In this document: positions 1 to 64,000 of the stretch, piece by piece
How the letters are laid out: each line of letters starts with the position of its first letter
Numbering within the stretch: position 1 is the stretch's first letter
From: an uncultured archaeon
GTDB taxonomy: Archaea > Hadarchaeota > Hadarchaeia > Hadarchaeales > Hadarchaeaceae
Direction: 5' to 3'
DNA: 64,000 nt
Assembly (NCBI GenBank): GCA_937921735.1
Contig: CAKZTQ010000032.1
Coordinates: 32,169-96,168, forward strand
Translations under genes and position numbers: made by a program
Notes under the pieces: model-generated
Databases searched by the model: none
The model's input: the letters and a program-made list of their open reading frames with translations, nothing else
Told to the model about the DNA's origin: nothing

Positions 1-104
1 CCCGCGATCGAAACTTGGCCATCCTAATTCTTTAATGTTAGGTCGGCGCCGTGAACTAAAACTTTATGAAGCTGGAACTGACAACAAAAAATTGATTGGT
101 AAAT

Positions 105-1286
105 ATGCCGTTCGATTTCAGCTTCGAAGGTCTCCTAGCTTGGCTGGTGTTGATCCTCCTACTTAGCTTTATTACCATGTATCTCATGCCGTACCAGTTT
201 ACTTTCCAGACCCGTTTGATGATAGGGCAGGTGCGCAAGTCGTTGAGCCAGCTCGAGGAATGGGCAAAGGAGGGAAGGAGGATCGCGTTGAGCACGATTA
301 CCAAGCATGGCCGAACCAAGCGAGATATCGAGAAGGAGTTCGACGATTTCCTCGAATTCTTCACCATAGAGCCAGTCAGCGATGACCCGGCGGGGGTACT
401 TCGGAGGCTGGAGCACGTGCTCGACGTGCGGAAGAAGCGCTTCGAGGGGATGGTCGCCCGCTTCGCCCCCAACGCTGATCCCGAGACCGCGGCGAACCTC
501 GAGATGACTATCGAGGGAGCGATGGCGAGCAACTTGGTCTTCCGCTTGGTGCGCCACTACATGTTGCTCGCGGAGAAGACCAAGAGCTATCAGCTGATAA
601 TGGCCCTCCAGATGCAGATGCCCATCCTAAAGGAGTACGCCAAGGCCTTCCTCGACGCTACTAAGGCCTTCGCCGAAGGGAAGCCGATCGGCGACGGCGT
701 TGGCGCGATGGTGGCGACCAAGTTGGCAGGCGGCGCGAGCTGGAGGGAGCTCGTGGAGGACACCGTGTACGCGGAGACGAAATTCGACGGGCGAAAGCTG
801 ATAGTGGTCAAGGCAAAGGGTCCGGGAGGCAGGGTCGGCAAGCCCGGTGAGCTCATTAAGCGTTTGATGGAGAGGAGGAAGGTGGACAGGATCATAATGA
901 TCGACGCCGGGCTGAAGCTTGAAGGCGAGGAGAGCGGTCACGTCATCGAAGGCGTCGGCGCTGCGATAGGGGGCCCGCCGACCGAAAAGTACAAGATAGA
1001 GGAGATCGCGGTCAAGAAAGGCGTGCCCGTCGATGCCATAATCGTCAAGGAGTCATTCAAGGAGGCCATCACGCCCCTCAACAAGCGCTTGGCGAAGGCG
1101 GTCGACGCCACCGTCGAGCGGGTTAAGCAGGCCATCCGAGAGCGCACCAAGCCGGGCGAGGTGGTGATCGTAGCCGGTATAGGCAACACTATAGGAATAG
1201 GCCAAAACCCCGAGGAGCTGCCTAAGGATTTCCCTGAGCCTAAAGAGGAAAAGGGGATAGAGTCCGACAAGCTGCTCTTTCGATAG
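105..1286 (+). CDS. DUF1512 family membrane-anchored protein
   Basis: Long ORF with an N-terminal TM segment and motifs PIGDGVG, GPGGRVG, IDAGLKLEGE, GIGNTIGIGQ typical of archaeal DUF1512. Confidence 0.8.
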   Translation: MPFDFSFEGLLAWLVLILLLSFITMYLMPYQFTFQTRLMIGQVRKSLSQLEEWAKEGRRIALSTITKHGRTKRDIEKEFDDFLEFFTIEPVSDDPAGVLRRLEHVLDVRKKRFEGMVARFAPNADPETAANLEMTIEGAMASNLVFRLVRHYMLLAEKTKSYQLIMALQMQMPILKEYAKAFLDATKAFAEGKPIGDGVGAMVATKLAGGASWRELVEDTVYAETKFDGRKLIVVKAKGPGGRVGKPGELIKRLMERRKVDRIIMIDAGLKLEGEESGHVIEGVGAAIGGPPTEKYKIEEIAVKKGVPVDAIIVKESFKEAITPLNKRLAKAVDATVERVKQAIRERTKPGEVVIVAGIGNTIGIGQNPEELPKDFPEPKEEKGIESDKLLFR

Positions 1287-1354
1287 GTTTTAATATCCTG
1301 CGGTTATTTTTTACCGATAAATCTCATAACATAAGTCAGACACGAGGGAAAGGC

Positions 1355-3541
1355 ATGAGGCGCTACAAGCACCTTGCGGACGTTCAAAAGCTGATGTGGC
1401 AGCTGGAGCAGATACGCAACATAGGCATAGTGGCCCATGTCGATCACGGCAAGACCACGTTGACGGACAGCTTGGTCGCAGCCTCCGGCATCATAAGTTT
1501 CGAGCTCGCCGGCGAGCAGTTGTTCACCGATTTTCTGGAGATCGAGCAACAGCGAGGCATCACGATCCAGACATCCGCGGTGAGCCTCGCCCACACCTAC
1601 GAAGGGAAGGAGTACCTGATCAACTTGCTCGACACGCCTGGCCACGTGGACTTCAGCGGGGACGTGACCAGAGCCCTGCGCGCCATAGATGGTGTCATCG
1701 TCGTCGTCGATGCCGTCGAGGGGGTCATGGTGCAGACGGAGACCGTGCTGCGCCAAGCCCTGCGAGAGCGAGCGCGTCCAGTACTTTTTATCAACAAGGT
1801 CGACCGGCTAATAGACGAACTCAAGCTCACGCCAGAAGGCATGCAGGAGCGCTTCATCAAGATCATAACCAAGTTCAACCAGCTCATACGCAGGTATGCA
1901 CCGCCTGACGTCGCTGAGCGATGGCAGGTGAGCGTCGAGGCCGGTTCCGTTGCGTTTGGCTCGGCTAAGGAAAAATGGGCGCTGTCAATAACGCAGATGA
2001 AGAAGAAGAACATCACTTTCAAGGATATCATAGAAGCGTACAGGAAAGGGGAACAGGCGAGGTTGGCCGAGGAAAGCCCGCTCTACGAGGTCATCCTCGA
2101 CATGGTAGTTAAACACCTGCCCGATCCGAAGCAGGCGCAGTCCGATAGGATACCTGTCATATGGAAGGGCGAGATAAATAGCGAGCTCGGAAAGGACATG
2201 CTTACGTGCAACCCCAACGGCAAGATCTGCATGGTCATAACGGATATTATCGTGGACGAGCACGCCGGTGTGATATCCACGGGCAGGGTTTTCTCCGGCA
2301 CTTTGGAGAAGGGGAAGTCGGTTAGGCTGGTCGGCTTGGGTCAGGAGGCACGAATACAGCAGGTAGGCATTTACATGGGGCCAGATCGGATAATCGTGGA
2401 CAAAGTGCCCGCGGGGAACATAGCCGCGATCGTTGGCATGAAGGAAGCGGTGGTCGGCGAGACGCTCATCGAGTCAGGAATTGAAGGGGCAGGATTTGAG
2501 GAGCTCAAATACGTAAGCGAGCCGGTCGTCACGGTGGCGGTCGAGCCCAAGAACTTCCAAGACTTGCCTAGGTTGATCACCGCGCTGAAGAACATCTCGC
2601 GCGAGGACCCCAACGTCCACGTCAAGATCAACGAGGAAACCGGCGAATACCTCGTGTCCGGCATGGGCGAGTTACACTTGGAGATAGTCGAATACAAACT
2701 TAAGGAGGCCGGGCTTGAGGTCAAGACCTCCGAACCGATCGTGGTCTACCGGGAAACTGTCACGGGCAAGGCCGGGCCCGTGGAGGGCAAGTCGCCGAAT
2801 AGGCACAACAGATTTTTGATCTCCGTGGAGCCGCTCGAACCTGAGGTGATCAAGGCGATCGAGGAGGGCAAGGTCAACATGAAGCAAGATCGCAAGGAGC
2901 GCGCGAACGTGCTGCGGGGGCTCGGATGGGACACGGACGCCGCTAGGGGGGTCGTGACGATAGTCGGGCCGAACATCCTAACCGATGTCACGAAGGGGGT
3001 GCAGTACATGAGGGAGGTCGAGGACTACGTCATCGAGGCCTTTACAGAGGTGGTGAACGAAGGGCCGTTGATGCGGGAACCCATGCGAGGGTTGAAGGTG
3101 CTGATCGTGGACGCGATGCTTCACGAGGACTCGGTCCACCGCGGTCCGGCACAGATAATCCCCGCGGTCAGGCGAGCGATTCAGGCGGCGGTCCTGATGG
3201 CTAAACCACAGGTGCTCGAACCTATCCTCAGGTTGGAGGTCCGCGTGCCCCAAGAGTTCTTGGGTAGCTGTACCAAGGTAATCCAAGGTCGACGTGGACG
3301 CATCATCTCCATGGAATCCGAGGAGGATATCGCCGTGGTTAAAGCGCTGTTGCCCGTGGCGAACTCCTTTGGGCTTGCGGCCGAAATGCGATCGGAGACG
3401 GAAGGGCGGGCAATATGGGGCACGGAGTTTGAGAAGTTTGACCCCATACCCAGAGAACTGCAGGAGCAGACGATCTTGGAGACCCGCAAGCGCAAGGGTC
3501 TCAAGCCGGAGCCACCCAAGCCCGAGGACTTTTTAGATTAG
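1355..3541 (+). CDS. fusA: translation elongation factor EF-2
   Basis: AHVDHGKTT, RGITI, DTPGH and NKVD GTPase motifs; diphthamide-loop motif HEDSVHRGPAQ; 728 aa. Confidence 0.97.
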   Translation: MRRYKHLADVQKLMWQLEQIRNIGIVAHVDHGKTTLTDSLVAASGIISFELAGEQLFTDFLEIEQQRGITIQTSAVSLAHTYEGKEYLINLLDTPGHVDFSGDVTRALRAIDGVIVVVDAVEGVMVQTETVLRQALRERARPVLFINKVDRLIDELKLTPEGMQERFIKIITKFNQLIRRYAPPDVAERWQVSVEAGSVAFGSAKEKWALSITQMKKKNITFKDIIEAYRKGEQARLAEESPLYEVILDMVVKHLPDPKQAQSDRIPVIWKGEINSELGKDMLTCNPNGKICMVITDIIVDEHAGVISTGRVFSGTLEKGKSVRLVGLGQEARIQQVGIYMGPDRIIVDKVPAGNIAAIVGMKEAVVGETLIESGIEGAGFEELKYVSEPVVTVAVEPKNFQDLPRLITALKNISREDPNVHVKINEETGEYLVSGMGELHLEIVEYKLKEAGLEVKTSEPIVVYRETVTGKAGPVEGKSPNRHNRFLISVEPLEPEVIKAIEEGKVNMKQDRKERANVLRGLGWDTDAARGVVTIVGPNILTDVTKGVQYMREVEDYVIEAFTEVVNEGPLMREPMRGLKVLIVDAMLHEDSVHRGPAQIIPAVRRAIQAAVLMAKPQVLEPILRLEVRVPQEFLGSCTKVIQGRRGRIISMESEEDIAVVKALLPVANSFGLAAEMRSETEGRAIWGTEFEKFDPIPRELQEQTILETRKRKGLKPEPPKPEDFLD

Positions 3542-4370
3542 ATGCGATGTAGTTCGAAATGGAGCCCAGCTCTTCGGGCGTGAGGTCCATCACCCTCCTG
3601 TTCGCTAGATCCTTTGGGATCGTCTCGTCCACGATCCTACGCCTTTCCGACTTAGGCTTTGGTTGTGGAAACACCTCATTAAACGAGTGAAATAGGGCAT
3701 TGCGCACCTTTTGCCGCTTGTGCTGGAACAACGCGCGGACTACATCGAAAAATAGGGCTTCATCGATTACGTAAAAGGGCGGACTTCGTGGCCTCAACCT
3801 CACCAACATGGACGAGACCTTTGGTCTTGGGAAAAATGCAGAAGGCTCGACCTCCTCCAACAACTCGACTTCCGCACGATAGTATACGCCAACCGTCAAA
3901 CGACCATAGTCCTTGGAGCCGGGTTTGGCGATTAGCCGTTGGGCGAACTCCTTTTGATACATCAAAACAGCAAGCTCGAAGTCATGCTCGAGCAATTTGA
4001 ACGTGATCTCGGACGATATCGCGTAGGGCAAGTTCGCGACTACCTTATTGAAAGGCGGAAGCTCCATCTGCAAGATGTCTGCGTTCACCAGATCCACATT
4101 CGCGAGGCCCTTCGCCTGCTCCCGAAGGACTCGGAACAGCTTCGCGTCCCGTTCCACCGCTATTACCTTCCCCGCACGTTCTGCGAGCAGCTTCGTCAAG
4201 TTCCCCATCCCCGCACCTATCTCGAGCACAAGATCGCGAGAAGAGACGCCCGCGTAATCGACCATCCTCCTTAACAAGCTAGGGTCGATCACGTGGATTT
4301 GACTGCCGCGTTTGTTTAACCTTATGCCATATCTTCGCAAGGTCACAAGCAACTGGTGCATGCGATCCAC
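3501..4370 (-). CDS. rsmA: 16S rRNA (adenine-N6,N6)-dimethyltransferase RsmA/KsgA
   Basis: LEIGAGMG SAM motif, ANLPYAISS, YGRLTV, FFPRPKVSS. Confidence 0.93.
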   Translation of the reverse strand: MDRMHQLLVTLRRYGIRLNKRGSQIHVIDPSLLRRMVDYAGVSSRDLVLEIGAGMGNLTKLLAERAGKVIAVERDAKLFRVLREQAKGLANVDLVNADILQMELPPFNKVVANLPYAISSEITFKLLEHDFELAVLMYQKEFAQRLIAKPGSKDYGRLTVGVYYRAEVELLEEVEPSAFFPRPKVSSMLVRLRPRSPPFYVIDEALFFDVVRALFQHKRQKVRNALFHSFNEVFPQPKPKSERRRIVDETIPKDLANRRVMDLTPEELGSISNYIASNLKSPRAWVAPA

Positions 4371-4411
4371 GCTTTTTATAGTTCGACCCTAGGAAATAGA
4401 ATTAACGCCGG

Positions 4412-4774
4412 ATGTGCATGGTCTCCGAGGTCTTTTTGCGAAAAAGAAACGAACTGTTCAAAAAACTGAAGGAGGTCGGCTTACTGACGGATGAAGTCAG
4501 GCAGACGATCGTGGACACCTATGGTTCAAGGGGGAGAAAGGCCCTAGAGGTGATAGACAGGGGAGGTGTGGTAAAGCGAGGAAGGCGTTGGTTCGTACGC
4601 GGCAAAGGCGATGAGTACGAGGTGGTCCGAACTTACTGCACCTGCCGCGATTACGTCTTAAATGTGGTCACCGAAAAAGTAGACGTCGATATGTGCTACC
4701 ATGTGCTGGCGAAGGTGATATGCGAGATGTTGGACGCTTACTACATGGGTGGTGAGGGTGCGCCTAGTGATTAA
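4412..4774 (+). CDS. SWIM zinc-finger protein
   Basis: CxC...CxH pattern (YCTCRDY...MCYH). Confidence 0.7.
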   Translation: MCMVSEVFLRKRNELFKKLKEVGLLTDEVRQTIVDTYGSRGRKALEVIDRGGVVKRGRRWFVRGKGDEYEVVRTYCTCRDYVLNVVTEKVDVDMCYHVLAKVICEMLDAYYMGGEGAPSD

Positions 4775-6176
4775 GTTCGGTGGGGTACCGGTCAAGGACG
4801 GCAGGAGCATTCGTAACGCCGCGCAGCTCGTCGTCGCCCGCTATCGAAGGGGAGACGAGGTGGTCGCCGTCGTCTCGGCCATGGCAGGCATCACAGACGA
4901 GCTAGTAGCAATAGCTCATCGCTTGCTCGAGCCCGGGACGAACGCCGAGCAATTGATCTCCGACTTCATGGACCGTATTTCGGGTAGGCATCTACAAGCT
5001 TGTAAAGATGCCATCGATGATGAGGCCACGTTGAGTCGTACTTCCAGGGCGGTGGAGAACGCACTCGAAAACTTGGAGAGGGTCCTGACGGGCGTAGCGT
5101 ATTTGGGCGAGCTCTCGCCCCGATCGCAGGATTTAATAATGTCCTTTGGCGAACGCCTTTCGGCGCCGATTCTAGCAGGCGCGATCCAATCGCTCGGGGT
5201 TCCCGCTCGTTACTTAACCGGCTTCGAGGCCGGCATCGTAACCGATAACCGCCACACCGAGGCCAGGCCCATTTTTGAGCTGACCCGAAAGCTCGTACGG
5301 CAGCGGTTGGGCAAGCTGTTGGCAGCCCGAAAGGTCCCGGTGGTGGCTGGCTTCATAGCTGGTACGGAAGACGGCATCGTGACGACGCTTGGGCGAGGAG
5401 GCTCGGATTACTCCGCTTCCATCATAGGTGCCTCAATAGGGGCCGACGAAATATGGGTGATGACGGATGTCGACGGCATCATGACCGCAGATCCGAGGGT
5501 CGAACCCGACGCTAAGGTGATAGACACCATCTCCTATCTTGAGGCCACCGAGCTGGCATATTTCGGAGCCAAAGTGCTACACCCGAAGACCATCGAGCCA
5601 GCGATGGAGCTGGACATCCCCGTTCGCGTGCGCAGCGCGTTCAACCTCTCCCATCCAGGGACGGTGATAGTCAGGAAGCCGAGAAAGGTGAAAAACACGG
5701 TGAAGGCCATCACAATGAGCAAGGAGGTGGCGGTGATAACGGTCGGTGGTCCGGGCATGATCGGGATGCCAGGAGTGGCCGCCGCGGTGCTCGACATTTT
5801 GGCTAGGGCGAATATCAAGGTTTTAATGATATCTCAAAGTTCTTCGCAAGCAAACATAAGCTTCGTCGTCCCCAGGGCCGAGCTGGAGGCCGCGTTGAAG
5901 GCGTTACGCGTCGAGTTCGCCGAGCGCCGCATCGACTGGCGCATAGACTACGATCGAAACGCTAGCATCATCGCCACCGTGGGCGCTGGCATGAAGGGTA
6001 CCCCTGGCGTGGCCGCGCGGGTCTTCGGGACGATGGGCCGCGAGAACATAAACATAATCATGATAGCCCAAGGCTCATCTGAACTGAACATATCGTTCGT
6101 GGTCGCCGAAGAAGATGCTATAAAGGCTGTGCGTGCCCTGCACGCCGAGTTCGGGTTGGGTCGAGGACCCCGCTGA
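4758..6176 (+). CDS. lysC: aspartate kinase with two ACT domains
   Basis: KFGG, VVSAMAGITD, GERLSA, TLGRGGSDYSA, TDVDGIMTADPR, FGAKVLHP; start uncertain (4749 or 4758). Confidence 0.93.
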   Translation: MRLVIKFGGVPVKDGRSIRNAAQLVVARYRRGDEVVAVVSAMAGITDELVAIAHRLLEPGTNAEQLISDFMDRISGRHLQACKDAIDDEATLSRTSRAVENALENLERVLTGVAYLGELSPRSQDLIMSFGERLSAPILAGAIQSLGVPARYLTGFEAGIVTDNRHTEARPIFELTRKLVRQRLGKLLAARKVPVVAGFIAGTEDGIVTTLGRGGSDYSASIIGASIGADEIWVMTDVDGIMTADPRVEPDAKVIDTISYLEATELAYFGAKVLHPKTIEPAMELDIPVRVRSAFNLSHPGTVIVRKPRKVKNTVKAITMSKEVAVITVGGPGMIGMPGVAAAVLDILARANIKVLMISQSSSQANISFVVPRAELEAALKALRVEFAERRIDWRIDYDRNASIIATVGAGMKGTPGVAARVFGTMGRENINIIMIAQGSSELNISFVVAEEDAIKAVRALHAEFGLGRGPR

Positions 6177-6177
6177 T

Positions 6178-6444
6178 TTAAGGGAGGAAGGATTCCTTTC
6201 TGGAATCGGGTATTCGCCTGCTGAGCAATTGCCCGCAGCGATCGCACTTGAGGAGTACCCAAGTCCCCCGTCTTTCGATGGGTTCCATAGATCTCCCACA
6301 GCACCGTGGGGCGGTGCTGCCGTCTAGCCCCTTTGCTCGTAGACGGTCCGTCAAGCGCTCTCGCATCGCCTTAGTCTGCAGTCTCCATAAAGCGTAGCCT
6401 GCGGCGGCTATGGAAAGAATTCCTATCCCCAGCTCGATGAGCAT
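6178..6444 (-). CDS. small membrane-anchored zinc-ribbon protein
   Basis: N-terminal TM helix, CC..M and CxxC motifs, strong SD (GGAGGAGG). Confidence 0.55.
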   Translation of the reverse strand: MLIELGIGILSIAAAGYALWRLQTKAMRERLTDRLRAKGLDGSTAPRCCGRSMEPIERRGTWVLLKCDRCGQLLSRRIPDSRKESFLP

Positions 6445-6502
6445 CCTCCTCCCGCTCCTCCGTTTTTTATTTTTCCTTTAAGGGGAAAAATATTTTTCGC
6501 TT

Positions 6503-7183
6503 TTATTCAAACCGGGGCAAGTGGCGCTTTTGTTCATCTGAAGGGTAAAAACAAAGGTCACGGATCGGGCAATTTCCACATAAGGGTGCACGCGCGCGGC
6601 AGTACCGCCGGCCGTGTTGTATCAGCAGGATGTGCGCCTCCCCCCTGCGGCCGCTCGGGACGAGGGCTTCAAGCTTCGCCCTGACCTCTTCATAGCCATC
6701 CCCGGCGCTCGTGAAACCGAGCCTTTCCGATATCCTGAAGATATGGGTGTCGATCGGCAGCACATCGCGCCCTCCCGCGAACAGCAAAACGCAATCGGCA
6801 GTTTTGAACCCCACGCCAGGTAATGCCAAAAGCTCTCGCCGCGCTTCTTCAACGGGTTTGCGGATAACCTTTCGGAGATCGCCGCCATATTTCTCGCAAA
6901 CGATTTGAGCTATCTGCTTCAACCGCGCGGACTTCATTTGGTGAAGGCCGGCCGGTTCTATCAAACGTTGGATCTCCTTTGGGTCGGCTTGGGCTAGTTC
7001 TTCAGGCTTTTTAAACTTCTGCATCAAGCGATCGAACGCCAGTTTGGTGTTGCGCCAGTTGGTATTCTGTGACAGCACCGTCTGCACGAGTACTTCAAAT
7101 GGGTTCTTGCTTCGATATTTCCAGAGCTGGAACTCCGCGCTCAGGCGGTTGAGTATTTCGATGATTCGCCAGCGATCGTCCAT
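6503..7183 (-). CDS. nth: endonuclease III / HhH-GPD DNA glycosylase
   Basis: VLSQNT, LPGVGFKTAD HhH motif, IDTH, C-x6-C-x2-C-x5-C FeS motif. Confidence 0.9.
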   Translation of the reverse strand: MDDRWRIIEILNRLSAEFQLWKYRSKNPFEVLVQTVLSQNTNWRNTKLAFDRLMQKFKKPEELAQADPKEIQRLIEPAGLHQMKSARLKQIAQIVCEKYGGDLRKVIRKPVEEARRELLALPGVGFKTADCVLLFAGGRDVLPIDTHIFRISERLGFTSAGDGYEEVRAKLEALVPSGRRGEAHILLIQHGRRYCRARAPLCGNCPIRDLCFYPSDEQKRHLPRFE

Positions 7184-7276
7184 GGGCGGCCCTCAGCGAT
7201 GTCGGATATTCGTCATTCCGCTACCCTTACCTCTTAAATTTTGGAGCTAGTTTATCATTTTTGGGATGAGGTGAAC

Positions 7277-7669
7277 ATGGGGTTGACTTATGTCGTTTAC
7301 CTTATGCTCATCTTGGGTTCCTTCACCTTCGGGTTTGAAGCCCTTCTCCTCGGCTTGGGAGGGCGGCTTTTCGTGCTTTATCGCGAAAATCGCTCGCGCA
7401 CGCTCAAGCTGGCGTTATCGCTTGGGCTAGCGATAACATGTTTGTCGATCGCCATCTCGAGCCTACTCGGCTTACAGCTCATACACTTATGCGCATCCGT
7501 GCTCGCGTGCACGCTGCTCTTGAGTTTGATCGTCGGGCGTTGTAAGAAATTCGTAAAAACACCGCTGCCCGTGCCTCCACCCATTGCAGACGATGAAATT
7601 AAAAAGATGCTTAATAAGCACGGCCTGTGCGAATTCAAGGAGGAAGACGAAGCCAGTAGCAAGAGCTAG
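7277..7669 (+). CDS. hypothetical membrane protein (about 3 TM)
   Basis: ORF with SD GAGGTG and three hydrophobic segments. Confidence 0.6.
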   Translation: MGLTYVVYLMLILGSFTFGFEALLLGLGGRLFVLYRENRSRTLKLALSLGLAITCLSIAISSLLGLQLIHLCASVLACTLLLSLIVGRCKKFVKTPLPVPPPIADDEIKKMLNKHGLCEFKEEDEASSKS

Positions 7670-7765
7670 TTTTCCGCGCCCCTTGTGGTTTGGCTTCCCC
7701 TGTCGCAGGGTGGGGAAAATTTTTTAAACAACAAAAGAGTTTAGTGTGGATACCAAGGGATCATC

Positions 7766-9757
7766 ATGGAGCAAAAGCATGGGAAGATCGCGGAGCCTAT
7801 TAAATGGGTCGTAGAGGATCCTGAACGCAAGGAGGTTTGGTGGCCTTCCCCGGAGCTCAAGAAAAGGGCTTGGGTAAGCGATGAGTCGATATATGAACAG
7901 TCCGGGAAGGACCCGATCGCTTTTTGGGCCGCCCTGGCCCGGGAGGGGCTGCACTGGTTCAAGGAATGGGACAAGACCTACGAACAGGACCCGCCATATT
8001 TCAGATGGTTCATCGGTGGAAAGATAAACGCCTCGTACAACGCCGTCGATAGGCACATAAGCACCGAGAAGAGGTACAAGGCAGCGATTATATGGGAACC
8101 CGAGCCCCTCGACGAGCCGGCTAGGGTGTTGACGTACTATGATCTCTATCGTGAGATCAACAAGTTCGCGAACGCCTTGAAATCGTTAGGCGTCGGGAAG
8201 GGCGACAGGGTAGGCATCTACCTGCCCATGATACCCGAAGTTCAAATCGCCATGCTCGCGTGCGCCCGCATAGGAGCTATACACAGCGTCGTCTTCTCGG
8301 CCTTCAGCGCCGACTCCTTGAGGTCTAGGTTGATGGACGCCGAGGCCAAGGTCCTCATCACCGCAGACGGCTATTACCGACGTGGTAAGATCATCAACTT
8401 GAAGGCGGAGGCTGATGAGGGGATAAAGGGAACCACCGTGGAAAAGGTCGTTGTTGTGAAGAGGGCGGGCCTCAACGTTCCGATGCTTGAGGGCAGGGAT
8501 CTTTGGTGGCACGAGTTGATGAAGGGGGCCGCTGCTTATTGCGAACCGGAGCCAATGGATAGCGAGGATACATTATTTATACTCTACACGAGCGGCACCA
8601 CGGGCAAGCCCAAGGGTGTGGTCCACACCACCGGTGGGTACCTTACCCAAGCTTACTGGACGACTAAGTGGGACTTCGATATCCACGACGATGACTTGTT
8701 CTGGTGCACTGCGGACATAGGGTGGATCACCGGCCACACCTACGCTTGCTATGGTCCCCTCCTGCTTGGTGCCACGATGCTCATGTACGAGGGAGCTCCC
8801 GACTACCCTGAGCCAGATAGATGGTGGGCGATAATCGAGAAGTACGGCGTAAGTATATTTTACACCGCCCCGACGGCGATAAGGATGTTCGTGAAGTACG
8901 GCGAGGAGTGGCCGAGGAAGCATGACCTCAGCAGCTTGAGGATACTGGGCACGGTAGGCGAGCCAATAGACCGCGAGGCCTGGCTTTGGTACTTCTACAA
9001 CATAGGCGGTGGAAGGTGCCCGATCATCGACACGTGGTGGCAAACCGAGACAGGTGGAACGCTGATAAACTCTCTTCCAGGTATAGGCCCGTTTATCCCC
9101 ACGGTCGCCGGCAGGAGCTTTCCGGGCACTAGACACGTGGTGCTCGATGAGAACGGCAGGAGGGTGGGCGTGGGCGAGACGGGAAGTTTAGTCCAGCTGA
9201 GCCCGTTCGCGCCGGGGATGCTTAGGGGAATTTACAAGGACCCGGAGAGGTACAAGGAGCTTTACTTCAGTAAATACGGCGACGAGATTTATTACACCCA
9301 CGACGGGGCGAAAGTGTGGGATGAGACATATAATATCCGCTTGGGAGGCAGGGAGGATGACGTGATGAAGGTAGCCGGTCACAGACTGGCGACAGCAGAA
9401 GTGGAGACGGCGCTTACGGATCACGAGGCGGTCGCTGAAGCGGCGGTCGTTCCTGCCCCTCACGAGATCAAGGGAGAGGTGCCGGTGGCGTTCGTGGTGC
9501 TAAAGAAGGGCTGGGAACCATCGGAGGCGCTCGAGAAGGAGATAGTGGCCAAGGTAGTCAAGGCCATAGGTCCCACGGCTAAGCCCCAAGCGGTCTTCTT
9601 CGTGCACGATTTGCCCAAGACGAGGAGCGGCAAGATCATGCGGAGGATACTTAGGAGCTTGATGAAAGGCGAGCCCGTCGGAGATACCACAACGCTCATG
9701 AATCCAGAGGTCGTGGAGGAGTTAAAAGCGAGGGTCGCTGGAGCGGCTTCTAAATAA
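7766..9757 (+). CDS. acs: acetyl-CoA synthetase (AMP-forming)
   Basis: [33 protein letters not shown]. Confidence 0.95.
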
Positions 9758-9798
9758 TTTCGATGATTTACGGCTTGCTCAGCTCCAAAGCGGCGCTT

Positions 9799-10392
9799 TT
9801 ATCGATGGGAAAGTTTTGCGTAGCGCTTGTCGAGTTCTTCTACCAGCTCCTTTACCTCCTTGATTTCGGCAGCGTAGGGGCCTAGGTCTGCGTGCACGGC
9901 TCGCCAGAGCTCGTCTAACTCGCGCGCGCGATTTCCACGTTCTCGATACTTAATAGCTTGAATTAGCATAGAGAGATAGTCAGCCGCGTGGACGATCTTC
10001 GCCTCAAAGGTGTACTTCTCCGAGTACTCCCGCCAAAGTTCCATAAGCATTTGTTGATTGGGCAGACCGGCGACGAGATCCCTCATCGCCTTGCCCTCCA
10101 TTTGTTTCTTAGTTCCGGGTTCCCCCAAATACTTCAAAGCCGTGTAGGGAAAGTCCGCAACCATCGCCTCTGCCCAGTCATGCAGAAGCGCCATGCTGAG
10201 GGCCCTTTCGACATCTAGCTCGCGGCCGCCGCGCTTTGCCTCGTCCGCTAGCAGGAGCGCGATCGCCGCTACCTCAAAGGTATGCTGTGCAACGTCTTCG
10301 ACTTCGTTCAATGGCACATTGCACAGCAGCCAACCCGTTCGGGGTATACGCTTGAGGTCGTTAAGTTTTTCCAAAAGCTCGCTCAGTTTCAA
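9799..10392 (-). CDS. HD-domain hydrolase (YfbR/HDDC2-like 5'-deoxynucleotidase)
   Basis: LKRIPRTGW, VAQH, LLHDWAE, HAAD motifs. Confidence 0.85.
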   Translation of the reverse strand: MKLSELLEKLNDLKRIPRTGWLLCNVPLNEVEDVAQHTFEVAAIALLLADEAKRGGRELDVERALSMALLHDWAEAMVADFPYTALKYLGEPGTKKQMEGKAMRDLVAGLPNQQMLMELWREYSEKYTFEAKIVHAADYLSMLIQAIKYRERGNRARELDELWRAVHADLGPYAAEIKEVKELVEELDKRYAKLSHR

Positions 10393-10793
10393 ACTACCAC
10401 CAACTTAGCCTGCTTAACGCCCCGCATGGCTCCGATGCGGTCGACAAGCTTGCGGATTTCGTCCGCCGCTCCTTTCACGACGATGATCTCTAGGCAATTC
10501 TTGGCATCGACGTGCAAGTGCTGGGCGGCGCTTATCACCTTCGAGTGCTGGTGCTGGATGTCCATGAGTTCGTCCACCAACCCCCTGACGTCGTGCTCGT
10601 AAAGCACCATGATGGCCCCCAGCTGCTCACCCTTCAACTCGCTCCTCCACTTGTAGTTCGCCAAGAAATCGCGAAGGGCGTCCCTAATGGCTTCCGAGCG
10701 GCTCGCGTAGCGTTGAGCCCTAAGCACGCGATCGAGTTCGTCGAGCAGCTCACAAGGCAGGGTGAGGCTTATGCGAGCTATTCTCGAAGACAT
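10389..10793 (-). CDS. nikR: nickel-responsive transcriptional regulator NikR
   Basis: RHH domain (RISLTLP...SRSEAIRDA), YEHD, IQH, HLHVDAKNCLE (His/His/Cys Ni site); start may extend to 10826. Confidence 0.92.
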   Translation of the reverse strand: MSSRIARISLTLPCELLDELDRVLRAQRYASRSEAIRDALRDFLANYKWRSELKGEQLGAIMVLYEHDVRGLVDELMDIQHQHSKVISAAQHLHVDAKNCLEIIVVKGAADEIRKLVDRIGAMRGVKQAKLVVV

Positions 10794-10843
10794 GATGGCA
10801 CGATTGAATTTGCAAGATTTGGACATTTATGTTTTGCCGAAAC

Positions 10844-11137
10844 TCAGCACTTTGAGCGGGGTCTCGAGAGGACGACTGCGAAACCCCAAATGACGAGCAC
10901 CGGGATGAGCATCACGATTCCAAGTATGATCCCGCTAGTGATAGCCCCTTCCGTGGTCACCCGTATGAATTCCCCTCCTTCGTGCAGGTATCCGAGCACG
11001 TGGTCGACGAGTATCATCACCGTTGCTCCCCAAAGCATCAGACTCAGCATTCCGAGCTTGTATTCCCTGATGCCTAGAATTCTTAGCACCGTCACTAGAC
11101 ATGCCGCGATCAACGTCGTTATCAGCCACATGCTCAT
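10844..11137 (-). CDS. small 3-TM membrane protein, candidate Ni-transporter subunit B
   Basis: Three hydrophobic segments; motif LWGATVMILVDH shared with the upstream gene; in the nikR operon. Confidence 0.7.
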   Translation of the reverse strand: MSMWLITTLIAACLVTVLRILGIREYKLGMLSLMLWGATVMILVDHVLGYLHEGGEFIRVTTEGAITSGIILGIVMLIPVLVIWGFAVVLSRPRSKC

Positions 11138-11139
11138 GC

Positions 11140-11466
11140 CTACCTACGGATACCCAATCTCGTTTCCATCGTCTTTATCAAGTTGAGCCGCGGGGCGATC
11201 GTCAGCATGCCTGTCCAAAGGAGAGTGCATGCTAGGGCCATTGGAACTCCGATCCGAACCATTTCCGGCAGGACTTCAGATAGTCCGGCGGTCAAGAAGG
11301 GCGGATATGGCACGATTTCTCCGTGAGCTAAATGTTCGACCGCCAACATCGCCACGCCGCCCCACAGTAGAGCGTTTAGCCAGTTTATGTTGTACCTCGT
11401 CGGGAACTTTTTCCTGAACAGCGTGGTTATCGCGCCCAGCGCCATGGGAACGAGGAAACAAGCCAC
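11140..11466 (-). CDS. small 3-TM membrane protein (MACFLVP...), candidate Ni-transporter subunit A
   Basis: GTG start at 11466 after SD GAGGTGA; motif LWGGVAMLAVEH; three hydrophobic segments. Confidence 0.72.
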   Translation of the reverse strand: MACFLVPMALGAITTLFRKKFPTRYNINWLNALLWGGVAMLAVEHLAHGEIVPYPPFLTAGLSEVLPEMVRIGVPMALACTLLWTGMLTIAPRLNLIKTMETRLGIRR

Positions 11467-11486
11467 CCTTTCACCTCTTGCTTTTT

Positions 11487-11514
11487 GTAATACTTTTCCA
11501 TATTTAAATATTAC
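11487..11514. promoter_or_regulatory. NikR-type operator GTAATA-N16-TATTAC overlapping a minus-strand TATA box (TTTAAATA, 11508-11501)
   Basis: Perfect 6-bp inverted repeat with a 16-bp spacer, the geometry of the E. coli NikR site GTATGA-N16-TCATAC; directly upstream of the operon containing nikR. Confidence 0.8.
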
Positions 11515-11601
11515 CAATTCGATAGTAAAGCGCCAAAGAATTTTGCAGCCCAAAAGAAAAGGCATAAATTGACGAAAATCCACCGTAATCCGGTGAGGTG
11601 A

Positions 11602-11868
11602 ATGGAAAAGGAACCTGTTGAGAAGAAACTCGTAGGAAAGGTTACCCACTACTTTACGAGGATTGGGGTAGCAGTCGTTGAGTTGACAGACGAGTTAAAG
11701 ATAGGCGACAGGATTTCCATAGAGGGCGCGACCACGAATTTTCAACAGGTAGTGGGCTCCATGCAGATCGAACATAAAGACGTAAAGGTCGCTACGGCTG
11801 GGCAATCGATAGGTCTGAAGGTCGACCAAAGGGCACGTGAAGGGGACCTCGTCTACAAGATCCTTTAA
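11602..11868 (+). CDS. small beta-barrel protein (translation-factor domain II / peptidase U32 C-terminal-like)
   Basis: VGKVTHYFTRIGVAVVEL...SMQIEH...GQSIGLKV...REGDLVYK pattern. Confidence 0.75.
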   Translation: MEKEPVEKKLVGKVTHYFTRIGVAVVELTDELKIGDRISIEGATTNFQQVVGSMQIEHKDVKVATAGQSIGLKVDQRAREGDLVYKIL

Positions 11869-12737
11869 GCGGTTAGATCTAGCTTAAAAAGCAGGATTTT
11901 CGCCTTTCTTATATTTTCGGGAAGATTTCTGCAGTTCTTACAAAGGCCCATAGTTTGGGCGATCAAATCGCGATACCCTGAGAACTTCTCCTTTTTTTCC
12001 AGTATTCTGTCTAAGGTTCTCTCGAGTTGGGGGGTCGGCGCGAAAGTACTTCCGCATGCTGAGCATCGCCGCAGCTCTATCTTGGCTTCAGCCCCGATCG
12101 CTTTTCTATCCCCAGTTGCTCGTGGGCGCTCGGCCCCAAGCTCCACTGCCTCCTCCGGGCAGGCCTCCTCGCAGGAGGCACAGGAAATGCACTTTTCGTA
12201 TCTGAACCTCACCTTTCGTTCGTTGCCTTCGTCGACCATCTCTATTGCTCCAGTCGGACAAACCTGCACACAGGCCCCGCATCCGGTGCACTTCTCCGCG
12301 TCGATATTGGGCATTCCCCGAAAGCCACCGGGCACCTCCCAAGCTTTTGACCCCAGCTTTAAAACGTCAACGAGAGCCTCGACGATGGCGTGAGGGCTTG
12401 GAGGACACCCAGGCACATATGCGTCCACGTGAATTATTTCGTCCACCATGCCGTCCACGCTATAAGAGCCCTCGAAGGCCTCGCCGGACAGGGCACAAGC
12501 GCCGACCGCGATGGCTAGCCTCGGCGGCTTCAACCTTTCGTATACTTCTCTGAGCATATCTCGCGTCTTGACCGTCGGTACCCCTGTGACGATGAGCACG
12601 TTGGCCTCACTTGGGTCCCCGACGAGCTTTACCCCCAGCTCCTCTAACCCGAACCTTCTCGCAAATGCGCTGAACACTTCGATGTCACATCCGTTGCACG
12701 AGCCTACGTCCAGACGATAAACGTTGACCTGCCTCAA
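11865..12737 (-). CDS. group-4-type [NiFe] hydrogenase small subunit (NuoB/HycG-like) fused to a 2x[4Fe-4S] NuoI/HycF-like domain
   Basis: GSCNGCDIE, VGAC, VPGCPP; two CxxCxxCxxxCP motifs; C-terminal CxxC...CxxC. Confidence 0.88.
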   Translation of the reverse strand: MRQVNVYRLDVGSCNGCDIEVFSAFARRFGLEELGVKLVGDPSEANVLIVTGVPTVKTRDMLREVYERLKPPRLAIAVGACALSGEAFEGSYSVDGMVDEIIHVDAYVPGCPPSPHAIVEALVDVLKLGSKAWEVPGGFRGMPNIDAEKCTGCGACVQVCPTGAIEMVDEGNERKVRFRYEKCISCASCEEACPEEAVELGAERPRATGDRKAIGAEAKIELRRCSACGSTFAPTPQLERTLDRILEKKEKFSGYRDLIAQTMGLCKNCRNLPENIRKAKILLFKLDLTA

Positions 12738-13873
12738 ACCCCTCTCCTGAGCTCCGACAGCTCCACCTGATGCTTTTTTCCAGTTCGTTGATCTACGAGC
12801 GTCAGACGATTTGTGCAGGAGATGCAGCGGTCTATGCTTTCTAAAATCAAGGGAAGGTCACTTAACCTCTGTCCCCGCAACATCTCAGGGAGGCTGCGCT
12901 CGTTCATGTAGGTGGGCGTTCTGATCTTTACCCTCTCAGGGATGTTCGTGCCGTTCGACTTGACGAAGTAGATCAATTCGCCTCGCGGCGCTTCCACCCT
13001 CCCAACCTCTTCCTTTTCCTTTGGCGGCTCGCCAACTTCGGCCGCGATGTTGCCGGATGGGAAATCGTCTAATAGCTGCCGTATGATCTCGATGCTTTCA
13101 AAAGTTTCCTTTACCCTGACAAGCGTTCTCGAAAGCACGTCTCCCCCGTCCTCCACCTGCACCTCGAAGTCTACCTCTTCGTATGCGGCGTAGGGATCGT
13201 CCTTGCGAACGTCGCTCTCAACGCCGGATGCCCTCAAAACGGGCCCCACGACACCTAACGCCAGCGCTTTCTCCCTTGGCAATGGGCCTATCCCCGAAAG
13301 TTTCGGGGCAAGTTCCCGCGTGGCACGGGCGATGTACCCTGAGAGGCTTGTTAAATCGTCTAGCGCGTGTCTAAGTCTTCTGATCATCTCCACGCTTAGG
13401 TCCCCCCTCACCCCACCTATCGCGTTGATCCCATAATGGACGCGGTTGCCGCACATCAGCTCGATCAGATCCATGATTTCCTCCCGCGCATCGACGATTT
13501 TGATGAAATGTTCCTTTTCGCCGAGGGTGTGAAACAGTAACGCGGTCCATAGATAATGGCTCTGGAGCCGCTCAAGTTCAAACATAATCGTTCGAATGTA
13601 CTTGGCCCTCTCCGGTGGCTCAACCTCGAAGACCTTCTCTACGGTTTGACAGTAACAAGTGGTGTGGGCATGTGAGCAAAATCCGCATATCCGCTCGCAT
13701 AGGAAAACGCCTTGGGCATAGGTCTTTGTGGCGAGGAGCCTCTCGATGCCCCTATGCGTGTAACCTTGCTTTATGTCCACGTCGACGATCTTCTCGTTGC
13801 TCACCGTAACTTCGTAGAGTTCGGGCTCTACCAAGGCAGGATGATAAGGACCTATGACTACTATTTTCGACGT
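12734..13873 (-). CDS. group-4-type [NiFe] hydrogenase large subunit
   Basis: GPYHP, GYTHRGIE, L1 ERICGFC, EAPRGE, L2 DRCISCTNR plus a C-terminal extension; no ATG/GTG/TTG upstream of GPYHP, so start placed at ACG 13873 (track gives TTG 13834). Confidence 0.88.
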   Translation of the reverse strand, partial: TSKIVVIGPYHPALVEPELYEVTVSNEKIVDVDIKQGYTHRGIERLLATKTYAQGVFLCERICGFCSHAHTTCYCQTVEKVFEVEPPERAKYIRTIMFELERLQSHYLWTALLFHTLGEKEHFIKIVDAREEIMDLIELMCGNRVHYGINAIGGVRGDLSVEMIRRLRHALDDLTSLSGYIARATRELAPKLSGIGPLPREKALALGVVGPVLRASGVESDVRKDDPYAAYEEVDFEVQVEDGGDVLSRTLVRVKETFESIEIIRQLLDDFPSGNIAAEVGEPPKEKEEVGRVEAPRGELIYFVKSNGTNIPERVKIRTPTYMNERSLPEMLRGQRLSDLPLILESIDRCISCTNRLTLVDQRTGKKHQVELSELRRGV

Positions 13874-13876
13874 ACG

Positions 13877-14743
13877 CTACACCCCCATTTTCTCGATCAA
13901 CTGTGAAATGGGGCTGCGGTGGAACTCGAGCTTGAGCTCGTTTGTAGGGACGCCCACCGCCAAAGCCAATAACTCAACTATGTGGAGGCACGGAAAGTTG
14001 TATTTCAAGCCATATTTCCTTAGCGAGATCTGGCCCGTCTCAAACTGGAGGATGCACATTGGACAAGCGGTAATGATGCCGTCAACCATAAGTTCCTCGT
14101 AGCATCTCAATTTGAGGTGCAGCCTCTCTTTAAGTGCCGCTTCTTCGTTTACTTGCATCATTGGGAATCCACAACACATGCGATCTAGTTTGCAGCTGAC
14201 CACGTCGGCGCCGGTAGCTTGTACCAGCTCCGTCAACATCCCCGGTTTTCTCCAAATGTCCCCCCCGTCGGCCTCGCGAAAGAGATGACATCCAGGATGA
14301 ACCGCAGCCCTGAACGTCAGTGGTTTGGCGATTTCCTTTATTCGGCTGATCCCAATGTCTTCGTATAGAATTTCAACGATGTGTTTCACGTTTACCGTGC
14401 CCTCATACTTTCTCCCGACCTCCGAAAGTAGTCCGTTCACCTCTTCTCTCAGTCCACTTTCTTGCTTCATCGCTTCGTTCGCTTCCCAAAGCGTTTCGTA
14501 GCACCCGTTGCACAAGGTTATGATATCCAAACCAAGTTGCTCGGCTAAGCTTAGGTTTCTAGCGGAGAGCGCGAGGGACATCCGCCTGTCGGCTAAACGT
14601 GCCACCACAGGATCTGGACAACAGGAGTAGCCGGAAAGGTCCAATACCTCAACACCTAGCCTCTCGAAAAGTTTTCTGGCTGCAAGTTCCACGCTGGGGA
14701 TCCTCTGAGGGATGAGACAACCTAAGAATAGTGCGTATTTCAT
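13877..14743 (-). CDS. hdrB: heterodisulfide reductase subunit B-like protein (two CCG domains)
   Basis: FLGC...SCCP...CNGC and HPGC...MCCG...CPMC; all ten Cys positions present. Confidence 0.9.
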   Translation of the reverse strand: MKYALFLGCLIPQRIPSVELAARKLFERLGVEVLDLSGYSCCPDPVVARLADRRMSLALSARNLSLAEQLGLDIITLCNGCYETLWEANEAMKQESGLREEVNGLLSEVGRKYEGTVNVKHIVEILYEDIGISRIKEIAKPLTFRAAVHPGCHLFREADGGDIWRKPGMLTELVQATGADVVSCKLDRMCCGFPMMQVNEEAALKERLHLKLRCYEELMVDGIITACPMCILQFETGQISLRKYGLKYNFPCLHIVELLALAVGVPTNELKLEFHRSPISQLIEKMGV

Positions 14744-14748
14744 GAAAT

Positions 14749-15405
14749 CTACCCTCGCCTCAACTTTTTCCTCTCCCAATCGTATCCTGCTTTTTTATCG
14801 AAGGCAACCCGTTTCATCAGTTCCTGAAGTTCGCGGAGTGCTTCCTCGCTCGCGTAGCTGGCAGGGGGAGATGCCGGCAGACCGGCTTCGTCTCTCTTCC
14901 GCTGCATGTGAGGTGAAAGCGGGGCGGTCGTGCCAACCGATATCAGGGACTCGGCCACCGGACATATTTTAGCAGGAAGCTCCCCCTCGAAGGGGCCTCT
15001 CAGGGGTGGACTCCCGGACCACCCCTCCGGTAATAGTAAGGGAGCAGGTCTTGGATGGGCTTTGAACCTCACTCCGAAAAGCTCAGCGGTTTCCCTCTCC
15101 GCCCACTCCGCGGCTGGCATTAAATCCGAGATGCTGTCGATTTCACTTGTTTCCTTCGCGATCACCGCGCGCAAGACCACAACTGTGCCATCGACGTCGA
15201 AGTTGTAAAGCAATTCGATGTCTAGACCTTCGTCGACGGCAGCTAGCATCATAAACCTTCCCTTATTCGATAGTATCTCGACCGCCTTCCGAATCGACCG
15301 CGGCTCGATTTCGACAACCGCCCTCCTTTCGCGAGAGTAAATGACCCTCGCCTTGACTTCCCTCGTGAGACCCTCGAGGATTTCATCCACGGCCAGATCG
15401 GTCAC
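14749..15405 (-). CDS. NuoC/EchD-like hydrogenase subunit
   Basis: ELLYNF, IDSISDLMPAAEWAERETAELFGVRFKAHP, LLLPEGW...PPLR. Confidence 0.85.
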   Translation of the reverse strand: MTDLAVDEILEGLTREVKARVIYSRERRAVVEIEPRSIRKAVEILSNKGRFMMLAAVDEGLDIELLYNFDVDGTVVVLRAVIAKETSEIDSISDLMPAAEWAERETAELFGVRFKAHPRPAPLLLPEGWSGSPPLRGPFEGELPAKICPVAESLISVGTTAPLSPHMQRKRDEAGLPASPPASYASEEALRELQELMKRVAFDKKAGYDWERKKLRRG

Positions 15406-15868
15406 CCTCTATAGCATACATGCGTCTGTTAAATTCCTCCGCCTCGGCTCGGCTTACCACTCTCAAAGCTCCGGGCGAACAATACTTCGCGCATACCGGA
15501 TCTCCATCGCAGAAATCACATTTCGCCGAAACTCGATGTTCCTCGTCGAACCATGGGCATGATAGGGGACAAGCTAGGATGCAGGACCGGCAACCAATGC
15601 ACTTCATCGGATTTATCTTCACCCATCCGCTCTCATCGCTTTTGGTTATCGCTTCCTCGGGGCAGGACGCCAAGCAAACCGGCTCCTCGCAGTGTCTGCA
15701 GTTCGTTGCCTCAAATCTCGCCACACGTTCATCGAGCGAAATATGGATGTGAGATTTAGCTGGATCTAGGGTGCCATAGTGCTGAAAAGCACAAGCTATT
15801 TCACAATATCCGCAGCCCGTGCATCGCTCTGGGTCGTAAATCAAAACTTTCTGATGGGCTGCTTTCAT
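15383..15868 (-). CDS. 4x[4Fe-4S] ferredoxin-type electron-transfer protein (CooF/HycB/DmsB-like)
   Basis: CTGCGYCEIAC, CRHCEEPVCLASCP, CIGCRSCILACP, KCDFCDGDPVCAKYC. Confidence 0.9.
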   Translation of the reverse strand: MKAAHQKVLIYDPERCTGCGYCEIACAFQHYGTLDPAKSHIHISLDERVARFEATNCRHCEEPVCLASCPEEAITKSDESGWVKINPMKCIGCRSCILACPLSCPWFDEEHRVSAKCDFCDGDPVCAKYCSPGALRVVSRAEAEEFNRRMYAIEGDRSGRG

Positions 15869-15920
15869 TTAGGCCTCGCTCCACACCGGGTGCTGGTTCA
15901 GGTCCATCTAACCATCGGAT

Positions 15921-16166
15921 CTATGTGAGGACCTCAACCTCCGCATCTTTGACCACGGATTCAGCCGCTGACTTCACCTGTTTGACTAAATAAGCTATCA
16001 GAGGACATCCGGGGATAGTTGGCCTAAATAATATTTTAGCTTTGTCCCCCTTCACTGTTATTCCTTCGATCATCCCCATGTCAACCACGTTTATGCCGGT
16101 CTCTGGGTCTATCACATCGCGAAGCTTTTCCCTTATCTGCTCCACCTTGTCCATCCCATCGCTCAT
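15921..16166 (-). CDS. metal-sulfur cluster assembly factor (DUF59/SufT family)
   Basis: VIDPETGINVVDMGMI and PTIPGCP motifs. Confidence 0.85.
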   Translation of the reverse strand: MSDGMDKVEQIREKLRDVIDPETGINVVDMGMIEGITVKGDKAKILFRPTIPGCPLIAYLVKQVKSAAESVVKDAEVEVLT

Positions 16167-17104
16167 ACCAACTCCTCGCCTGGCCTCCACTCAAATTGCT
16201 CCTGTAGTACAACATAAGCCGCAGATGGTGGGATTATGCCTCGCTCAGTTATTATCAGGTCTATGTATTCTGGAGGAGTAACGTCGAAGACCGGGTTGCG
16301 GATTTTAACGCCGGGAAATCTCTTTGGGTTCACTATCTCATTTGGTGGTCGCTCTTCGATCTCCACCAATCTCCCGACGAGGGTGCCTGGATGGAACTTA
16401 TAGCTCTCCGCCGCCACGAAGAACAGCACCCTAGCTTCATTCGCGGCCAACGCTAGTTGGGAGGTACCAATCTTGTTTATCACCGCGCCGTTCGCTGCTA
16501 TGCTGTCGGCACCGACTATCACCTTATCGACATCTCTTATGAAGTGCCTTACCGCAGAATCGACTATCAGCGTCGTCGGGATACCGGCCCTGCTCAGCTC
16601 GCGCGCGCTTATCAATCCCTGCCTCATTGGTCTAGACTCCGTTACGAATACTTCGAGGCGTTTCCCTTGTTTAAAAGCGGTTTTGATAACAGAGAGGGCA
16701 CAGTCGCTGTTACAATGTGTCATTATTACGTCTCCATCGGATATCCTGCGCGAGCCGATCTCTCCGATCCTCTTAACGGCCTCCAGAGACGTTTTGATGA
16801 ACTCATCAGCTTTGGAGATCACCATCTTCCGCAATGTCTCCAAATCTAGGTCTTTCGATACCATAGCTTTGTGCGTAACAAATCGTATCGCATTGGGCAA
16901 CGACACAGCGGTCGGCCGCGTGTTCAATAAGAACCTAGAAACCTGTTCGAGTTCTTTCAAGAATTCAGCAGATGTCCTAGCTTTCGTTGTCTTAGCCGCT
17001 ATCTTAAGTGCCCTAGCGGCAGCTCTCGCTATCCTACCGGCCCCCCTTATTCGCATTTTTCGGATATCCTCAGCAATTTTCTCGATTTGGGCTTGTGCCA
17101 TCAT
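16163..17104 (-). CDS. e2b2: ribose-1,5-bisphosphate isomerase (eIF2B-like)
   Basis: IRGAGRIA, TRPTAVSLPNA, MTHCNS, ESRP, GADSI, NKIGTSQ, NPVFDVTP. Confidence 0.88.
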   Translation of the reverse strand: MMAQAQIEKIAEDIRKMRIRGAGRIARAAARALKIAAKTTKARTSAEFLKELEQVSRFLLNTRPTAVSLPNAIRFVTHKAMVSKDLDLETLRKMVISKADEFIKTSLEAVKRIGEIGSRRISDGDVIMTHCNSDCALSVIKTAFKQGKRLEVFVTESRPMRQGLISARELSRAGIPTTLIVDSAVRHFIRDVDKVIVGADSIAANGAVINKIGTSQLALAANEARVLFFVAAESYKFHPGTLVGRLVEIEERPPNEIVNPKRFPGVKIRNPVFDVTPPEYIDLIITERGIIPPSAAYVVLQEQFEWRPGEELV

Positions 17105-17151
17105 CTCCCCTTTTTATTTTCCACTTAGTTTAAATATTGGGTGAAAATGGG

Positions 17152-17388
17152 TTAAGTAACGTGTTTCCGCAATTCGTTGAAAAAAATCCGCAAGTCGGTC
17201 TTGTGGACGGGGTCCGTTTCGGCCGAGATCTTATCCCTTAATTTTTCCATAAATGTTTGTAAGCCTTGGCTCTCGTTTAATAGCTCCTGAATTACTTCGC
17301 GAAGCTCGTGCGGATAAACCAAATAAGCCATAGTTGAGGAAAATGAGTCCCATATTAGTTTTGTTTCAGCTTCTCGCATCTTTGGCAC
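17152..17388 (-). CDS. hypothetical protein
   Basis: 78-aa ORF abutting the Lrp gene; globular composition. Confidence 0.55.
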   Translation of the reverse strand: MPKMREAETKLIWDSFSSTMAYLVYPHELREVIQELLNESQGLQTFMEKLRDKISAETDPVHKTDLRIFFNELRKHVT

Positions 17389-17862
17389 CTAGAGATTCAC
17401 CAACGTTTCCTTTACGGTTTCCATAACTACTACAGTTCTGACATTTTTCACGGGATCGAAGGAATAAATATGTTCTTTGATGAATTTATTAAGGCTTTCG
17501 AGATCCTTAACCCGGATCTTTATCATTAGGTTATGGCCTCCCGTTGTGCGGTGGAGCTCACAAACCTCATGAGACTTGGAAAGACGCGAGATAAGCTTTT
17601 GCATGCTTGGAAAATCGATATCGACGCTCACAAATGCTAGAAGTCCTCGGTCAAGTTTTTTGGGATCGATGATAGCAGTGTATCCCTTGATAAGACCCGA
17701 ACGCTCCAACAGTTTTATGCGCCTCCGAACCCCGGATGTGCTTAGCCCAACTTCCCTGCCCATTTTACTGATAGGTATGCGGGCATTAGCGTTTAACATC
17801 TTCAAAAGTTTTAGATCAACGCTGTCCAAAATTTCGCCTCCGACCCTTCGTGCAAGTTTCAT
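17389..17862 (-). CDS. Lrp/AsnC family transcriptional regulator
   Basis: LDSVDLKLL..L..NARIP HTH, RRIKLLERSGLIKGY, C-terminal RAM domain (LHRTTG). Confidence 0.88.
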   Translation of the reverse strand: MKLARRVGGEILDSVDLKLLKMLNANARIPISKMGREVGLSTSGVRRRIKLLERSGLIKGYTAIIDPKKLDRGLLAFVSVDIDFPSMQKLISRLSKSHEVCELHRTTGGHNLMIKIRVKDLESLNKFIKEHIYSFDPVKNVRTVVVMETVKETLVNL

Positions 17863-17952
17863 CTCTTTAATTATTTATTTTTTGCGTGTTCAATTTTGCG
17901 CATCCTTGTTCTTTCGAAGATTTTATTTTCTCAGGCTTGACAAGTTTTTAAC

Positions 17953-18750
17953 ATGTTGAATGCCGAGATCCTTTCGTTGGGAAATGAGCTCATCGAGGGC
18001 CTACGAACTAACACGAATGCGACATGGCTCGCGAGGGAGCTCACGCGATTGGGCATCCGGGTGACCCGCATCACTTGCGTCGGAGACGAGCAGGGTGAGA
18101 TAAAAGCTGCCATCGGCGAGGCCCTTGCTAGGAAACCTAATGTGCTCATCATAACGGGTGGACTCGGGGCGACTCCAGATGATAGAACTCGCGAAGCTCT
18201 CGCGCTGGCTATGCGACGGGGGCTGATTTTGAATTCCGTAGCCCTTAAACTTGTGGAGTCAAGCTATAGACGCTTGGGACCATCGCGATCGATAAAACGC
18301 GAGGCTTTGGCCCAGGCGAAACAGAAGATGGCGAGGATTCCAAAAGGTGCAATCCCTTTGCCAAACCAAGTTGGTTTGGCACCGGGCATTAAGCTCAGGC
18401 ACGGAAAAACTTTAATATTTTGTTTACCCGGCGTCCCGGCCGAGGCGAAGGCGATCTTCCGGACCTCTGTTCGGCATAACCTAGCCGAACTGGGTGGACA
18501 GGTGATGTGCAGCCGCACGGTGCTAGTAAAGGGTATCGATGAGACGACGTTAGCACCCCTGCTGGAAAGGTTGGCCCATGCGTTTCCTAGCGTCGATGTT
18601 CGTTCTTATCCTTCGTGGAAGGGTACACAAAGCCAAATCAAAATAATGTTGGTGGCCCCGACGGCGGAGCAAGTAAAGGCTGCGGCCGAATTCTTTGAAC
18701 GTTCTTTAAAGGGATCTCGCGCATCAACCAGTCGGCGTGACCACCGTTAA
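17953..18750 (+). CDS. CinA-like molybdopterin-binding domain protein
   Basis: GNELIEG..TNTNATWLA, TGGLGATPDDRT, PNQVGLAPG, LPGVPAE. Confidence 0.85.
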   Translation: MLNAEILSLGNELIEGLRTNTNATWLARELTRLGIRVTRITCVGDEQGEIKAAIGEALARKPNVLIITGGLGATPDDRTREALALAMRRGLILNSVALKLVESSYRRLGPSRSIKREALAQAKQKMARIPKGAIPLPNQVGLAPGIKLRHGKTLIFCLPGVPAEAKAIFRTSVRHNLAELGGQVMCSRTVLVKGIDETTLAPLLERLAHAFPSVDVRSYPSWKGTQSQIKIMLVAPTAEQVKAAAEFFERSLKGSRASTSRRDHR

Positions 18751-20238
18751 CTTCTCTCGAACGACTTCACAAGCGTCTACTAGCGACTTTCCCCAACGCG
18801 CGGGGTCATCGAACAGAAGAACTTTTTCATATCGGTGTCCAAATCTTCGCAGGTAGCTTGAAAGAGAATCGACCACTGTTTGCTTTTGGCGTTCATCCAG
18901 CTCCTGCGGTACTTGAAATTGCCCAAGTGGGTAAACATCTTCAAGCTCCTCCGGCACCACGCCGAAAGGAGGTATCAACCTGACTAAGTGAGTTCGATCC
19001 GGATCTTCCAATTTCGGTCGCTCCTTCTCGAACGCGGGTACTATGGCCAAGATCGGCAAGGCAGGTGGTTCGTAGCGCTCCGCAAATCTTCGGATGTAGC
19101 GCACGACCTCCGGGCGATCTGCTGACTCGGGTCCCAGGTAAAAGAACGCGGATGGCTTGGTCACGGGATCGAAGCGTTCAATGAAATCGCGGTAGACCGC
19201 TAACCTGCGCAGGGCGTTCAAAAGCCTAGGATGGGCACGACATTTCATCTCCACGTATTCCAATAGTCGCCCCTCGACAATCGCTTGTCTTATCCTCCTG
19301 AGTTCTCCGAAGATAACGCTCAAATTATGTTTGGCCAACAACTTGACGCGCTCCTCCCGTGAGGCTCCTTTTATTTCGTCTAAAGTGTACTCGCTGCAGA
19401 TGGGACATTCGCAGGGCAAGTAGGCCAAGTCGTTCAACTTCAGCGTCTTGTCTGGCGTGATGTACCTGTCATCCTTCGCGTACAGTACGTAAGCGGCGGA
19501 ATCGAAAAGGTCGCAGCCCATCGCGACCGCTAGTGGCAACATCATGGGATGACCGGCGCCGAATAGGTGCGTCGGGCGTTCCGGTGGAAGGTTTTGTTTT
19601 GCGGTCATCACTAAATCCACGATTTCAGCATAGCGATATTCCTCGAGCAGCTCCACTGGGCTACCTATGGCATGTAGTTGATAATCCAATTTTCCGATCT
19701 CCCTCGCGCATTTCGCCACTAAGTCATAAAAGGTCCCGCCTTGGACGGGGCCACACCACGCCACCTTTGGGTTGGACCTGAGTCGGATGGCCTGCTTGGC
19801 TCGCTCCAGCGTTATCTCGACGGTCTCAGCCGCGCGTCCTCTGTCCACTCCTATGCCGGTTGGTATGTCCAGTATCGTCGCGATATCTGGGGCAATTGCA
19901 TCTTGGTAAAGCACGATCTCTTCCGGTCCAACATCGATCGTCCCGTAGCGTAAGATCTGATATCCCCCGCTATCCGTCATTATCGGACCATCGTAACGAA
20001 GTATCCTATGAACGCCTTGTCTTGTAGCCTTCTCGCCATAGTGACGTAGTATCAGATATGCGTTTGTTATCACGATCTCCGCTCCGAACTCCCGACGCAT
20101 CTCGCGAGGGGTCAGTACGATGTCCCTGGGATCTATCACTGGCATGAGCGTGGGAGTCGTCACCTCGCCGTGGGCCGTGGTGAGCTTACCGATTCTCCCC
20201 ATGCCGTCTCGGTGAAGTATTTGAAAAATTTTAACCAC
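18724..20238 (-). CDS. tgtA: archaeosine tRNA-guanine(15) transglycosylase (no C-terminal PUA domain)
   Basis: TPTLMPV, MTDSGGYQ, HLFGAGHP, DLFDSAAY, CECPIC Zn site. Confidence 0.92.
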   Translation of the reverse strand: MVKIFQILHRDGMGRIGKLTTAHGEVTTPTLMPVIDPRDIVLTPREMRREFGAEIVITNAYLILRHYGEKATRQGVHRILRYDGPIMTDSGGYQILRYGTIDVGPEEIVLYQDAIAPDIATILDIPTGIGVDRGRAAETVEITLERAKQAIRLRSNPKVAWCGPVQGGTFYDLVAKCAREIGKLDYQLHAIGSPVELLEEYRYAEIVDLVMTAKQNLPPERPTHLFGAGHPMMLPLAVAMGCDLFDSAAYVLYAKDDRYITPDKTLKLNDLAYLPCECPICSEYTLDEIKGASREERVKLLAKHNLSVIFGELRRIRQAIVEGRLLEYVEMKCRAHPRLLNALRRLAVYRDFIERFDPVTKPSAFFYLGPESADRPEVVRYIRRFAERYEPPALPILAIVPAFEKERPKLEDPDRTHLVRLIPPFGVVPEELEDVYPLGQFQVPQELDERQKQTVVDSLSSYLRRFGHRYEKVLLFDDPARWGKSLVDACEVVREKLTVVTPTG

Positions 20239-20248
20239 CGTCGGCGAG

Positions 20249-21460
20249 CTAACAGAGCGGGATTTTCCCGTATGCTAAATCCATGCAAAACTTATCTATA
20301 TTTTCGAGCTCAGAGTTCATGATTTCCTCTATGTCCTCTCGGACCTCCTCGATGGTCACCCCTGGTTGTGGGATCACCTGTGCAATGGCGATGGCCGGTT
20401 GATCTATAGGTTGGCCTATTTTGCTCAGCAACCAAACGTAAACTTCTTCCAAGCCCGGCACCTGCTCGTATATTTTTTCTGCCATACGGTGCGTTAGAAC
20501 GTTGTAGATCTTGCCAACGTGGCTTATCGGATTTTTGCCTGTTGCGGCCTCGGAGCTCACGTGTCTGTTCAATGGGATCACACCGTTAACTCGGTTGCCC
20601 CTGCCGACTTGACCCGAATCAGCGCCATCCGCGCTTGTGCCTAGCACAGTTAGATAAATCCCGTCTACACCGCGTCCGGGTACATCTAACGTATTGAGGT
20701 GAATGGTAACTTTTTTGAAGTTTGCATTTTCTTCAACGAACGAGTTCAAGTTCTCGAGGACTTCTGATTTTTTCCTGAAATAATCATCTTCGCTTTCGAT
20801 AAACCTGTCAACGAAAGCTATTGAGATAGTCAAGTTCAACTCATCGTTTTTTCGAAATCCCATTACTTTTACATCCTCACCTGTTTCTTGGAACTCCTTT
20901 TTGAATTCCTTTGAATTTATGTATTTTTCTACCATGAGAACGAGTTTCTCGGTGTTGGTCATAGGCGCATAGCCAACCGCCGCGGATGTGTCGTTTGCGC
21001 TTAGGACCCTTCCTTTTCTCTTGAAGATATCCGTGAGCGCCGCCGATCCCGGTTTCAACTCAACTTGGTATCTCACGTGCTCCTCGGGGTCAACGAATCT
21101 GAGATTTTGCCTAAACCACTCCTTGGCAGCTTCGATGGCTATTTCCTCAACCGGGATGCTGATGCCCTCCACCTCACAGGTTGCCCTATCTCCGAATATC
21201 AAAAGCATGGGTTGTTTTACCGTCCCCCCTCCAAACTTGGTTTCGACTTCGCCGGCGACGAGCAGCGATTTATCGGCATTGTAATGCATTATCCTTCCAA
21301 ACTTTTTGAGGTATTCCATGTTCAACATTATGGAGACTCGATCTAAGATAGCATCGCAAATCGTATCTGGGTGCCCAAGACCTTTTCTTTCCACTATTTC
21401 AAATTTTTGTTTCTCCAGCGGCGTTTGTTTGAAATCCTCCACAATAATATTTCGGTCCAA
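20249..21460 (-). CDS. mat: archaeal S-adenosylmethionine synthetase
   Basis: EIVERKGLGHPD, ANDTS, GEDVKVM, GRGNRVNG, GKNPISHVGKIYN; TTG start at 21460. Confidence 0.93.
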   Translation of the reverse strand: MDRNIIVEDFKQTPLEKQKFEIVERKGLGHPDTICDAILDRVSIMLNMEYLKKFGRIMHYNADKSLLVAGEVETKFGGGTVKQPMLLIFGDRATCEVEGISIPVEEIAIEAAKEWFRQNLRFVDPEEHVRYQVELKPGSAALTDIFKRKGRVLSANDTSAAVGYAPMTNTEKLVLMVEKYINSKEFKKEFQETGEDVKVMGFRKNDELNLTISIAFVDRFIESEDDYFRKKSEVLENLNSFVEENANFKKVTIHLNTLDVPGRGVDGIYLTVLGTSADGADSGQVGRGNRVNGVIPLNRHVSSEAATGKNPISHVGKIYNVLTHRMAEKIYEQVPGLEEVYVWLLSKIGQPIDQPAIAIAQVIPQPGVTIEEVREDIEEIMNSELENIDKFCMDLAYGKIPLC

Positions 21461-21536
21461 ATCCGCACCCGCGGTTTTCGGTTCACTATTCAAATATTTA
21501 TAGGTTTTTCTGATAAATATAACTGATAGGAATGAC

Positions 21537-22115
21537 ATGCGCTTAATGAGGCCTACAGAGATACGTAACTTGCGCATTAAGCTAGGCTTGACGCAAGCAC
21601 AGCTCGCCGAGTTGGCGGGAGTGACCCAAGCCTACATAGCCAAAATCGAGGCGGGAATCGCCGATCCTAAGGTCTCAACGCTCGAGAGGATATTGACGGC
21701 GCTTGAGGGGGCGAAAGCCAAGAGGCGCATTACGGCGAGCCAAATAATGAACGCACCGATAATCTCAGTTAAACCTAACGATAAGGTCGAGAAGGCAATC
21801 CGACTGATGGAGTCCCACGACATATCTCAACTCCCGGTGCTGGAGGGCTCAACGCAAATAGGTTCGATATCGGAGGCGACGATCCTCCGCAAGATCGCTG
21901 AAGGCGAGGACATGTCCAAGCTTGTGCGAAGCGACGTCGAGGAGATCATGGAAGATCCGTTTCCGACCGTGGGCAGGGACGCGGATGTCGACACTATCTA
22001 CCACTTGCTCGAGCACAATCCCGCCGTCCTCATCGTTGACCGCAATAAGGCGATCGGGATAGTGACTAAGGCGGATGTGCTTAAGCTGGTGAACGAGTTC
22101 AAGAGGATCAAATAG
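21537..22115 (+). CDS. XRE-type HTH + CBS-pair regulator
   Basis: LGLTQAQLAELAGVTQAYIAKIEAG HTH followed by two CBS domains. Confidence 0.88.
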   Translation: MRLMRPTEIRNLRIKLGLTQAQLAELAGVTQAYIAKIEAGIADPKVSTLERILTALEGAKAKRRITASQIMNAPIISVKPNDKVEKAIRLMESHDISQLPVLEGSTQIGSISEATILRKIAEGEDMSKLVRSDVEEIMEDPFPTVGRDADVDTIYHLLEHNPAVLIVDRNKAIGIVTKADVLKLVNEFKRIK

Positions 22116-22196
22116 TTGATTACAATCAACGCGGTTTGTTAACCGCCCTGAAATGATTTATCCCCGGCGGTAATAGTAGAAACGGCGGTATAATCC

Positions 22197-22916
22197 ATGT
22201 TCAAGGACCCGATTAGGGAAAGGGTCGGGCGGTGGATAGCCGGGGACATAGCGCTGTCCGAGGACCCGGGCGGCGCCATAAAGCGATGGCGGGAGATCTT
22301 CGGCATGAGCCAGACCTCGCTCGCCGAAGTTTTGGGCATCTCCCCCTCCGTCATAAGCGACTACGAAGCCGGCAGGCGTAAATCCCCTGGCGTGGGGACG
22401 GTGAGGCGCATCGTCGAGGCTTTTGTCGAGTTCGACGAACAACACGGGGGGAAGGTGAAGAGGGCTTTTGCGCACATGTTTGGCACTCAACTACCGCCCG
22501 ACATCGTGCTAGACATCCGCGAGTTCAAGGAGCCAGTAGACGGGAGGACGATTTGTGAGGTCGTGGCGGGAGAGGTAGCGGCGAACGAAGAGCTGTTGGA
22601 TCAAAAACTCTTCGGTTACACCGTCATCGATAGTTACAAGGCGGTGCTGGGGCTCTCGGCAGACGAGTTCACGAGGCTGTATGGTCTGACGACTGAGAGG
22701 GCGCTCGTGTTTACGGGTGTCACGACTGGACGCTCGCCCATGGTCGCGATAAAGGTTATAGGCATCACACCCGGCATGGTGGTACTTCACGGGAGCCTTC
22801 AGACGGTTGACCCCTTGGGTATCAAAATAGCGGAAATCCTACGGATGCCGCTCGTCGTATCGAGGCTCCCATCAGTGAGCGATCTCATCGAGAAACTGCG
22901 CAAATGCGCGATTTGA
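22197..22916 (+). CDS. XRE-family transcriptional regulator (COG1709-like)
   Basis: IAGDIALS, SPSVISDYEAGRRKSPG, GYTVIDS, TTERALVFTGVTTGRSPMVA. Confidence 0.85.
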   Translation: MFKDPIRERVGRWIAGDIALSEDPGGAIKRWREIFGMSQTSLAEVLGISPSVISDYEAGRRKSPGVGTVRRIVEAFVEFDEQHGGKVKRAFAHMFGTQLPPDIVLDIREFKEPVDGRTICEVVAGEVAANEELLDQKLFGYTVIDSYKAVLGLSADEFTRLYGLTTERALVFTGVTTGRSPMVAIKVIGITPGMVVLHGSLQTVDPLGIKIAEILRMPLVVSRLPSVSDLIEKLRKCAI

Positions 22917-23012
22917 TACGACGATCGTCGAAATAATTATAGACAATCGAAAAATATTTAATGTTCGCGCCAGACGATTAGCATAAATCTAGGAGGAGGA
23001 CGGCGAAAATTT

Positions 23013-24056
23013 ATGGATGTCGGAATTGTCGGTTACGGGGTCTATATCCCAAGATATCGGCTAAAGATAGAGGATATAGCCAAGGTATGGGGGGCCGACG
23101 CGGGGAGGGTAAAGCAGGGGCTGTTGGTGGAGGAGAAATCCGTCCCCGGACCGGACGAGGACACCGTCACCATCGCCGTGGAGGCGGCCAGAAACGCCAT
23201 GAGGCATGCGAGAATTAACCCCCAGGACATCGGCGCCATCTACGTCGGCTCCGAATCGCATCCGTACGCCGTTAAGCCCACCGCAACTATGGTTGCTGAG
23301 GCAATAGGGGCCACGCCTAACCTAACTGCGGCGGACTATGAGTTCGCCTGCAAGGCAGGCACGGCGGGCATCCAAACGTGCATGGGCATGGTCGAGGCGG
23401 GGATGATAAAATACGGCATGGCCATAGGCGCCGACACCGCCCAAGGTGCTCCCGGGGACCCACTCGAATACACCGCCGCAGCCGGTGGGGCAGCGTTCAT
23501 AATCGGAAAAAACGGGGGAGAGACGATTGCCGCGATAGAGGGGACCTGCTCTTATACCACGGACACCCCCGATTTCTGGCGTAGGGACATGCAACCATAC
23601 CCAAGGCACGGGGGGAGGTTCACGGGCAAGCCCGCCTACTTCAAGCATGTCCTCTCGGCAGCGGCGGCCCTTCTCCAGCAGCTACAGCTTAGGCCTCAGG
23701 ATTACTCGTATGTGGTATTTCATCAGCCGAACGGCAAGTTTCCGCTTCAGGCTGCCAAGGAGCTAGGTTTTTCAACAGAACAGGTGATGCCGGGGTTGCT
23801 TGTGACCAAGATAGGCAACACATATTCCGCGTCCACCTTACTTGGGTTAGCTGCCATTTTGGATCAAGCCAAGCCTGGCGAGAGGATCCTCGCCGTTTCT
23901 TATGGCTCAGGCGCCGGGAGCGATGCTATAAGCTTGCTAGTGAGGGACGCCATAGAGGAAAAGCGGAATTCGCCAAAGGTGTTGGACTACGTGAACAAGA
24001 AAATAATCATCGACTATAGCACCTACGCGAAGTTCAGGCGGCTGTTGGTGAAGTAG
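23013..24056 (+). CDS. archaeal hydroxymethylglutaryl-CoA synthase
   Basis: [19 protein letters not shown] catalytic Cys, [22 protein letters not shown]. Confidence 0.95.
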
Positions 24057-25220
24057 ATGAGAGAAGTGGCGATAATAGGGGTGGGACTAACCAAGTTCGG
24101 CGAGCTTTGGGACGTTTCGTTCAGGCAGATGATCGTCGAGGCCGGTGCCCAAGCCATAGAGGATGCCAACGTGGACGGCAAACAAATCGACGCGATGTAC
24201 GTGGGAAATATGTCCGCCGGTCAATTCATTCGCCAGGAGCACGTGGCCTCGCTCATCGCCGACCACGCTGGCTTGGTGCCAATACCGTGTACTAGAGTAG
24301 AGGGCGCCTGTGCCTCCGGCGGGCTTGCCCTGCGTCAGGCGTTCATAGCCGTGGCCTCAGGGATCCACGACATAGTGGTGGCGGCCGGAATAGAGAAAAT
24401 GACGGATATCTTGACAGAGCAGACCACCGAGGCGCTCGCGACGGCCGCGGACCAAGAGTGGGAGGCGCAGATAGGTGCCACGTTCCCGGGACTCTACGCC
24501 CTCATGGCGAGGCGCCACATGTACGAGTACGGCACGACGGAGGAGCAGATGGCCATGGTCGCGGTTAAAAACCATCACAACGCCTGCTTCAACCCGTGCG
24601 CGCAGTACCACATGAAGATAACCGTCGAAGATGTTTTGAACTCCGCACCCGTTACCTATCCGCTCAAGCTGCTCGATTGCTCGCCCATCACCGACGGTGC
24701 TGCATGCGTTATCCTCGCCCCAGCTGAAAAGGCGAGGCGATTCACTGACACGCCAATCTTGATCGCGGGAAGTGGGCAGGCTAGCGATACCATTTCTCTA
24801 CACGATAGACCGACGTTGACAGGCATAAGGGCGACGACCGAGGCAGCGAGGGTCGCTTACAAGATGGCCGGCGTAGGGCCACGAGACATAGACCTCGCGG
24901 AGGTCCACGATTGCTTCACGATAGCCGAGATAATGGCGATAGAGGACCTGGGCTTCTGCAAGAAGGGCGAGGGTGGCAGGGTCACCGAGCAGGGTGAGAC
25001 AGCGCTTGGGGGGAGGATACCCATCAACACGAGCGGTGGCCTGAAGGGCAAAGGGCACCCCGTCGGTGCAACCGGCATCGCTCAGGCCGTCGAGATCGTG
25101 CAACAGCTCCGAGGCGAGGCCGGCAAGAGGCAGGTAGAGGGTGCGGAAATCGGTCTCACCCATAATGTGGGTGGAACAGGCGGTACCGCGGTCGTGCACA
25201 TATTTAAGAGGGGTGACTAG
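24057..25220 (+). CDS. acetoacetyl-CoA thiolase
   Basis: [27 protein letters not shown]. Confidence 0.93.
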
Positions 25221-25613
25221 GTGGGCGTTCCAAGGTTTTGGCGGGAGATACCCAATCGCTACAACTTGATCGGCACTAAGTGTAAGAACTGCAATAAGGT
25301 TTTCTTCCCGCCACGCTACATCTGCCCGAATTGCAGGCGCGTCGGCAAGCTTGAGCCGTACAAGCTGAAGGGGCGCGGCAAGATCTACTCCTATACCATT
25401 ACATACGTGCCATCGAACGGCTTTGAGGACCAAGTGCCCTACGTGCTGGCGATAGTTGAGCTCGAGGATGGACCGAAGATTACGACACAAGTCACGGACT
25501 GCGATCCGAACGACATCAAAATAGGCGATGAGGTGGAAATAGTTTTCAGGCGGATGGGCGAGGAAGGAGAAGAAGGAGTAATTTACTACGGGTACAAGGC
25601 GAGGAAAATCTAA
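25221..25613 (+). CDS. DUF35 Zn-ribbon/OB-fold scaffold of the thiolase-HMGS complex
   Basis: CKNC..FFPPRYICPNC, PYVLAIVEL, IYYGYK; position in the cluster. Confidence 0.92.
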   Translation: MGVPRFWREIPNRYNLIGTKCKNCNKVFFPPRYICPNCRRVGKLEPYKLKGRGKIYSYTITYVPSNGFEDQVPYVLAIVELEDGPKITTQVTDCDPNDIKIGDEVEIVFRRMGEEGEEGVIYYGYKARKI

Positions 25614-25622
25614 ACTGACCGA

Positions 25623-26378
25623 TCATACCCGTCGCGCGAAGGTCAGGTATCCGGTATGAGCGATCATTCGAGTCTTCGGCCTCGTGCTGCCTGGTTTGAC
25701 CTCGAATTCCCTGACCAGGCATTCTATGGTTTGGTAGTTGACGAAGCTATAATTGGGCAGTTCCGCGTGTAGCCTCTGAATGTGCTCGATGCATGGGGAG
25801 AAGACCGCGAGGTAACCCCCTGGCTTAAGTGCCGCTTCAGCATGGGGTAATACCCGCTCGGGCTGGGGCAAATCTAGCGCAACGAGGTCAACGTCTCGTT
25901 CCTCTATTCCCTCGTAGATATCTTTGAGCTTTATCGTCACGATATCGCTCAGCCCGGCCGAGCGGATGTTGTCCTCGGCTAATCGAGCGAAGTCCTCCCT
26001 GACCTCGTAGCTTATCACTCGGCCGTTCGGCCTCACCAGATTTGCTAAAAACATCGCCAGCGCCCCCGAGCCGGCCCCCGCGTCCACCACGATATCGCCA
26101 GGGCCTAGCCCAGTGTAAGCGATTATCTGCGCCGCGTCCTTTGGGAGCACTATCTGAGGGGCGCGTTTCATCTTCTGCAAAAAGTCCGTGATTCTTGGCC
26201 GCAAAAGTACGAACTCTTTGCCGGTGTGCGATTTCAACCTCTCGCCTGGTTTTTTGCCGATCGCGGCGCCGAGGTCGATGGCACCTAAATCGGTATGTAG
26301 TTGTCTGGGCTCCGCTGCGACGAGATATTTTCTGCCTCTTTCATCGATCAGTATTACCTTCTCTCCCCTTTGGATCAT
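25623..26378 (-). CDS. trmI: tRNA (adenine-N1)-methyltransferase TrmI
   Basis: MKRAPQIVLPKD, DAGAGSGAL, LDLPQP, HTGYL. Confidence 0.93.
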   Translation of the reverse strand: MIQRGEKVILIDERGRKYLVAAEPRQLHTDLGAIDLGAAIGKKPGERLKSHTGKEFVLLRPRITDFLQKMKRAPQIVLPKDAAQIIAYTGLGPGDIVVDAGAGSGALAMFLANLVRPNGRVISYEVREDFARLAEDNIRSAGLSDIVTIKLKDIYEGIEERDVDLVALDLPQPERVLPHAEAALKPGGYLAVFSPCIEHIQRLHAELPNYSFVNYQTIECLVREFEVKPGSTRPKTRMIAHTGYLTFARRV

Positions 26379-26441
26379 CCAATCGCCAATTTTGTTGTCG
26401 AGCTTATATATCCCCTGTTAAACGTTGGATAAGGGGGCGTC

Positions 26442-27332
26442 ATGCGCATGAGTTTGCCGTTCCTCTACATGCGGCCGCGGCAAATGATCGCCATACCCGC
26501 GATCCTTTCCGTCATCTTCTTGATCGCAATTTTGATTCGTGGGGTTCCCATTGGCATGGAGTTCACCGGTGGCACGTTGGTCAGGATTCGCGGGCTTGAT
26601 GATCGGCCCGACCTTTCGATGGTCGAGCCTGCGGTTGAGAATTTTTTAGGCTCGAAGATATATCTCAAGATAACTGAGGACCGCACCCGTCAAACTGGAA
26701 GGTTTGGATTGGACTTGGAGACCAGCAAGGTGTTGAGCGAGGAGGAAAAGGTCGAGCTTCAGAAGTTTTTGGAGAAGAAATTTGGCATAACGGGGAACTA
26801 CGGCGCGGAATGGTTTGGTTCTATACTCACGGGCATCTATCGAGAGCAAGCGCGTCGGGCGATAATTGCTGCGATCATCGCGATGGCCATCATCATCTTC
26901 ATCGCGTTTAGGCGCAAGGTGGTGGTCGGTGCCATCCTCCTTTGCCTAGGCCTTGACATGCTCGGGACACTTGGATGCATGGCGATATTTGGAGTTCCCC
27001 TCACCTTGGCATCGATCGCTGGACTCCTGATGCTCATAGGTTATGCCGTCGATACCAATATCCTGCTGTCGGTTCAAACCGTGAAGCGCTTGGGAGGTGA
27101 GGTAAGGGAACGGATCCTCACCGCCATGAAAACTGGGCTGATGATGAGCGGCACCACAGCGCTGGCGATGATCATCATTAATGTCATCACCGTTGCTCCG
27201 GCCCTCTACCAGCTCTCCGCGGTTCTTATATTCGGTATCTTGGTCGACATCGTCAACACTTGGTTCTTGAACGCAGGGATTTTGTTGTGGCATTCAAGCC
27301 GAATTAAGGAGGAGTTCTATGTCAGCGAGTAG
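26442..27332 (+). CDS. secF: protein translocase subunit SecF
   Basis: GMEFTGGT, LMLIGYAVDTNILL, multiple TM segments. Confidence 0.88.
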   Translation: MRMSLPFLYMRPRQMIAIPAILSVIFLIAILIRGVPIGMEFTGGTLVRIRGLDDRPDLSMVEPAVENFLGSKIYLKITEDRTRQTGRFGLDLETSKVLSEEEKVELQKFLEKKFGITGNYGAEWFGSILTGIYREQARRAIIAAIIAMAIIIFIAFRRKVVVGAILLCLGLDMLGTLGCMAIFGVPLTLASIAGLLMLIGYAVDTNILLSVQTVKRLGGEVRERILTAMKTGLMMSGTTALAMIIINVITVAPALYQLSAVLIFGILVDIVNTWFLNAGILLWHSSRIKEEFYVSE

Positions 27333-29052
27333 GGACTGGCACATTTGGTTGCTCGTGCTCGTTACATTGTTTTCGGCGATGTTGCTCATAAGGCCGGGTA
27401 TAAAATACGGGGTAGACATCGCCGGCGGATCTAGGATAACTTTGCGGTTGGAGGCATCTCACGTTACCATCAAAATAGAGGATTTGTCCAAGTTGGACAA
27501 CCTCGTCAGAACGCTCGAGGACAACTTGCTTTCGACGGTCAAGGTAGTGGCCTACAACGAAAACGTAAAACAGATCACGCTGGAAGTGGGCAGGGCTGTG
27601 ACCGAGGACATGATATCAGGCATCATCGACAACCTTGGACAGCTCGTTGGGCTCGAGGAAAATAAGGTCAGCGATGAAACACGCGACGAGATCATGCATA
27701 TACTTCAAGCTAGGGTGGATCCGTACGGTACAATTGGGGCCCAGTTCAAGCCGCTCGGGATGAACTTCATCCTTTTTGAAATATCAGGCATCGAGCCAGA
27801 AAGGGCCAAGGAACTGCTCGGGAGGCAAGGCATGCTGGAGGCGTTCGTGGACAACACGCTCGTCTTGAGGGGGGGAGACATCTTGCGCGTGGGCCTGATC
27901 AGGATCGAGCTAGAAGCTGGAGGATATAAGTACCATGTCCCGTTTGAGATTTCGGAGGATGGCGCTCGGAGATTCGCGCAAGCATCCGTTGGAAAGGCCG
28001 GCCATTGCTTGGCGATTTACTTAGATCGTCCGGACGATGCAGTTTTGATCTTTAATAGACAGCTCTTGGGAGAGCTGGAGGCCTTTACCTACGACGAGAA
28101 CTTGAGGGTATTCATCCACCGCACCGGCGGATTTCCGGTCATGGTCCCTGCGGCGGCAGTGACTCCAGGGTCGCTGGAGGTAGAGGTTCTAGAATTTCTG
28201 CAGAAACAGCGCGAGTCCGCGATTCGGGCGATTTTTTTGGGTGAAGAAAAGGACTTTTCTCCAGTGATTGTTGATAAAATAAGGGAGCTTTTTTCGATCG
28301 TTGAGAGCATACCGAGACCCGCGGATCAAATAGCAGACGAATGGGTGCGCCGAGCCTGTGGATTAGAATCTTGGCCACAAATTCAAGCGGATATCGCCGG
28401 AAAAGCGGTGACGAACGTCGAGATAACCGGCGTTCGAAGTTCTAGGGATGATGCGGAAAGGGACGCGAGGGATCTGCAAATATTGTTGTCTCAAAGATTG
28501 CCAGTAAAAATCTCGTTTGAAGGGGAGACGGCGATCGAACCGAGACTAGGCGCCGAAATAAAGGGCGAGGCCATGAGGGCTGCGGTGGGGGCGATCGTCG
28601 GCATTTGGGCGATGCTTTACATCCGCTATAGACGCCTTAGGATCGCTGTAGCCATCGTCGGAACGATGCTGTGTGAAGTGATTATTACGTTGGGGCTGGC
28701 TTCCGCGATTCGCTGGACGATTGGTTTGCCGGAGATAGGTGGGTTGATCGCGGTCATAGGCAGCGGCGTCGATCATCAAATAGTCATCACCGATGAAATC
28801 TTGAGAGGAGTGGCACCTCAGGCGAAAAAGGTGAGCATCAGAGGTCGGATCGGTAGGGCCTTCTCGGTGATTTTTGCTGCAGCTGCGACGACCATCGCGG
28901 CGATGGTATGCTTGGCATCGCTCGGCTTTGGTGTGATGAGGGGCTTCGCTCTGGTAACGATCATCGGCGTGTTATCTGCGGTTCTAGTCACCCGCCCGGC
29001 TTATGCTAGACTGATCAGCGCATCGTTGGCGAAGGAACTTAGCGAGGGTTAG
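27319..29052 (+). CDS. secD: protein translocase subunit SecD
   Basis: GVDIAGG, RVDPYG, IGSGVDHQIVITDE, RGFALVTIIG, TRPAY. Confidence 0.88.
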   Translation: MSASRDWHIWLLVLVTLFSAMLLIRPGIKYGVDIAGGSRITLRLEASHVTIKIEDLSKLDNLVRTLEDNLLSTVKVVAYNENVKQITLEVGRAVTEDMISGIIDNLGQLVGLEENKVSDETRDEIMHILQARVDPYGTIGAQFKPLGMNFILFEISGIEPERAKELLGRQGMLEAFVDNTLVLRGGDILRVGLIRIELEAGGYKYHVPFEISEDGARRFAQASVGKAGHCLAIYLDRPDDAVLIFNRQLLGELEAFTYDENLRVFIHRTGGFPVMVPAAAVTPGSLEVEVLEFLQKQRESAIRAIFLGEEKDFSPVIVDKIRELFSIVESIPRPADQIADEWVRRACGLESWPQIQADIAGKAVTNVEITGVRSSRDDAERDARDLQILLSQRLPVKISFEGETAIEPRLGAEIKGEAMRAAVGAIVGIWAMLYIRYRRLRIAVAIVGTMLCEVIITLGLASAIRWTIGLPEIGGLIAVIGSGVDHQIVITDEILRGVAPQAKKVSIRGRIGRAFSVIFAAAATTIAAMVCLASLGFGVMRGFALVTIIGVLSAVLVTRPAYARLISASLAKELSEG

Positions 29053-29339
29053 CTGCTTAAAATTAGGCCCGCCGATATGGCTGCGAATGTCGCCATGGCC
29101 GCTACGAGGCATAAAAACTTCCTTCCTATCCCGAGTAAATCTAACACCGGTTTTGAGGTCGCATAAACTGCCGCCGCGCAGATGAAATAGAACCAAAGGA
29201 CCACTGCGGATACCATCAACAATGGAAATTTCAACAGGAGTAAGATGAATGCGATGAAGCCAGCTGCGCACGCCGCTAAAGCTAGTGGGTAGAAAAGGAC
29301 CAACAGTAGGACTCTCTCCCTAGTAGTCATGTCCGTCAC
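29049..29339 (-). CDS. hypothetical membrane protein
   Basis: Highly hydrophobic ORF translationally coupled to the upstream gene. Confidence 0.6.
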   Translation of the reverse strand: MTDMTTRERVLLLVLFYPLALAACAAGFIAFILLLLKFPLLMVSAVVLWFYFICAAAVYATSKPVLDLLGIGRKFLCLVAAMATFAAISAGLILSS

Positions 29340-29731
29340 ACCATGAAGAAGTATTGGGTCACCGTCGGAAGCTTTCTTCTAAGGGAGGCTATCTCCGGGA
29401 GGTATACGAGAAGTTCTCCACCAGCACATTTTTTCCCCAATAGTTGGCTCACCACCTTCGCTTCAACTTCTCCAGTTATCTTTGCCGTCCCCCTGCCAAG
29501 CTTTGGATCGAAAGATACCAAAATAGGGAGAAACAGGCTATCCCATTCGCTTTCAGGTAAAATGCTTGCTAGCAGTTCAAGCTCGTCACGTTCGAACTCG
29601 TGGACCGATCCGTTTCTGCCGACGACTTGCGGTTTTTTTGACTTCAGGGCCTCGCTCAGCGAGATCCGCTTCATCGGGAGGTGGGCATTTAGCTTGGCCA
29701 GCTCCCGCTCGATCCAGCGCTCAGAGTTCAT
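29336..29731 (-). CDS. DUF61 (UPF0216) family protein
   Basis: LNAHLP..RISL.E.L, GSVHEF..ELE.L, RRKLPTVTQY. Confidence 0.8.
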   Translation of the reverse strand: MNSERWIERELAKLNAHLPMKRISLSEALKSKKPQVVGRNGSVHEFERDELELLASILPESEWDSLFLPILVSFDPKLGRGTAKITGEVEAKVVSQLLGKKCAGGELLVYLPEIASLRRKLPTVTQYFFMV

Positions 29732-30366
29732 ATCCTCGCCTCGAGCATCGCTTTGATCCGTTTGAGGCGCGAGAAGTTTTCCCTTTCCATCTCACCCAGT
29801 CTCATTGTTATGAATTTTATTGTCGCTTCCAGGCGGGGGATTATTATATACTCCAGCGCGTTGGCCCTTCGCTTCGTCTTCTCCAGTTCCCTAGCTATCG
29901 CTCGAGCAGACTCCTCAAGTTCGGCCAATTCGACTAGGAGCTCGAGGGTTTTTTCGAACTCCCTCGCCGCATCGTCTAAGGCGGAGGATGTGAAGTGAAT
30001 GCTATAACCCCTTTCCAAAACCGTGCGCTCTACTCTTTCGATCCTCAAGGCCGGGGTCATGATCCCCATTATATAGCGAGTGGACGCATCCAACTGGATC
30101 TCCCGTCTAGCCTCCCGAGAGGCTTGCTGAGTTTCGATCGTGCCGACGACGGCGAGGCAAACGGATAGCGCCCGATGGGCAGCGGATAATTGCCGCAGGG
30201 CATTCGTCCTCGCCTGTTTTACCCTTTTGAGCACCTCAAAGAACTCGATGATGAGGGCATCCATTTTTTCGGTGAGTAAGTCATGTCCCCTCTGCGCCAA
30301 GCTGATTCTCCTCCTCAGTTTTATGAGTTCCATCCTAGTTGGGGAGATCGCCATTGGTGCGGCCAT
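29728..30366 (-). CDS. atpD: A/V-type ATP synthase subunit D
   Basis: PTRMELIKL, GHDLL, TKRRANALE.IIIP, ERENFSRLK. Confidence 0.95.
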   Translation of the reverse strand: MAAPMAISPTRMELIKLRRRISLAQRGHDLLTEKMDALIIEFFEVLKRVKQARTNALRQLSAAHRALSVCLAVVGTIETQQASREARREIQLDASTRYIMGIMTPALRIERVERTVLERGYSIHFTSSALDDAAREFEKTLELLVELAELEESARAIARELEKTKRRANALEYIIIPRLEATIKFITMRLGEMERENFSRLKRIKAMLEARI

Positions 30367-30367
30367 T

Positions 30368-30706
30368 TTAACCTCCCCCAACTTTTTCTGTCACCCTCGC
30401 CCCGACGGCACGTTTAATAAGTTCATATAACTCATCCACCGCCGGTACATAGCCGGTCTTATCAGGTATCGCGAGCACCACCGGAAGAACCCCTTTGGCC
30501 CTCATCAACAGCTTGAACTCTTCTCCCAAATCATCGATGGTCCGATGAGTGATCAACAATAGCCCCATATCCTTCTCCATCAAAAAACTCTTGAGTTTGG
30601 ATAGGGTTTCCTCCTTGCTTACGTGTATGTGGGTATGCCGCACGCCGGCAAGCGCAAAGCCGGTCACCGTGTCAGCGTCGCCGATCACCGCGATTTTATA
30701 GCTCAA
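30368..30706 (-). CDS. atpF: A/V-type ATP synthase subunit F
   Basis: KIAVIGDADTVTGFALAGV, IKRAVG. Confidence 0.93.
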   Translation of the reverse strand: MSYKIAVIGDADTVTGFALAGVRHTHIHVSKEETLSKLKSFLMEKDMGLLLITHRTIDDLGEEFKLLMRAKGVLPVVLAIPDKTGYVPAVDELYELIKRAVGARVTEKVGGG

Positions 30707-31835
30707 TTTTAGGCACCCTCACCAGCAATTCCTTAATCCTCTCCGGCTCGACTCCATCCACCTTAAGTCTAATGATTGTACGTAGGTTCTTGATCTCCGT
30801 TTCCTTCATGTAAATGTAGGAGAGCACAGGGGCTAAGCTGAGCAATTTTACTATTGACATCCATTTGCATATCCTCAGCAGCCCTTCGTCCAGCGATTTT
30901 TCCATCGCCAAAAGTGAGCCAGTGGATTCGAAGTGGGGCATGGCTCCTGTAAGGATGGGGCCATAACTGGTGTGCGATACCGCCTCAACAGATGCTGACA
31001 CATCCTCAGCGAGGATCATGGACCTCAGCACCTCCTCCGATAGCTCGTGCGACGGCCTGATCACGAATTTATCTATTTCATCTGGCGGTACCCCTTCTTT
31101 TTTGAGCCGTAATATCAGCTTAATATTCACCGCGTCTATCTCGTAGCCGATCACCGCCTTCAGGATTTGGCGCTGGCGTTTCGCCTTCAACACCTCTGCC
31201 CACAAACTCGAATAATAATGCTTGTCCAAGGCGGAGGTCAGGGCGATCAACCCCAACTTCTCATAGGCCTGAAGGGCTTTAGAAGCGGCTTCGAAGTACT
31301 CGGTGCCCTCCAAATACTTGAGGAATTCCTCGAGACCCTCTGCGGCGGCCAGCAGCTCGAGCCTATGGAGGGGGAGAGTCGGAGATGGTATGAGGTCCTT
31401 CATCCTCTCCTCTTTCGGAAGCTTATCGTGGATCGCGGCGAGTAGGACCTTGAGGTTCCAAAGATCTATTCGCTGGATCAACTTGGCGATCACCCCTCTC
31501 CCCTCTCTCGGTACCATCTGGAGGAGCTCCCGATAGCGCTCGCTGACGCTCATCTTCAGGGCCCGTTCGATCGCGATGACGTCGATCCTTTCGGACCTCG
31601 GAATATCCTTGAGGTATGGGCCATAATCGGTATCGTCTAAGCCGGCTAGAATATTGACGACCTTGGCCGCATCCGCGAACTCAAGGAGGCGGGACTCAGG
31701 GATGGACCTTGCCTCCCAAGCACTGATCTTCGCGCTGCAGTAAACGTATGGCGTCGTGCGTTTGGCGTGGGCGATGATCAAGACTAAAAAAATCCCCATG
31801 AGCGCGAATACCAGCATCAAAGCCAGATCACTCAT
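30696..31835 (-). CDS. atpC: A/V-type ATP synthase subunit C
   Basis: PYVYC.AKI, DLWNLK, LDKHYY, EIDAVNIK.ILR.K, KETEIKNLR. Confidence 0.9.
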   Translation of the reverse strand: MSDLALMLVFALMGIFLVLIIAHAKRTTPYVYCSAKISAWEARSIPESRLLEFADAAKVVNILAGLDDTDYGPYLKDIPRSERIDVIAIERALKMSVSERYRELLQMVPREGRGVIAKLIQRIDLWNLKVLLAAIHDKLPKEERMKDLIPSPTLPLHRLELLAAAEGLEEFLKYLEGTEYFEAASKALQAYEKLGLIALTSALDKHYYSSLWAEVLKAKRQRQILKAVIGYEIDAVNIKLILRLKKEGVPPDEIDKFVIRPSHELSEEVLRSMILAEDVSASVEAVSHTSYGPILTGAMPHFESTGSLLAMEKSLDEGLLRICKWMSIVKLLSLAPVLSYIYMKETEIKNLRTIIRLKVDGVEPERIKELLVRVPKIEL

Positions 31836-32452
31836 GTGGACCCTTCGAAAAGTACCTTTGCTACTTTTATTCGGAGAGCTTCGAACTCTCTCTTCATCCT
31901 AGTCTCGAGGGTATCGTCGATTTCCATCTTACCATCCGGCGTTCCAACCCTCACCCCGCCCATCGTCTGAATTGGCTCGCCCAGCGATACGCTTGTGAGC
32001 TCTCCCACAGCCCGAATAATTTCACCCATGTGCCTTTCGAGGAGCTCGAGATCCCTTTTGTTAGCACGGATGATTACCTTATCCGAATTGAGTTTTTTGC
32101 ACGCCTCGGCCGCGATGCGGATGAGGTCCTTTTTGTACCTCTCGGAAGACGCGTATTTCGCGAGTCTCTCCTTCGCTTGCTCGAACACCTCGTTTACCAG
32201 TTCTTCTCTCTTCCGTAGGATCTCCTTCTTTGCTTTCAACCTACCCTCCGCGAGCATCGCCCTGTAAAGTTGTTCGCCTCTCGCCCTCGCTTCTCTCATC
32301 TCTCGTTCTATTTCCTCCCTCGCGGCGAGGCGGGCCCTGTTCAGGATAGATCTCGCCTCGTTCTGCGCGGCCTCCATGAGCTGAGCTGTTTTTTCTCTAG
32401 CCTCTTTGAGTATCTCATCTACTATCAATTGTGCACCTTCTTCGCCCTGCAA
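31832..32452 (-). CDS. atpE: A/V-type ATP synthase subunit E
   Basis: N-terminal coiled coil, GGVRV...DDTLE; operon position. Confidence 0.9.
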   Translation of the reverse strand: MQGEEGAQLIVDEILKEAREKTAQLMEAAQNEARSILNRARLAAREEIEREMREARARGEQLYRAMLAEGRLKAKKEILRKREELVNEVFEQAKERLAKYASSERYKKDLIRIAAEACKKLNSDKVIIRANKRDLELLERHMGEIIRAVGELTSVSLGEPIQTMGGVRVGTPDGKMEIDDTLETRMKREFEALRIKVAKVLFEGST

Positions 32453-32464
32453 CTTTTCGACCCC

Positions 32465-32932
32465 TTACCATACGCCGATGCTTATCAGCAGCAGGAACGT
32501 CGCTAGAAAGCCCAAAATGGCGTAAGTCTCGACCATCACCGTGTACATGACACACTTCCCGAATACTTCCGGCTTTTTAGCAATTGCCGACACGCCAGCC
32601 GTGGCTGCCAACCCCTGCGCATAGGACGTGAATCCTTGGAAGATCACCGGAACAGCCGCCGCCAGCACCGCTAGGCCACTTATGCCAGGTCTGAGCTCTC
32701 CGCCCAGTAAACCCGTTCCAATTATTATCAACATCGCCGCGATGAAACCATAGAAGCCTTGGGTCCCCGGGAGTACCTCTAGCACGAAAGCCTTGGAGAA
32801 CTTCGTCGGATCCTCGCTCGTCACGCCAGCCGCTGCAACGCCCGTCATCCCGACCCCAATCGCCGCGAATATTCCCGGGATGCCAACCGCTAACCCTGCC
32901 GCCAATGCAACCCAAGCAATGTCGGCTACCAT
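32465..32932 (-). CDS. atpK: A/V-type ATP synthase subunit K (two-hairpin c subunit)
   Basis: LPGTQGFYG and MVETYAILG motifs; four TM segments. Confidence 0.95.
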   Translation of the reverse strand: MVADIAWVALAAGLAVGIPGIFAAIGVGMTGVAAAGVTSEDPTKFSKAFVLEVLPGTQGFYGFIAAMLIIIGTGLLGGELRPGISGLAVLAAAVPVIFQGFTSYAQGLAATAGVSAIAKKPEVFGKCVMYTVMVETYAILGFLATFLLLISIGVW

Positions 32933-34989
32933 TTATTCACCCCTTTTAATTTGGTGAAAGTCCTTTTAGCTTTAAAGGGAGAGAACTTCAAGCCCCCGGC
33001 CTCGTAAAATTTGCCAAAGAATTCAGCGAAGTGAAGCCTCATGCTATGAATGAACCCTCCCAAGCTATTGATAAATATGTTAAAACTGTGTCCAACGATG
33101 AACAAAAACGCTAGGATGGCGATCAACGGGATAGCAACAATCGCCGTGAGCACGGAAAGTTCGGAAGGAAACATTGTTTGGTAAATGAATTTGATGATGT
33201 AATTTATTAGGAATGCTATAACACCTGTCGCTAGTCCCAACGCCATAAGTCTCGAATAGGAGACCACATCGGCCACCATTCCTATTATGCCGTAAATAAC
33301 ATTCATCGAGCCGCCGATCCTCTGTGAGATTCCCTCCTTCGTCAGGATTTCTCCGGCAATCCCAATCCCGAGACCTGAATAAAAGAAGGCACGGAAAGCC
33401 AGGACAATGGATTGAGTTGGCACGAATGGATTAAACGCGTCAAATAAACCCATTTTCGGAAAGGTAAAGTCTATGCCAAGCGATGTCATGCTCATGCCGA
33501 GGACGCAGAAGGCTAGACCGAAGAACCCAACGATGATTAACGTTCGAGAAATCCGGATAAATATCAAGCTCCTCCAATTCCGCCTAAATATATCTTTGAG
33601 GCCACCAGCTAGGCCGAACGCGATGAGGAGGTGAAGGACGCCTATGAGCAGCGCCAGCTTCAGCAACGGCAGCGGGTCCTCGATCGGGTTGGTCCAATGT
33701 GCCCTGAAAAATGGATGCACGTTTGCTAGGGCGTCTCCAAACCATCCGCCCATGAGGAAGCCGGCCACCACGGTGAACACGGCGCACAGGATCATGATCC
33801 GCTTAAGCTCTAGAGGGAATATCCTCACGATCCAGAAGTTCGAGGCGAGGAATAAAGCCAGCGCTATTCCATAACCCGCGTCTGACAGGCAGATGGCGAA
33901 GAAGATGGCGAAGGTGATCGCCAAAACCGGCGTTGGATCTACCTCATCGTATCTCGGCAAGCCGTACATCTCGGTGATGTACTCGAAGTCCTTGATGCCG
34001 CTCGGGTTCTCAAGCTGGATTGGGGTCCTTTCGATCTCCATTTGTTCGGGCTCGTAGGTCCTAACGACATATCGCCCTTTGGTCGCCGCGGTGAGTGTCG
34101 ATTCGAGTTCACCCATTTTTTTAGCTGGGACCCACCCCTCTACGACGACGGTCGCATCCGTAAAGCCAAATATCGAGTCGCAGCTTAACCTGTCCCTTTG
34201 GATCTCGAGTAGTTCCGCCATGCAGTTAAGCTGGGATGCTTTGGCCCTCGCCAATTTCCTCTTCCTTTTTTCTAGGTCCTCGGCTTGTTTTTGCAGCTCC
34301 TTCAGTTGACCTTCTAGGTTCTTCAGCACCTCACGCGGCAGCCCCTTTAGGGGGGGAAGCTCGATCGGCTCGACCTCATATTTGTACAACACCGGCAGGA
34401 GTTTCTGTTGATCCTTTGTCCTACATATCACCACTAACGTGCGCGTCCTACCTTTTCCTAGCAGGGACATTGCCATCCTTCCCGAGAGGGCATCGCTTGC
34501 CGATTTTAGGAATTCGGATACTTTTTCCGCCGCGATCCTCCCGGTTGCTACGTAGATCTCTTCAGTCGAACGGAGATATTGCAATGGGATCCTAAACTCG
34601 CGGAAGTCCTCAAGCACAGCAATTTGGGAAATCACCTCTTGTTTCTTATCCATCAACCACTTCTCCTTAGCCTTCAGCGCTTCTACTTTAGGCTCGAGCC
34701 CGAGGAGAAGCTCTTTGGCCTGCTTTAGTAACTGCTCATGAGTGAGTTCTCTGACCTCAACCGGGCGACCATAGCTCAAGGTCTCTAAAAATCTTTGTAT
34801 CTCCTTGACCCTAGCCAGCGCGGAGGAGATCTCGTAAAATTTATCGCTCAACATCCTCCTTGCTACCCCGACGTCGGAGACCTCCTTCAGCTGGACTACC
34901 CCTGCCTCATGTAATCTGGATACAACTTCGTCGCGATCGCGCTGGAGGATCACCGCGCGAAACTTTTGCATCTTGGCGGTCCTGAACAT
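32926..34989 (-). CDS. atpI: A/V-type ATP synthase subunit I (a)
   Basis: YGLPRYDEVDPT, DAGYG, SYSRLMALGL, HSMRLHFAEFFGKFY. Confidence 0.95.
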   Translation of the reverse strand: MFRTAKMQKFRAVILQRDRDEVVSRLHEAGVVQLKEVSDVGVARRMLSDKFYEISSALARVKEIQRFLETLSYGRPVEVRELTHEQLLKQAKELLLGLEPKVEALKAKEKWLMDKKQEVISQIAVLEDFREFRIPLQYLRSTEEIYVATGRIAAEKVSEFLKSASDALSGRMAMSLLGKGRTRTLVVICRTKDQQKLLPVLYKYEVEPIELPPLKGLPREVLKNLEGQLKELQKQAEDLEKRKRKLARAKASQLNCMAELLEIQRDRLSCDSIFGFTDATVVVEGWVPAKKMGELESTLTAATKGRYVVRTYEPEQMEIERTPIQLENPSGIKDFEYITEMYGLPRYDEVDPTPVLAITFAIFFAICLSDAGYGIALALFLASNFWIVRIFPLELKRIMILCAVFTVVAGFLMGGWFGDALANVHPFFRAHWTNPIEDPLPLLKLALLIGVLHLLIAFGLAGGLKDIFRRNWRSLIFIRISRTLIIVGFFGLAFCVLGMSMTSLGIDFTFPKMGLFDAFNPFVPTQSIVLAFRAFFYSGLGIGIAGEILTKEGISQRIGGSMNVIYGIIGMVADVVSYSRLMALGLATGVIAFLINYIIKFIYQTMFPSELSVLTAIVAIPLIAILAFLFIVGHSFNIFINSLGGFIHSMRLHFAEFFGKFYEAGGLKFSPFKAKRTFTKLKGVNKW

Positions 34990-34993
34990 CGCC

Positions 34994-35305
34994 TCACCGC
35001 AAGACAGCTTCTAAAATTAGCTTAATCGCATCCTCATATCTCGCCTTGGCCTTCCTCTCCAACGATTGGACCTGCGCTTGAGTCTGCTTGAACAGCCGCT
35101 CGATCTCGGCTTGGGCCCTCGATCTATACTGGTCCATTATCTCTTCAGCCTTGGCCCTCGCCTCGTCCCTCGCCCTCTCCTTTATTTGCTCTGATTCCGA
35201 TCGAGCCGAATCCACGATTTTTCTAGCCCTCGCCTGTGCGTCCTCAATTAACCTCTTGGCCTCCCTTTCGGCCTCGAAAATCGCTTTGAGGCTTTGTTCG
35301 ACCAC
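34994..35305 (-). CDS. atpH: A/V-type ATP synthase subunit H/G (peripheral stalk)
   Basis: Charged coiled coil (AEREA..LIEDA) immediately upstream of atpI. Confidence 0.82.
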   Translation of the reverse strand: MVEQSLKAIFEAEREAKRLIEDAQARARKIVDSARSESEQIKERARDEARAKAEEIMDQYRSRAQAEIERLFKQTQAQVQSLERKAKARYEDAIKLILEAVLR

Positions 35306-35442
35306 CCAAGCGCCCTCCTTTATTGGTTCATTCGGCCCTTTAATGTCGACGGTTCATAAACATTCTGATTTTGCAATCATTTTTTATGGCGGCATGTTCA
35401 TATTCAAAAAAGTAACCATTTCGTCAGAACGAGGGTGTAAGT

Positions 35443-37227
35443 TTGGGCAAGATCATCAGGGTCACCGGCCCCGTGGTAATCGCCGACGGCATGAAAGGTT
35501 CAGAGATGTATGAACTCGTCAGGGTCGGCGAGGAGGGGCTCATAGGTGAGATAATCGGGCTGGCCGGAGATAGGGCAACGATTCAAGTCTATGAGGAGAC
35601 CTCGGGCATCCGACCGGGTGAGAAGGTCGAGGGTACGGGTAGGCCGTTGTCGGTAGAGCTCGGGCCCGGCCTGATCGGGGCAATCTATGATGGTACGCAG
35701 AGGCCGCTGACGATCATCCGGGCCAAGACCGGCGATATGATAACCCGCGGCGTTTTCGCGCACGCTTTGCCAAGGGACAAAAAGTGGAAGTTCGTGCCGA
35801 AGGTCGAAAAGGGGGCGAGCGTCGTAGAGGGCGACGTTTTAGGTGTAGTGAAGGAAAGCAAGCTGGTCGAGCACCGCATCCTCGTGCCTCCAGGGTTGAG
35901 CGGCAAGGTGCTCGAGATCTCGGAGGGGGCTTATGGTGTCCAGGACGTCGTGGCATCGATCGAGACCAGCGAGGGTAAGAAAGGGATCAGGATGATGCAG
36001 ATGTGGCCCGTCAGAAAACCTAGGCCGCATAAGGGGAAGCTCGAGCCTCGGGAGCCGCTGATCTCCGGGCAGCGCGTCATAGACTCACTGTTTCCCATCG
36101 CTAAAGGGGGGACGGCAGCTATACCCGGAGGCTTCGGCACGGGGAAGACCGTCATGCTACACCAGTTCGCGAAGTGGGCCGCGGCGGACGTTGTCGTCTA
36201 CGTCGGATGCGGCGAGCGCGGCAACGAGATGTGCGACGTGCTCACCCACTTCCCGGAGCTCAAGGACCCCAGGACCGGCGAGCCTCTGATGGAGCGGACC
36301 GTGCTCATCGCCAACACCTCAAACATGCCGGTCGCAGCAAGGGAGGCCAGCGTCTATACCGGCATCACCATCGCCGAATATTTCAGGGACATGGGCTACG
36401 ACGTCGCCCTCATGGCGGATTCAACTTCTCGCTGGGCCGAGGCCATGCGGGAGATCTCGGGCAGGTTAGAGGAGATGCCAGGCGAGGAGGGCTTCCCGGC
36501 CTACTTGGCTTCGAGGCTGGCGGAGTTCTACGAGCGGGCGGGTAGGGTGAGGACGTTGGGCTCCGAGGAGAGGTTCGGTTCGGTCACGGTGATCGGCGCG
36601 GTGTCTCCGCCGGGAGGCGATCTATCCGAGCCGGTTTCTCAGAACACGTTGCGCGTGGTCAAAGTTTTCTGGGCGCTGGATTCGAGTTTAGCGGACAGGC
36701 GTCACTTCCCCGCCATCCACTGGCTCAACAGCTATTCCCTCTACGTCGATGCCGTCAAGGATTGGTGGGGGCAAAAGCTGGGCATGAATTGGAAAGCGAT
36801 GAGGGACGAGGCGATAGCCATGCTCCAGGAGGAGGCCGAGCTCCAAGAAATAGTGAAGCTGGTCGGTCCCGATGCCTTGCCCGAGCGGGACCGAGCCGTG
36901 CTCGAGGCGGCCAGGATCATGCGCGAGGACTTCCTTCAGCAGTTCGCCTATCACGAGGTAGACACGTATTGTCCGGTGGAGAAACAGCTCCGCATGCTCG
37001 ACGTGGTGCTGGACTTCTACCGCAGCGCGATCGAGGCGACGAGGCAAGGGGTTTCGGTGGATGAGATAAAGAAACTGCCGGTGAGGGAAAGGATAGCGAC
37101 GATGAAGCGAGTTCCACCAGCGGAGTTCGAGGCCGAATACAGGTCCATCAAGAAGCAGTTGAAGGAGCAATTCTCGGAGCTACTCAAGGCGAAGAGGGTT
37201 CTGGTGAGGGGGAGCGAGGGTGGTTGA
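35443..37227 (+). CDS. atpA: A/V-type ATP synthase subunit A
   Basis: GGFGTGKT P-loop, [25 protein letters not shown]; no intein. Confidence 0.97.
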
Positions 37228-38614
37228 CGAGGCGATAAAGCATCGGGAGTACCGAACGGTCACTAAGGTCTCAGGTCCCTTGATAATAGTTGAGGGGGTG
37301 AGCGGCGCAGCTTATGGGGAAGTTGTGGAGATAATGACCCCCTCCGGCGAGGTCAAGCGCGGGCAGGTGCTCGACGCCTACGAGGACCGCGCGGTCGTGC
37401 AGGTTTACGAGGGCACTAGGGGCATCGATACCCTGCAGACGAGGGTCAGGTTTACCGGTGAGACGGTGAAGTTCGGCGTGGGGCTTGAGCTTTTGGGCAG
37501 GATCTTCAACGGTAGGGGCGAGCCCATCGATGGCGGTCCTAGGCCCCTGTTCGAGGATAAATGGGACGTGCACGGAGCGCCGATCAATCCCTCCGCGAGG
37601 GAGTACCCGAGCGAGTTCATACAAACCGGCATCTCGGCGATCGATGGCATGAACACGCTCGTGAGGGGGCAGAAGTTGCCGATCTTCTCGGGCTCGGGCC
37701 TCCCCCACAACGACTTGGCGGCACAAATAGCTAGGCAGTCGAAGGTCTTGGGCGAGGAGGAGGAGTTCGCGGTTGTATTCTGTGGGATGGGCATCACCCA
37801 CGAGGAGGCCGCCTTCTTCATGAGGGACTTCGAGAGGACGGGGGCGCTGGAGCGGGCCTGCATGTTCTTGAACTTGGCGAACGACCCGGCGATAGAGAGA
37901 ATACTGACGCCGCGGCTTGCCCTTACGGCTGCCGAGTACCTTGCGTTCATCCAAGGCATGCATGTGCTGGTCATCCTCACCGACATGACCAACTACGCCG
38001 AGGCCCTCCGCGAGATCTCGGCCGCTCGAGGGGAGGTGCCGGGTAGGCGGGGGTATCCCGGTTACCTCTACACGGACTTCGCGACCATCTACGAACGAGC
38101 GGGTAGGATAAAGGGGAAGAAGGGCTCGATCACGCAGATGCCGATCTTGACCATGCCCGGGGACGACATCACCCACCCCATACCCGACCTAACCGGCTAC
38201 ATAACTGAAGGGCAGTTGGTGATGGACAGGGAACTCCACCACAAGGGCATCTACCCCCCGATCAACGTGCTGCCCTCGCTTTCTAGGCTCATGAAGGACG
38301 GCATAGGCGAGGGTCACACGCGCGAGGACCACAGCGACCTCTCGAACCAGCTTTACGCCGCCTACGCCGAGGGCAAGGACCTTCGCGCGCTGGTGGCGGT
38401 GGTGGGGGAGGAGGCGCTGATGGAACGCGACCGCCGTTACCTCGAATTCGCGGATAGATTTGAGCGGGAGTTCATCAACCAGCGCAGGGACGAGGATCGC
38501 CCGATCGAGGTCACCCTAGATCTGGGCTGGGAGCTGCTCCGCGGGCTGCCCGAGGCGGAGCTGAAGCGAGTAGATCCCAAGTTCATAGCTAAGTACCTCC
38601 ACAAGCGGGGTTAG
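37220..38614 (+). CDS. atpB: A/V-type ATP synthase subunit B
   Basis: [41 protein letters not shown]. Confidence 0.97.
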
Positions 38615-38615
38615 C

Positions 38616-39032
38616 TTGGTCGAGATCAGGGACTTCAGGAGCGAGGACGTAGATGAGGTCCTCTCCATCCTGCATGCCTGCTTTGGCCCGACCGGACTCG
38701 AGGACGTCGATCGCGTGAACCTGTTGGGCTGGCATTACCAGTTCCCGGGCGGCATGAAGGTAGCGCTTGAAAAAGGGCGGATAGTGGGCTTCGTCTTCGC
38801 GTTCAACTCTTACAGGGTGGGCTGGATCACGCTGCTCTGTGTCAAGCCCGAGCTCCGAGGTAGGGGGATCGGGACGAGCTTGCTCAGGAGCGCCATCGAG
38901 CATCTCCGCGAGCGTGGCGTGGAGGTGATCAAGCTGGATGTCGAGCCTGACAACCCCGCCTTGGGGCTTTACAGGAAATTCGGCTTTGAGGTCGAGCGAA
39001 CGTTGCTACGACTGCGGAAGAAGCCGCCGTGA
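38616..39032 (+). CDS. GNAT family N-acetyltransferase
   Basis: VKPELRGRGIG motif A; N.PALGLYRKFGF. Confidence 0.88.
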   Translation: MVEIRDFRSEDVDEVLSILHACFGPTGLEDVDRVNLLGWHYQFPGGMKVALEKGRIVGFVFAFNSYRVGWITLLCVKPELRGRGIGTSLLRSAIEHLRERGVEVIKLDVEPDNPALGLYRKFGFEVERTLLRLRKKPP

Positions 39033-39033
39033 T

Positions 39034-39094
39034 GCGCTCGGGGACTCAAAATCCTCATCACGTGGTCAGTTGGGTCAGACTCGTCATCGCGCGT
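39034..39094 (-). ncRNA. box C/D methylation guide sRNA
   Basis: Minus strand: box C GCGATGA (39090-39084), D' CTGA (39069-39066), C' GTGATGA (39061-39055), D CCGA (39041-39038); guides of 13-14 nt; short terminal GC stem. Confidence 0.75.
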
Positions 39095-39116
39095 TCGACT
39101 TTCTTTTTCTGGAGGG

Positions 39117-40262
39117 TTAAAACCCTTTCGCGCCACGAGGTGAATAAATTTCCTCCGCGAGCTTCTTCACTTTAGCTCTGATCCTCTCCCGCTCGAGGCG
39201 ATGCGAGTTTAAAAATTCGGTCATGGCCTCGATCGCGCGCGATTTACAATCGCCGCAGATCATCGCTCCGGATTTACATGCCTCCCTTATGCTTAAAAGT
39301 TCCTCGTCGTCGGGCGCGAGGTGGTAGAGGTAGAGCTTGTACACCGTGCACCTATCTGGGTCCCCGCCCAGCCTGCGCTGTTCTTCCGCCGTGGGCTGAC
39401 CACCCGTAAACGCATCCCTGATTTTGTGCTTCACCTCCTCGACGCCATCGGTCAGGAAGATGGCCGTCTCCGGCCTGCTGCTCGACATCTTCTCGCCCGT
39501 GAGGCCGGGCATGAGATAGTGATAAGTTGAGGATGGCGGTATAAACCCGAACTCGTTCTGGAACCTAGCCGCCACGTCTCGGGCGAGCCTTATGTGGGGG
39601 TCTTGGTCCACCCCCACCGGAACGACGGTTGGGCATGGTCCCTCGAATTCGCTCAACTGCGGATGCAGGATGTCGGCCACGTCTATCATCGGGTAGAAGA
39701 TGTGTGCGATATTCGAGTCGCCGGCGAACCCGTAAATCGCGCGCATCTCGTTGAAGTTCACCTTCTTCGCGAGCACGTATGCTAGGTGGCGCACCGCATT
39801 GCTTCGGGACTGGAAGTAAACGTGACACCTTTCGAGGTCCAGGCCGAGGGCTTGGTAGTTCACGAGATACTCGTCGACCGCGAGTCGATAAGCCTCTTGA
39901 AATGTCACGTTTCTCGCCGAATAAGCCTCGAGGTCGGCGATGCACAGGTAAATTTTTGCCCCTAGGTCCTGGTACCAGATGAGCTGGTCGATGACCAATT
40001 TGTGGCCGATGTGCATGCGGCCGCTGGGCATCAAGCCCGTCATCACGACGAACTTCTCGCCCGAGAGCATCGCGTCCAGCACGCGCCCGAAATCGCGGTG
40101 GCCGAAGATCACACGTCGGCGCATGAGGTGATGCGCTTTCGGCAAGCGATCGAGCAGGTCCGTGAACGGCTCTATCCCAAACTCTTCCATCAGTTTGGCA
40201 TAGTCCTCCGGAACGGCTGTGCCCCATGGATCGATCTTGATCGGCATCTCAGGGCCTCTCAC
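39117..40262 (-). CDS. trpS: tryptophanyl-tRNA synthetase
   Basis: GLMPSGRMHIGH (HIGH), GVDQDPHIRL, KMSSS, AFTGG. Confidence 0.95.
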   Translation of the reverse strand: MRGPEMPIKIDPWGTAVPEDYAKLMEEFGIEPFTDLLDRLPKAHHLMRRRVIFGHRDFGRVLDAMLSGEKFVVMTGLMPSGRMHIGHKLVIDQLIWYQDLGAKIYLCIADLEAYSARNVTFQEAYRLAVDEYLVNYQALGLDLERCHVYFQSRSNAVRHLAYVLAKKVNFNEMRAIYGFAGDSNIAHIFYPMIDVADILHPQLSEFEGPCPTVVPVGVDQDPHIRLARDVAARFQNEFGFIPPSSTYHYLMPGLTGEKMSSSRPETAIFLTDGVEEVKHKIRDAFTGGQPTAEEQRRLGGDPDRCTVYKLYLYHLAPDDEELLSIREACKSGAMICGDCKSRAIEAMTEFLNSHRLERERIRAKVKKLAEEIYSPRGAKGF

Positions 40263-40797
40263 GCTTCAACGAGTAATAGGTAATATCCCCTTCGTCGTCC
40301 ACTATCGCGAAGAGCATCTCCTTCCGCACGCTGTGCGCCAACCTCACCGCTCGAGCGAGCTCTGCGGGCGTCAACCTCGCCCCCTCTGGCAGTGCGTGCA
40401 CTAAGTACTTGGAGTGGGTCTCGCCCGGTCTCTCGCCCCTATCGTAGACCCGGAAGTGCGCCCCGAACTTCAGCCCGGTCTTGACGATGTAGCCGCGAGA
40501 GCGCAGGTCGGAGTACAACAGGTACTTGAGCATGAGGTCGGGGTCGTGTCTCGCCAGCCTCGCGGCGAGCTCGTTGAACTTCAAGGGTTGTCCCGTCTCC
40601 CTGTCCACGACCTTGATCTTACCGCAGTCGAGCAGGTAGAGCGCCTCCACCGGCGCCAGCTGGAGCTTCCCTCCCGAAAGGGGCTTGCCGTACGCTCCGC
40701 GTTGGTAAAGTTGGTTTGCTTGGGCTTCGTCCCACACCATTATCTTATCCTTGTACCAGTAGGCCTCCGCCGGCGCCTCAGGGATCTCGGCTTCCAT
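40249..40797 (-). CDS. endA: tRNA splicing endonuclease (single catalytic unit, alpha4-like size)
   Basis: LRSRGYIVKTGLKFGAHFRVY, HSKYLVH, AHSVRK (Tyr/His/Lys triad). Confidence 0.93.
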   Translation of the reverse strand: MEAEIPEAPAEAYWYKDKIMVWDEAQANQLYQRGAYGKPLSGGKLQLAPVEALYLLDCGKIKVVDRETGQPLKFNELAARLARHDPDLMLKYLLYSDLRSRGYIVKTGLKFGAHFRVYDRGERPGETHSKYLVHALPEGARLTPAELARAVRLAHSVRKEMLFAIVDDEGDITYYSLKRERP

Positions 40798-40990
40798 ACC
40801 GTCCCCTAGGCTATGATTGCAGGTATCCGTTAAGAAGTTGTCGCTGGGGGCTCTTATCCAGCCGCCTTCTTTCAGCTCTTGGTAGCTCGAATTCCTCGAG
40901 ATGGACTTTGCCCTTAAAATAGCCGATTTTTAAACTTACCTCAAATTTTAAATATGGGTTCTCTAATATAATATATTGCCAAAATGGCGC

Positions 40991-41130
40991 TAATACCGGG
41001 CGGAACGGCCGAGACGATGGCGAAAACCTGAGGCTGAGGGGGTGGTTTTTCTCCATTCCTGCCGGCCTTCGAGCAGGGGGGAAGATGAGTCACCTCCATC
41101 TAAGTCCATGTGGCTGCCCGCCCGGTATTA
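40991..41130 (+). ncRNA. candidate structured RNA (or MITE) closed by a perfect 13-bp terminal stem
   Basis: TAATACCGGGCGG...CCGCCCGGTATTA, internal hairpins, TATA-like element about 25 nt upstream; family not recognised. Confidence 0.45.
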
Positions 41131-41213
41131 ACTGAAAATTTTGGTCATTGAGCGACGCTTGAATGGCTTATCGCTTCGATAGGCTCCGCGATTTTTAAAC
41201 GTCCGCGGGGACA

Positions 41214-43022
41214 ATGAAATCAGCGGTGTTCATGAAAAATCCGAGCTCCTTAGGTGACATGACGAAAGTTTTGGTCTCGACGGCGTTGGGTAGGGAGAAG
41301 GCAGACCTTGTGGTGAGGAATTCGAAATTGGTGAACGTCTACACCCGCGAGCTTCTTGTGGGCATCGATGTGGCAGTGAAGGGAGACAGGATAGCCCTCG
41401 TCGGCGACGCCACCCATGCAATTGGCCCGAGCACCGTCGTGATGGACGCGACGGACAAGTACCTCGCGCCGGGTTTTCTCGACGGCCACGTGCACGTGGA
41501 AAGCAGCATGTTGACGGTGACCCAATTCGCCAGAGTCGTCTTGCCGCGAGGGACGACCGGGGTATTCATCGACCCGCACGAGATCGCGAACGTCCTCGGC
41601 CTAGACGGGGTGAGGATGATGCTGGAGGAGTCGAGGGGTCTGCCGCTGAGGGTTTTCATCTGCATCCCGTCTTGCGTCCCCGCTATCTCGCCAGAGTTCG
41701 AGACGGCCGGGGCGGAGATCGGCCCGAAGGAGATAGGGGAGGCGCTCGGCTGGGAAGGCGTGGTCGCCTTAGGTGAGGTGATGAACTATCCCGGCGTGTT
41801 GGCGGGCGACGAAAGGATGCACCTCGAGATCCGAGCTGCGCTAAAGGCGGGAAAGGTCGTCGAGGGACACTCGAGCGGCCTCCTCGGCAAGGAGCTCGCC
41901 GCGTACGCAGCGGCTGGCATGAGCTCGTGCCACGAGTCGACTCAGGAGCTCGAGGCCCTGCAGAGGGCTAGGTTAGGGATGTGGGTGATGGCTAGGGAGG
42001 GCTCGGCCTGGCGCGACCTCGCCGACGTGATAAGGGCTTACACCGCGCGGGGCATCGACGGCAGGAGGTTCGTGCTGGTGAGCGACGACCGCCACCCGGA
42101 GGACCTCCTGCGGGAGGGCCACATGGACCACATACTTAGGCGCGCGGTCGAGGAGGGGGTCGATCCTCTTGCCGCCATTCAGATGGCCACCCTAAACACC
42201 GCCGAACACTTCGGGCTCGATCGTGACTTAGGAGGCATCGCTCCCGGCAAGTTCGCGGACATGGTTCTGTTGAGCAACCTCCACGAGTTCTCCGTCGACG
42301 CGGTCATCGCCGGCGGTAGGATGGTCGCTAAACGAGGAAGGCTCCTCGTTGACCTGCCTCGCTTCAGGTACCCCCAGCGAGCGAGGAGGACGATGAACGT
42401 GGGGGGTCGACTCACCCCTCGAGATCTAACCGTGAGGGCCCCTTTAGAACGAGGGAAGGTCAGGGTTCACGTGATCGGCGTCAGCGAGGGCAAGGTCACG
42501 ACGAGGCACCTCGTGGAGGAGCTCGAGGCGATCGACGGCGAGGTATCGCCGGACGCACGAAAGGACATCGCGAAGGTGGCCGTGGTGGAGAGGCACAAGG
42601 CGACGGGGAACATCGGCTTGGGATTCGTCAAGGGGTTTGAGCTCGAGCGCGGCGCCTTGGCCTCGACCGTCGCGCATGACAGCCACAACCTGCTGGTGAT
42701 GGGTGTGAACGACCACGACATGGCGTTCGCAGCGAACAAGCTGATCGAGGTGGGGGGAGGGATGGTCGCGGTTGGCGAGGGCAAGGTCCTAGCTCTGGTC
42801 GAGCTTCCGATAGCCGGGCTGATGTCGGAGAAGGGGGCGGAGGAGGTGAGCGAAGAAGTGGTGGCGCTGAAGGAGGCCTGGGCGAAGCTGGGGTGCAAGA
42901 TGGTCTCGCCGTTCATGACCATGTCCTTGCTCGCCCTGCCCGTGCTGCCCGAGCTCAGGATCACCGACAAGGGGCTAATCGACACCGTCGAATTTAGGAG
43001 GATTTCCACGTTGGTTCAATGA
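41214..43022 (+). CDS. ade: adenine deaminase
   Basis: DGHVHVESSM, DPHEIANV, EVMNYPGV, REGSA, STVAHDSHN, PELRITDKG. Confidence 0.95.
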   Translation: MKSAVFMKNPSSLGDMTKVLVSTALGREKADLVVRNSKLVNVYTRELLVGIDVAVKGDRIALVGDATHAIGPSTVVMDATDKYLAPGFLDGHVHVESSMLTVTQFARVVLPRGTTGVFIDPHEIANVLGLDGVRMMLEESRGLPLRVFICIPSCVPAISPEFETAGAEIGPKEIGEALGWEGVVALGEVMNYPGVLAGDERMHLEIRAALKAGKVVEGHSSGLLGKELAAYAAAGMSSCHESTQELEALQRARLGMWVMAREGSAWRDLADVIRAYTARGIDGRRFVLVSDDRHPEDLLREGHMDHILRRAVEEGVDPLAAIQMATLNTAEHFGLDRDLGGIAPGKFADMVLLSNLHEFSVDAVIAGGRMVAKRGRLLVDLPRFRYPQRARRTMNVGGRLTPRDLTVRAPLERGKVRVHVIGVSEGKVTTRHLVEELEAIDGEVSPDARKDIAKVAVVERHKATGNIGLGFVKGFELERGALASTVAHDSHNLLVMGVNDHDMAFAANKLIEVGGGMVAVGEGKVLALVELPIAGLMSEKGAEEVSEEVVALKEAWAKLGCKMVSPFMTMSLLALPVLPELRITDKGLIDTVEFRRISTLVQ

Positions 43023-43233
43023 ACCTCAGTTTCACCGGTGCCTTAACGTTAACGACGAGCGAAACGTGGTACCACATCCAAATTGGCGGCGGGGGCATAT
43101 TCTTTTATCACTGTTTTATATCTTTCCCGTGCCAAACTTTCTATAATCGCTTTAAACACATTTTCGGCTTTTTCTTTGTCTTGGCATAATTTGCAGAAGA
43201 AATCAATAGCAAAATGAGCATGTTTGAGAATGA

Positions 43234-43506
43234 CTAGGCTATCCTATAGCCATTTTCATCGTAGCAACGGGAAATCATCTTATTAAGCTTTCTATAAAAT
43301 TTTACAACAGCAGACTCATTTTTACCTTTCCGTGGAATTACGTTCATTATTTCACACCACCCGTTCCCTGTGTCCCAATATACAACATCTACAGATTTAC
43401 CACTTGCTTTCCATGCACGCCATCCATATTCTGGAACATGTTTATGAAGTCCATTACAGCCTATTACTGCAGAAAGTATTTCACTTTCCACTTCTACCAT
43501 ATTCAT
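43234..43506 (-). CDS. hypothetical protein (AT-rich island)
   Basis: 90-aa ORF with SD just downstream of the nuclease gene. Confidence 0.55.
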   Translation of the reverse strand: MNMVEVESEILSAVIGCNGLHKHVPEYGWRAWKASGKSVDVVYWDTGNGWCEIMNVIPRKGKNESAVVKFYRKLNKMISRCYDENGYRIA

Positions 43507-43511
43507 CGCTC

Positions 43512-44483
43512 CTAGTCTACTCTCGAAATTTGAAGATTAAATAATAACTCGCTAACCGAATACTGTTTTTGCAAATCAAAATTTTGAAAGGAATAGAGGA
43601 AGCAATCAATCATCTTGTTTTTTGCTTCTTTCATAACTTTTTTCGATACTTTTCTGCCTATCAGAATTCCTTTTTCGCATTCTTCCCCCAATTCAAACAT
43701 ATATTTTTTAAGTTGTTCAACATCTCTTTTTTGTAAAGCACCCATTTTAATCTCGGCAATCAATTTTTTGCAATACCCTTTGGGCGAACTTTCTTTAATT
43801 AAGATATCAACGTGGCCTTCTGGAAAGGCTTTTTCGCCCAATACCTCGAAATCCTCCGCGGAAAGTGCACTAAGTCCTAAAGAGTTGAAAATTTGTTGGA
43901 GGTTTTCTCTTTGAGAAAGCCAGTGCCGTATCAGCGATTGAAGAATAAATTCGTGGAAAGGAAAAATCTGAGGTGGGTTGGACATTTTTCTATCAAATAC
44001 AAACAGAGGTTCAAATTCCTGAAAATCCTCCTCAAAAATGAATGTAGGACTTTTATAAGGTTCTCCAATTTGAGAAACGGCCTGGAGCGTCGTCAGATCT
44101 GCTTGAAAATGGGTTTTTCGATAGCCTCCCCTTAAAAGCAAATTTTCTGCTACATAAGCAAATTCTGGTTTAATCATCGACTCCGTGAATTCCCTGAGCG
44201 GCTTCAAAGAAATTCGAAAAGGAAAGTAATAGGTATGACCAGACATTTTGAAAGTTACGGGTGGCCAAGGGCCAACCCTATCGGCATCCTTTATGGCAAA
44301 TTTTCGCTCAACTCTATATAGATTAAATACTTTTGCCCCATACAAAAAAGAAACAAAATCTCCCTCATCGATTTCCGAAAATGTCCACACGCCGTTGATG
44401 CTATTTGTAAAGCCTGCCAATGCGTATTTGATACATAACTCCAAATTTGTTTTGTTTGAAACGGAAATTAAAAAATACGACAT
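43512..44483 (-). CDS. EVE/PUA-like domain + PD-(D/E)xK (NucS/DUF91-like) nuclease
   Basis: N-terminal N.....G...IDEGDFVSFLY...FPFRI (EVE-like); C-terminal E..LQ, GHVDIL, AEIK, QLKKY. Confidence 0.6.
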   Translation of the reverse strand: MSYFLISVSNKTNLELCIKYALAGFTNSINGVWTFSEIDEGDFVSFLYGAKVFNLYRVERKFAIKDADRVGPWPPVTFKMSGHTYYFPFRISLKPLREFTESMIKPEFAYVAENLLLRGGYRKTHFQADLTTLQAVSQIGEPYKSPTFIFEEDFQEFEPLFVFDRKMSNPPQIFPFHEFILQSLIRHWLSQRENLQQIFNSLGLSALSAEDFEVLGEKAFPEGHVDILIKESSPKGYCKKLIAEIKMGALQKRDVEQLKKYMFELGEECEKGILIGRKVSKKVMKEAKNKMIDCFLYSFQNFDLQKQYSVSELLFNLQISRVD

Positions 44484-44642
44484 ATTGCATCCCTCTCTTA
44501 TTTAACTAAAATGTAGGTAAATTTAAAGACATGTGGCACGAAGGAGACCAATTTGCGATTACATGAGCCAAAAATAAGGGCCTCTAGCCGGTCTGTCAAA
44601 AAGGCGATCACCTTGAGAGTTCCCTCAAAGACGGTCTGCGCA

Positions 44643-44720
<78 letters not shown>

Positions 44721-44808
44721 AAGAAATCTTCTCCGTCGAATTAATAAAGAATCATCTCCTCGCTCCATCGCCAAAAAAGAGCGACGCAGCGAGGATGGCC
44801 AGCGCCCG

Positions 44809-46110
44809 TCATATGGGCTTCATGTAGCCCCATTTGTCCAAGGCCGCCTTCAACTCCTTGTGGGTCTCGGCGTACTCGTCTAGGCTCACTCCCTTCTTGT
44901 ACGCCTCGATGGCCTGCACCACCGCCCTAGCCCCGGCTTCGATGCCCATCGGATGCCCCTGCGTCCCCCCGCCGACCTGTACGACGATGTCGGTAGTGCC
45001 GTAGATCTTGAACAGCTCGGGCAGGAGGCCGGGGTGAAGGCCACCGGAGGCGACTGGGAGCATAGGCTTGATCTTACCCCATTTCTGAGGCATCCTCAGC
45101 CCGGGGATCTCGTCCACCTCCTGCTGCGTGATCATCTCCTTCGTGGCGATGATCTCCCTCTCCTCGCCCGCCAGCTTCCCGACGACGGTGCCTATGTGGA
45201 GCTGATCTATGCCCGCCAGCCTCATCAGCTTAGCGAGGAAGAGCATGGACATGCCGTGCTTTGGGTTCCTCGTCATCATCGCGTGCATGGCCCTATGCCC
45301 ATGGATCGCCATGTCGTAGTCGTGGGCGAGCTCGGTCGCGGTCTGCACGGCGGTGAAGCCGCTCACGACGACGTCGATCATGAAATACCTGAACCCATGG
45401 TCATGGACCAGCTTTACCCTCCGCTCGAGCTCCTTCAGGTTTGGCGACGTCACGTTGAGGAATGCCTCCTTGACCTCGCCCGTCTCCTTCTCGGCTTTAT
45501 CCCTGTACTTCGCCACGAGCTCCACCCTCCTCTCGAACCTGTTGAACTTCTGATTCGTGAGGTTCTCGTCGTCCTTTATGCAGTCCATCCCTCCCCTCCA
45601 CACGGCGTACGCCACCTTCGCCGCGTGTTCGAAGGCGGTGTAGCCGATCTTGGGCTTCGGCACCACCGCGGTTATCGGCCCGGACTTCCTCTTGAAGATC
45701 CTCCTTATAGCATCCCTCCCGTAGGTGGGCCCCTTGAAGTGCTTTATGTACTCCAGCGGCAACTCAGCGTCGATCAGCCTGAGGTTCTGCACCGCCTTCA
45801 TGCCGTAGACGTTGCCCCCGAACCCGCTCATCATGCCGGCGATGGACCCCTCCTCAAAGATCAAAAGCGGGTAGGCGATCTTCACGTAGCGTTCGTCGTA
45901 GTAGTACGCGTACGCCTTCACCTTGGGCAGGAGCTTGGGAAGCGTCGTCAACGTGGTCCAGGTGCCAGACGAGCTCTCTGAGGCTATCCTGCCTATGGCA
46001 TCCTCCTTGCTCACGCCCGGCGCCGGCTCGTAGTAGAAAAGCACCTTGACGTCGGTCCTCGATGGTCTATACTTGGTGTCCACGAACTCATGATACCATT
46101 CGATCTTCAT
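44809..46110 (-). CDS. rbcL: form III RuBisCO large subunit (III-b-like)
   Basis: ESSSGTW, GNVYGMK, KPKIG, KDDENL, HGHRAMH, GTVVGKL, SGGLHPG; N-terminus resembles Pyrococcus-type enzymes. Confidence 0.93.
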   Translation of the reverse strand: MKIEWYHEFVDTKYRPSRTDVKVLFYYEPAPGVSKEDAIGRIASESSSGTWTTLTTLPKLLPKVKAYAYYYDERYVKIAYPLLIFEEGSIAGMMSGFGGNVYGMKAVQNLRLIDAELPLEYIKHFKGPTYGRDAIRRIFKRKSGPITAVVPKPKIGYTAFEHAAKVAYAVWRGGMDCIKDDENLTNQKFNRFERRVELVAKYRDKAEKETGEVKEAFLNVTSPNLKELERRVKLVHDHGFRYFMIDVVVSGFTAVQTATELAHDYDMAIHGHRAMHAMMTRNPKHGMSMLFLAKLMRLAGIDQLHIGTVVGKLAGEEREIIATKEMITQQEVDEIPGLRMPQKWGKIKPMLPVASGGLHPGLLPELFKIYGTTDIVVQVGGGTQGHPMGIEAGARAVVQAIEAYKKGVSLDEYAETHKELKAALDKWGYMKPI

Positions 46111-46126
46111 GCTTCGACCTCAGCAT

Positions 46127-46318
46127 CTACTTCTTGAATCTCGCTATCTCGTCCATTAGGTCCACGCTCGTCAGCATCGTGGAGCGGCAACAATAGCGTG
46201 TTAGCCCTAAGTCATCGAGCACGCGCGCGGGTCGCTCGCCCTTCGCCACCCTGCGCTCGAACTCCTCGAACTTATCCCCCAGCAGCTTGCCACAGGTGAA
46301 ACAGCGGATGGGCTTCAC
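46127..46318 (-). CDS. rpoN: RNA polymerase subunit N (Rpo10)
   Basis: PIRCFTCGK...LDDLG..RYCCR. Confidence 0.96.
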   Translation of the reverse strand: MKPIRCFTCGKLLGDKFEEFERRVAKGERPARVLDDLGLTRYCCRSTMLTSVDLMDEIARFKK

Positions 46319-46322
46319 GTCC

Positions 46323-46721
46323 TCACCTGTACGACTTTTGGAACTTAGCCCTAGCCCCGGGTCCTCCTGGCTTCTTGGGCTCCTTGAAGCGCACGTCGCT
46401 TTTTATCAGCGTCCAGTCGTGCTGCTTGAAGAGCTCGCGCAGCTTGGCATCGCCTGACCACTCGATCAGCCCCCTCGCGATCGCCGTTCGAGCTGCGTCC
46501 GCTTGTCCCATGAATCCGCCTCCGCTGACCTTGACCTCGATATCCACCTTCTTCGCGATCTCCGGAGCTAGCACTAAGGGCTCCATGATTCGCAGTCTCG
46601 CCAGTTCGGGCTCGTGTGCCTCGATGGAGCGGTTGTTGATGACAACCCTGCCCTTCCCATCTCTAATCGTGGCTCGCGCGATCGCTGCCTTCCTCCTCCC
46701 GACGGCTAGGACGATCCTCAA
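46323..46721 (-). CDS. rpsI: 30S ribosomal protein S9
   Basis: GRRK.AIARA, GGGFMGQA, KKPGGPGARAKFQKSYR. Confidence 0.97.
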   Translation of the reverse strand: MRIVLAVGRRKAAIARATIRDGKGRVVINNRSIEAHEPELARLRIMEPLVLAPEIAKKVDIEVKVSGGGFMGQADAARTAIARGLIEWSGDAKLRELFKQHDWTLIKSDVRFKEPKKPGGPGARAKFQKSYR

Positions 46722-46730
46722 TTCTCACAC

Positions 46731-47171
46731 CTAAAACTTTGCTCCTAGGTGTTGGCTAAGTTCCCCCACTCTAATAAACCATTCGGTGCGGAGGCGACTG
46801 AGGTGGGCGTCGGGGATGCTTTCGAACTTCATGTCCTTGAGCTCCGGGGGCACGCCCGTGTAAACCCTGAGGCGGCGGTATGCCTCGCGACCCCTGGGCT
46901 TGTCGAACGGAAGCATGCCACGCACGGTTAGCCTTACGAGTGCGTCCGGGCGTCTCGGGTGGAAGGGACCCTTCTTAGGGTTTACGAGGTTCCTGATCTC
47001 CATCCAAGCGTCGTAGGCCTTAAACGTCGCCTCCCTCTTGCCCGAGATCACCGCCCTCTCGGCGTTCACTATTGCCACCCTTTCGCCCTCGAGCAAGCGC
47101 TTGGCCACGAAGCTGGCCATCCTGCCCAAGATCAAGTCGGTGGCGTCGATGACGAGCATCTTCTCACCCAA
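46731..47171 (-). CDS. rplM: 50S ribosomal protein L13
   Basis: IDATDLILGRMAS, GPFHPRRPD, VRGMLP. Confidence 0.97.
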   Translation of the reverse strand: MGEKMLVIDATDLILGRMASFVAKRLLEGERVAIVNAERAVISGKREATFKAYDAWMEIRNLVNPKKGPFHPRRPDALVRLTVRGMLPFDKPRGREAYRRLRVYTGVPPELKDMKFESIPDAHLSRLRTEWFIRVGELSQHLGAKF

Positions 47172-47529
47172 TTATCACCACGTTTTTTCCCTCGGGGTTT
47201 TGCTCCAGCAGCTGTTGAATGGTGAGCGCCCTCCCGCCCGCCTCGAGGATCTTGCGGCGGGCGGTTTGCGAGAACTTGAACGCGGCCACGCAGATGGGGC
47301 GGTCGAGCCTCCCGGCGCCCAAGACCTTGCCCGGTACGACCGCTATACATCCATCCTTACAATGGCGATTGAGGTGGCTGAGGTTGACCTCTGCTCGGCT
47401 GCGGCGTGGCTTGGAGAGCCTCTCCGCTAGGTCGCGCCAAAGCGTCGAGTTCGTCTCCTTCCCTTTCGAGCGGAGCTGGCGCAGCAGCTTGCGCAGGATT
47501 GGGTTCGTAGGGCCTGTGGGCTTGGGCAT
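47164..47529 (-). CDS. rpl18e: 50S ribosomal protein L18e
   Basis: TNP.L..L, W..LAERL.KPRR..AEVNLS, VVPGKVLGAG; ATG at 47529. Confidence 0.95.
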   Translation of the reverse strand: MPKPTGPTNPILRKLLRQLRSKGKETNSTLWRDLAERLSKPRRSRAEVNLSHLNRHCKDGCIAVVPGKVLGAGRLDRPICVAAFKFSQTARRKILEAGGRALTIQQLLEQNPEGKNVVIIG

Positions 47530-47643
47530 CTTCGGCACCCGCCTCAGCTTTCGACACCTTCTTTGAGCACGTTCTAATAAGCTTACCCTTGGGCGAGACC
47601 AAAGGTAATTTATCGACGAAGCGAATATTTTTCTGGCGAGCGG

Positions 47644-48969
47644 ATGCCCCTCGCGGTCAAGTGGCTGAAGGACCTGATCCCGCCAAAGCTCGCGAGCGAG
47701 CTGGAGCCCCCAGTGTTGAGCATCGAGGTGGCTAGAGCTCCCTCCAGCTCCCTCTGCCTGCTGTGCAAGGGAGGCCGCATGCTCTGCGGTAAGCTTAGAT
47801 GTCCGATCATAGCTAAGGCCCAATCGCTGGCGAGGTGCAGCGCGAGGATAGAATCGGAGAGGATAGAGGGGTCGACGCCGCCAGGCGTGTTCGTGGGGCG
47901 GATAGGTTACCCAAAGGTGTACGTCGGCCCCATGGTGCCCCCCTACTTCGGCGACACCTCCATCCTAGACGAGCCCGAGCTCTGGGTCGGCAAGACCATA
48001 AACGAGATCATGGACTACCGCTTCTCGCTGGTGAGGGGCAAGGTCAGGGCGAGCGTGTTCGACGCGCCATCGGGCGGGGGGACGCTGGGCTTGCTTCAGG
48101 AGCTGGCGATGAGCACCAGTCCCATCGACTCCGAGGCGGTGTTCGCGAGGAGGCCACGAGGTGTGATCACCCTGAGCGAGGACACGCCGCCTTTTGGGCC
48201 GTCCGCCCCGCTCAAGTCCTTCAGGGCGGCGGAGGTCAAGGTGGACAGGAGGATAGAGAAGGCCTTCTACGATCGGGACCTGAGGGCGACGGAGGCGGTG
48301 GTGGATCTTTACTCCGAAGGGGTTTCGGTCACCAAGCTTCAACGGGCCTTCAGCTTGGGCATGTTCGGCGTGAGGTCTAGGCGAAGGCTCGTGCCGACGC
48401 GATGGAGCATAACCGCGGTCGACAGCATCCTGTCGCAGGCCCTCATCGACGAGGTGAAGCAGTACGACACCATCGACGAGTACCGCGTCTACTCGTTCGA
48501 GAACCTCGACAACCTCTACGTGGCGATACTCATGCCTGAGCGATGGAGCTTCGAGTGGATCGAGTGCTGGTTCCCGGGCACCACCTGGAACCCCGACGCC
48601 GGAGCCAGCCCAGCGATGATGGGGGACCACGAGTACTACTGGGGTAGGACGACTTATCCAGACGTCGGCGGGTGCTACTACGCTTGCAGGTTGGCGGTGG
48701 CGGAGAGGCTCAGCCGGGAGCGCAGGCAGGCGTCGGCGCTCGTTCTGCGGGAGATCCACCCGGGCTACATCCTACCCGTGGGCGTCTGGAACGTGCGCGA
48801 GAGCGTCCGCGCGATGCTTAGGGCGGAGCCCAAGAGGTTCGACGACCTGCAGGCCGCTTTGAACCACGCGTGCTCAAAGCTCACGGTCCCCCTTCGAAGG
48901 TGGATCGAGAGCAGCGAGCTGCTGAAGCGAGCGTTGTTCCAGAGGAAGATCACGGAGTTCTCACCATGA
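47644..48969 (+). CDS. nreA: Nre family DNA repair protein
   Basis: CLLCKG..LCG..CP, GSTPPGVFVG, LVPTRWSITAVD, PVGVW.VRE, C-terminal PIP-like QRKITEF. Confidence 0.9.
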   Translation: MPLAVKWLKDLIPPKLASELEPPVLSIEVARAPSSSLCLLCKGGRMLCGKLRCPIIAKAQSLARCSARIESERIEGSTPPGVFVGRIGYPKVYVGPMVPPYFGDTSILDEPELWVGKTINEIMDYRFSLVRGKVRASVFDAPSGGGTLGLLQELAMSTSPIDSEAVFARRPRGVITLSEDTPPFGPSAPLKSFRAAEVKVDRRIEKAFYDRDLRATEAVVDLYSEGVSVTKLQRAFSLGMFGVRSRRRLVPTRWSITAVDSILSQALIDEVKQYDTIDEYRVYSFENLDNLYVAILMPERWSFEWIECWFPGTTWNPDAGASPAMMGDHEYYWGRTTYPDVGGCYYACRLAVAERLSRERRQASALVLREIHPGYILPVGVWNVRESVRAMLRAEPKRFDDLQAALNHACSKLTVPLRRWIESSELLKRALFQRKITEFSP

Positions 48970-49832
48970 GCGTCGAGTATTCGTCGATCACCTGCAGGAC
49001 CGCGCTCTCGCCGAGCAAGTTGCCGGGACTGAAGTACTCGCTCAACCCATACGTGGGCTGCGAGCACGGCTGCATCTACTGCTACAGCAGGTCCATCTTC
49101 AGGGACAGGGAGCTCGCCCTGCGGTGGGGAAGGTTCGTCAGGGCAAAGCAAAACATCCCGGAGCTCCTTTCGCGAGAGATAAAGCGCAAGCCTAAGGGGG
49201 TCATAGGGCTGAGCACCATCACCGACCCCTATCAACCCCTCGAGGCCAAGCTGGGGCTGACGAGGAGGTGCTTGGAGGTCCTCTCGAGGCACGAGTTCCC
49301 GGTGTCGATCCAGACGAAGTCCGACCTCGTGCTCCGCGACGCGGACTTGGTAAAGCCCGGAAGGTTCGACGTGGGGGTGACGATAACCACCATGGACGAG
49401 GATCTCGCGAGGAAGATCGAGCCTAAGTCGCCCAGCCCCGATGCGAGGGCGCAGGTGGTGGAGGAGTTCGCCTCGCGGGGCGTGGAGACGTGGGTGTTCC
49501 TCGGCCCCATCATACCCGAGATAAACGACGACGCACCGAGCATCGAGCGGGTGATCGAGGTGGCTAGGAGGAGCGGGAGCAAGCTCATGTACGACAAGTT
49601 GAACCTCAGGGCTTGGGTGCTGGAATCCATCGCGCCCTTCCTCGAGGAGGAGAGACCGGGGCTCGTTGATAGGCTGCCCTCGCTCCTCACCGCTGGGTCC
49701 GACTACTGGCGCAGGATCTCATCGCTTGTCGAGGGACTCTGCGCCGAGCGAGCCGTCCGCTGCGAGCCCGCCTTCCCTAGCTGGGCGTGCGAGGTCCCGT
49801 CCAAGAGGCAGGCCACGCCATCCAAAAGGTAA
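48966..49832 (+). CDS. radical SAM protein (spore photoproduct lyase-like family)
   Basis: LNPYVGCEHGCIYCY, TDPYQP.E, QTKS; translationally coupled to nreA. Confidence 0.88.
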   Translation: MSVEYSSITCRTALSPSKLPGLKYSLNPYVGCEHGCIYCYSRSIFRDRELALRWGRFVRAKQNIPELLSREIKRKPKGVIGLSTITDPYQPLEAKLGLTRRCLEVLSRHEFPVSIQTKSDLVLRDADLVKPGRFDVGVTITTMDEDLARKIEPKSPSPDARAQVVEEFASRGVETWVFLGPIIPEINDDAPSIERVIEVARRSGSKLMYDKLNLRAWVLESIAPFLEEERPGLVDRLPSLLTAGSDYWRRISSLVEGLCAERAVRCEPAFPSWACEVPSKRQATPSKR

Positions 49833-50034
49833 GATACTCGACCATTTTCGCGTAGAGGCAACTTTTAAAAAGTTTTGGACGATTTGGGGCAGGAAATCGA
49901 CGAAATCAAAAGAATTGAGATTTATGAAGGGCCAAAAATCTATCAAATGAACGGTTTTTGAAGAATTGGTAAATACTCCTGGAAACAATGGACCGATAGC
50001 CGCGCGAGCGCGCGGGCTAGAAGAGGTGGGAAGG

Positions 50035-50478
50035 ATGAGGAAGGCGATACCCGCGTTGATCGCGATCGCGTTGGCGCTAGCGACGGCAGGGGTAGCGCTG
50101 GCGCAGACTAGGGATACGCAGGGTTGCGCGGAGAACAGGCCTCCCCTGCACTGGCGCTGGCGGGGGCTGCGAGGTCCATGTCTCAAGGAAATCCATCCCG
50201 CGCTCGAAGTAAGCGAGGAATTCCAGCAAAAGGTGATGCAAATAGCTAAGGCTGACCCAGACGTTCAGGAGCTACTCGACGCGGGTTACGAGAACGCGGG
50301 GATAAAGCCCATCGTTAAAGCGACGGTGCAGGGCAACGGCGAGGTGACGCTGAGGGCAAGCAAGGCCATACTAATGCTCCGCAAGGAGGGCGGCCGCGCG
50401 ATGGTGCACGTCGACGTCGAGGCGGAAAAGGTGACCAAGATAGTGAAGGTCGAGTGGACGGTGATCGAGAAATCTTAA
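50035..50478 (+). CDS. secreted hypothetical protein
   Basis: Signal peptide MRKAIPALIAIALALATAGVALA; SD GAGGTG. Confidence 0.65.
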   Translation: MRKAIPALIAIALALATAGVALAQTRDTQGCAENRPPLHWRWRGLRGPCLKEIHPALEVSEEFQQKVMQIAKADPDVQELLDAGYENAGIKPIVKATVQGNGEVTLRASKAILMLRKEGGRAMVHVDVEAEKVTKIVKVEWTVIEKS

Positions 50479-50513
50479 GCGGCGCAGCTAGAAAACTTAA
50501 AGTCGTGCTGAGC

Positions 50514-51350
50514 ATGTCTTACGCGCGATCCCGCCGGAGGAAGCGTGAGGCCGTTAGGCTTGGGACGGCGTTGGCTTTAGTCGCCGTCGCCGCCTTCCTA
50601 GCGGGGACCATCTTCGGCGTGGAAGTGCTGAGCCCCGCCCGCCACCGCCAGGTCTCCGGCCACGCTTGGACGACTTCCACGCAGGAGGCGTCGATAAGGA
50701 TAGCCGCCGTGCGCTCCGACGGGCCGGGCGTGATCTGCGGTCTGACGGTCACGATTAAACCGGGCATGGGTAGGATCTTCACCGACACCCGTCCTCTCAT
50801 TGGGTTGGACTTTCAGGACTCTGAGAGGATCGCCGTCAAAGTGGCGGCCGGGCTCACCGACGTAGCCTTAAACGAGAACGGCGGACTGATGGGCGCGGAC
50901 GTGTTCTTCGCCGTCTCGCCACCTGCGGAGGGCAGCGTCACCATCCAAGCGGTGGATGGGCCTAGCGCAGGCGCGGCGATGACGGTGGCGGTGGTTGCGG
51001 CGATCGAAAACAGAAAGGTCAAGGAGGACGTGATCATAACCGGCACGATCCGGGAAGACGGGAGCATAGGCCCGGTGGGCGGGATCTTCGAGAAGGCGAG
51101 GGCGGCGAACGACTTCGGTGCGAGGCTCTTCCTCGTACCCAAGGGGCAGAGCGTGGTGATCATGTACAGGGAGGTCGTGCGCCAAGCTGGGCCGTTCAGG
51201 TTCGTGACCTACGAGCCGGTGGTCGTCGACCTCAACTCGTACGCTGAGAACGCGGGTTGGAGCATCCGCATCTTGGAGGTCTCCAACATCCAAGAAGCTG
51301 TGGACCTGATGCTAGAGGCAAGGCCAGCGATCGAGGGAGGGCTGCTGTAG
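50514..51350 (+). CDS. membrane-anchored Lon-like S16 serine protease
   Basis: DGPSAGAAM (Ser), TGTI..DGSIGPVGG..EK (Lys), N-terminal TM. Confidence 0.88.
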   Translation: MSYARSRRRKREAVRLGTALALVAVAAFLAGTIFGVEVLSPARHRQVSGHAWTTSTQEASIRIAAVRSDGPGVICGLTVTIKPGMGRIFTDTRPLIGLDFQDSERIAVKVAAGLTDVALNENGGLMGADVFFAVSPPAEGSVTIQAVDGPSAGAAMTVAVVAAIENRKVKEDVIITGTIREDGSIGPVGGIFEKARAANDFGARLFLVPKGQSVVIMYREVVRQAGPFRFVTYEPVVVDLNSYAENAGWSIRILEVSNIQEAVDLMLEARPAIEGGLL

Positions 51351-51422
51351 TCACTTTTCGGCCGGCCGTGACCGCTAGCTCTCAAATTTATTAGAGCGGA
51401 CGAAATTACAACAGGGGTTTAA

Positions 51423-52118
51423 ATGCGGATCATGGTGGTGAATCCCATCACCACGCGCGAGTTCGAGCCGCTCACCAGGAGCGAGTTCGAGGCAGCCGCG
51501 AGAGCCGACGTTGAGATCGAGGTGGTGAGCTTGGACGAGGGTCCGCCCTCGATAGAATCGCGCTACGAGGAGCAGCTAGCGGCGAGGGATATCCTGAGGA
51601 AGGTCGAGAGGGCGAACGCGGAGGGCTACGACGCCGTGATCGTAAATTGCTTCGGGGACCCCGCAATAGGTGCTGCTAGGGAAATCTCGAGGATCCCCGT
51701 CATCGGACCAGGCGAGGCTTCGTTCTTGCTCGCCTGCTGCCTCGGGCAGAACTTCTCCGTGGTCACGATGGTAGACAGCTTGGTGCCGGTGGTGGTCGAG
51801 AACCTTCGTAGGCTTGGCCTCTTGGATAGGTTGGCCTCGGTGAGGACGCTGGAGATACCCGTGTTAGAGTTGATGGACAGGGCGAGGGTCAAGTCCGCCC
51901 TGTTGGAGGCATCGAGGAAGGCGGTGAGCGAGGACCGCGCGCAGGTGATAGTCTTGGGGTGCACGGGACTCGTAGGACTGGCGGCGGAGGTTCAGGGGGA
52001 GCTAGGGGTTCCGGTCGTGGACCCGGCGATAGCCTCGCTGAAACTCGCCGAGGCCTTGGTCGACATGAGGCTATCTCACAGCAAGGCGACGTACGCAAAG
52101 CCTAAGGGGACCAAATAG
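51423..52118 (+). CDS. Asp/Glu/hydantoin racemase family protein
   Basis: VVNP, GPPSIE, NCFGDP, LGCTG, PVVDP. Confidence 0.88.
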   Translation: MRIMVVNPITTREFEPLTRSEFEAAARADVEIEVVSLDEGPPSIESRYEEQLAARDILRKVERANAEGYDAVIVNCFGDPAIGAAREISRIPVIGPGEASFLLACCLGQNFSVVTMVDSLVPVVVENLRRLGLLDRLASVRTLEIPVLELMDRARVKSALLEASRKAVSEDRAQVIVLGCTGLVGLAAEVQGELGVPVVDPAIASLKLAEALVDMRLSHSKATYAKPKGTK

Positions 52119-52209
52119 CGCCGTTGTCTTTTCTCTTCGTCGATGGATGGGCTCAAGCCTTTCACAGCTCCGCGCGCTTTCTGGCGCGAAAAAAAAGCTT
52201 CTAGAACTA

Positions 52210-52297
52210 TGGTGCGGGGGCGGGGATTTGAACCCCGGAACCCCTACGGGACAGGCTCCTAAAGCCTGCGCCTTTGACCAGGCTCGGCCACCCCCGC
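52210..52297 (-). tRNA. tRNA-Leu(TAG)
   Basis: GCGGGGGTGGCCGAGCCTGGTCAAAGGCG-CAGGC-TTTAGGA-GCCTG, long variable arm, encoded CCA. Confidence 0.96.
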
Positions 52298-52304
52298 ACG
52301 ATGC

Positions 52305-52517
52305 CTACCAAAGCTTCCCCGGCTTTCCGCTTGCCTGCGAGGCGCGCTGGGCCATCCGCTCCAGCCTGGCCTCCTTCTTGCCCCTCTTGAAGCAGCCCCT
52401 GCAGTACCACTTGCCCGTCGTCTTCTTCGCGCAGGCGCGGTGGAGCTCTACGCCGCAGCCATTGCACTTGACCGTCGGCGGCTCCAGCGGCTTCCTACAT
52501 TCAGGGCATTCGATCAT
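52305..52517 (-). CDS. small C4-H-C3 (PHD-finger-like) zinc-binding protein
   Basis: CPEC-x10-CNGC-x4-H-x2-C-x7-WYCRGC followed by a basic tail. Confidence 0.7.
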   Translation of the reverse strand: MIECPECRKPLEPPTVKCNGCGVELHRACAKKTTGKWYCRGCFKRGKKEARLERMAQRASQASGKPGKLW

Positions 52518-52860
52518 CGTCTCGCCTTTTCGCTGGCACAGTAGCAACGAATTATTTGGGAACTTCCCACCTTAATCCTTTCTCGCGCGTTTGGGGTCCG
52601 GCAGGTCCGAGTTAAAAGATGGAAATCAAGCCGGTCTTTCCCTTCGAAGTTCAACAGGGTCTTCTGACCTCAATTGATTGGTAAAGGAGTAGAGAGCTCC
52701 ACCAAGCATGAAGTGCATCTCCCAAATGTTTTTGGCGTCTCCGCGTCTTGAAAGATTATGTGCTCGCTCAAACCAGGTGAAGTGCTCTTTCGACGTAAAA
52801 ATTCAGGCGAAGTAAGAATTTCGAAGGAGAACCCTAAGGGAGAGATTTTAAGTGGTCACG

Positions 52861-55800
52861 TTACCGCCGCTTCTTGAGGAAAACAGCCAGCCCAGCTACT
52901 ATCACTACGACAAGGCCGATGCCGATGATAACCTCAGGTTTGGGTTTGGCCTCTGGAGGCCTTTCCTCAGGGGGTTTCCCCTCAGGCTTCTCGGACTTAA
53001 GTTGTATGTTTTCGTCCCAGCTGCCATCGCTGCCTCGATCGATTTCCACATTGACTTCACCAGTGCTCATTCCTTTCCACGAGGTAGGAGTAACACGCTG
53101 AGTTTCGCCGCCGCCTAGGAAAATGTTCTTATGCTCGAAGGACTGCAGTGTTTCATTTTCAGCGAGGTAATCCACCCTGAGGTCATAGTATGTCGCGGCG
53201 CCATCGTTGCGGACGATAACCGCGTCCCCTTCGGGTGTGGTGGAAAACGTTATGTTTCCGCTGTGGGTCTTGATGTTGTCCAAGGTGAACATCCTAGCCG
53301 TCCTTTCTTTCTCAAATTCCCTAACCAGCTTGTAGCTGAATTTCTTCGAATCCGGGGTCGAAAACGTGGTGGAGAGCTCCCGGGGCCTGAAGGTTATACT
53401 GTCTTTCGAGCCCGCCGAAGTTTCCACATCAAATGTCATCAGCATCCCATCCATGGGCATGTAGAGGAAGTCGTACTTCCCCGATTCCCTACCGAAAACC
53501 TCGATCTGGTGGGACTTCGGGGGGGCGTAAAACAATCGAACCGAGGAATTCGCCCCTTCGGCTGGAAGGGGTATGGGCAGGCAATATGGCATGCCGGTCG
53601 CAGGATTTATGTTTAGCCCACCTTCCGTGGTGAAGGACTGGTGCCCCTCGTTGTCCGCCATTTGTGTCGGCTCGGCGCTGCCTATGAGGGCTAAAAAGGT
53701 CCAATCGGCTATCAGCTCAGGTAGATCCTCCAACCCGGGAAGATCAGGATCTCCGCGGAGCAGACTTACGGGGATGGTCAAAATCCAGTCGTTGCCCCAT
53801 TCCTCACCGTTTGACATTTTGTACGTCCATGAGTTCCCGCGGCTTGGGTCGATGTAGATTGCGCTGTTGTCGTCCGATGTTTCCGTGTAACTGAATGGTT
53901 TGTTTGGGTCGTATACCCTGATGAGCTTTCTACCATCGGGAAGGTCCTCCATGGCGTAAGCCGTCACAGTGTGGGCTCCACCCGTGTGATCTTTAAACAT
54001 GGCAACGTAACAGGGGAGCCCGGATCCCCCGATGTCCTCAAGCATCTTACTGGACCACCTATTCCAATTACTGCGAGCCGGGATAATGGTGGAAAAGCGC
54101 CTGATGAATTCCGTCGATACAATCCACCACTGTCGCTTCCTTATGTAATCCTCTAAACCCTCATCGGGTTCAGCCAATCCAAGGTTCTTCGAAGCAGCAT
54201 GCGGCAAGTTCGGATGATCTTCCCAGCTGGTTCGGGCGATATCCTCCGCTATATCGTAAGCCGAAACTGACATGCCGGTGCAGTTTCCCCCTCTCCCGAT
54301 CGGAATAACGTTCCATAAAAGCCAGGGAATGAACCGAGGCACTCGTCCCCAAGGCGTCCAGGAGGTAGTTTCATCCCAGCCGAAGAAGTCTGCGAACTGC
54401 TCGAAACCGATGGGTCCGGAGGAGAAGTTTGGAAAAGAGAATCCCCTGTCCCTCCGGAACATATAGCCATGGAGGGGGAAACCGGTGGTCACGGAGTTCT
54501 CGTTGCCATCCAGATTCACCTTGAGCTTAAGCTTCCCAATGACCGTCGATTGCCCTGGGGTGAACAAGCTCCGCCAGGGGGAAAAGTCCCGGGGGTAGGG
54601 TGCTACTACGGTGTGGTATTCTCCACCTGCACCTATGGCTATGCCGCTGATCGGAAGACTTACCTCGATCCCTTCGGCCTCGATCGAAAGCCCGTTGATG
54701 AAATTTTCCGTTAGGATTTCAGGTAGGCCCCAGACAAAGGCGTTGAGGTTTTCCCCGAAGATGTCCCTTATGTTCCACTCCATCCTCAAGACATGCAGGT
54801 CAAATAACCCAGCAGCGCTATCACCAAAATTATCAAACACCTGCACCTTCACTTTATATCGCCCGCTGGGAAGTCCGTTATCGGGTGAATTAAATCGAAC
54901 CGTGAGCTGGTCTCCTGAAACTGATCGAGTCCAGGTCAAGCCGTCGGGGAGGTCCTTGCCGTAAATTCCCGATCCCACCGTGACCTGGTAAGGCGGCAGC
55001 CCTCCGCTGAATTGGACCTGGGCTCTGTACTTGGCCCCTTGGACCGCGGGTGGTAGGAATCGCCCCGCGGTGATCAGCTCGAGGGCCTGCCTGGGCCTTA
55101 CGGTGATGGCAAAACTTCTTTGCTCCAGGAGGCCCGAGTTGTCAACCACCCTCACCTCGAATCTGTGTTCCTTCACGGCCTCGGTGGGAGTGCCCGAGAT
55201 GAGCGCTAACCTCGAGAGGTCGATGGGATATTTCATTCCTTGGGAAAAGCTCAAACCGGGGGGCAAGGTCCCAAGCAGGGTCCAAGTATAAGGGCCTGTT
55301 CCGCCGAGGACCTCGAGCCGGGCGCTGAACGAGTTATCCACCCTCCCCTCGAGCTCGACATCCGGGATACGAAGGCCTTCCAGGCGCCTCCACGAGGGGC
55401 ACCCCATCCACTCATTGCGTGCTGTTAAGGAGAACACTCCGAGGAAAATCCCTGTAGTGTATCCTATATCCTTCAGAAGTTTATTTTCAGTGACTTGGAC
55501 TCGATCATTTTCGATCTTCAGCTTCATCACCCAAAGCTCTTGGATTGTTCCATCCAAGCCCGACCTCATCCTTATGAAGGCAATTTCCCTCGAATCGGGG
55601 GACCAAGAAGGGGAGATCTCCCACTCGGAGGTGGAGGTGAGTTGGAAGACCCGCCTCGTGTTAATGGGCCCCCAAGAGTCGGCAATGTAAATATCCGACT
55701 GAGTTTCGGTCTTCATTGAGCAGGCAATCCATTTTCCATCCGGAGACCAATCGGGGTTTATTTGATCTCTCGTGGTATAAGGTGGTACACCTGGGAGGGC

Positions 55801-56412
55801 GCGGTTCACGCTTGCAGGGTTGCTGATATCGAGCGTGTAGAGCTGGAACTTGTCGCCCTCGCGGTTGGAGGAGAACACTATCTTTGTGCCGTCTGGGGAG
55901 AAACATGGCCAGCGGTCTTGATGATTACCTGAGGTCAACTGCCTTTCAAGCAGGATATACCTACGTAGAGTCGGGCTCCACATCCATCCCTCGAAGAGGT
56001 AGAGGTTGGAGAAACGTCCAGTGGTGTCAAACCGCGAGAAAACTATTTTCGTACCGTCTGGAGAAATGGCTGGTTCAACATCATCGACATTGTTGTTGGT
56101 GATCCTGACTTGGTTCTCGCCGTCGGAATCCATCGTCCAAATCTCCGATGTATTTTCCACGATTCGGGCGAAAGCCACTTTTTTACCGTCCGTCGAGGCC
56201 GAGGGCTGGAATTCCCAGAAGTCGGGACTCTTGGTGAGGTTTGTTTCCCCACCCCCGGTAGCTAAAACGACCTTGACGTCGCCCTCCTCGGAGAAGTAGA
56301 TTTGAGCAGGGGTGGCGGAATAATTTGAGGCAGGAACCGGTTGTAAATTGAACAGAAAGCTGGTCAAAAGAACAAGTAGAACTAAGGGGATAAAATCTTT
56401 TTTAACGCTCAT
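52861..56412 (-). CDS. large cell-surface protein: signal peptide, TolB/PD40 propeller, Ig-like repeats, putative papain-like Cys peptidase domain, C-terminal TM anchor
   Basis: Repeated PxxSPDGxKIxF; GGTGPYTW...LPPGL; GNCTGMS/HTVTAY/VYDPN; TM followed by KKRR. Confidence 0.75.
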   Translation of the reverse strand: MSVKKDFIPLVLLVLLTSFLFNLQPVPASNYSATPAQIYFSEEGDVKVVLATGGGETNLTKSPDFWEFQPSASTDGKKVAFARIVENTSEIWTMDSDGENQVRITNNNVDDVEPAISPDGTKIVFSRFDTTGRFSNLYLFEGWMWSPTLRRYILLERQLTSGNHQDRWPCFSPDGTKIVFSSNREGDKFQLYTLDISNPASVNRALPGVPPYTTRDQINPDWSPDGKWIACSMKTETQSDIYIADSWGPINTRRVFQLTSTSEWEISPSWSPDSREIAFIRMRSGLDGTIQELWVMKLKIENDRVQVTENKLLKDIGYTTGIFLGVFSLTARNEWMGCPSWRRLEGLRIPDVELEGRVDNSFSARLEVLGGTGPYTWTLLGTLPPGLSFSQGMKYPIDLSRLALISGTPTEAVKEHRFEVRVVDNSGLLEQRSFAITVRPRQALELITAGRFLPPAVQGAKYRAQVQFSGGLPPYQVTVGSGIYGKDLPDGLTWTRSVSGDQLTVRFNSPDNGLPSGRYKVKVQVFDNFGDSAAGLFDLHVLRMEWNIRDIFGENLNAFVWGLPEILTENFINGLSIEAEGIEVSLPISGIAIGAGGEYHTVVAPYPRDFSPWRSLFTPGQSTVIGKLKLKVNLDGNENSVTTGFPLHGYMFRRDRGFSFPNFSSGPIGFEQFADFFGWDETTSWTPWGRVPRFIPWLLWNVIPIGRGGNCTGMSVSAYDIAEDIARTSWEDHPNLPHAASKNLGLAEPDEGLEDYIRKRQWWIVSTEFIRRFSTIIPARSNWNRWSSKMLEDIGGSGLPCYVAMFKDHTGGAHTVTAYAMEDLPDGRKLIRVYDPNKPFSYTETSDDNSAIYIDPSRGNSWTYKMSNGEEWGNDWILTIPVSLLRGDPDLPGLEDLPELIADWTFLALIGSAEPTQMADNEGHQSFTTEGGLNINPATGMPYCLPIPLPAEGANSSVRLFYAPPKSHQIEVFGRESGKYDFLYMPMDGMLMTFDVETSAGSKDSITFRPRELSTTFSTPDSKKFSYKLVREFEKERTARMFTLDNIKTHSGNITFSTTPEGDAVIVRNDGAATYYDLRVDYLAENETLQSFEHKNIFLGGGETQRVTPTSWKGMSTGEVNVEIDRGSDGSWDENIQLKSEKPEGKPPEERPPEAKPKPEVIIGIGLVVVIVAGLAVFLKKRR

Positions 56413-56470
56413 ATGTTCTTTTATTTTTCTTGAAATAAAATATAAACGTTTTGTCAACATTTCAGCGAGC

Positions 56471-57230
56471 TCATTTTCTTTTGAGAATACTTCTTTTGTT
56501 CCCCTTTTCCGGAAAATTTGATAATCGGCAGTGGTAACTCGTGATGCTCGCTTTGCCCTTTGGTGCTAAGCTAGGATCGGCATTTGAGTTAATGACAATG
56601 TCGTAACCCTCATCGAGATTCTTGATGAGCGTTGGGTATCCAAATAAGTTCAAATCTACTCCCAAGAATACAGCGAAGCAAGAGGGAGACATCTTCAAAT
56701 TCTTTACGTACCCAATAATCTTACCATTCAAGTCCCTTTTTCCAACAGTTCCAAAAAGTGGTCTTCGCATTTGCGTTGGACACGATAGGACTTCTGAAAG
56801 TTTTTTGTCTCCAACTCTTACCCCTTTAACTTCCCCTCCTTCAACAATTATTTTGTCCACTTTATGATCGACTAAGACCTTCCCGCCGTTAAGCTCGATT
56901 GTTTCTTTAAACCTTGTTTGCAAATCTTTACACCCCTCCTTTTGGAAAATGCCCTCCTTGCAGGTAATAGGAAACGCATCGGTAAGTCGCTGGCCGCAAG
57001 AGTTAGATCCATTAAATTGAAGTCCTTCTTCCAAATTTGAGACGTCACGAGAATCAAAGAAATCGTGAGAGGAATGGTTACGCCTAATTCGTCTCCCATG
57101 CCGCACAAAACCCATTAAAAAATCCAAGGAACGAAGGAAACGAGTATATAACATGCCGGGAATTTTCTTTCCATCCTAAATCCCTAATCGTTCATCTGAC
57201 CACAAAACCATCTTATCGAGCTGTTAGCAT
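56471..57230 (-). pseudogene. degraded phytoene-dehydrogenase-like FAD oxidoreductase
   Basis: Fragments IELNGGKVLV..KVDKIIVEGGEVKGV, MSPSCFAVFLGVD, DPSLAPKGK interrupted by out-of-frame segments; no N-terminal Rossmann motif. Confidence 0.6.
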
Positions 57231-57275
57231 GAAATCAAAGGAGAAACTAGATCAGAGAGAAGAACTAAAATCTAG

Positions 57276-57395
57276 TGCCCCGGGCGGGATTTGAACCCGC
57301 GTCGCCGGCTTTCCTCACCAGTGCACGAAAGGCCGACATGATTGGCCTTTGGACAGAGGCGCTGCCCAAAGTTGGCCCGTCTACACCACCGGGGC
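57276..57395 (-). tRNA. tRNA-Glu(TTC) with two introns (21/22 at 57371-57342; 37/38 at 57325-57311)
   Basis: Removing the 30-nt and 15-nt BHB-bounded introns gives a 75-nt cloverleaf GCCCCGGTGGTGTAGACGGGCCAATCATGTCGGCCTTTCGAGCCGGCGACGCGGGTTCAAATCCCGCCCGGGGCA; no encoded CCA. Confidence 0.9.
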
Positions 57396-57555
57396 ACATG
57401 CTGATGTTTCATCCAAAGGGATAAAATACCTGACGCAGCTTGAGCTGCTGAGTATGGGGCATTTCGCTGTAAAAATTTTAACCCAAACCCAAACTTACAA
57501 TTCAAAGCTTAAAAAATAATGCATAGTAGAACGATAATAAAGTTGTGATATTTGA

Positions 57556-57950
57556 ATGAGAAAACTTGAAGAAATAGTCGAAGAAGTTACATGGATTTAT
57601 TCCCAGAGCAGTAATCAAGCCGAAGAATATATACTCAAAGCCAGAAAATTAACGGAAAAATTTGGCTCAGGCCTAGCGATAGTTTACTGTTGGTTTTACT
57701 CAATTCCCCAAAAATGGACTCAAGTTGAGCCTAAAATCTTTGAATTAGCGAAGGAAACAAACTTTTTAGACTTAACGCCATTTCGACGATGCCTAAGGAA
57801 AAACTAGAAACCTGTTGGATTTTTCGAGAGAGATAACTAACAGATTAGGGAAAAAGGGTTTAACGATGTTTCCATGATCAAATGGTCGCTTACGATATGG
57901 TTCGATAAAACAAACATTCATGCAGATGAGCTATTGAGGTACGTTATACA
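57556..57950 (+). pseudogene. frameshifted/degraded gene remnant
   Basis: 83-aa ORF that loses protein-like character near 57770; protein-like fragments follow in other frames. Confidence 0.4.
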
Positions 57951-58079
57951 TTTCAACTTCTTGATTTTTCTTGATTTATTTAAGGGAGCCTCCAGCTGCT
58001 TCGGATTGCTACATTTTAACGTCAAAATTAGGAAATAAAAAAAATTAAAACTTATAATTTCCATCATATCATTGATTAG

Positions 58080-59027
58080 ATGATTGGAATGAAGGTATTC
58101 CTTGCGTCTGGCTTCTTTAAGAACATTAAGAGAAGTGTTATGGATGGTGTGAAGGCCGATGAACTAGAGGTTAGAGACCACTTGCTTAAGGAGAAAATTC
58201 TCAAATACTATGGTGATGGCCCAATCAAGCTGTGGGCTTTGAAGGAGCCTCTTCATGATCGCTGGGCCTCCATCGATGAGGAGGATTACGTATTATTCTA
58301 TCATGCGGGCAAGTTTATCTATGTTGGCAGGGTATCCTTCAAATATCCATTTGCTGAAGAAAATAAGCAAATAAAAGCTGGCGGTTATTTAGCGGAAAGT
58401 GTTTGGGGTAGGGATGTTAACGGCGAAACTTGGCCCCTCCTCTTTTTCTTGAAAGATGTAAGGGAGATAGATCTACCCTTATCTAAACTCAACGAGTTGG
58501 CAGGATATAACTTGACGTCTGTAAGGGGATTTATGAAGATGCAGGAGAAGAAGGGTCAAAATGTTATTGAATATTTGCAGCAAGTTTACCTTAAACCTCC
58601 TGTTAAACCTCCGGCTAAGCCCTTAGAGTTAATCCAGCACGATGAGATAGTTGATGCTATCTATGCTCTTGGCGAGCTAATAGGATATAAGCCTGAAAGG
58701 AAATGGAGGCATAAAAGGTATGAGTTCGATGTCGTATGGCACAAGCCTCCTAGGATCGGCCCGAAATATGTGTTTGAAGTCCATGTAAAGGGAAGCTTGG
58801 AGAAAGCTCTACTAAGGCTTAAGCATGCCTATGACTTGTGGGAATCTCAAATATTTCTAGTCTCGACAGAAGATCAGCTTGAAGAGGCCCAATCAAAATT
58901 TCTAGGCGAGCTTCACGAGCTTAAAGACAAAGTGACCCTCCTAAATATAAAAGACGTCGAAGAGTTTTACGGTTTTAAAGGAAAATTCGAGTGGCTTGAG
59001 AGGAAGTTCGGATTAAAACCGACATAA
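58080..59027 (+). CDS. EVE/PUA-like domain + PD-(D/E)xK nuclease
   Basis: WAL...W.SIDEEDYVLFY..GKFIYVGRV...WPLLFFL (EVE-like); HDEI...G...FDVVW...FEVH nuclease motif. Confidence 0.6.
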   Translation: MIGMKVFLASGFFKNIKRSVMDGVKADELEVRDHLLKEKILKYYGDGPIKLWALKEPLHDRWASIDEEDYVLFYHAGKFIYVGRVSFKYPFAEENKQIKAGGYLAESVWGRDVNGETWPLLFFLKDVREIDLPLSKLNELAGYNLTSVRGFMKMQEKKGQNVIEYLQQVYLKPPVKPPAKPLELIQHDEIVDAIYALGELIGYKPERKWRHKRYEFDVVWHKPPRIGPKYVFEVHVKGSLEKALLRLKHAYDLWESQIFLVSTEDQLEEAQSKFLGELHELKDKVTLLNIKDVEEFYGFKGKFEWLERKFGLKPT

Positions 59028-59041
59028 ATATTTCGGATGAG

Positions 59042-59081
59042 AAATTTTTACCCCTTGCCTTTGGGTTTGGGGTAAAAATTT
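59042..59081. terminator. 13-bp inverted repeat downstream of the nuclease gene
   Basis: AAATTTTTACCCC-N14-GGGGTAAAAATTT. Confidence 0.4.
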
Positions 59082-59347
59082 TAACCCTTAAAGAAACAAA
59101 ATATATTTTGGTAGACACTAAACGAGGAACCATAACAACGAAACCGGTAGACAACGACATCCATCCCCTTACTCGAGTTCCTCGTGGGAAACGGTGGAGA
59201 GTCATTCGAACGAATAAGAACAACCAGTGAAGGCATGGGAGATAGCCAAGGAGACGGGACGAGCTTTGGGTATGAGGTTTTGTGGCAGGCGAGGAGAGAG
59301 GGCGTATTACCATCATCCAAACCCGGGAGACCACGCAAGGTGAAGCC

Positions 59348-59701
59348 ATGACGTATTGGAAATGCAAGGAATGCGGGAGGATCTGGCTCGAGGAGGTGCC
59401 CCTAAATTACGAGAGATGTCCCTTCTGCGAGGCATCACCGAACTTCGAGAGGGTCGCGAATCCGAGCAAGACCGACCTTCCCGATCAAAAGGAGATCCTG
59501 AGGTATCTCTCGAATCATGGGGGGTCGTCGACCAACGACGAGATGTATCGGGAGAAGTTGGGGGATGTGGGGAGGGGCTGGGACACGATACAAAAGCTCA
59601 AGAAGTTGGCGGACGAGGGGAAGGTAAGACGGGAGATCCAGCACATCTTCCAAGGAGGGAGGTGCGTGCGGACGATAATCAGATGGAGTTCGGTCTCTTA
59701 G
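59348..59701 (+). CDS. zinc-ribbon + winged-HTH protein
   Basis: WKCKECG...CPFC, then QKEILRYL..HGG...LKKLADEGKV; SD AGGTGA. Confidence 0.6.
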   Translation: MTYWKCKECGRIWLEEVPLNYERCPFCEASPNFERVANPSKTDLPDQKEILRYLSNHGGSSTNDEMYREKLGDVGRGWDTIQKLKKLADEGKVRREIQHIFQGGRCVRTIIRWSSVS

Positions 59702-59822
59702 TCAACGTGTCAATCGCAATATCCGCTTTTTCTTTCCAATTAAAAAGAGGTAAAAATCGGCTTAAATTCTCAAAAATTCGGTTATCAAACGATTTAAAAA
59801 GGAAAATCCTAGTTTAAATTTG

Positions 59823-59985
59823 TGAAAGTTCAATTAATTCATGAAAATCGACTTAACTCGTGAAAAATATGGAAAAACCCGGAAAAATTCAACTTGATTC
59901 CCAAAAATTCCTGGTTAATTTGAAAAATCCCATTAATTCTGAAAAAATTCGACTTAATTCTCGAAAAATTCGTGAAAAAATCCGG
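59823..59985. repeat. degenerate ~20-bp tandem repeats with phased A-tracts (consensus about GAAAAATTCGACTTAATTC)
   Basis: About 8 imperfect units starting near 59823, 59842, 59861, 59882, 59902, 59922, 59941 and 59963. Confidence 0.55.
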
Positions 59986-60148
59986 TTCGGGAAAATCCCG
60001 ATCAATTGGTACTTAGCCATGTGAACGGGAAAAATTATCATGAAAAGCCGGAAAATTTAAAAATAAATATGATAAAAATTGGGAAGTTAAAATTTTATTG
60101 AGTCCAACAACTACAATTAAGGAACAAGTTGAAACTGGGGGAATAAGA

Positions 60149-60307
60149 ATGAACAAGTGTGGGATTTGCGGGAAAGGGGGCGACGATGTTAGTTTGCTCT
60201 TTGCCCACCATCGAGAATTGGGAGGCGTTTGGCTTTGTGGTGATTGCTGGAAGAAGGAATACCACAGGATATTGTCCTCTGGTGGATCCGGTAGCTGCTG
60301 CGGATAA
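60149..60307 (+). CDS. small zinc-finger protein with a C-terminal CCG
   Basis: CGIC...WLCGDC...GSCCG. Confidence 0.55.
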   Translation: MNKCGICGKGGDDVSLLFAHHRELGGVWLCGDCWKKEYHRILSSGGSGSCCG

Positions 60308-60330
60308 ATAAGAAATGAAGATGACCTCGA

Positions 60331-60637
60331 ATGATTGAAATCAAGCCCCTAAATACTCGGTCAGGAGCTGCAGTAGGTGTTGAGATAAGAAACCCAGAAG
60401 AGCCTAAAAAGCCAGCTATCATAGTGGTAATAGCGAAGAGGGAGTCTTTTGGTCTGCGGTAACTTTGACATAAATGAGCTTGAAAAAAGAAATGTAACCG
60501 CAGCCAGAATAGTTGGCTTAACGAAAATTGAAGATGTTCTGCAAAGAAATGTTGTTTCTGTCGCATCGCTGGCTAAGGCTTTAGGCGTCAATGTGGGCAT
60601 GTCTGGCAGCGATGCTCTTGAGAAAATGAACGTCTAA
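60331..60637 (+). pseudogene. YunC (DUF1805) family gene with a 1-nt frameshift near 60440
   Basis: MIEIKPL...IIVVIAKR in one frame continues as LVCGNFD...AARIVG...LGVNVGMSGSDAL in another. Confidence 0.65.
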
Positions 60638-60667
60638 GTCTATAGCCGAAAGGGGGGATAAAAAATT

Positions 60668-61072
60668 ATGGAGAAGGAAAAGAAAAAGGAACCTAAAATA
60701 CTTGAAGATTGCTATAAGTCTGCTGAGCATGAAAATGTGATTTGGGTTTGCGACGGAGCCGCAAACGTGGGTCAAGTGGGCCAAGCGGTTGGTGTTCTGC
60801 TAACAAACATAGATAAGGGACGCATGTGTTGTACAGTAGCCGTTGCAGCGGGCTCTAAGCCGCATCTGGACATAGCTGAAAAAGCGAAAAAGAACATAGT
60901 AATAAACGGGTGCGCAAACAGGTGCGCTTCCAAAGTTTTAGAGAAGGCTGGAAAGAAAATACACTATGAAATAATCATATCGAAGTATTTGCAAAAGGTT
61001 CCAACGCTTGACATCTATATGGGCGATGCAAAAAAGATAGCCCAAATAATAACTGAAGAAGCCAAGCTTTAA
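60668..61072 (+). CDS. DGC-domain putative zinc-binding protein
   Basis: CDGAANVGQ, MCC, INGCANRCA. Confidence 0.8.
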   Translation: MEKEKKKEPKILEDCYKSAEHENVIWVCDGAANVGQVGQAVGVLLTNIDKGRMCCTVAVAAGSKPHLDIAEKAKKNIVINGCANRCASKVLEKAGKKIHYEIIISKYLQKVPTLDIYMGDAKKIAQIITEEAKL

Positions 61073-61237
61073 AATGGAAAAGCAGACAGCGATGTTGCTC
61101 TTGTTTGCTTTATGCTAATGCTTCACCTAAAAAGCTTTTGGAAACAATTTTACTGGTAAAAATTTAAAAACGATGGCCTCGATGAATGCTAGGGTGATCC
61201 CCGGTATGAGTACCGAAAAATTCGACGGTGGCGTTGG

Positions 61238-61588
61238 GTGTTCGATATGGGCATCCACGTTATCGCCGAATTGTTCGGTGTCGATCCGGAGAGAATTTCC
61301 CGAGTGGATCCCCTGCGACGAGTGCTCGAGCGAGTGGTCTCTAGGTCTGGCTTGAGGGCGGTCCACTCCGCTTATCACCAGTTTGAGCCCCACGGAGTTT
61401 CGGGTTTCTACCTGCTGAAGGAATCACACCTAAGTGTCCACACTTGGCCCGAACACGGATACGTCGCCGTCGACATCTTCACCTGCGGCCGAGAGGGCGC
61501 TGCCATCCGCGCTCTGGAGCTTTTGGTGAGCGAGCTGAGGCCTAAGCATGTCAAGAGGAAGATCATAAGGAGGGATCCATTTGAATAA
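61238..61588 (+). CDS. speD: S-adenosylmethionine decarboxylase proenzyme
   Basis: G.HVIAEL, F.PHGVS, ESHLSVHTWPE self-cleavage motif, DIFTCG. Confidence 0.93.
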   Translation: MFDMGIHVIAELFGVDPERISRVDPLRRVLERVVSRSGLRAVHSAYHQFEPHGVSGFYLLKESHLSVHTWPEHGYVAVDIFTCGREGAAIRALELLVSELRPKHVKRKIIRRDPFE

Positions 61589-62609
61589 GGTAGAGGAGCT
61601 CATCCTCCGCGAGCTCGCAGCCTCCGAGAAGTCCCTTTGGGAGCTCTTGGACGCCAGCCAGTTCCCCCTGAAGGATTTCCTCCGAGCTATCGAAGGCCTT
61701 CGTGCGAAGGGGCTCGTGGCGCCCACCGCAAAGGGGATTGGGCTCACCAGAAAAGGAGCCAAGGCGATCGGCGACCGCTCGGCAGCGTACGCTAGCAGCG
61801 TCTGCGATCGATGCTCAGGAAAGGGGATCCTACCGGAGGGCAAGTTCGAGGAAGTCCTCTCAGGGTTCAAGGAGTTGGTGAAGGGCAGGCCTGGTCCCTC
61901 GCTCTCCTTCTTTCAGGGTTATATGAAGGAGGAGGACGTCGTCGCCCGGGCGGCGCTGATGCACCTACGAGGCGATCTTCACCGCAGGGAGATCGTGCTC
62001 ATGGGCGACGATGACCTCCTGAGCATAGCCCTCTGCTTAACTGGCATGCCCTCTCGGGTCTGCGTGCTGGACGTGGACGAGAGGTTGGGGGATTTCATTA
62101 AAAAGGTAGGAAGGGAGCAGGGCTTCGACGTAGAGTTCAGAAAGTACGACGTGTCCGAACCGTTGCCCGAGGACTTGGTAGGAGCGTTCGACGTCTTCTC
62201 CTCCGAGCCCCTGGAGACGCTCAGCGGGCTTAGGGCCTTCGTGGCTAGGGGCGTGGGGTGCCTCCGGGAGAACGGGGCCGGCTACCTCGGTTTAACCCTG
62301 CTCGAGGCCTCGCTCGAGAAGTGGGCGGCGATCGAGAGGCTGCTGCTGGCGATGAATTGCGTGATAACCGACGTCATCAGGGATTTCTCGAGGTACCCCA
62401 CTAAGTACGGCGAGCTGAGCTACGAAACGTTCGTCGAGAACCTGAGCTTCCCCGTGCGGGAGAACCCTGGCATAGATTGGTACAAGGCGACCCTTTTCAG
62501 GTTCGAGGTGATGGGCAAACCGAGGCTCGTCATCCCCCCGACCAAGAGGCTGAGGATAAGCTACGTGGACCCCGAGGAGGACTTGACCTATCCTGGGCGT
62601 AGGCGATGA
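61581..62609 (+). CDS. bpsA: branched-chain polyamine synthase (N4-bis(aminopropyl)spermidine synthase, DUF43)
   Basis: FFQGY, GDDDLLSIAL, DVDERL, P.ETLSG..AF..RG; coupled to speD. Confidence 0.88.
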   Translation: MNKVEELILRELAASEKSLWELLDASQFPLKDFLRAIEGLRAKGLVAPTAKGIGLTRKGAKAIGDRSAAYASSVCDRCSGKGILPEGKFEEVLSGFKELVKGRPGPSLSFFQGYMKEEDVVARAALMHLRGDLHRREIVLMGDDDLLSIALCLTGMPSRVCVLDVDERLGDFIKKVGREQGFDVEFRKYDVSEPLPEDLVGAFDVFSSEPLETLSGLRAFVARGVGCLRENGAGYLGLTLLEASLEKWAAIERLLLAMNCVITDVIRDFSRYPTKYGELSYETFVENLSFPVRENPGIDWYKATLFRFEVMGKPRLVIPPTKRLRISYVDPEEDLTYPGRRR

Positions 62610-62637
62610 GTTACACGTGGCGCTGGGTCGCGAGGGC

Positions 62638-63672
62638 TCAGAGGAGTTCCGCCGCCGCCTTATATATCGGGTCGAGAAAGGTATAGTCCTTCACGAGGCT
62701 CATCTTTTCCAAGTTTTCCAATATGTTATGCATGACGCTACTCGAGATCGTGTAGCCCTCCTTCTCCTCTAGGTATCCCTTCACCTCGCTCCAGCTCCTT
62801 CTACCCTTCGCGATCGCTTTGAGCGCGTACTCATACCTCTTGGGCCTCCCCGCCAGGAGGTTTCTAAGCTCCCTTAAAGCCAGCCCGATCGCTTTCTCCT
62901 TTATCGATTTCAAGTCGGGTTTTCCCACCAAGCATGAGTTTCCGAAGAAAGTCAGCCAACCAGGTATCCCATCCAGTTCCTTGACGGCCTGTTCGAGTAT
63001 TCCTCCCTCGATTCTAATACCAGCTTCTTCAAATCCCCTCCTAAGGAAGTCCATCGATTGCTCCTCGGTAAACCTTTCCAGCACCACTTCCTGAATGAAC
63101 CTTCCGTAAAGCGGCGAGCTCTCGTCTTCCACCCCCAAAAACTCATGGAGGAGGCCCACCTCGGAGCCCGTCAAAATAAAGGTCAGGTCCCTGTCGTAAT
63201 CATAGGCATGGGCCATCGCGTTCTTTATTTCGATGGAGAAGGGCCCCCGAAGCTTTTGGGCCTCGTCTACGGCGATGATCATTTTTCCCTCGTTCAAGCG
63301 GTCAAAGAGCTCCACCAGGCTCAGGCTCTCCCTCCCCTTCCAGCCGATCTCGATCTCGAGCCCGAGGATTTTAATCCCCCTCACAGACTTTAGGAGACCC
63401 TCAAGCCTTGGTAGCGAGGGCTTCAGGGCATTTGCAAGTAGGGAATAGAACTCCCTTCTTCCGTAGTTTGGACCCAACCCCCTAGCATCGATGATCACGC
63501 TGGGGCGATCTATTTCCTTGAGGGCAACCTTCAAGACCGAGGTCTTGCCTATCCTCCTTATTCCCGTTAGAACCACGAGTGGACGTTTAACGGCTTTTTT
63601 TATTTCCTCGAGTTCCCTCTCCCGGTCGAAGAGCTCCTCCCTTTTTTCCTTGGGTCTTTCGTCGAATAGCAT
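62638..63672 (-). CDS. archaeal ATPase (ATPase_2/AAA family) with C-terminal wHTH
   Basis: MLFDERPK..REELFDRE, GIRRIGKTS Walker A, DEAQ, TGSEVG, PLYGR, DGIPGWL. Confidence 0.9.
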   Translation of the reverse strand: MLFDERPKEKREELFDRERELEEIKKAVKRPLVVLTGIRRIGKTSVLKVALKEIDRPSVIIDARGLGPNYGRREFYSLLANALKPSLPRLEGLLKSVRGIKILGLEIEIGWKGRESLSLVELFDRLNEGKMIIAVDEAQKLRGPFSIEIKNAMAHAYDYDRDLTFILTGSEVGLLHEFLGVEDESSPLYGRFIQEVVLERFTEEQSMDFLRRGFEEAGIRIEGGILEQAVKELDGIPGWLTFFGNSCLVGKPDLKSIKEKAIGLALRELRNLLAGRPKRYEYALKAIAKGRRSWSEVKGYLEEKEGYTISSSVMHNILENLEKMSLVKDYTFLDPIYKAAAELL

Positions 63673-63673
63673 G

Positions 63674-63707
63674 TTCTGCCCCAGAATATATTTTCTGCCC
63701 CAGAATA
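63674..63707. promoter_or_regulatory. tandem palindromic operator-like repeats TTCTG-CCC-CAGAA
   Basis: Two identical 15-bp copies TTCTGCCCCAGAATA (63674-63688 and 63693-63707) directly upstream of the ATPase start. Confidence 0.6.
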
Positions 63708-63741
63708 AAAGATTTCGGTCTCGGCGATGGGCAATCGAACC

Positions 63742-63978
63742 TTACATCGCGCGAAGCAGGAGGAAGGCGAAAAGGACGGCCAAGAGGATGCCGACGAGCA
63801 TCATCGCCTTTGCGATGGTCTCGCTGGTTCCAAAGGCTATGGGAAAGGGGCCGATGACTACGACGCCCCCTCCCTCGACCCTGCTCTTCTCGGCCGCCTT
63901 AAACAAGCCGTAGGCGATGGTGAGCATGCCGATGAATATGAGCAGGAAACCCGCGATGATGAGGTACCTAAGGTCCAT
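63742..63978 (-). CDS. DUF131 family membrane protein
   Basis: GGGVVVIGPFPIAFGT motif between two TM helices. Confidence 0.85.
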   Translation of the reverse strand: MDLRYLIIAGFLLIFIGMLTIAYGLFKAAEKSRVEGGGVVVIGPFPIAFGTSETIAKAMMLVGILLAVLFAFLLLRAM

Positions 63979-64000
63979 GTTTAAGCCCCATATCAATTTT

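Follow-up and report, generated by a model that had tools for sequence, protein, structure and literature searches.

We analysed a 64,000-nucleotide stretch of DNA from an uncultured archaeon of the Hadarchaeota (the window, meaning the whole stretch). Two small genes, called A and B here, are located between a [NiFe] hydrogenase locus and a gene for the nickel-responsive repressor NikR. All the features relevant to them lie on the minus strand and are given with window coordinates:

12734-13834, minus strand: [NiFe] hydrogenase large subunit (Pfam Complex1_49kDa 5.8e-63, NiFeSe_Hases 2.6e-15)
11865-12737, minus strand: [NiFe] hydrogenase small subunit (Pfam Oxidored_q6 2.2e-23)
11487..11514, minus strand: predicted NikR-type operator, GTAATA-N16-TATTAC, or GTAATAT-N14-GTATTAC when written as 7-mers; encloses TTTAAATA
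11140..11466, minus strand: gene A, 108 aa, three membrane helices; GTG start 4 nt after GAGGTGA
10844..11137, minus strand: gene B, 97 aa (95 aa from ATG 11131), paralog of A, three membrane helices
10389..10826, minus strand: nikR, nickel-responsive ribbon-helix-helix repressor, assigned by Pfam and NCBIfam
9799..10392, minus strand: HD-domain phosphohydrolase (YfbR-like; Pfam HD_3 1.1e-28, YfbR-like 6.7e-18)

The reading frames of A (11466-11140) and B (11137-10844) were confirmed where the original prediction had placed them, just upstream of nikR on the same strand, and Pfam confirmed both subunits of the [NiFe] hydrogenase that it had named as their neighbour. The large subunit translation carries both CxxC motifs. 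As all gene B homologs open with MWLITT, the true start of B is probably the second ATG (11131). Gene B and nikR, on the same strand, are separated by a 17 bp gap, and the first 4 bp of the HD phosphohydrolase gene coincide with the nikR stop region. nikR is probably co-transcribed with A and B and autoregulated, and the phosphohydrolase gene is likely to be the final gene of this operon; the nikR-HD order is kept in Hadarchaeota loci. The hydrogenase genes lie outside the operon, and their products probably use the nickel that A and B would import.

The nikR product has both the N-terminal DNA-binding domain (Pfam RHH_1 8.4e-8, residues 18-56) and the C-terminal nickel-binding, ACT-like domain (NikR_C 6.4e-28, profile positions 2-76 of 77). 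It scores above the cut-offs of two NCBIfam models, NF002169 (5.8e-48, 162 bits, cut-off 111) and NF003381 (7.4e-39, 133 bits, cut-off 105), and reaches 100 bits against TIGR02793, under the cut-off of 175.

The proposal that A and B are paralogous was borne out by both pairwise (BLASTP E 8e-5) and profile-profile comparison (hhalign probability 96.2 %, E 2.5e-9, 85 columns). They share a motif, LWGGVAMLAVEH in A and LWGATVMILVDH in B, which had been generalised as LWG(G/A)xxMxxV(E/D)H and regarded as a source of Met, acidic and His ligands for nickel. The W, the G and the E/D-H pair are indeed conserved across the whole family. In A the Met varies: it is found in 73/160 A-type versus 150/152 B sequences, and most members of a second subfamily (described below) have Leu in its place. 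The proposed ligand set was refined; its conserved candidates in A are Cys3, Glu44, His45, His48, Glu50 and Glu68, and in B the Asp/His pair. In gene A the N-terminal MACF, E44, H45, E50, PFLT, E68 and M76 are invariant, with alignment counts of 149/149 for C3 and 160/160 for each of E44, H45, E50 and E68, while H48 is present in 155/160. Gene B has an invariant W-G...D-H block (Asp 152/152, His 135/152), whose pair is numbered Asp45-His46 from ATG 11137 or D43/H44 from MWLITT. The AF2 model of A (pLDDT 70) consists of helices 2-16, 27-47 and 62-103.

Hundreds of relatives of A and B exist in archaea and bacteria (746 clusters at 90 % identity for A, 309 for B), annotated as "hypothetical"; the sole exceptions are two B homologs named ABC-type permease subunit by JGI. 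Searches of Pfam, NCBIfam, PDB sequences and PDB folds assigned neither protein to a characterised family. A Pfam scan of 71 family members gave no match either, CbiM/NikM (PF01891), NiCoT and HupE/UreJ included, and only unnamed "hypothetical" clusters appeared among the relatives in the ESM Atlas. Foldseek comparison of the A model and of a model of a natural A-B fusion with PDB produced 0 matches at E<=0.001, small helical bundles being poorly resolved by such comparison; among the matches listed, the best query TM-scores were 0.37 (A, against a protein that is no transporter) and 0.31 (fusion). The literature searched, PMC13524815 included, does not describe the family. Judging from these comparisons and searches, it appears to be previously undescribed, a statement that would be weakened if the supplementary tables of PMC2667541 contained such small proteins. 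Of the sequencing runs listed as carrying this DNA none is registered as RNA, and the four that were aligned consist of contigs throughout; two runs labelled metatranscriptomic yielded contigs with several genes and about 94 % identity to the window, which are probably DNA and carry no information on expression.

Three observations made on sequences support the view that A and B act together: their paralogy, their adjacency in 78/80 genome loci and the existence of natural A-B fusions (P0283, P0296, P0244 and the truncated P0348). In the fusions helices 2-3 of B come after A, five helices in total, and this order preserves a parallel topology. The AF2 model of fusion P0283 has a pLDDT of 82 and a pTM of 0.67, with the B half built on four sequences, since MAFFT aligned the B family to the A half of the fusions rather than in the block-diagonal form intended. 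Complex prediction for A + B with two alignments gave scores of 0.10 and 0.06 (mark 0.32), which weigh neither way on binding. Scanning of metagenomes with P0283 alone found no relative, and scanning with the fusion alignment found unfused A'+B pairs and no fusions. A physical A-B dimer would fit the paralogy and the fusions.

Ni-dependent repression of nikABCD by NikR is stated in the literature, where its signal is described as GTGTTAC-[N13/14]-GTAACAC and the reversed GTAACAC-[N13/14]-GTGTTAC (PMC545781). As the criterion for a NikR operator we used a 27-28 bp dyad of two 7-mers 13-14 bp apart, similar to GTGTTAC/GTAACAC or GTATGAT/ATCATAC. The TATA box TTTAAATA of the A-B promoter, located at 11501..11508, does lie inside a perfect GTAATA-N16-TATTAC palindrome (11487..11514), as the original prediction had it. 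Its reading as two 6-bp half-sites 16 bp apart holds in that the dyad is of the NikR type and matches the published signal, and was refined to the 7-mers GTAATAT-N14-GTATTAC, which agree with the reversed consensus in 11/14 positions (PMC545781).

The perfect palindrome occurs once in the 1,059,088-bp source genome (83 % complete), and its chance expectation with <=1 mismatch is 0.02 per window. Degenerate copies in the source genome (<=2 mismatches) number 14 versus 24 for a control pattern and are therefore at chance level; clustering was seen solely on a 2.6-kb contig, where the copies lie ahead of genes of RHH proteins unrelated to nickel, and these were rejected. When perfect 6-mer palindromes were counted by spacing, N16 did not stand out, since nested repeats raise the count at all spacings; a consensus-based site scan took the place of this count. 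A sigma-70 promoter scan found no match, the model not being applicable to an archaeon.

The operator is kept upstream of Hadarchaeota orthologs (56-67 % protein identity) though the flanks diverge, and precedes a single-gene form of the family in 6/6 loci. Orthologous loci have the same or closer sites, up to a perfect GTGTTAC-N13-GTAACAC in locus L040, and the palindrome search near homologs confirmed conservation across phyla. In 80 genome loci, the density of sites within 3 mismatches of the PMC545781 consensus is 2.54 per kb for regulatory windows versus 0.059 per kb elsewhere in the same loci, a 43-fold enrichment. Such a site accompanies 45/52 loci with nikR versus 5/28 without it, the nikR loci having received more regulatory windows. 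Overall, control of A-B by NikR is a well supported prediction, and NikR would be expected to bind the dyad at 11487..11514.

The same 80 loci were surveyed for neighbouring genes. nikR is found within 6 kb in 52 of them, under more than 15 phylum labels, and is immediately divergent in 21 of these 52; in sister Hadarchaeota it adjoins the single-gene form. HypF is encoded nearby in 10/80 loci and hydrogenase subunits in 7-10, which agrees with the link to nickel enzymes that had been proposed for the homologs. A gene for an outer-membrane channel of the OprB family or MetA type is located directly upstream in the same orientation in 28/80 loci, and in 23 of these 28 it is preceded by nikR and the operator. 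In Omnitrophota the operon reads nikR-(DUF2292)-outer-membrane porin-B-A.

Could the association with nikR be mere hitch-hiking, with A and B serving a function unrelated to metals? The 28/80 loci that have no nikR within the examined flank would fit this, but many of them sit on short contigs. The linkage recurs in unrelated gene orders in both domains and is accompanied by conserved NikR sites, residues of the metal-ligand type are invariant, and an independent link to larB and larC exists in the second subfamily. We find a function unrelated to metals hardly credible.

The original prediction had set the pair apart from NikABCDE, NikMNQO, NiCoT and HupE, and this distinction stands: the proteins have no Pfam match, and the locus contains no ABC set of the NikABCDE kind (SBP_bac_5, two permeases, two ATPases). 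No NikM/CbiM, NiCoT or HupE/UreJ was found in the source genome (83 % complete). Four genes of SBP_bac_5 binding proteins (Opp/Nik-type) are located elsewhere in this incomplete genome, which leaves room for a NikABCDE-like route. In archaea, only Nik/CbiMNQO, NikABCDE and NiCoT were detected according to the text of Zhang et al. 2009 (PMC2667541). Among 66 genomes of the phylum, which are related and do not constitute independent samples, 12 have a strong A+B pair, 14 have NikM/CbiM and 0 have both, and the genera with the pair and those with NikM/CbiM are disjoint. nikR adjoins the pair in 7/12 of these genomes versus CbiM in at least 6/14.

Either direction is in principle open to small membrane proteins that carry His and acidic residues, and A and B might instead export or sequester nickel and confer resistance. 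The operator overlaps the TATA box, however, and holo-NikR should therefore turn A-B off at high nickel, the opposite of what an exporter needs. The partners of the pair are passive outer-membrane porins rather than exit ducts of the TolC type, the pair is associated with maturation genes that consume nickel, and it and the importer NikM exclude each other. We consider a role in resistance very improbable; the context points to inward transport.

To our knowledge, NikR is nickel-specific in every characterised case. The second subfamily, sampled as 80 metagenome loci, has a different neighbourhood while keeping the same Cys/Glu/His set: nikR is near 1/80, Fur-family regulators near 15/80 and Znu-like ABC-3 genes near 10/80 of its members, so its substrate could be another metal. 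In 8-9 of the 47 loci with enough flank, larB and larC are located directly downstream; the larC product matches Ni_insertion (PF01969) at 2e-135. The family could accordingly consist of metal importers for which nickel is not the sole or main substrate (cobalt, zinc, iron or divalent cations in general), with NikR as one wiring of several. ZIP, FeoB, DtxR and Fur genes, present in 5-6 of the 80 genome loci, fit such a scheme together with the neighbours of the second subfamily. Yet the Fur family includes the nickel-responsive Nur, larB-larC and HypF are nickel-specific neighbours, and the specificity of NikR and the mutual exclusion of the pair and NikM also speak for nickel. A broader or different main substrate seems to us unlikely, if worth keeping in mind, and nickel would be the substrate of A and B.

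Since each protein has only three helices, A and B could also be accessory membrane subunits, such as a capture or gating module, or a membrane nickel sensor or chaperone, rather than an autonomous permease. Small membrane components of Ni/Co systems, namely CbiN, NikL and CbtB, provide precedents (PMC2667541), and genes of an ABC ATPase and ABC-3 proteins lie near the pair in the 10/80 second-subfamily loci mentioned above. Across the 80 genome loci, no other inner-membrane transporter gene is conserved beside the pair; the Omnitrophota operon comprises only nikR, DUF2292, porin, B and A, and partners of the NikM/Q type are missing from the source genome. The five-helix fusion is large enough to form a pore when oligomerised. 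An accessory role is in our view decidedly unlikely.

In our view, A and B are probably the two halves of a new NikR-repressed nickel uptake permease, in which a parallel 3+3-helix dimer would present a Cys/Glu/His site to the outside. At high nickel supply, Ni-NikR would bind GTAATAT-N14-GTATTAC, which brackets the TATA box, and block the access of TBP/TFB, so that the A-B-nikR-HD transcript would be turned off; when nickel is scarce, the A-B promoter would fire. The positive-inside rule predicts that both proteins have the N-terminus outside, the C-terminus inside and three helices each. With this topology, A and B would pair side by side into a parallel pseudo-symmetric dimer, and the invariant residues would come together where helix 2 reaches the outer face and at the translocated N-terminus. 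An outward-facing Ni(II) capture site could then be made up of Cys3, Glu44, His45, His48, Glu50 and Glu68 from A plus the Asp-His of B, and from this site Ni(II) would pass through the helix bundle into the cytoplasm with no ATPase and feed [NiFe] hydrogenase maturation.

Among known importers, NikM has seven helices and binds Ni partly through its N-terminus; the invariant MACF with which A begins is suggestive of an analogous arrangement. A and B differ from NikM/CbiM (PF01891) in having three helices each and no sequence match, and would operate without the Q (transmembrane) and O (ATPase) components, neither gene being found in the A/B neighbourhoods; their energy source is presumably not ATP. 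What they have in common with NikMNQO and Nik(MN)QO is the NikR regulator, the operator type (PMC545781) and, in sister genomes, the slot beside nikR. Like the proposed A/B system, NiCoT (HoxN/NixA, PF03824) and HupE/UreJ (PF04955) are stand-alone inner-membrane nickel uptake proteins with no ATPase, and their genes often adjoin hydrogenase or urease genes. Both are single chains of 6-8 helices with His/Asp motifs in the transmembrane helices, whereas A and B are two three-helix paralogs with no match to these Pfam families at E up to 1.

The SemiSWEET proteins offer an architectural analogy only. Their three-helix protomers form a parallel dimer with one translocation path, and the eukaryotic versions are fused, as the halves are in some A/B proteins. 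Fusion of the SemiSWEET type adds a linker helix while the A/B fusions drop one helix, the substrate is a sugar rather than a metal ion, and no SemiSWEET is present among the Foldseek matches listed. CbtA has five helices, CbtB has one, and the two are under B12-riboswitch control as opposed to NikR; no homology to A/B was detected. CbtAB, a predicted cobalt transporter, resembles A/B in being a two-gene membrane system of the Co/Ni group predicted by comparative genomics only (PMC2667541).

A wider reading, which we offer as a tentative whole and would not yet favour, is that A/B founds a class of minimal transition-metal permeases present in both domains of life, in which two three-helix protomers form one parallel pseudo-symmetric pore. 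The class might have begun as a single-gene homodimer, which was duplicated into A+B pairs and later fused into five-helix proteins. The free N-terminal amine of A, the Cys3 thiolate and a Glu-His-x-x-His-x-Glu crown might hold Ni(II), a chemistry that recalls the N-terminal sites of NikM and Ni-SOD on an unrelated scaffold. On this reading, A/B might be the main nickel entry in Omnitrophota, Hadarchaeota and many DPANN-type and Thermoplasmatota archaea, and might supply the nickel-pincer cofactor pathway as well.

Hydrogenase, CO dehydrogenase, urease, methyl-CoM reductase and nickel-pincer enzymes are limited by the supply of nickel, and we know of many uncultivated anaerobes which have such enzymes and show no known nickel importer. 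If the A/B family is a true nickel importer, it would close this gap, and it would provide both a compact model of the transition from homodimeric to heterodimeric and fused transporters and a nickel uptake module of very small size and simple genetics, of use where hydrogenase or nickel-pincer enzyme activity is to be engineered. With this function assigned, the metabolism of Hadarchaeota, Omnitrophota, Thermoplasmatota and candidate-phyla bacteria would be reconstructed better.

Genes A and B, coding for two small three-helix membrane proteins, lie directly upstream of nikR on the same strand, as stated in the original prediction, and belong to a compact array, listed here with neighbouring genes:

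11514-11487, minus strand: 28-bp dyad, the first element of the A-B-nikR-HD array
11466-11140, minus strand: gene A, GTG start behind GAGGTGA, 108 aa
11137-10844, minus strand: gene B, 97 aa
10826-10389, minus strand: nikR (Pfam NikR_C, 6.4e-28; RHH_1, 8.4e-8)
10392-9799, minus strand: HD-domain gene for a YfbR-like phosphohydrolase, overlapping the nikR stop codon by 4 bp
11602-11868, plus strand: divergent 88-aa gene upstream of A, resembling EF-Tu domain 2 / peptidase U32 C-terminal domain under the Pfam cut-offs
13877-14779, minus strand: HdrB-like Cys-rich ORF, by the look of its translation
14749-15405, minus strand: possible NuoC-like ORF, by the look of its translation
15383-15868, minus strand: polyferredoxin ORF, by the look of its translation

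nikR also exceeds the cut-offs of two NCBIfam NikR models, and its assignment from Pfam and NCBIfam is unambiguous. Since B homologs all begin with MWLITT, the true start of B is probably the second ATG (11131). The nikR-HD pairing is kept in Hadarchaeota loci L001, L002, L036, L037, L163, L164, L166 and L167 (L numbers denote loci fetched from relatives), and the YfbR-like product is possibly an enzyme that depends on nickel or cobalt and is regulated jointly with uptake. The 88-aa gene, placed between the putative transporter genes and the hydrogenase, adjoins the locus in L001, L002, L017, L037, L163, L164, L166 and L167. The adjacent [NiFe] hydrogenase, which the importer was predicted to supply, is recognisable as well: Pfam identifies the small and large subunit genes upstream of A, and CxxC pairs are seen in the large subunit translation. 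This subunit is short (366 aa) and NuoD-like. Within the hydrogenase module (12734-15868, minus strand) the Pfam run was confined to the two subunits; by the look of the translations, it would be an unusual soluble group-4-like module.

The dyad, GTAATA-TTTAAATA-TGGAAAAG-TATTAC, holds the archaeal TATA box of the A-B promoter between its half-sites, as proposed for the GTAATA-N16-TATTAC palindrome. Its chance expectation in the window is 0.02. In the genome of this archaeon (1.06 Mb, 83 % complete) the perfect dyad is found a single time, while at up to two mismatches there is no excess (14 copies vs 24 for a control pattern). Rodionov et al. (2004, PMC545781) reported the NikR signals GTGTTAC-[N13/14]-GTAACAC for delta-proteobacteria, GTATGAT-[N13/14]-ATCATAC for enterobacteria and the reversed GTAACAC-[N13/14]-GTGTTAC; the dyad is of the reversed type and agrees with it in 11 of 14 positions. 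In Hadarchaeota loci with A at 56-67 % identity to that of the window only GTAATAT-(TATA box)-N-GTAWTAC has been kept in the otherwise diverged sequence upstream, and related dyads are found in other archaeal phyla (GTATTAC-N14-GTAATAC, GTAACAC-N13-GTGTTAT, GTGTCAC...GTGACAC). In Omnitrophota a NikR-type site precedes nikR by about 40 bp (a perfect GTGTTAC-N13-GTAACAC in L040), and a second one often follows nikR.

Eighty loci fetched from species-representative genomes were scanned for NikR sites in either orientation with up to three mismatches. The regulatory windows (upstream of A/B and around nikR, 31,865 bp) contained 81 sites vs 41 in the remaining 695,334 bp, i.e., 2.54 vs 0.059 per kb, a 43-fold enrichment. 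A site was found in 45 of the 52 nikR-bearing loci vs 5 of the 28 without nikR, the former having more windows. Judging from these sites, the A-B promoter is very likely to be under NikR control.

The genome of this archaeon also contains tandem dyads, GTAATAC-N14-GTATCAC and GTGATAC-N14-ATATCAC, at 1479-1559 of L082 (contig C12, 2609 bp). They precede two paralogous genes of 133 and 150 aa with RHH-like C-termini, adjoined by a TBP-like gene. This is possibly a small mobile element that carries an RHH repressor of its own and has no nickel connection.

A and B are paralogs by sequence comparison, as was proposed: BLASTP aligns them with E of 8e-5 over the common LWG...(E/D)H block, and when 27-sequence alignments are compared as profiles the probability is 96.2 % (E 2.5e-9) across 85 columns, the entire three-helix body. 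The original prediction did not recognise them as NikABCDE, NikMNQO, NiCoT or HupE, and the searches agree. At E up to 1 neither protein matched Pfam or NCBIfam, 71 family members produced scattered noise only against Pfam, the family profile had no match among PDB sequences, and ESM Atlas contained only unnamed clusters of relatives. In the AF2 model of A (pLDDT 70) helices span residues 2-16, 27-47 and 62-103; a natural A-B fusion was modelled with pLDDT 82 and pTM 0.67. Foldseek with either model found no PDB match at E<=0.001; among the matches listed, query TM-scores reached at most 0.37 (A) and 0.31 (fusion). At 90 % identity the family comprises 746 A clusters and 309 B clusters. Except for two B homologs (P0222, P0231) labelled by JGI as ABC-type permease subunit, these are either called hypothetical or have no annotation. 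Sources include Hadarchaeales (closest, 94-95 % identity), Freyarchaeota, Aenigmatarchaeota, Omnitrophota, Petrotogales and candidate-phyla bacteria. Identity between archaeal and bacterial members is about 60 %, which indicates strong constraint on the family. No description of it was found in literature searches, whose scope did not extend to supplements or Rodionov et al. (2006), nor is it described in the available passages of PMC2667541 or in those searched in PMC13524815.

B directly adjoins A in 78 of the 80 loci (the exceptions are one contig end and one locus without B), in the order B-A in 62 and A-B in 18. Natural fusions, P0283 (195 aa), P0296 (233 aa), P0244 (202 aa) and P0348 (truncated), have full A at the front and B helices 2 and 3 behind it, and lack the first B helix. 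By the positive-inside rule both proteins would be N-out/C-in, with the Arg/Lys-rich loop 1 and the C-terminus cytoplasmic and the acidic loop 2 outside. The fusions join the cytoplasmic C-terminus of A to B helix 2, so the halves stay parallel, in agreement with this topology. In genome G059 (contig C6, 8689-8949) a B-like frame beside a strong A match has one in-frame TAG, which could reflect an error in sequencing, a pseudogene or recoding.

Conservation was counted in 160 A-type and 152 B-type sequences. Glu44, His45, Glu50, Glu68, Met76 and the W-G pair of A are invariant (160/160); His48 is kept in 155/160, and Cys3 in all 149 sequences with an aligned N-terminus. In the D-H pair of B, Asp is found in 152/152 and His in 135/152. 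The shared block of the proposed motif is thus retained, but its Met holds for B (150/152) and not as a general feature of A-type proteins (only 73/160). Given the inferred topology, all these candidate ligands would be at the outer face. N-terminal nickel ligation is known from the chemistry of NikM and Ni-SOD; by analogy, the invariant Met-Ala-Cys start of A suggests a possible amine/thiolate ligand.

nikR is located within 6 kb in 52 of the 80 loci, being immediately divergent in 21. In 28 loci an outer-membrane channel gene lies directly upstream in the same orientation, of the OprB family (PF04966, 4.7e-29) in 20 and of the MetA type (PF13557, 7.7e-11) in eight. It is preceded by nikR in 23 of these 28, sometimes with a DUF2292 gene between them; the remaining five have less than 1.6 kb of upstream sequence. 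In nine Omnitrophota loci (L010, about 3930-4220; L048, 4109-4270; seven others) nikR and the porin gene are separated by this 53-aa DUF2292 (YezD-like) gene, which appears to belong to the Omnitrophota NikR operon. An operon in which inner-membrane proteins are joined with a repressor and a passive pore of the outer membrane has an import rather than export layout; efflux by A/B is considered highly unlikely. Other neighbours are HypF (10 loci), hydrogenase subunits (7-10 loci) and genes for Fur, DtxR, ZIP and FeoB (5-6 loci each).

A second subfamily, sampled as 80 metagenome loci (L083-L162), has an A-type protein, A' (about 132 aa), with a 17-40 aa insertion in the cytoplasmic loop, followed by B. 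nikR adjoins just one of these loci. larB and larC (Ni_insertion, 2e-135) are directly downstream in 8-9 of the 47 loci with enough flank (e.g., L099, 555-3389). LarC is described as inserting nickel in the pathway to the nickel-pincer cofactor, so this adjacency provides an independent nickel link for the family. It speaks against a broader or different metal specificity of the pair, which we consider rather unlikely in spite of the Fur-family regulator directly upstream in 12 of 54 loci and the Znu-like ABC-3 genes in 10. These neighbours would allow for another metal in part of the branch. The A'+B pair is sometimes near nadC.

In other genera of the phylum one divergent A-like gene fills the slot between the EF-Tu-D2-like gene and nikR-HD. 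This single-gene form (L163-L168 of sister Hadarchaeota genera; e.g., L163, 1726-2046, minus strand, beside nikR-HD) is about 105 aa long, reads MVCY...WWLN...YGG...VDHLWHGE, has the same operator element in 6/6 loci and has no B partner nearby in the six inspected. Presumably it is a homodimer, and probably the homodimeric ancestor of the A/B pair. Four arrangements therefore exist in the family: single-gene, A+B pairs, A'+B pairs and fusions.

Among 66 genomes of the phylum, that of the window included, a strong A+B pair is present in 12, a weak single match in 15 (the single-gene form in the six inspected), CbiM/NikM in 14 and NikR in 49. No genome combines the A+B pair with CbiM, and the carrier genera are disjoint; in G038 the single-gene form and CbiM are both present, each adjoining its own nikR copy. 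Of the 12 genomes with the pair, seven have nikR within about 3.5 kb of it; of the 14 with CbiM, at least six have nikR within 3 kb of CbiM. In sister genomes the nikR-adjacent slot is thus filled by either a known nickel importer or the A/B family. As the genomes are related and many are incomplete, this evidence for displacement of CbiM/NikM is supportive rather than statistical. The genome of this archaeon, at 83 % completeness, has no CbiM, NiCoT or HupE/UreJ; its four SBP_bac_5 genes have no substrate assigned.

An accessory rather than autonomous role of A and B seems decidedly unlikely to us. Overall, the observation behind the original prediction is confirmed, and its interpretation as a NikR-repressed heterodimeric nickel importer is supported, since every test that could be run came out in favour; we consider it likely that A and B together import nickel.

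Follow-up and report, generated by a model that had tools for sequence, protein, structure and literature searches.

A membrane-gene-free group-4 [NiFe] hydrogenase cassette with HdrB in Hadarchaeota, a candidate soluble H2:disulfide oxidoreductase

Group-4 hydrogenases normally come with membrane subunits, and HdrB reduces disulfides at non-cubane clusters; what might an operon do in which the two are encoded side by side and membrane subunits are missing? Such an operon lies on the minus strand of a 64,000-nucleotide stretch of DNA, called the window here, from a Hadarchaeales MAG (G000) that is 83% complete. An open reading frame list and domain searches resolved it into five tightly packed genes at 11865-15868, neighbouring genes either overlapping or lying at most 42 nt apart. 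All five subunits named in a first-pass annotation of the window were recovered at their positions on that strand, each with a domain match.

The outermost gene (15383..15868) encodes a CooF/HycB-type ferredoxin of 161 aa (Fer4_11, 5.5e-16) with four [4Fe-4S] motifs (C16/19/22/26, C57/60/65/69, C90/93/96/100 and C117/120/126/130), all 16 cysteines of which are invariant in 9/9 orthologues. It is followed by a gene for a NuoC-like protein of 218 aa (14749..15405; PF00329, 1.2e-21), which is made of two parts. Approximately residues 1-145 (14971..15405) form the NuoC-like scaffold domain, which matches PF00329 over residues 31-140 and also PDB chains of complex I NuoC/Nqo5; approximately residues 146-218 (14749..14970, stop codon included) form a C-terminal arm derived from HdrC. 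Residues ~146-216 align with the C-terminal ~65 residues of HdrC, both in TIGR03290 (positions 84-143 of 144, E 1.9e-6) and in solved structures (8rvu_c 119-184, E 6.4e-6; 8rvv_C, 8.7e-6; 5odc_C 120-183, E 9.2e-5). The arm has no conserved cysteine, is cluster-free, and is conserved across 15 aligned sequences, Bathyarchaeota and a 'Cryosericum' record among them. It is the sole HdrC-like signal in G000, in which no complete HdrC, 2x[4Fe-4S] domain included, was found; the earlier statement that HdrC is absent was thus not quite right, as the C-terminal arm by which HdrC would clasp HdrB is fused to NuoC.

HdrB itself (13877..14779; 300 aa as listed, with a probable true start at Met residue 13, position 14743, where orthologues begin) contains two CCG domains (two stretches of PF02754, 1.8e-27) and is the sole CCG protein of the assembly. 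Its ten cysteines (21, 53, 54, 90, 93, 164, 202, 203, 239 and 242), which had been described as intact, proved invariant across 9/9 orthologues. The protein scored 274.2 bits against TIGR03288, below the 345.15-bit cut-off, and 104 against 450 for NF041780; its substrate may therefore differ from that of canonical HdrB.

The group-4 [NiFe] large subunit (12734..13876, including an upstream in-frame stretch) matches PF00346 (5.8e-63) and the N-terminus of PF00374 (2.6e-15). Both features claimed for it, the CxxC motifs and a C-terminal extension, were seen in 9/9 orthologues: the Ni-binding pairs C50/C53 and C337/C340 are invariant, and the extension that follows C337/C340 measures 22-26 residues. 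Its best solved chains are HycE (7z0s_E, 286 bits) and MbhL (6cfw_L, 270 bits), and the nearest large subunits from outside the Hadarchaeota carry Bathyarchaeia names, at 53-57% identity. The last gene (11865..12737) encodes a small subunit that is a NuoB::NuoI/HycF fusion (PF01058, 2.2e-23; Fer4_7, 3.9e-15). Its NuoB-like part, residues 1-~128, holds four cysteines for one proximal cluster (C14/C17/C81/C111); its NuoI part has two Fer4 motifs, with eight cysteines for 2x[4Fe-4S], and resembles HycF over residues 132-275 (NF009053). All twelve are invariant in 9/9 orthologues, and C272 of a further motif, C225/C228/C269/C272, is present in 8/9.

Domain searches detected no NuoH, Mrp or HdrA gene within the five-gene cluster, and no hydrophobic segment was found in the five proteins (19-residue window, Kyte-Doolittle mean of at least 1.6; maximum 1.41), in agreement with the first-pass annotation, which had noted that NuoH/MbhM, an antiporter subunit and HdrA were missing from the cluster. 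The gene order was identical in 8/8 orthologous loci from related genomes, none of which has a membrane gene inside the cassette. Full-length NuoC::HdrC-arm, which is diagnostic for the cassette, occurred in 15 of 66 Hadarchaeota genomes. Among 80 metagenome loci kept, 15 were complete loci of the soluble type; their fetched spans of 4.9-16.7 kb contained no NuoH/MrpD match, and their downstream neighbours were not conserved.

After these conservation, hydropathy and genome searches, a soluble HdrB-wired group-4 hydrogenase that dispenses with membrane subunits remains the best reading. Judged from sequence, the five genes probably encode a soluble, cytoplasmic, non-pumping H2:disulfide oxidoreductase, which would correspond to the peripheral arm of a group-4 [NiFe] hydrogenase of complex-I type that stands free and is linked to HdrB. 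Electrons from H2, which the large subunit would split at its [NiFe] site, would first enter the proximal [4Fe-4S] cluster in the NuoB-like domain; from there they would travel through the two NuoI/HycF-like clusters of the fusion and the four of the HycB/CooF-like ferredoxin to the two non-cubane clusters of HdrB, at which reduction of a disulfide would yield two thiols. The role of scaffold would fall to the NuoC-like subunit, its HdrC-derived arm clasping HdrB onto the hydrogenase, and the separate four-cluster ferredoxin would act as the wire into HdrB, replacing the missing ferredoxin domain of HdrC. Because there is no NuoH or Mrp-type subunit, the proposed reaction would involve no ion pumping, and because there is neither HdrA nor a flavin, no bifurcation. 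CoM-S-S-CoB was ruled out as the substrate: McrA was present in 0/15 cassette genomes, as opposed to 5/51 other Hadarchaeota genomes, so the disulfide would be a different one. Within G000, Mcr, an HdrA-like match (at 83% completeness) and MvhD/FlpD were not found. Against the soluble reading, passing electrons from H2 to a disulfide away from the membrane would waste energy that membrane-bound relatives conserve, and no thiol carrier was seen to co-occur with the cassette (counts below).

Contact between HdrB and the hydrogenase subunits had been set as a point on which the reading could fail, and a three-chain model of HdrB, the NuoC arm and the ferredoxin, scored for the ferredoxin as partner, predicted an interface between HdrB and the ferredoxin. 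Docking gave ipSAE values of 0.85, 0.83 and 0.85 in three runs and 0.00 for the best of 3 controls; the mark applied to ipSAE was reached by 116/157 solved complexes and by 2/215 mismatched pairs. Partner pLDDT was at least 85, and at least 93% of contacts agreed between runs. The predicted HdrB interface is formed by ferredoxin residues 15-21, 24-36 and 128-136, of which 15-21 (C16, C19) contacts HdrB 200-206 (C202, C203), so that in the model it is the first cluster of the ferredoxin that docks onto HdrB. Structures of HdrB-HdrC complexes are already available, so the good score may stem from resemblance to these.

The layout of the cassette recalls Escherichia coli formate hydrogenlyase (HycB-HycE-HycF-HycG, PDB 7z0s), whose large subunit is the closest solved one. 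Both combine a NuoC domain and a small subunit of NuoB type with a four-cluster ferredoxin of HycB type and a HycF-like domain, and the HycB-HycF-HycG-HycE chain has the same arrangement. Formate hydrogenlyase carries FdhF as its substrate module where the cassette carries HdrB, and has the membrane subunits HycC/HycD, whereas the cassette has none; in the cassette, moreover, NuoC and the large subunit are different proteins, and NuoC bears the HdrC arm. With HdrABC-MvhAGD (PDB 5odc, 8rvu) the cassette shares the ten-cysteine HdrB, its two non-cubane clusters and the HdrC C-terminal arm, but it lacks HdrA, MvhD and the HdrC ferredoxin domain, its HdrB stays below the equivalog score, and its hydrogenase belongs to group 4 rather than group 3c. 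Its NuoD-type large subunit and NuoB/NuoC/NuoI-like parts are those of a group-4 enzyme, the integral membrane subunits excepted.

The novelty that the first-pass annotation implied was overstated. HdrB-linked group-4 enzymes are already published as Ehd, Ehe, Ehg, Drh and Asgard 4l/4q (PMC9723716, 10.1101/2024.07.04.601786), and Drh is described as antiporter-free (PMC9723716). The Drh cluster of Methanocellales (the 'disulfide-reducing hydrogenase'; Lyu & Lu 2015, cited in PMC6046458 and PMC9723716) is, according to these descriptions, of the group-4 [NiFe] type and, like the cassette, includes HdrB but no ion-antiporter subunit; Drh has been proposed to pass electrons from H2 straight to a disulfide, no ion gradient being involved (PMC6046458, PMC9723716). 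Compared by description, it is 'putative membrane-associated' with TMHMM-predicted transmembrane subunits, whereas the subunits of the cassette have no hydrophobic segment, and its hosts are methanogens that make CoM-S-S-CoB, whereas Mcr is absent from cassette genomes. The Asgard group 4l/4q enzymes, also compared by description, join a complex-I-like hydrogenase to an Hdr module as the cassette does ('with a peripheral heterodisulfide reductase domain') but are Mbh-like and membrane-bound (10.1101/2024.07.04.601786). Ehd and 'Ehd-like' HdrB-associated energy-converting hydrogenases, reported from Methanomethylicia, Culexarchaeia and Bathyarchaeia (PMC9723716, PMC12700198), share with the cassette a core of [NiFe] hydrogenase plus HdrB(C), with HdrB and an HdrC element inside the cluster; as described, NuoH-type and antiporter subunits belong to Ehd, which is a proposed ion pump (PMC9723716), whereas the cassette has neither these subunits nor a membrane anchor.

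Metagenome loci that fit the published description of Ehd have the same order of NuoC::HdrC-arm, HdrB and large subunit as the cassette. Five membrane-type loci (L072, L077, L085, L086 and L088) combine this core with NuoH, and an antiporter subunit is also present in 4/5, which bears out the suggestion that the cassette is a simpler relative of Ehd. The ferredoxin gene accompanies membrane-bound versions too (L072, L088). NuoB and NuoI, fused in the cassette, have a gene each in the membrane-bound type, and these two genes flank NuoH. In a quick tree of large subunits (65 rows, unnamed metagenome loci included), all 25 of the soluble type formed one clade (SH-aLRT 96), which was not nested within the five membrane-bound Ehd-like large subunits. 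The cassette would be a soluble version of a type of enzyme that is known to date from genome-based prediction only.

The same subunits could run the opposite way, as a thiol-driven or otherwise HdrB-fed valve that would rid the cell of reducing equivalents by evolving H2 where the H2 partial pressure is low, as it is for syntrophic fermenters of the subsurface. The solved chains closest to the large subunit, MbhL and the formate hydrogenlyase subunit HycE, come from enzymes that evolve H2, the layout mirrors formate hydrogenlyase with HdrB substituting for FdhF, and as Mcr is absent and HdrA rare in cassette genomes (HdrA-like proteins in 2/15), these genomes have no obvious source of heterodisulfide. 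We nevertheless regard this direction as unlikely: for most disulfide couples, proton reduction at the expense of a thiol is endergonic under standard conditions, and a dithiol of low potential and very little H2 would be required; moreover, no thiol carrier was found to track the cassette when GcvH (13/15 cassette genomes, 33/51 others) and TusA (2/15 cassette genomes) were counted.

The soluble oxidoreductase that we favour has also to be weighed against a detachable module, in which the five-subunit complex would dock onto a NuoH plus Mrp-type arm encoded elsewhere and be ion-coupled, as Ehd is proposed to be. Most cassette genomes do encode membrane subunits (PF00361 in 11/15, NuoH in 8/11 tested), and in G016 an Mbh-type cluster lies 1.4 kb from the cassette. 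Membrane-bound loci with the common core exist, as noted above, and a comparison with membrane-bound relatives revealed no insertion or deletion in the large subunit that is peculiar to the soluble type. No NuoH or Mrp-type gene was found in G000 at 83% completeness, but the argument from their absence is weak for this genome: G001, of the same genus, has NuoH, an Mrp-type subunit and HycI, and G000 therefore probably owns a membrane hydrogenase as well. Two genomes of higher completeness speak against docking; in G002 (90% complete) and G003 (92%), neither NuoH nor PF00361 was found, and the NuoD-type gene of the cassette is the only one. Moreover, many genomes have an Mbh cluster without the cassette, the NuoB/NuoI fusion and the separate clade of soluble-type large subunits set the cassette apart from the membrane-bound type, and the membrane hydrogenase clusters of relatives possess NuoB, NuoC, NuoD and NuoI genes of their own, which would leave no free docking site. 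Docking, which had been offered as the alternative at the outset, is weakened by these results to the point of being quite improbable. As for maturation, HypD is present in G000 (contig C39), and the HycI protease, not found in G000 or G002, is present in G003, G016 and G044 besides G001.

A further alternative retains the direction of the favoured oxidoreductase but replaces the substrate, HdrB acting on a substrate that is not a small heterodisulfide (protein sulfane sulfur or persulfide relayed by TusA/DsrE, or another CCG substrate), so that the enzyme would be an H2-dependent sulfur or persulfide reductase. The position of HdrB under the methanogen cut-off and the lack of Mcr in cassette genomes speak for this, and at the soluble-type metagenome locus L061 the genes that come next on the same strand encode TusA, a PF04143 sulfur transporter, two DsrE-family proteins and DsrH. 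Such a neighbourhood was seen in just 1/15 complete soluble-type loci, however, TusA is as scarce in Hadarchaeal cassette genomes as counted above and was not found in G000, and the architecture and ten cysteines of HdrB are canonical; we hold this reading, too, to be quite improbable.

Lastly, the listed large subunit (366 aa) runs from TTG 13834 to 12734. This TTG is its first canonical start and lies downstream of the conserved IGPYHPA motif, which membrane-bound relatives keep too; the large subunits of close relatives start MVIGPYHPA or MAKVIVIGPYHPA. In the window, 13835-13876, immediately 3' of the in-frame TAG of HdrB, encodes ..VIGPYHPA in frame and has no canonical start codon. The copy could be poorly translated, or a base call could be wrong. 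Decay or poor expression of the operon in this genome through loss of the start codon, to which the ACG and GTA found where P0002 and P0001 begin (in a translated alignment, relatives compared as proteins) and the loss of IGPYHPA on initiation at TTG 13834 might point, is very improbable, as the reading frame continues without interruption from the HdrB stop to the end of the gene, the metal ligands of the large subunit are all intact, as are the remaining four genes, and initiation may be coupled to HdrB termination or use a near-cognate codon. A contig from run X1 matches the window at the large-subunit start; as this DNA may have been taken from that contig, the agreement is not independent.

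Five genes on the minus strand of the window (11865-15868), each overlapping its neighbour or lying no more than 42 nt from it, form the hydrogenase/HdrB cassette: a ferredoxin of the CooF/HycB/DmsB type (15868..15383, 161 aa; Fer4_11, 5.5e-16), a NuoC-like protein (15405..14749, 218 aa; PF00329, 1.2e-21), HdrB (14779..13877, 300 aa; two CCG domains, 1.8e-27; TIGR03288, 274 bits against a cut-off of 345), a NuoD-type [NiFe] large subunit (13834..12734, 366 aa; PF00346, 5.8e-63; PF00374 at the N-terminus), and a fusion of a NuoB-like small subunit to a NuoI/HycF-like domain (12737..11865, 290 aa; PF01058, 2.2e-23; NF009053 at residues 132-275). When the window proteins were aligned with eight orthologues, all expected metal ligands were invariant; these comprise C50/C53 and C337/C340 of the large subunit, followed by a C-terminal extension of 22-26 residues, all ten cysteines of HdrB, sixteen cysteines of the ferredoxin (enough for four clusters), and, in the fusion, C14/C17/C81/C111 of the NuoB part and eight cysteines of the NuoI-like part. 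The cassette is real and conserved, and the operon, the large subunit with both CxxC pairs and its extension, and the HdrB with its full set of cysteines were all borne out as the first-pass annotation had described them. Behind the two ferredoxin motifs of the fusion, in its C-terminal ~70 residues (window 11865-12190) and inside the HycF-matching region, lies an extra four-cysteine motif (C225/C228/C269 invariant, C272 in 8/9), which may ligate zinc or a further cluster. At the C-terminus of the large subunit (window 12734-12830), soluble-type proteins from Hadarchaeota, whose cassettes carry no membrane genes, read DRCISCTNR where all other aligned group-4 relatives read DPCxxCT[DE]R; this proline-to-arginine change beside the nickel ligands was invariant (9/9).

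The start of the large subunit is anomalous. The TTG start of the listed ORF sits past the conserved N-terminal IGPYHPA motif, which is also kept in membrane-bound relatives. The TAG stop of HdrB is in frame with the large subunit (window 13835-13879), and the 14 codons between TAG and TTG encode the conserved ..VIGPYHPA N-terminus and contain no ATG, GTG or TTG; relatives start inside that stretch, with MVIGPYHPA (93% identity) and MAKVIVIGPYHPA (85%). Because the motif lies in frame upstream without a canonical start and relatives begin there, the window copy has either an unusual start, a shortened protein or a base-call error. A contig from sequencing run X1, the only near-identical one in public data, matched the window at this point, although that run may be the source of the window DNA and hence possibly not independent; among the contig matches listed, none of the relatives' differences near 13844-13875 supplied a canonical start.

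In the HdrABC-MvhAGD structure, the C-terminal arm of HdrC wraps around HdrB. The NuoC-like protein, by sequence matches, ends in ~70 residues that correspond to this cluster-free arm: they aligned with positions 84-143 of 144 of TIGR03290 (E 1.9e-6) and with the HdrC chains 8rvu_c (119-184, 6.4e-6), 8rvv_C (8.7e-6) and 5odc_C (120-183, 9.2e-5). The first-pass annotation had reported no HdrC in the cluster, a statement that must be amended, since the arm is present as a fusion to NuoC; it was the sole HdrC-like signal found in the host assembly. The full-length fusion, taken as diagnostic of the cassette, was detected in 15 of 66 Hadarchaeota genomes; in the remainder, matches ended near residue 140, as in a plain NuoC. 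A profile of the fusion retrieved about 55 full-length clusters, Bathyarchaeota included. One full-length protein (P0155, 221 aa, 39% identity) carries the NCBI name 'Candidatus Cryosericum', a bacterium, which may reflect either a genuine presence in bacteria or wrong binning.

Membrane anchoring and ion translocation are the defining features of group-4 [NiFe] hydrogenases, from which complex I is held to descend. The cassette lacks the membrane-subunit feature of this group and of Ehd, one of its published HdrB-linked members. No hydrophobic 19-residue window occurred in the five proteins (highest Kyte-Doolittle mean, 1.41), and the absence of membrane subunits noted at first pass held beyond the window operon; the same five genes in the same order were found at 8/8 orthologous loci from related genomes (large-subunit identity 50-70%), with differing flanks and no membrane gene inside any of them. 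In the window and in seven other orthologous loci, the large-subunit and NuoB::NuoI genes overlap or are no more than 5 nt apart; at the remaining locus (L022, G004:C11, 7923-9433) they are separated by ~1.5 kb, which may be inserted sequence.

Relatives also hold a paralogous large subunit (45-47% identity) in an ordinary Mrp-Mbh-type cluster of MnhG, MbhD/E, MnhB, NuoK-like, antiporter-like subunit, FrhB, NuoB, NuoC, NuoD, NuoH and NuoI genes. HycI, HypA and a HypE-like AIR-synthase-family gene are close by, and this cluster has a full peripheral arm of its own. In two such clusters (L027, G007:C1, 8152-16218; L024, 253-5349), the FrhB-like gene lies between the antiporter-like subunit and NuoB, and suggests that the Hadarchaeal Mrp-Mbh-type enzyme is an F420-linked membrane hydrogenase.

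The search for orphan NuoH/Mrp genes, proposed as a check for a membrane arm encoded elsewhere, found NuoH in 8/11 cassette genomes tested and PF00361, the antiporter-like family, in 11/15; neither was found in the host assembly or in two other Hadarchaeota genomes, G002 (90% complete) and G003 (92%), in both of which the cassette large subunit is the sole NuoD-type gene. Membrane-gene presence is independent of the cassette. The maturation protease gene HycI is present in G003, which fits processing of the large-subunit extension. The host assembly (1.06 Mb, 60 contigs, 83% complete) yielded the cassette gene alone for PF00346, for PF00374 and, as HdrB, for CCG proteins. The companion search for hdrA, hdrC, mcr and a protease returned only the HdrC arm; HdrA-like, McrA, HycI and MvhD/FlpD genes were not found in this 83% complete assembly, and HypD was present, on contig C39. 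As evidence, the absences from the host assembly are weak, because G001, a genome of the same genus, carries a NuoH fragment beside HycI and an Mrp-type subunit.

To place the cassette in a wider family, metagenomes were scanned with the NuoC::arm profile; 80 loci were kept of 359 confirmed, and were typed by gene order and Pfam checks. An arm-bearing NuoC was present at 39 of the 80. Fifteen loci were complete and soluble (ferredoxin, NuoC-arm, HdrB, large subunit, NuoB::NuoI), with no match to NuoH or MrpD across the 4.9-16.7 kb fetched for them, and three were variants with the NuoB::NuoI fusion gene upstream of the ferredoxin. Five were membrane-bound, in the order (ferredoxin), antiporter-like subunit, NuoC-arm, HdrB, large subunit, NuoH, NuoI, NuoB (at L077 the antiporter gene was not seen), and fit the published description of Ehd; the other 16 were cut by contig ends or had an order that the ORF caller did not resolve. 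The first-pass view of the cassette as related to, but simpler than, Ehd agrees with this pattern: the NuoC-arm/HdrB/large-subunit core is shared with the five Ehd-fitting loci, and NuoH is missing from the cassette. Downstream of the soluble-type loci the neighbours differ locus by locus, and the idea of a conserved membrane partner there was rejected. At one locus (L073, 11685-15433), genes for a full HdrC-like dicluster protein, a second HdrB and HypF come after the soluble-type cassette. Three others (L099, 1-9540; L105; L117) have a different architecture of two divergent gene sets with membrane genes not in view, which resembles the published description of Ehg, another HdrB-linked enzyme; at L099, one set encodes an HdrA-like 1105-aa protein, HdrB, full HdrC, an FdhA-like molybdopterin subunit, a NuoI-like protein and a ferredoxin, and the other NuoC, large subunit, NuoI and NuoB.

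Outside Hadarchaeota, the closest large subunits bear Bathyarchaeia/Bathyarchaeota names (53-57% identity). In a quick IQ-TREE analysis of 65 large-subunit rows, the 25 soluble-type proteins all fell into one clade (SH-aLRT 96), inside which those from Hadarchaeota formed a subclade (99). Support was 88 for a group of the five membrane-bound HdrB-linked proteins and 97 for one of the Hadarchaeal Mbh paralogues. Because the order among these groups was not resolved and the root was one long outgroup branch, the tree is silent on the ancestral or derived status of the soluble form. As a mark of a lost NuoH interface, no soluble-type-specific insertion or deletion was seen in the large subunit beyond 2 columns at its C-terminal end.

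Modelling of the five-subunit complex, proposed at first pass, was carried out with three of the five chains, HdrB, NuoC arm and ferredoxin, in order to ask whether the ferredoxin (the scored partner) substitutes for the missing ferredoxin domain of HdrC. The ipSAE values were 0.85, 0.83 and 0.85, a mark reached by 116/157 solved complexes and 2/215 mismatched pairs; the best of three controls gave 0.00. Partner pLDDT was at least 85 and contact agreement between runs at least 93%. Ferredoxin residues 15-21 (C16, C19) and 128-136 (around C130) were placed against HdrB residues 163-175 and 197-211 (C164, C202, C203). The prediction supports binding of the ferredoxin to HdrB, though its success may be due in part to likeness with solved HdrB-HdrC complexes. 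The same ferredoxin gene accompanies two membrane-bound versions (L072 and L088), consistent with its carrying electrons into HdrB in either type. Together the parts make up a complete wire, along which, we propose, electrons would pass from the [NiFe] site of the large subunit to the proximal cluster of the NuoB domain, through the two clusters of the HycF-like domain and the four of the ferredoxin, and on to the two non-cubane clusters of HdrB, with the NuoC arm as the putative tether for HdrB; lacking a NuoH/Mrp subunit the enzyme would pump no ions, and lacking HdrA it would not bifurcate. A DUF59/FeS_assembly_P gene (window 15921-16190, minus strand) precedes the ferredoxin gene by 52 nt, and its product could help mature the nine-cluster enzyme; L018 and L020 show this neighbour too, the other six orthologous loci do not.

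The oxidation of H2 coupled to disulfide reduction is strongly exergonic, and H2 uptake is therefore taken as the default direction; the reverse, H2 evolution at very low H2, we consider a less likely possibility. Candidate substrates were compared by co-occurrence across 66 Hadarchaeota genomes, 15 with the cassette and 51 without. Protein-bound sulfane sulfur is hinted at for one lineage, in which TusA, a PF04143 sulfur transporter, two DsrE-family genes and DsrH come after the soluble-type cassette on its own strand (L061, 11757-14104), although such a sulfur-relay neighbourhood occurs at just 1/15 soluble-type loci. CoM-S-S-CoB is unlikely, because McrA occurred in 0/15 cassette genomes (5/51 others). 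Neither GcvH (13/15 versus 33/51), TusA (2/15 versus 23/51) nor HdrA-like genes (2/15 versus 19/51) tracked the cassette. Passages of PMC11009646 give a Hadarchaeota 'group 4g' hydrogenase the partners CooF and CODH; a CO-driven, Coo-like role of the CooF-like ferredoxin was rejected for cassette genomes, where CODH/prismane does not track the cassette (1/15 versus 21/51).

Among solved structures, the best large-subunit match was HycE of formate hydrogenlyase (286 bits), whose layout the cassette shares, with HdrB where formate dehydrogenase sits. To our knowledge, no HdrB-linked group-4 enzyme has ever been purified, and any biochemical finding would therefore be a first. The cassette appears to work like the predicted enzymes Drh and Ehd, a comparison made at the level of published descriptions. 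Passages of PMC9723716 list as 'HdrB-interacting' group-4 hydrogenases Ehd (Methanomethylicia), Ehe (Culexarchaeia), Ehg (Nezhaarchaeia), Ehd-like complexes (Bathyarchaeia, Methanomethylicia) and Drh (Methanocellales), the last of which 'lacks an ion antiporter subunit' and might reduce heterodisulfide directly with H2; a passage of PMC6046458 calls Drh 'putative membrane-associated'. Excerpts of PMC12700198 and of a preprint (10.1101/2024.07.04.601786) place an Ehd-like complex in Muzhaarchaeceae, a family of Methanonezhaarchaeia, and a peripheral Hdr domain in Asgard groups 4l/4q, respectively. In the literature searched, outside subscription journals and supplements, no description of a membrane-free five-gene cassette or of a NuoC::HdrC-arm fusion was found; the closest for Hadarchaeota/Bathyarchaeia, in PMC8407382, was hdrB2 inside 'fpo' operons of Bathyarchaeia. 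That group-4 hydrogenases can be linked to HdrB is an idea already published, which limits the surprise, and the soluble form is a variant of it with a NuoC-arm tether. That it represents the first soluble 'group 4' [NiFe] hydrogenase, a free complex-I-type peripheral arm of an old monophyletic lineage in Hadarchaeota/Bathyarchaeia (possibly Cryosericota), with HdrB acting on a non-methanogenic thiol/sulfur carrier, is a reading we hold as rather doubtful.

If that reading were true, non-methanogens would gain a direct, non-bifurcating, non-pumping link from H2 to thiol/disulfide (or persulfide) redox, and it would point to a further thiol/disulfide (or sulfane-sulfur) couple in abundant subsurface archaea without methanogenesis (Hadarchaeota, Bathyarchaeia). 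A conserved lineage without membrane subunits would show that a peripheral arm can act as a soluble enzyme and, if the soluble form were ancestral, would give a picture of the soluble protein from which the peripheral arm of complex I arose. HdrB chemistry and the HdrC-arm tether would also be easier to study in the cassette enzyme, which has five subunits and no flavin, than in the membrane-bound Ehd, Ehe and Ehg or the bifurcating HdrABC.

Contigs from two runs labelled metatranscriptomic and marked 'probably DNA' (X4 and X7) cover the cassette of a ~90% identical relative; among the sequencing runs listed, no run with the cassette is on record as RNA, and expression status is not informed by them. 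The rest of the window is housekeeping in content (A-type ATP synthase, form III RuBisCO, acetyl-CoA synthetase, translation genes). At 11140-11649 and 10389-10826 on the minus strand, a small hydrophobic protein without Pfam/NCBIfam matches (conserved part, residues ~47-168) is encoded between the cassette and a NikR gene; it does not belong to the cassette and may be a component for uptake of nickel or another metal. The 169-aa ORF at 11140-11649 was rejected as a membrane anchor for the cassette on three grounds: its homologues in G003 and G004 sit next to NikR and on the opposite strand, that in G016 is ~5 kb from the cassette, near HycI, and that at metagenome locus L050 is near a ZIP permease. 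Finally, GC content drops to 0.42-0.43 at 56000-60600 (~0.55 elsewhere); this stretch, which contains ORFs without Pfam matches and has a 1199-aa PD40/He_PIG surface-type protein next to it, may be of foreign or mobile origin.
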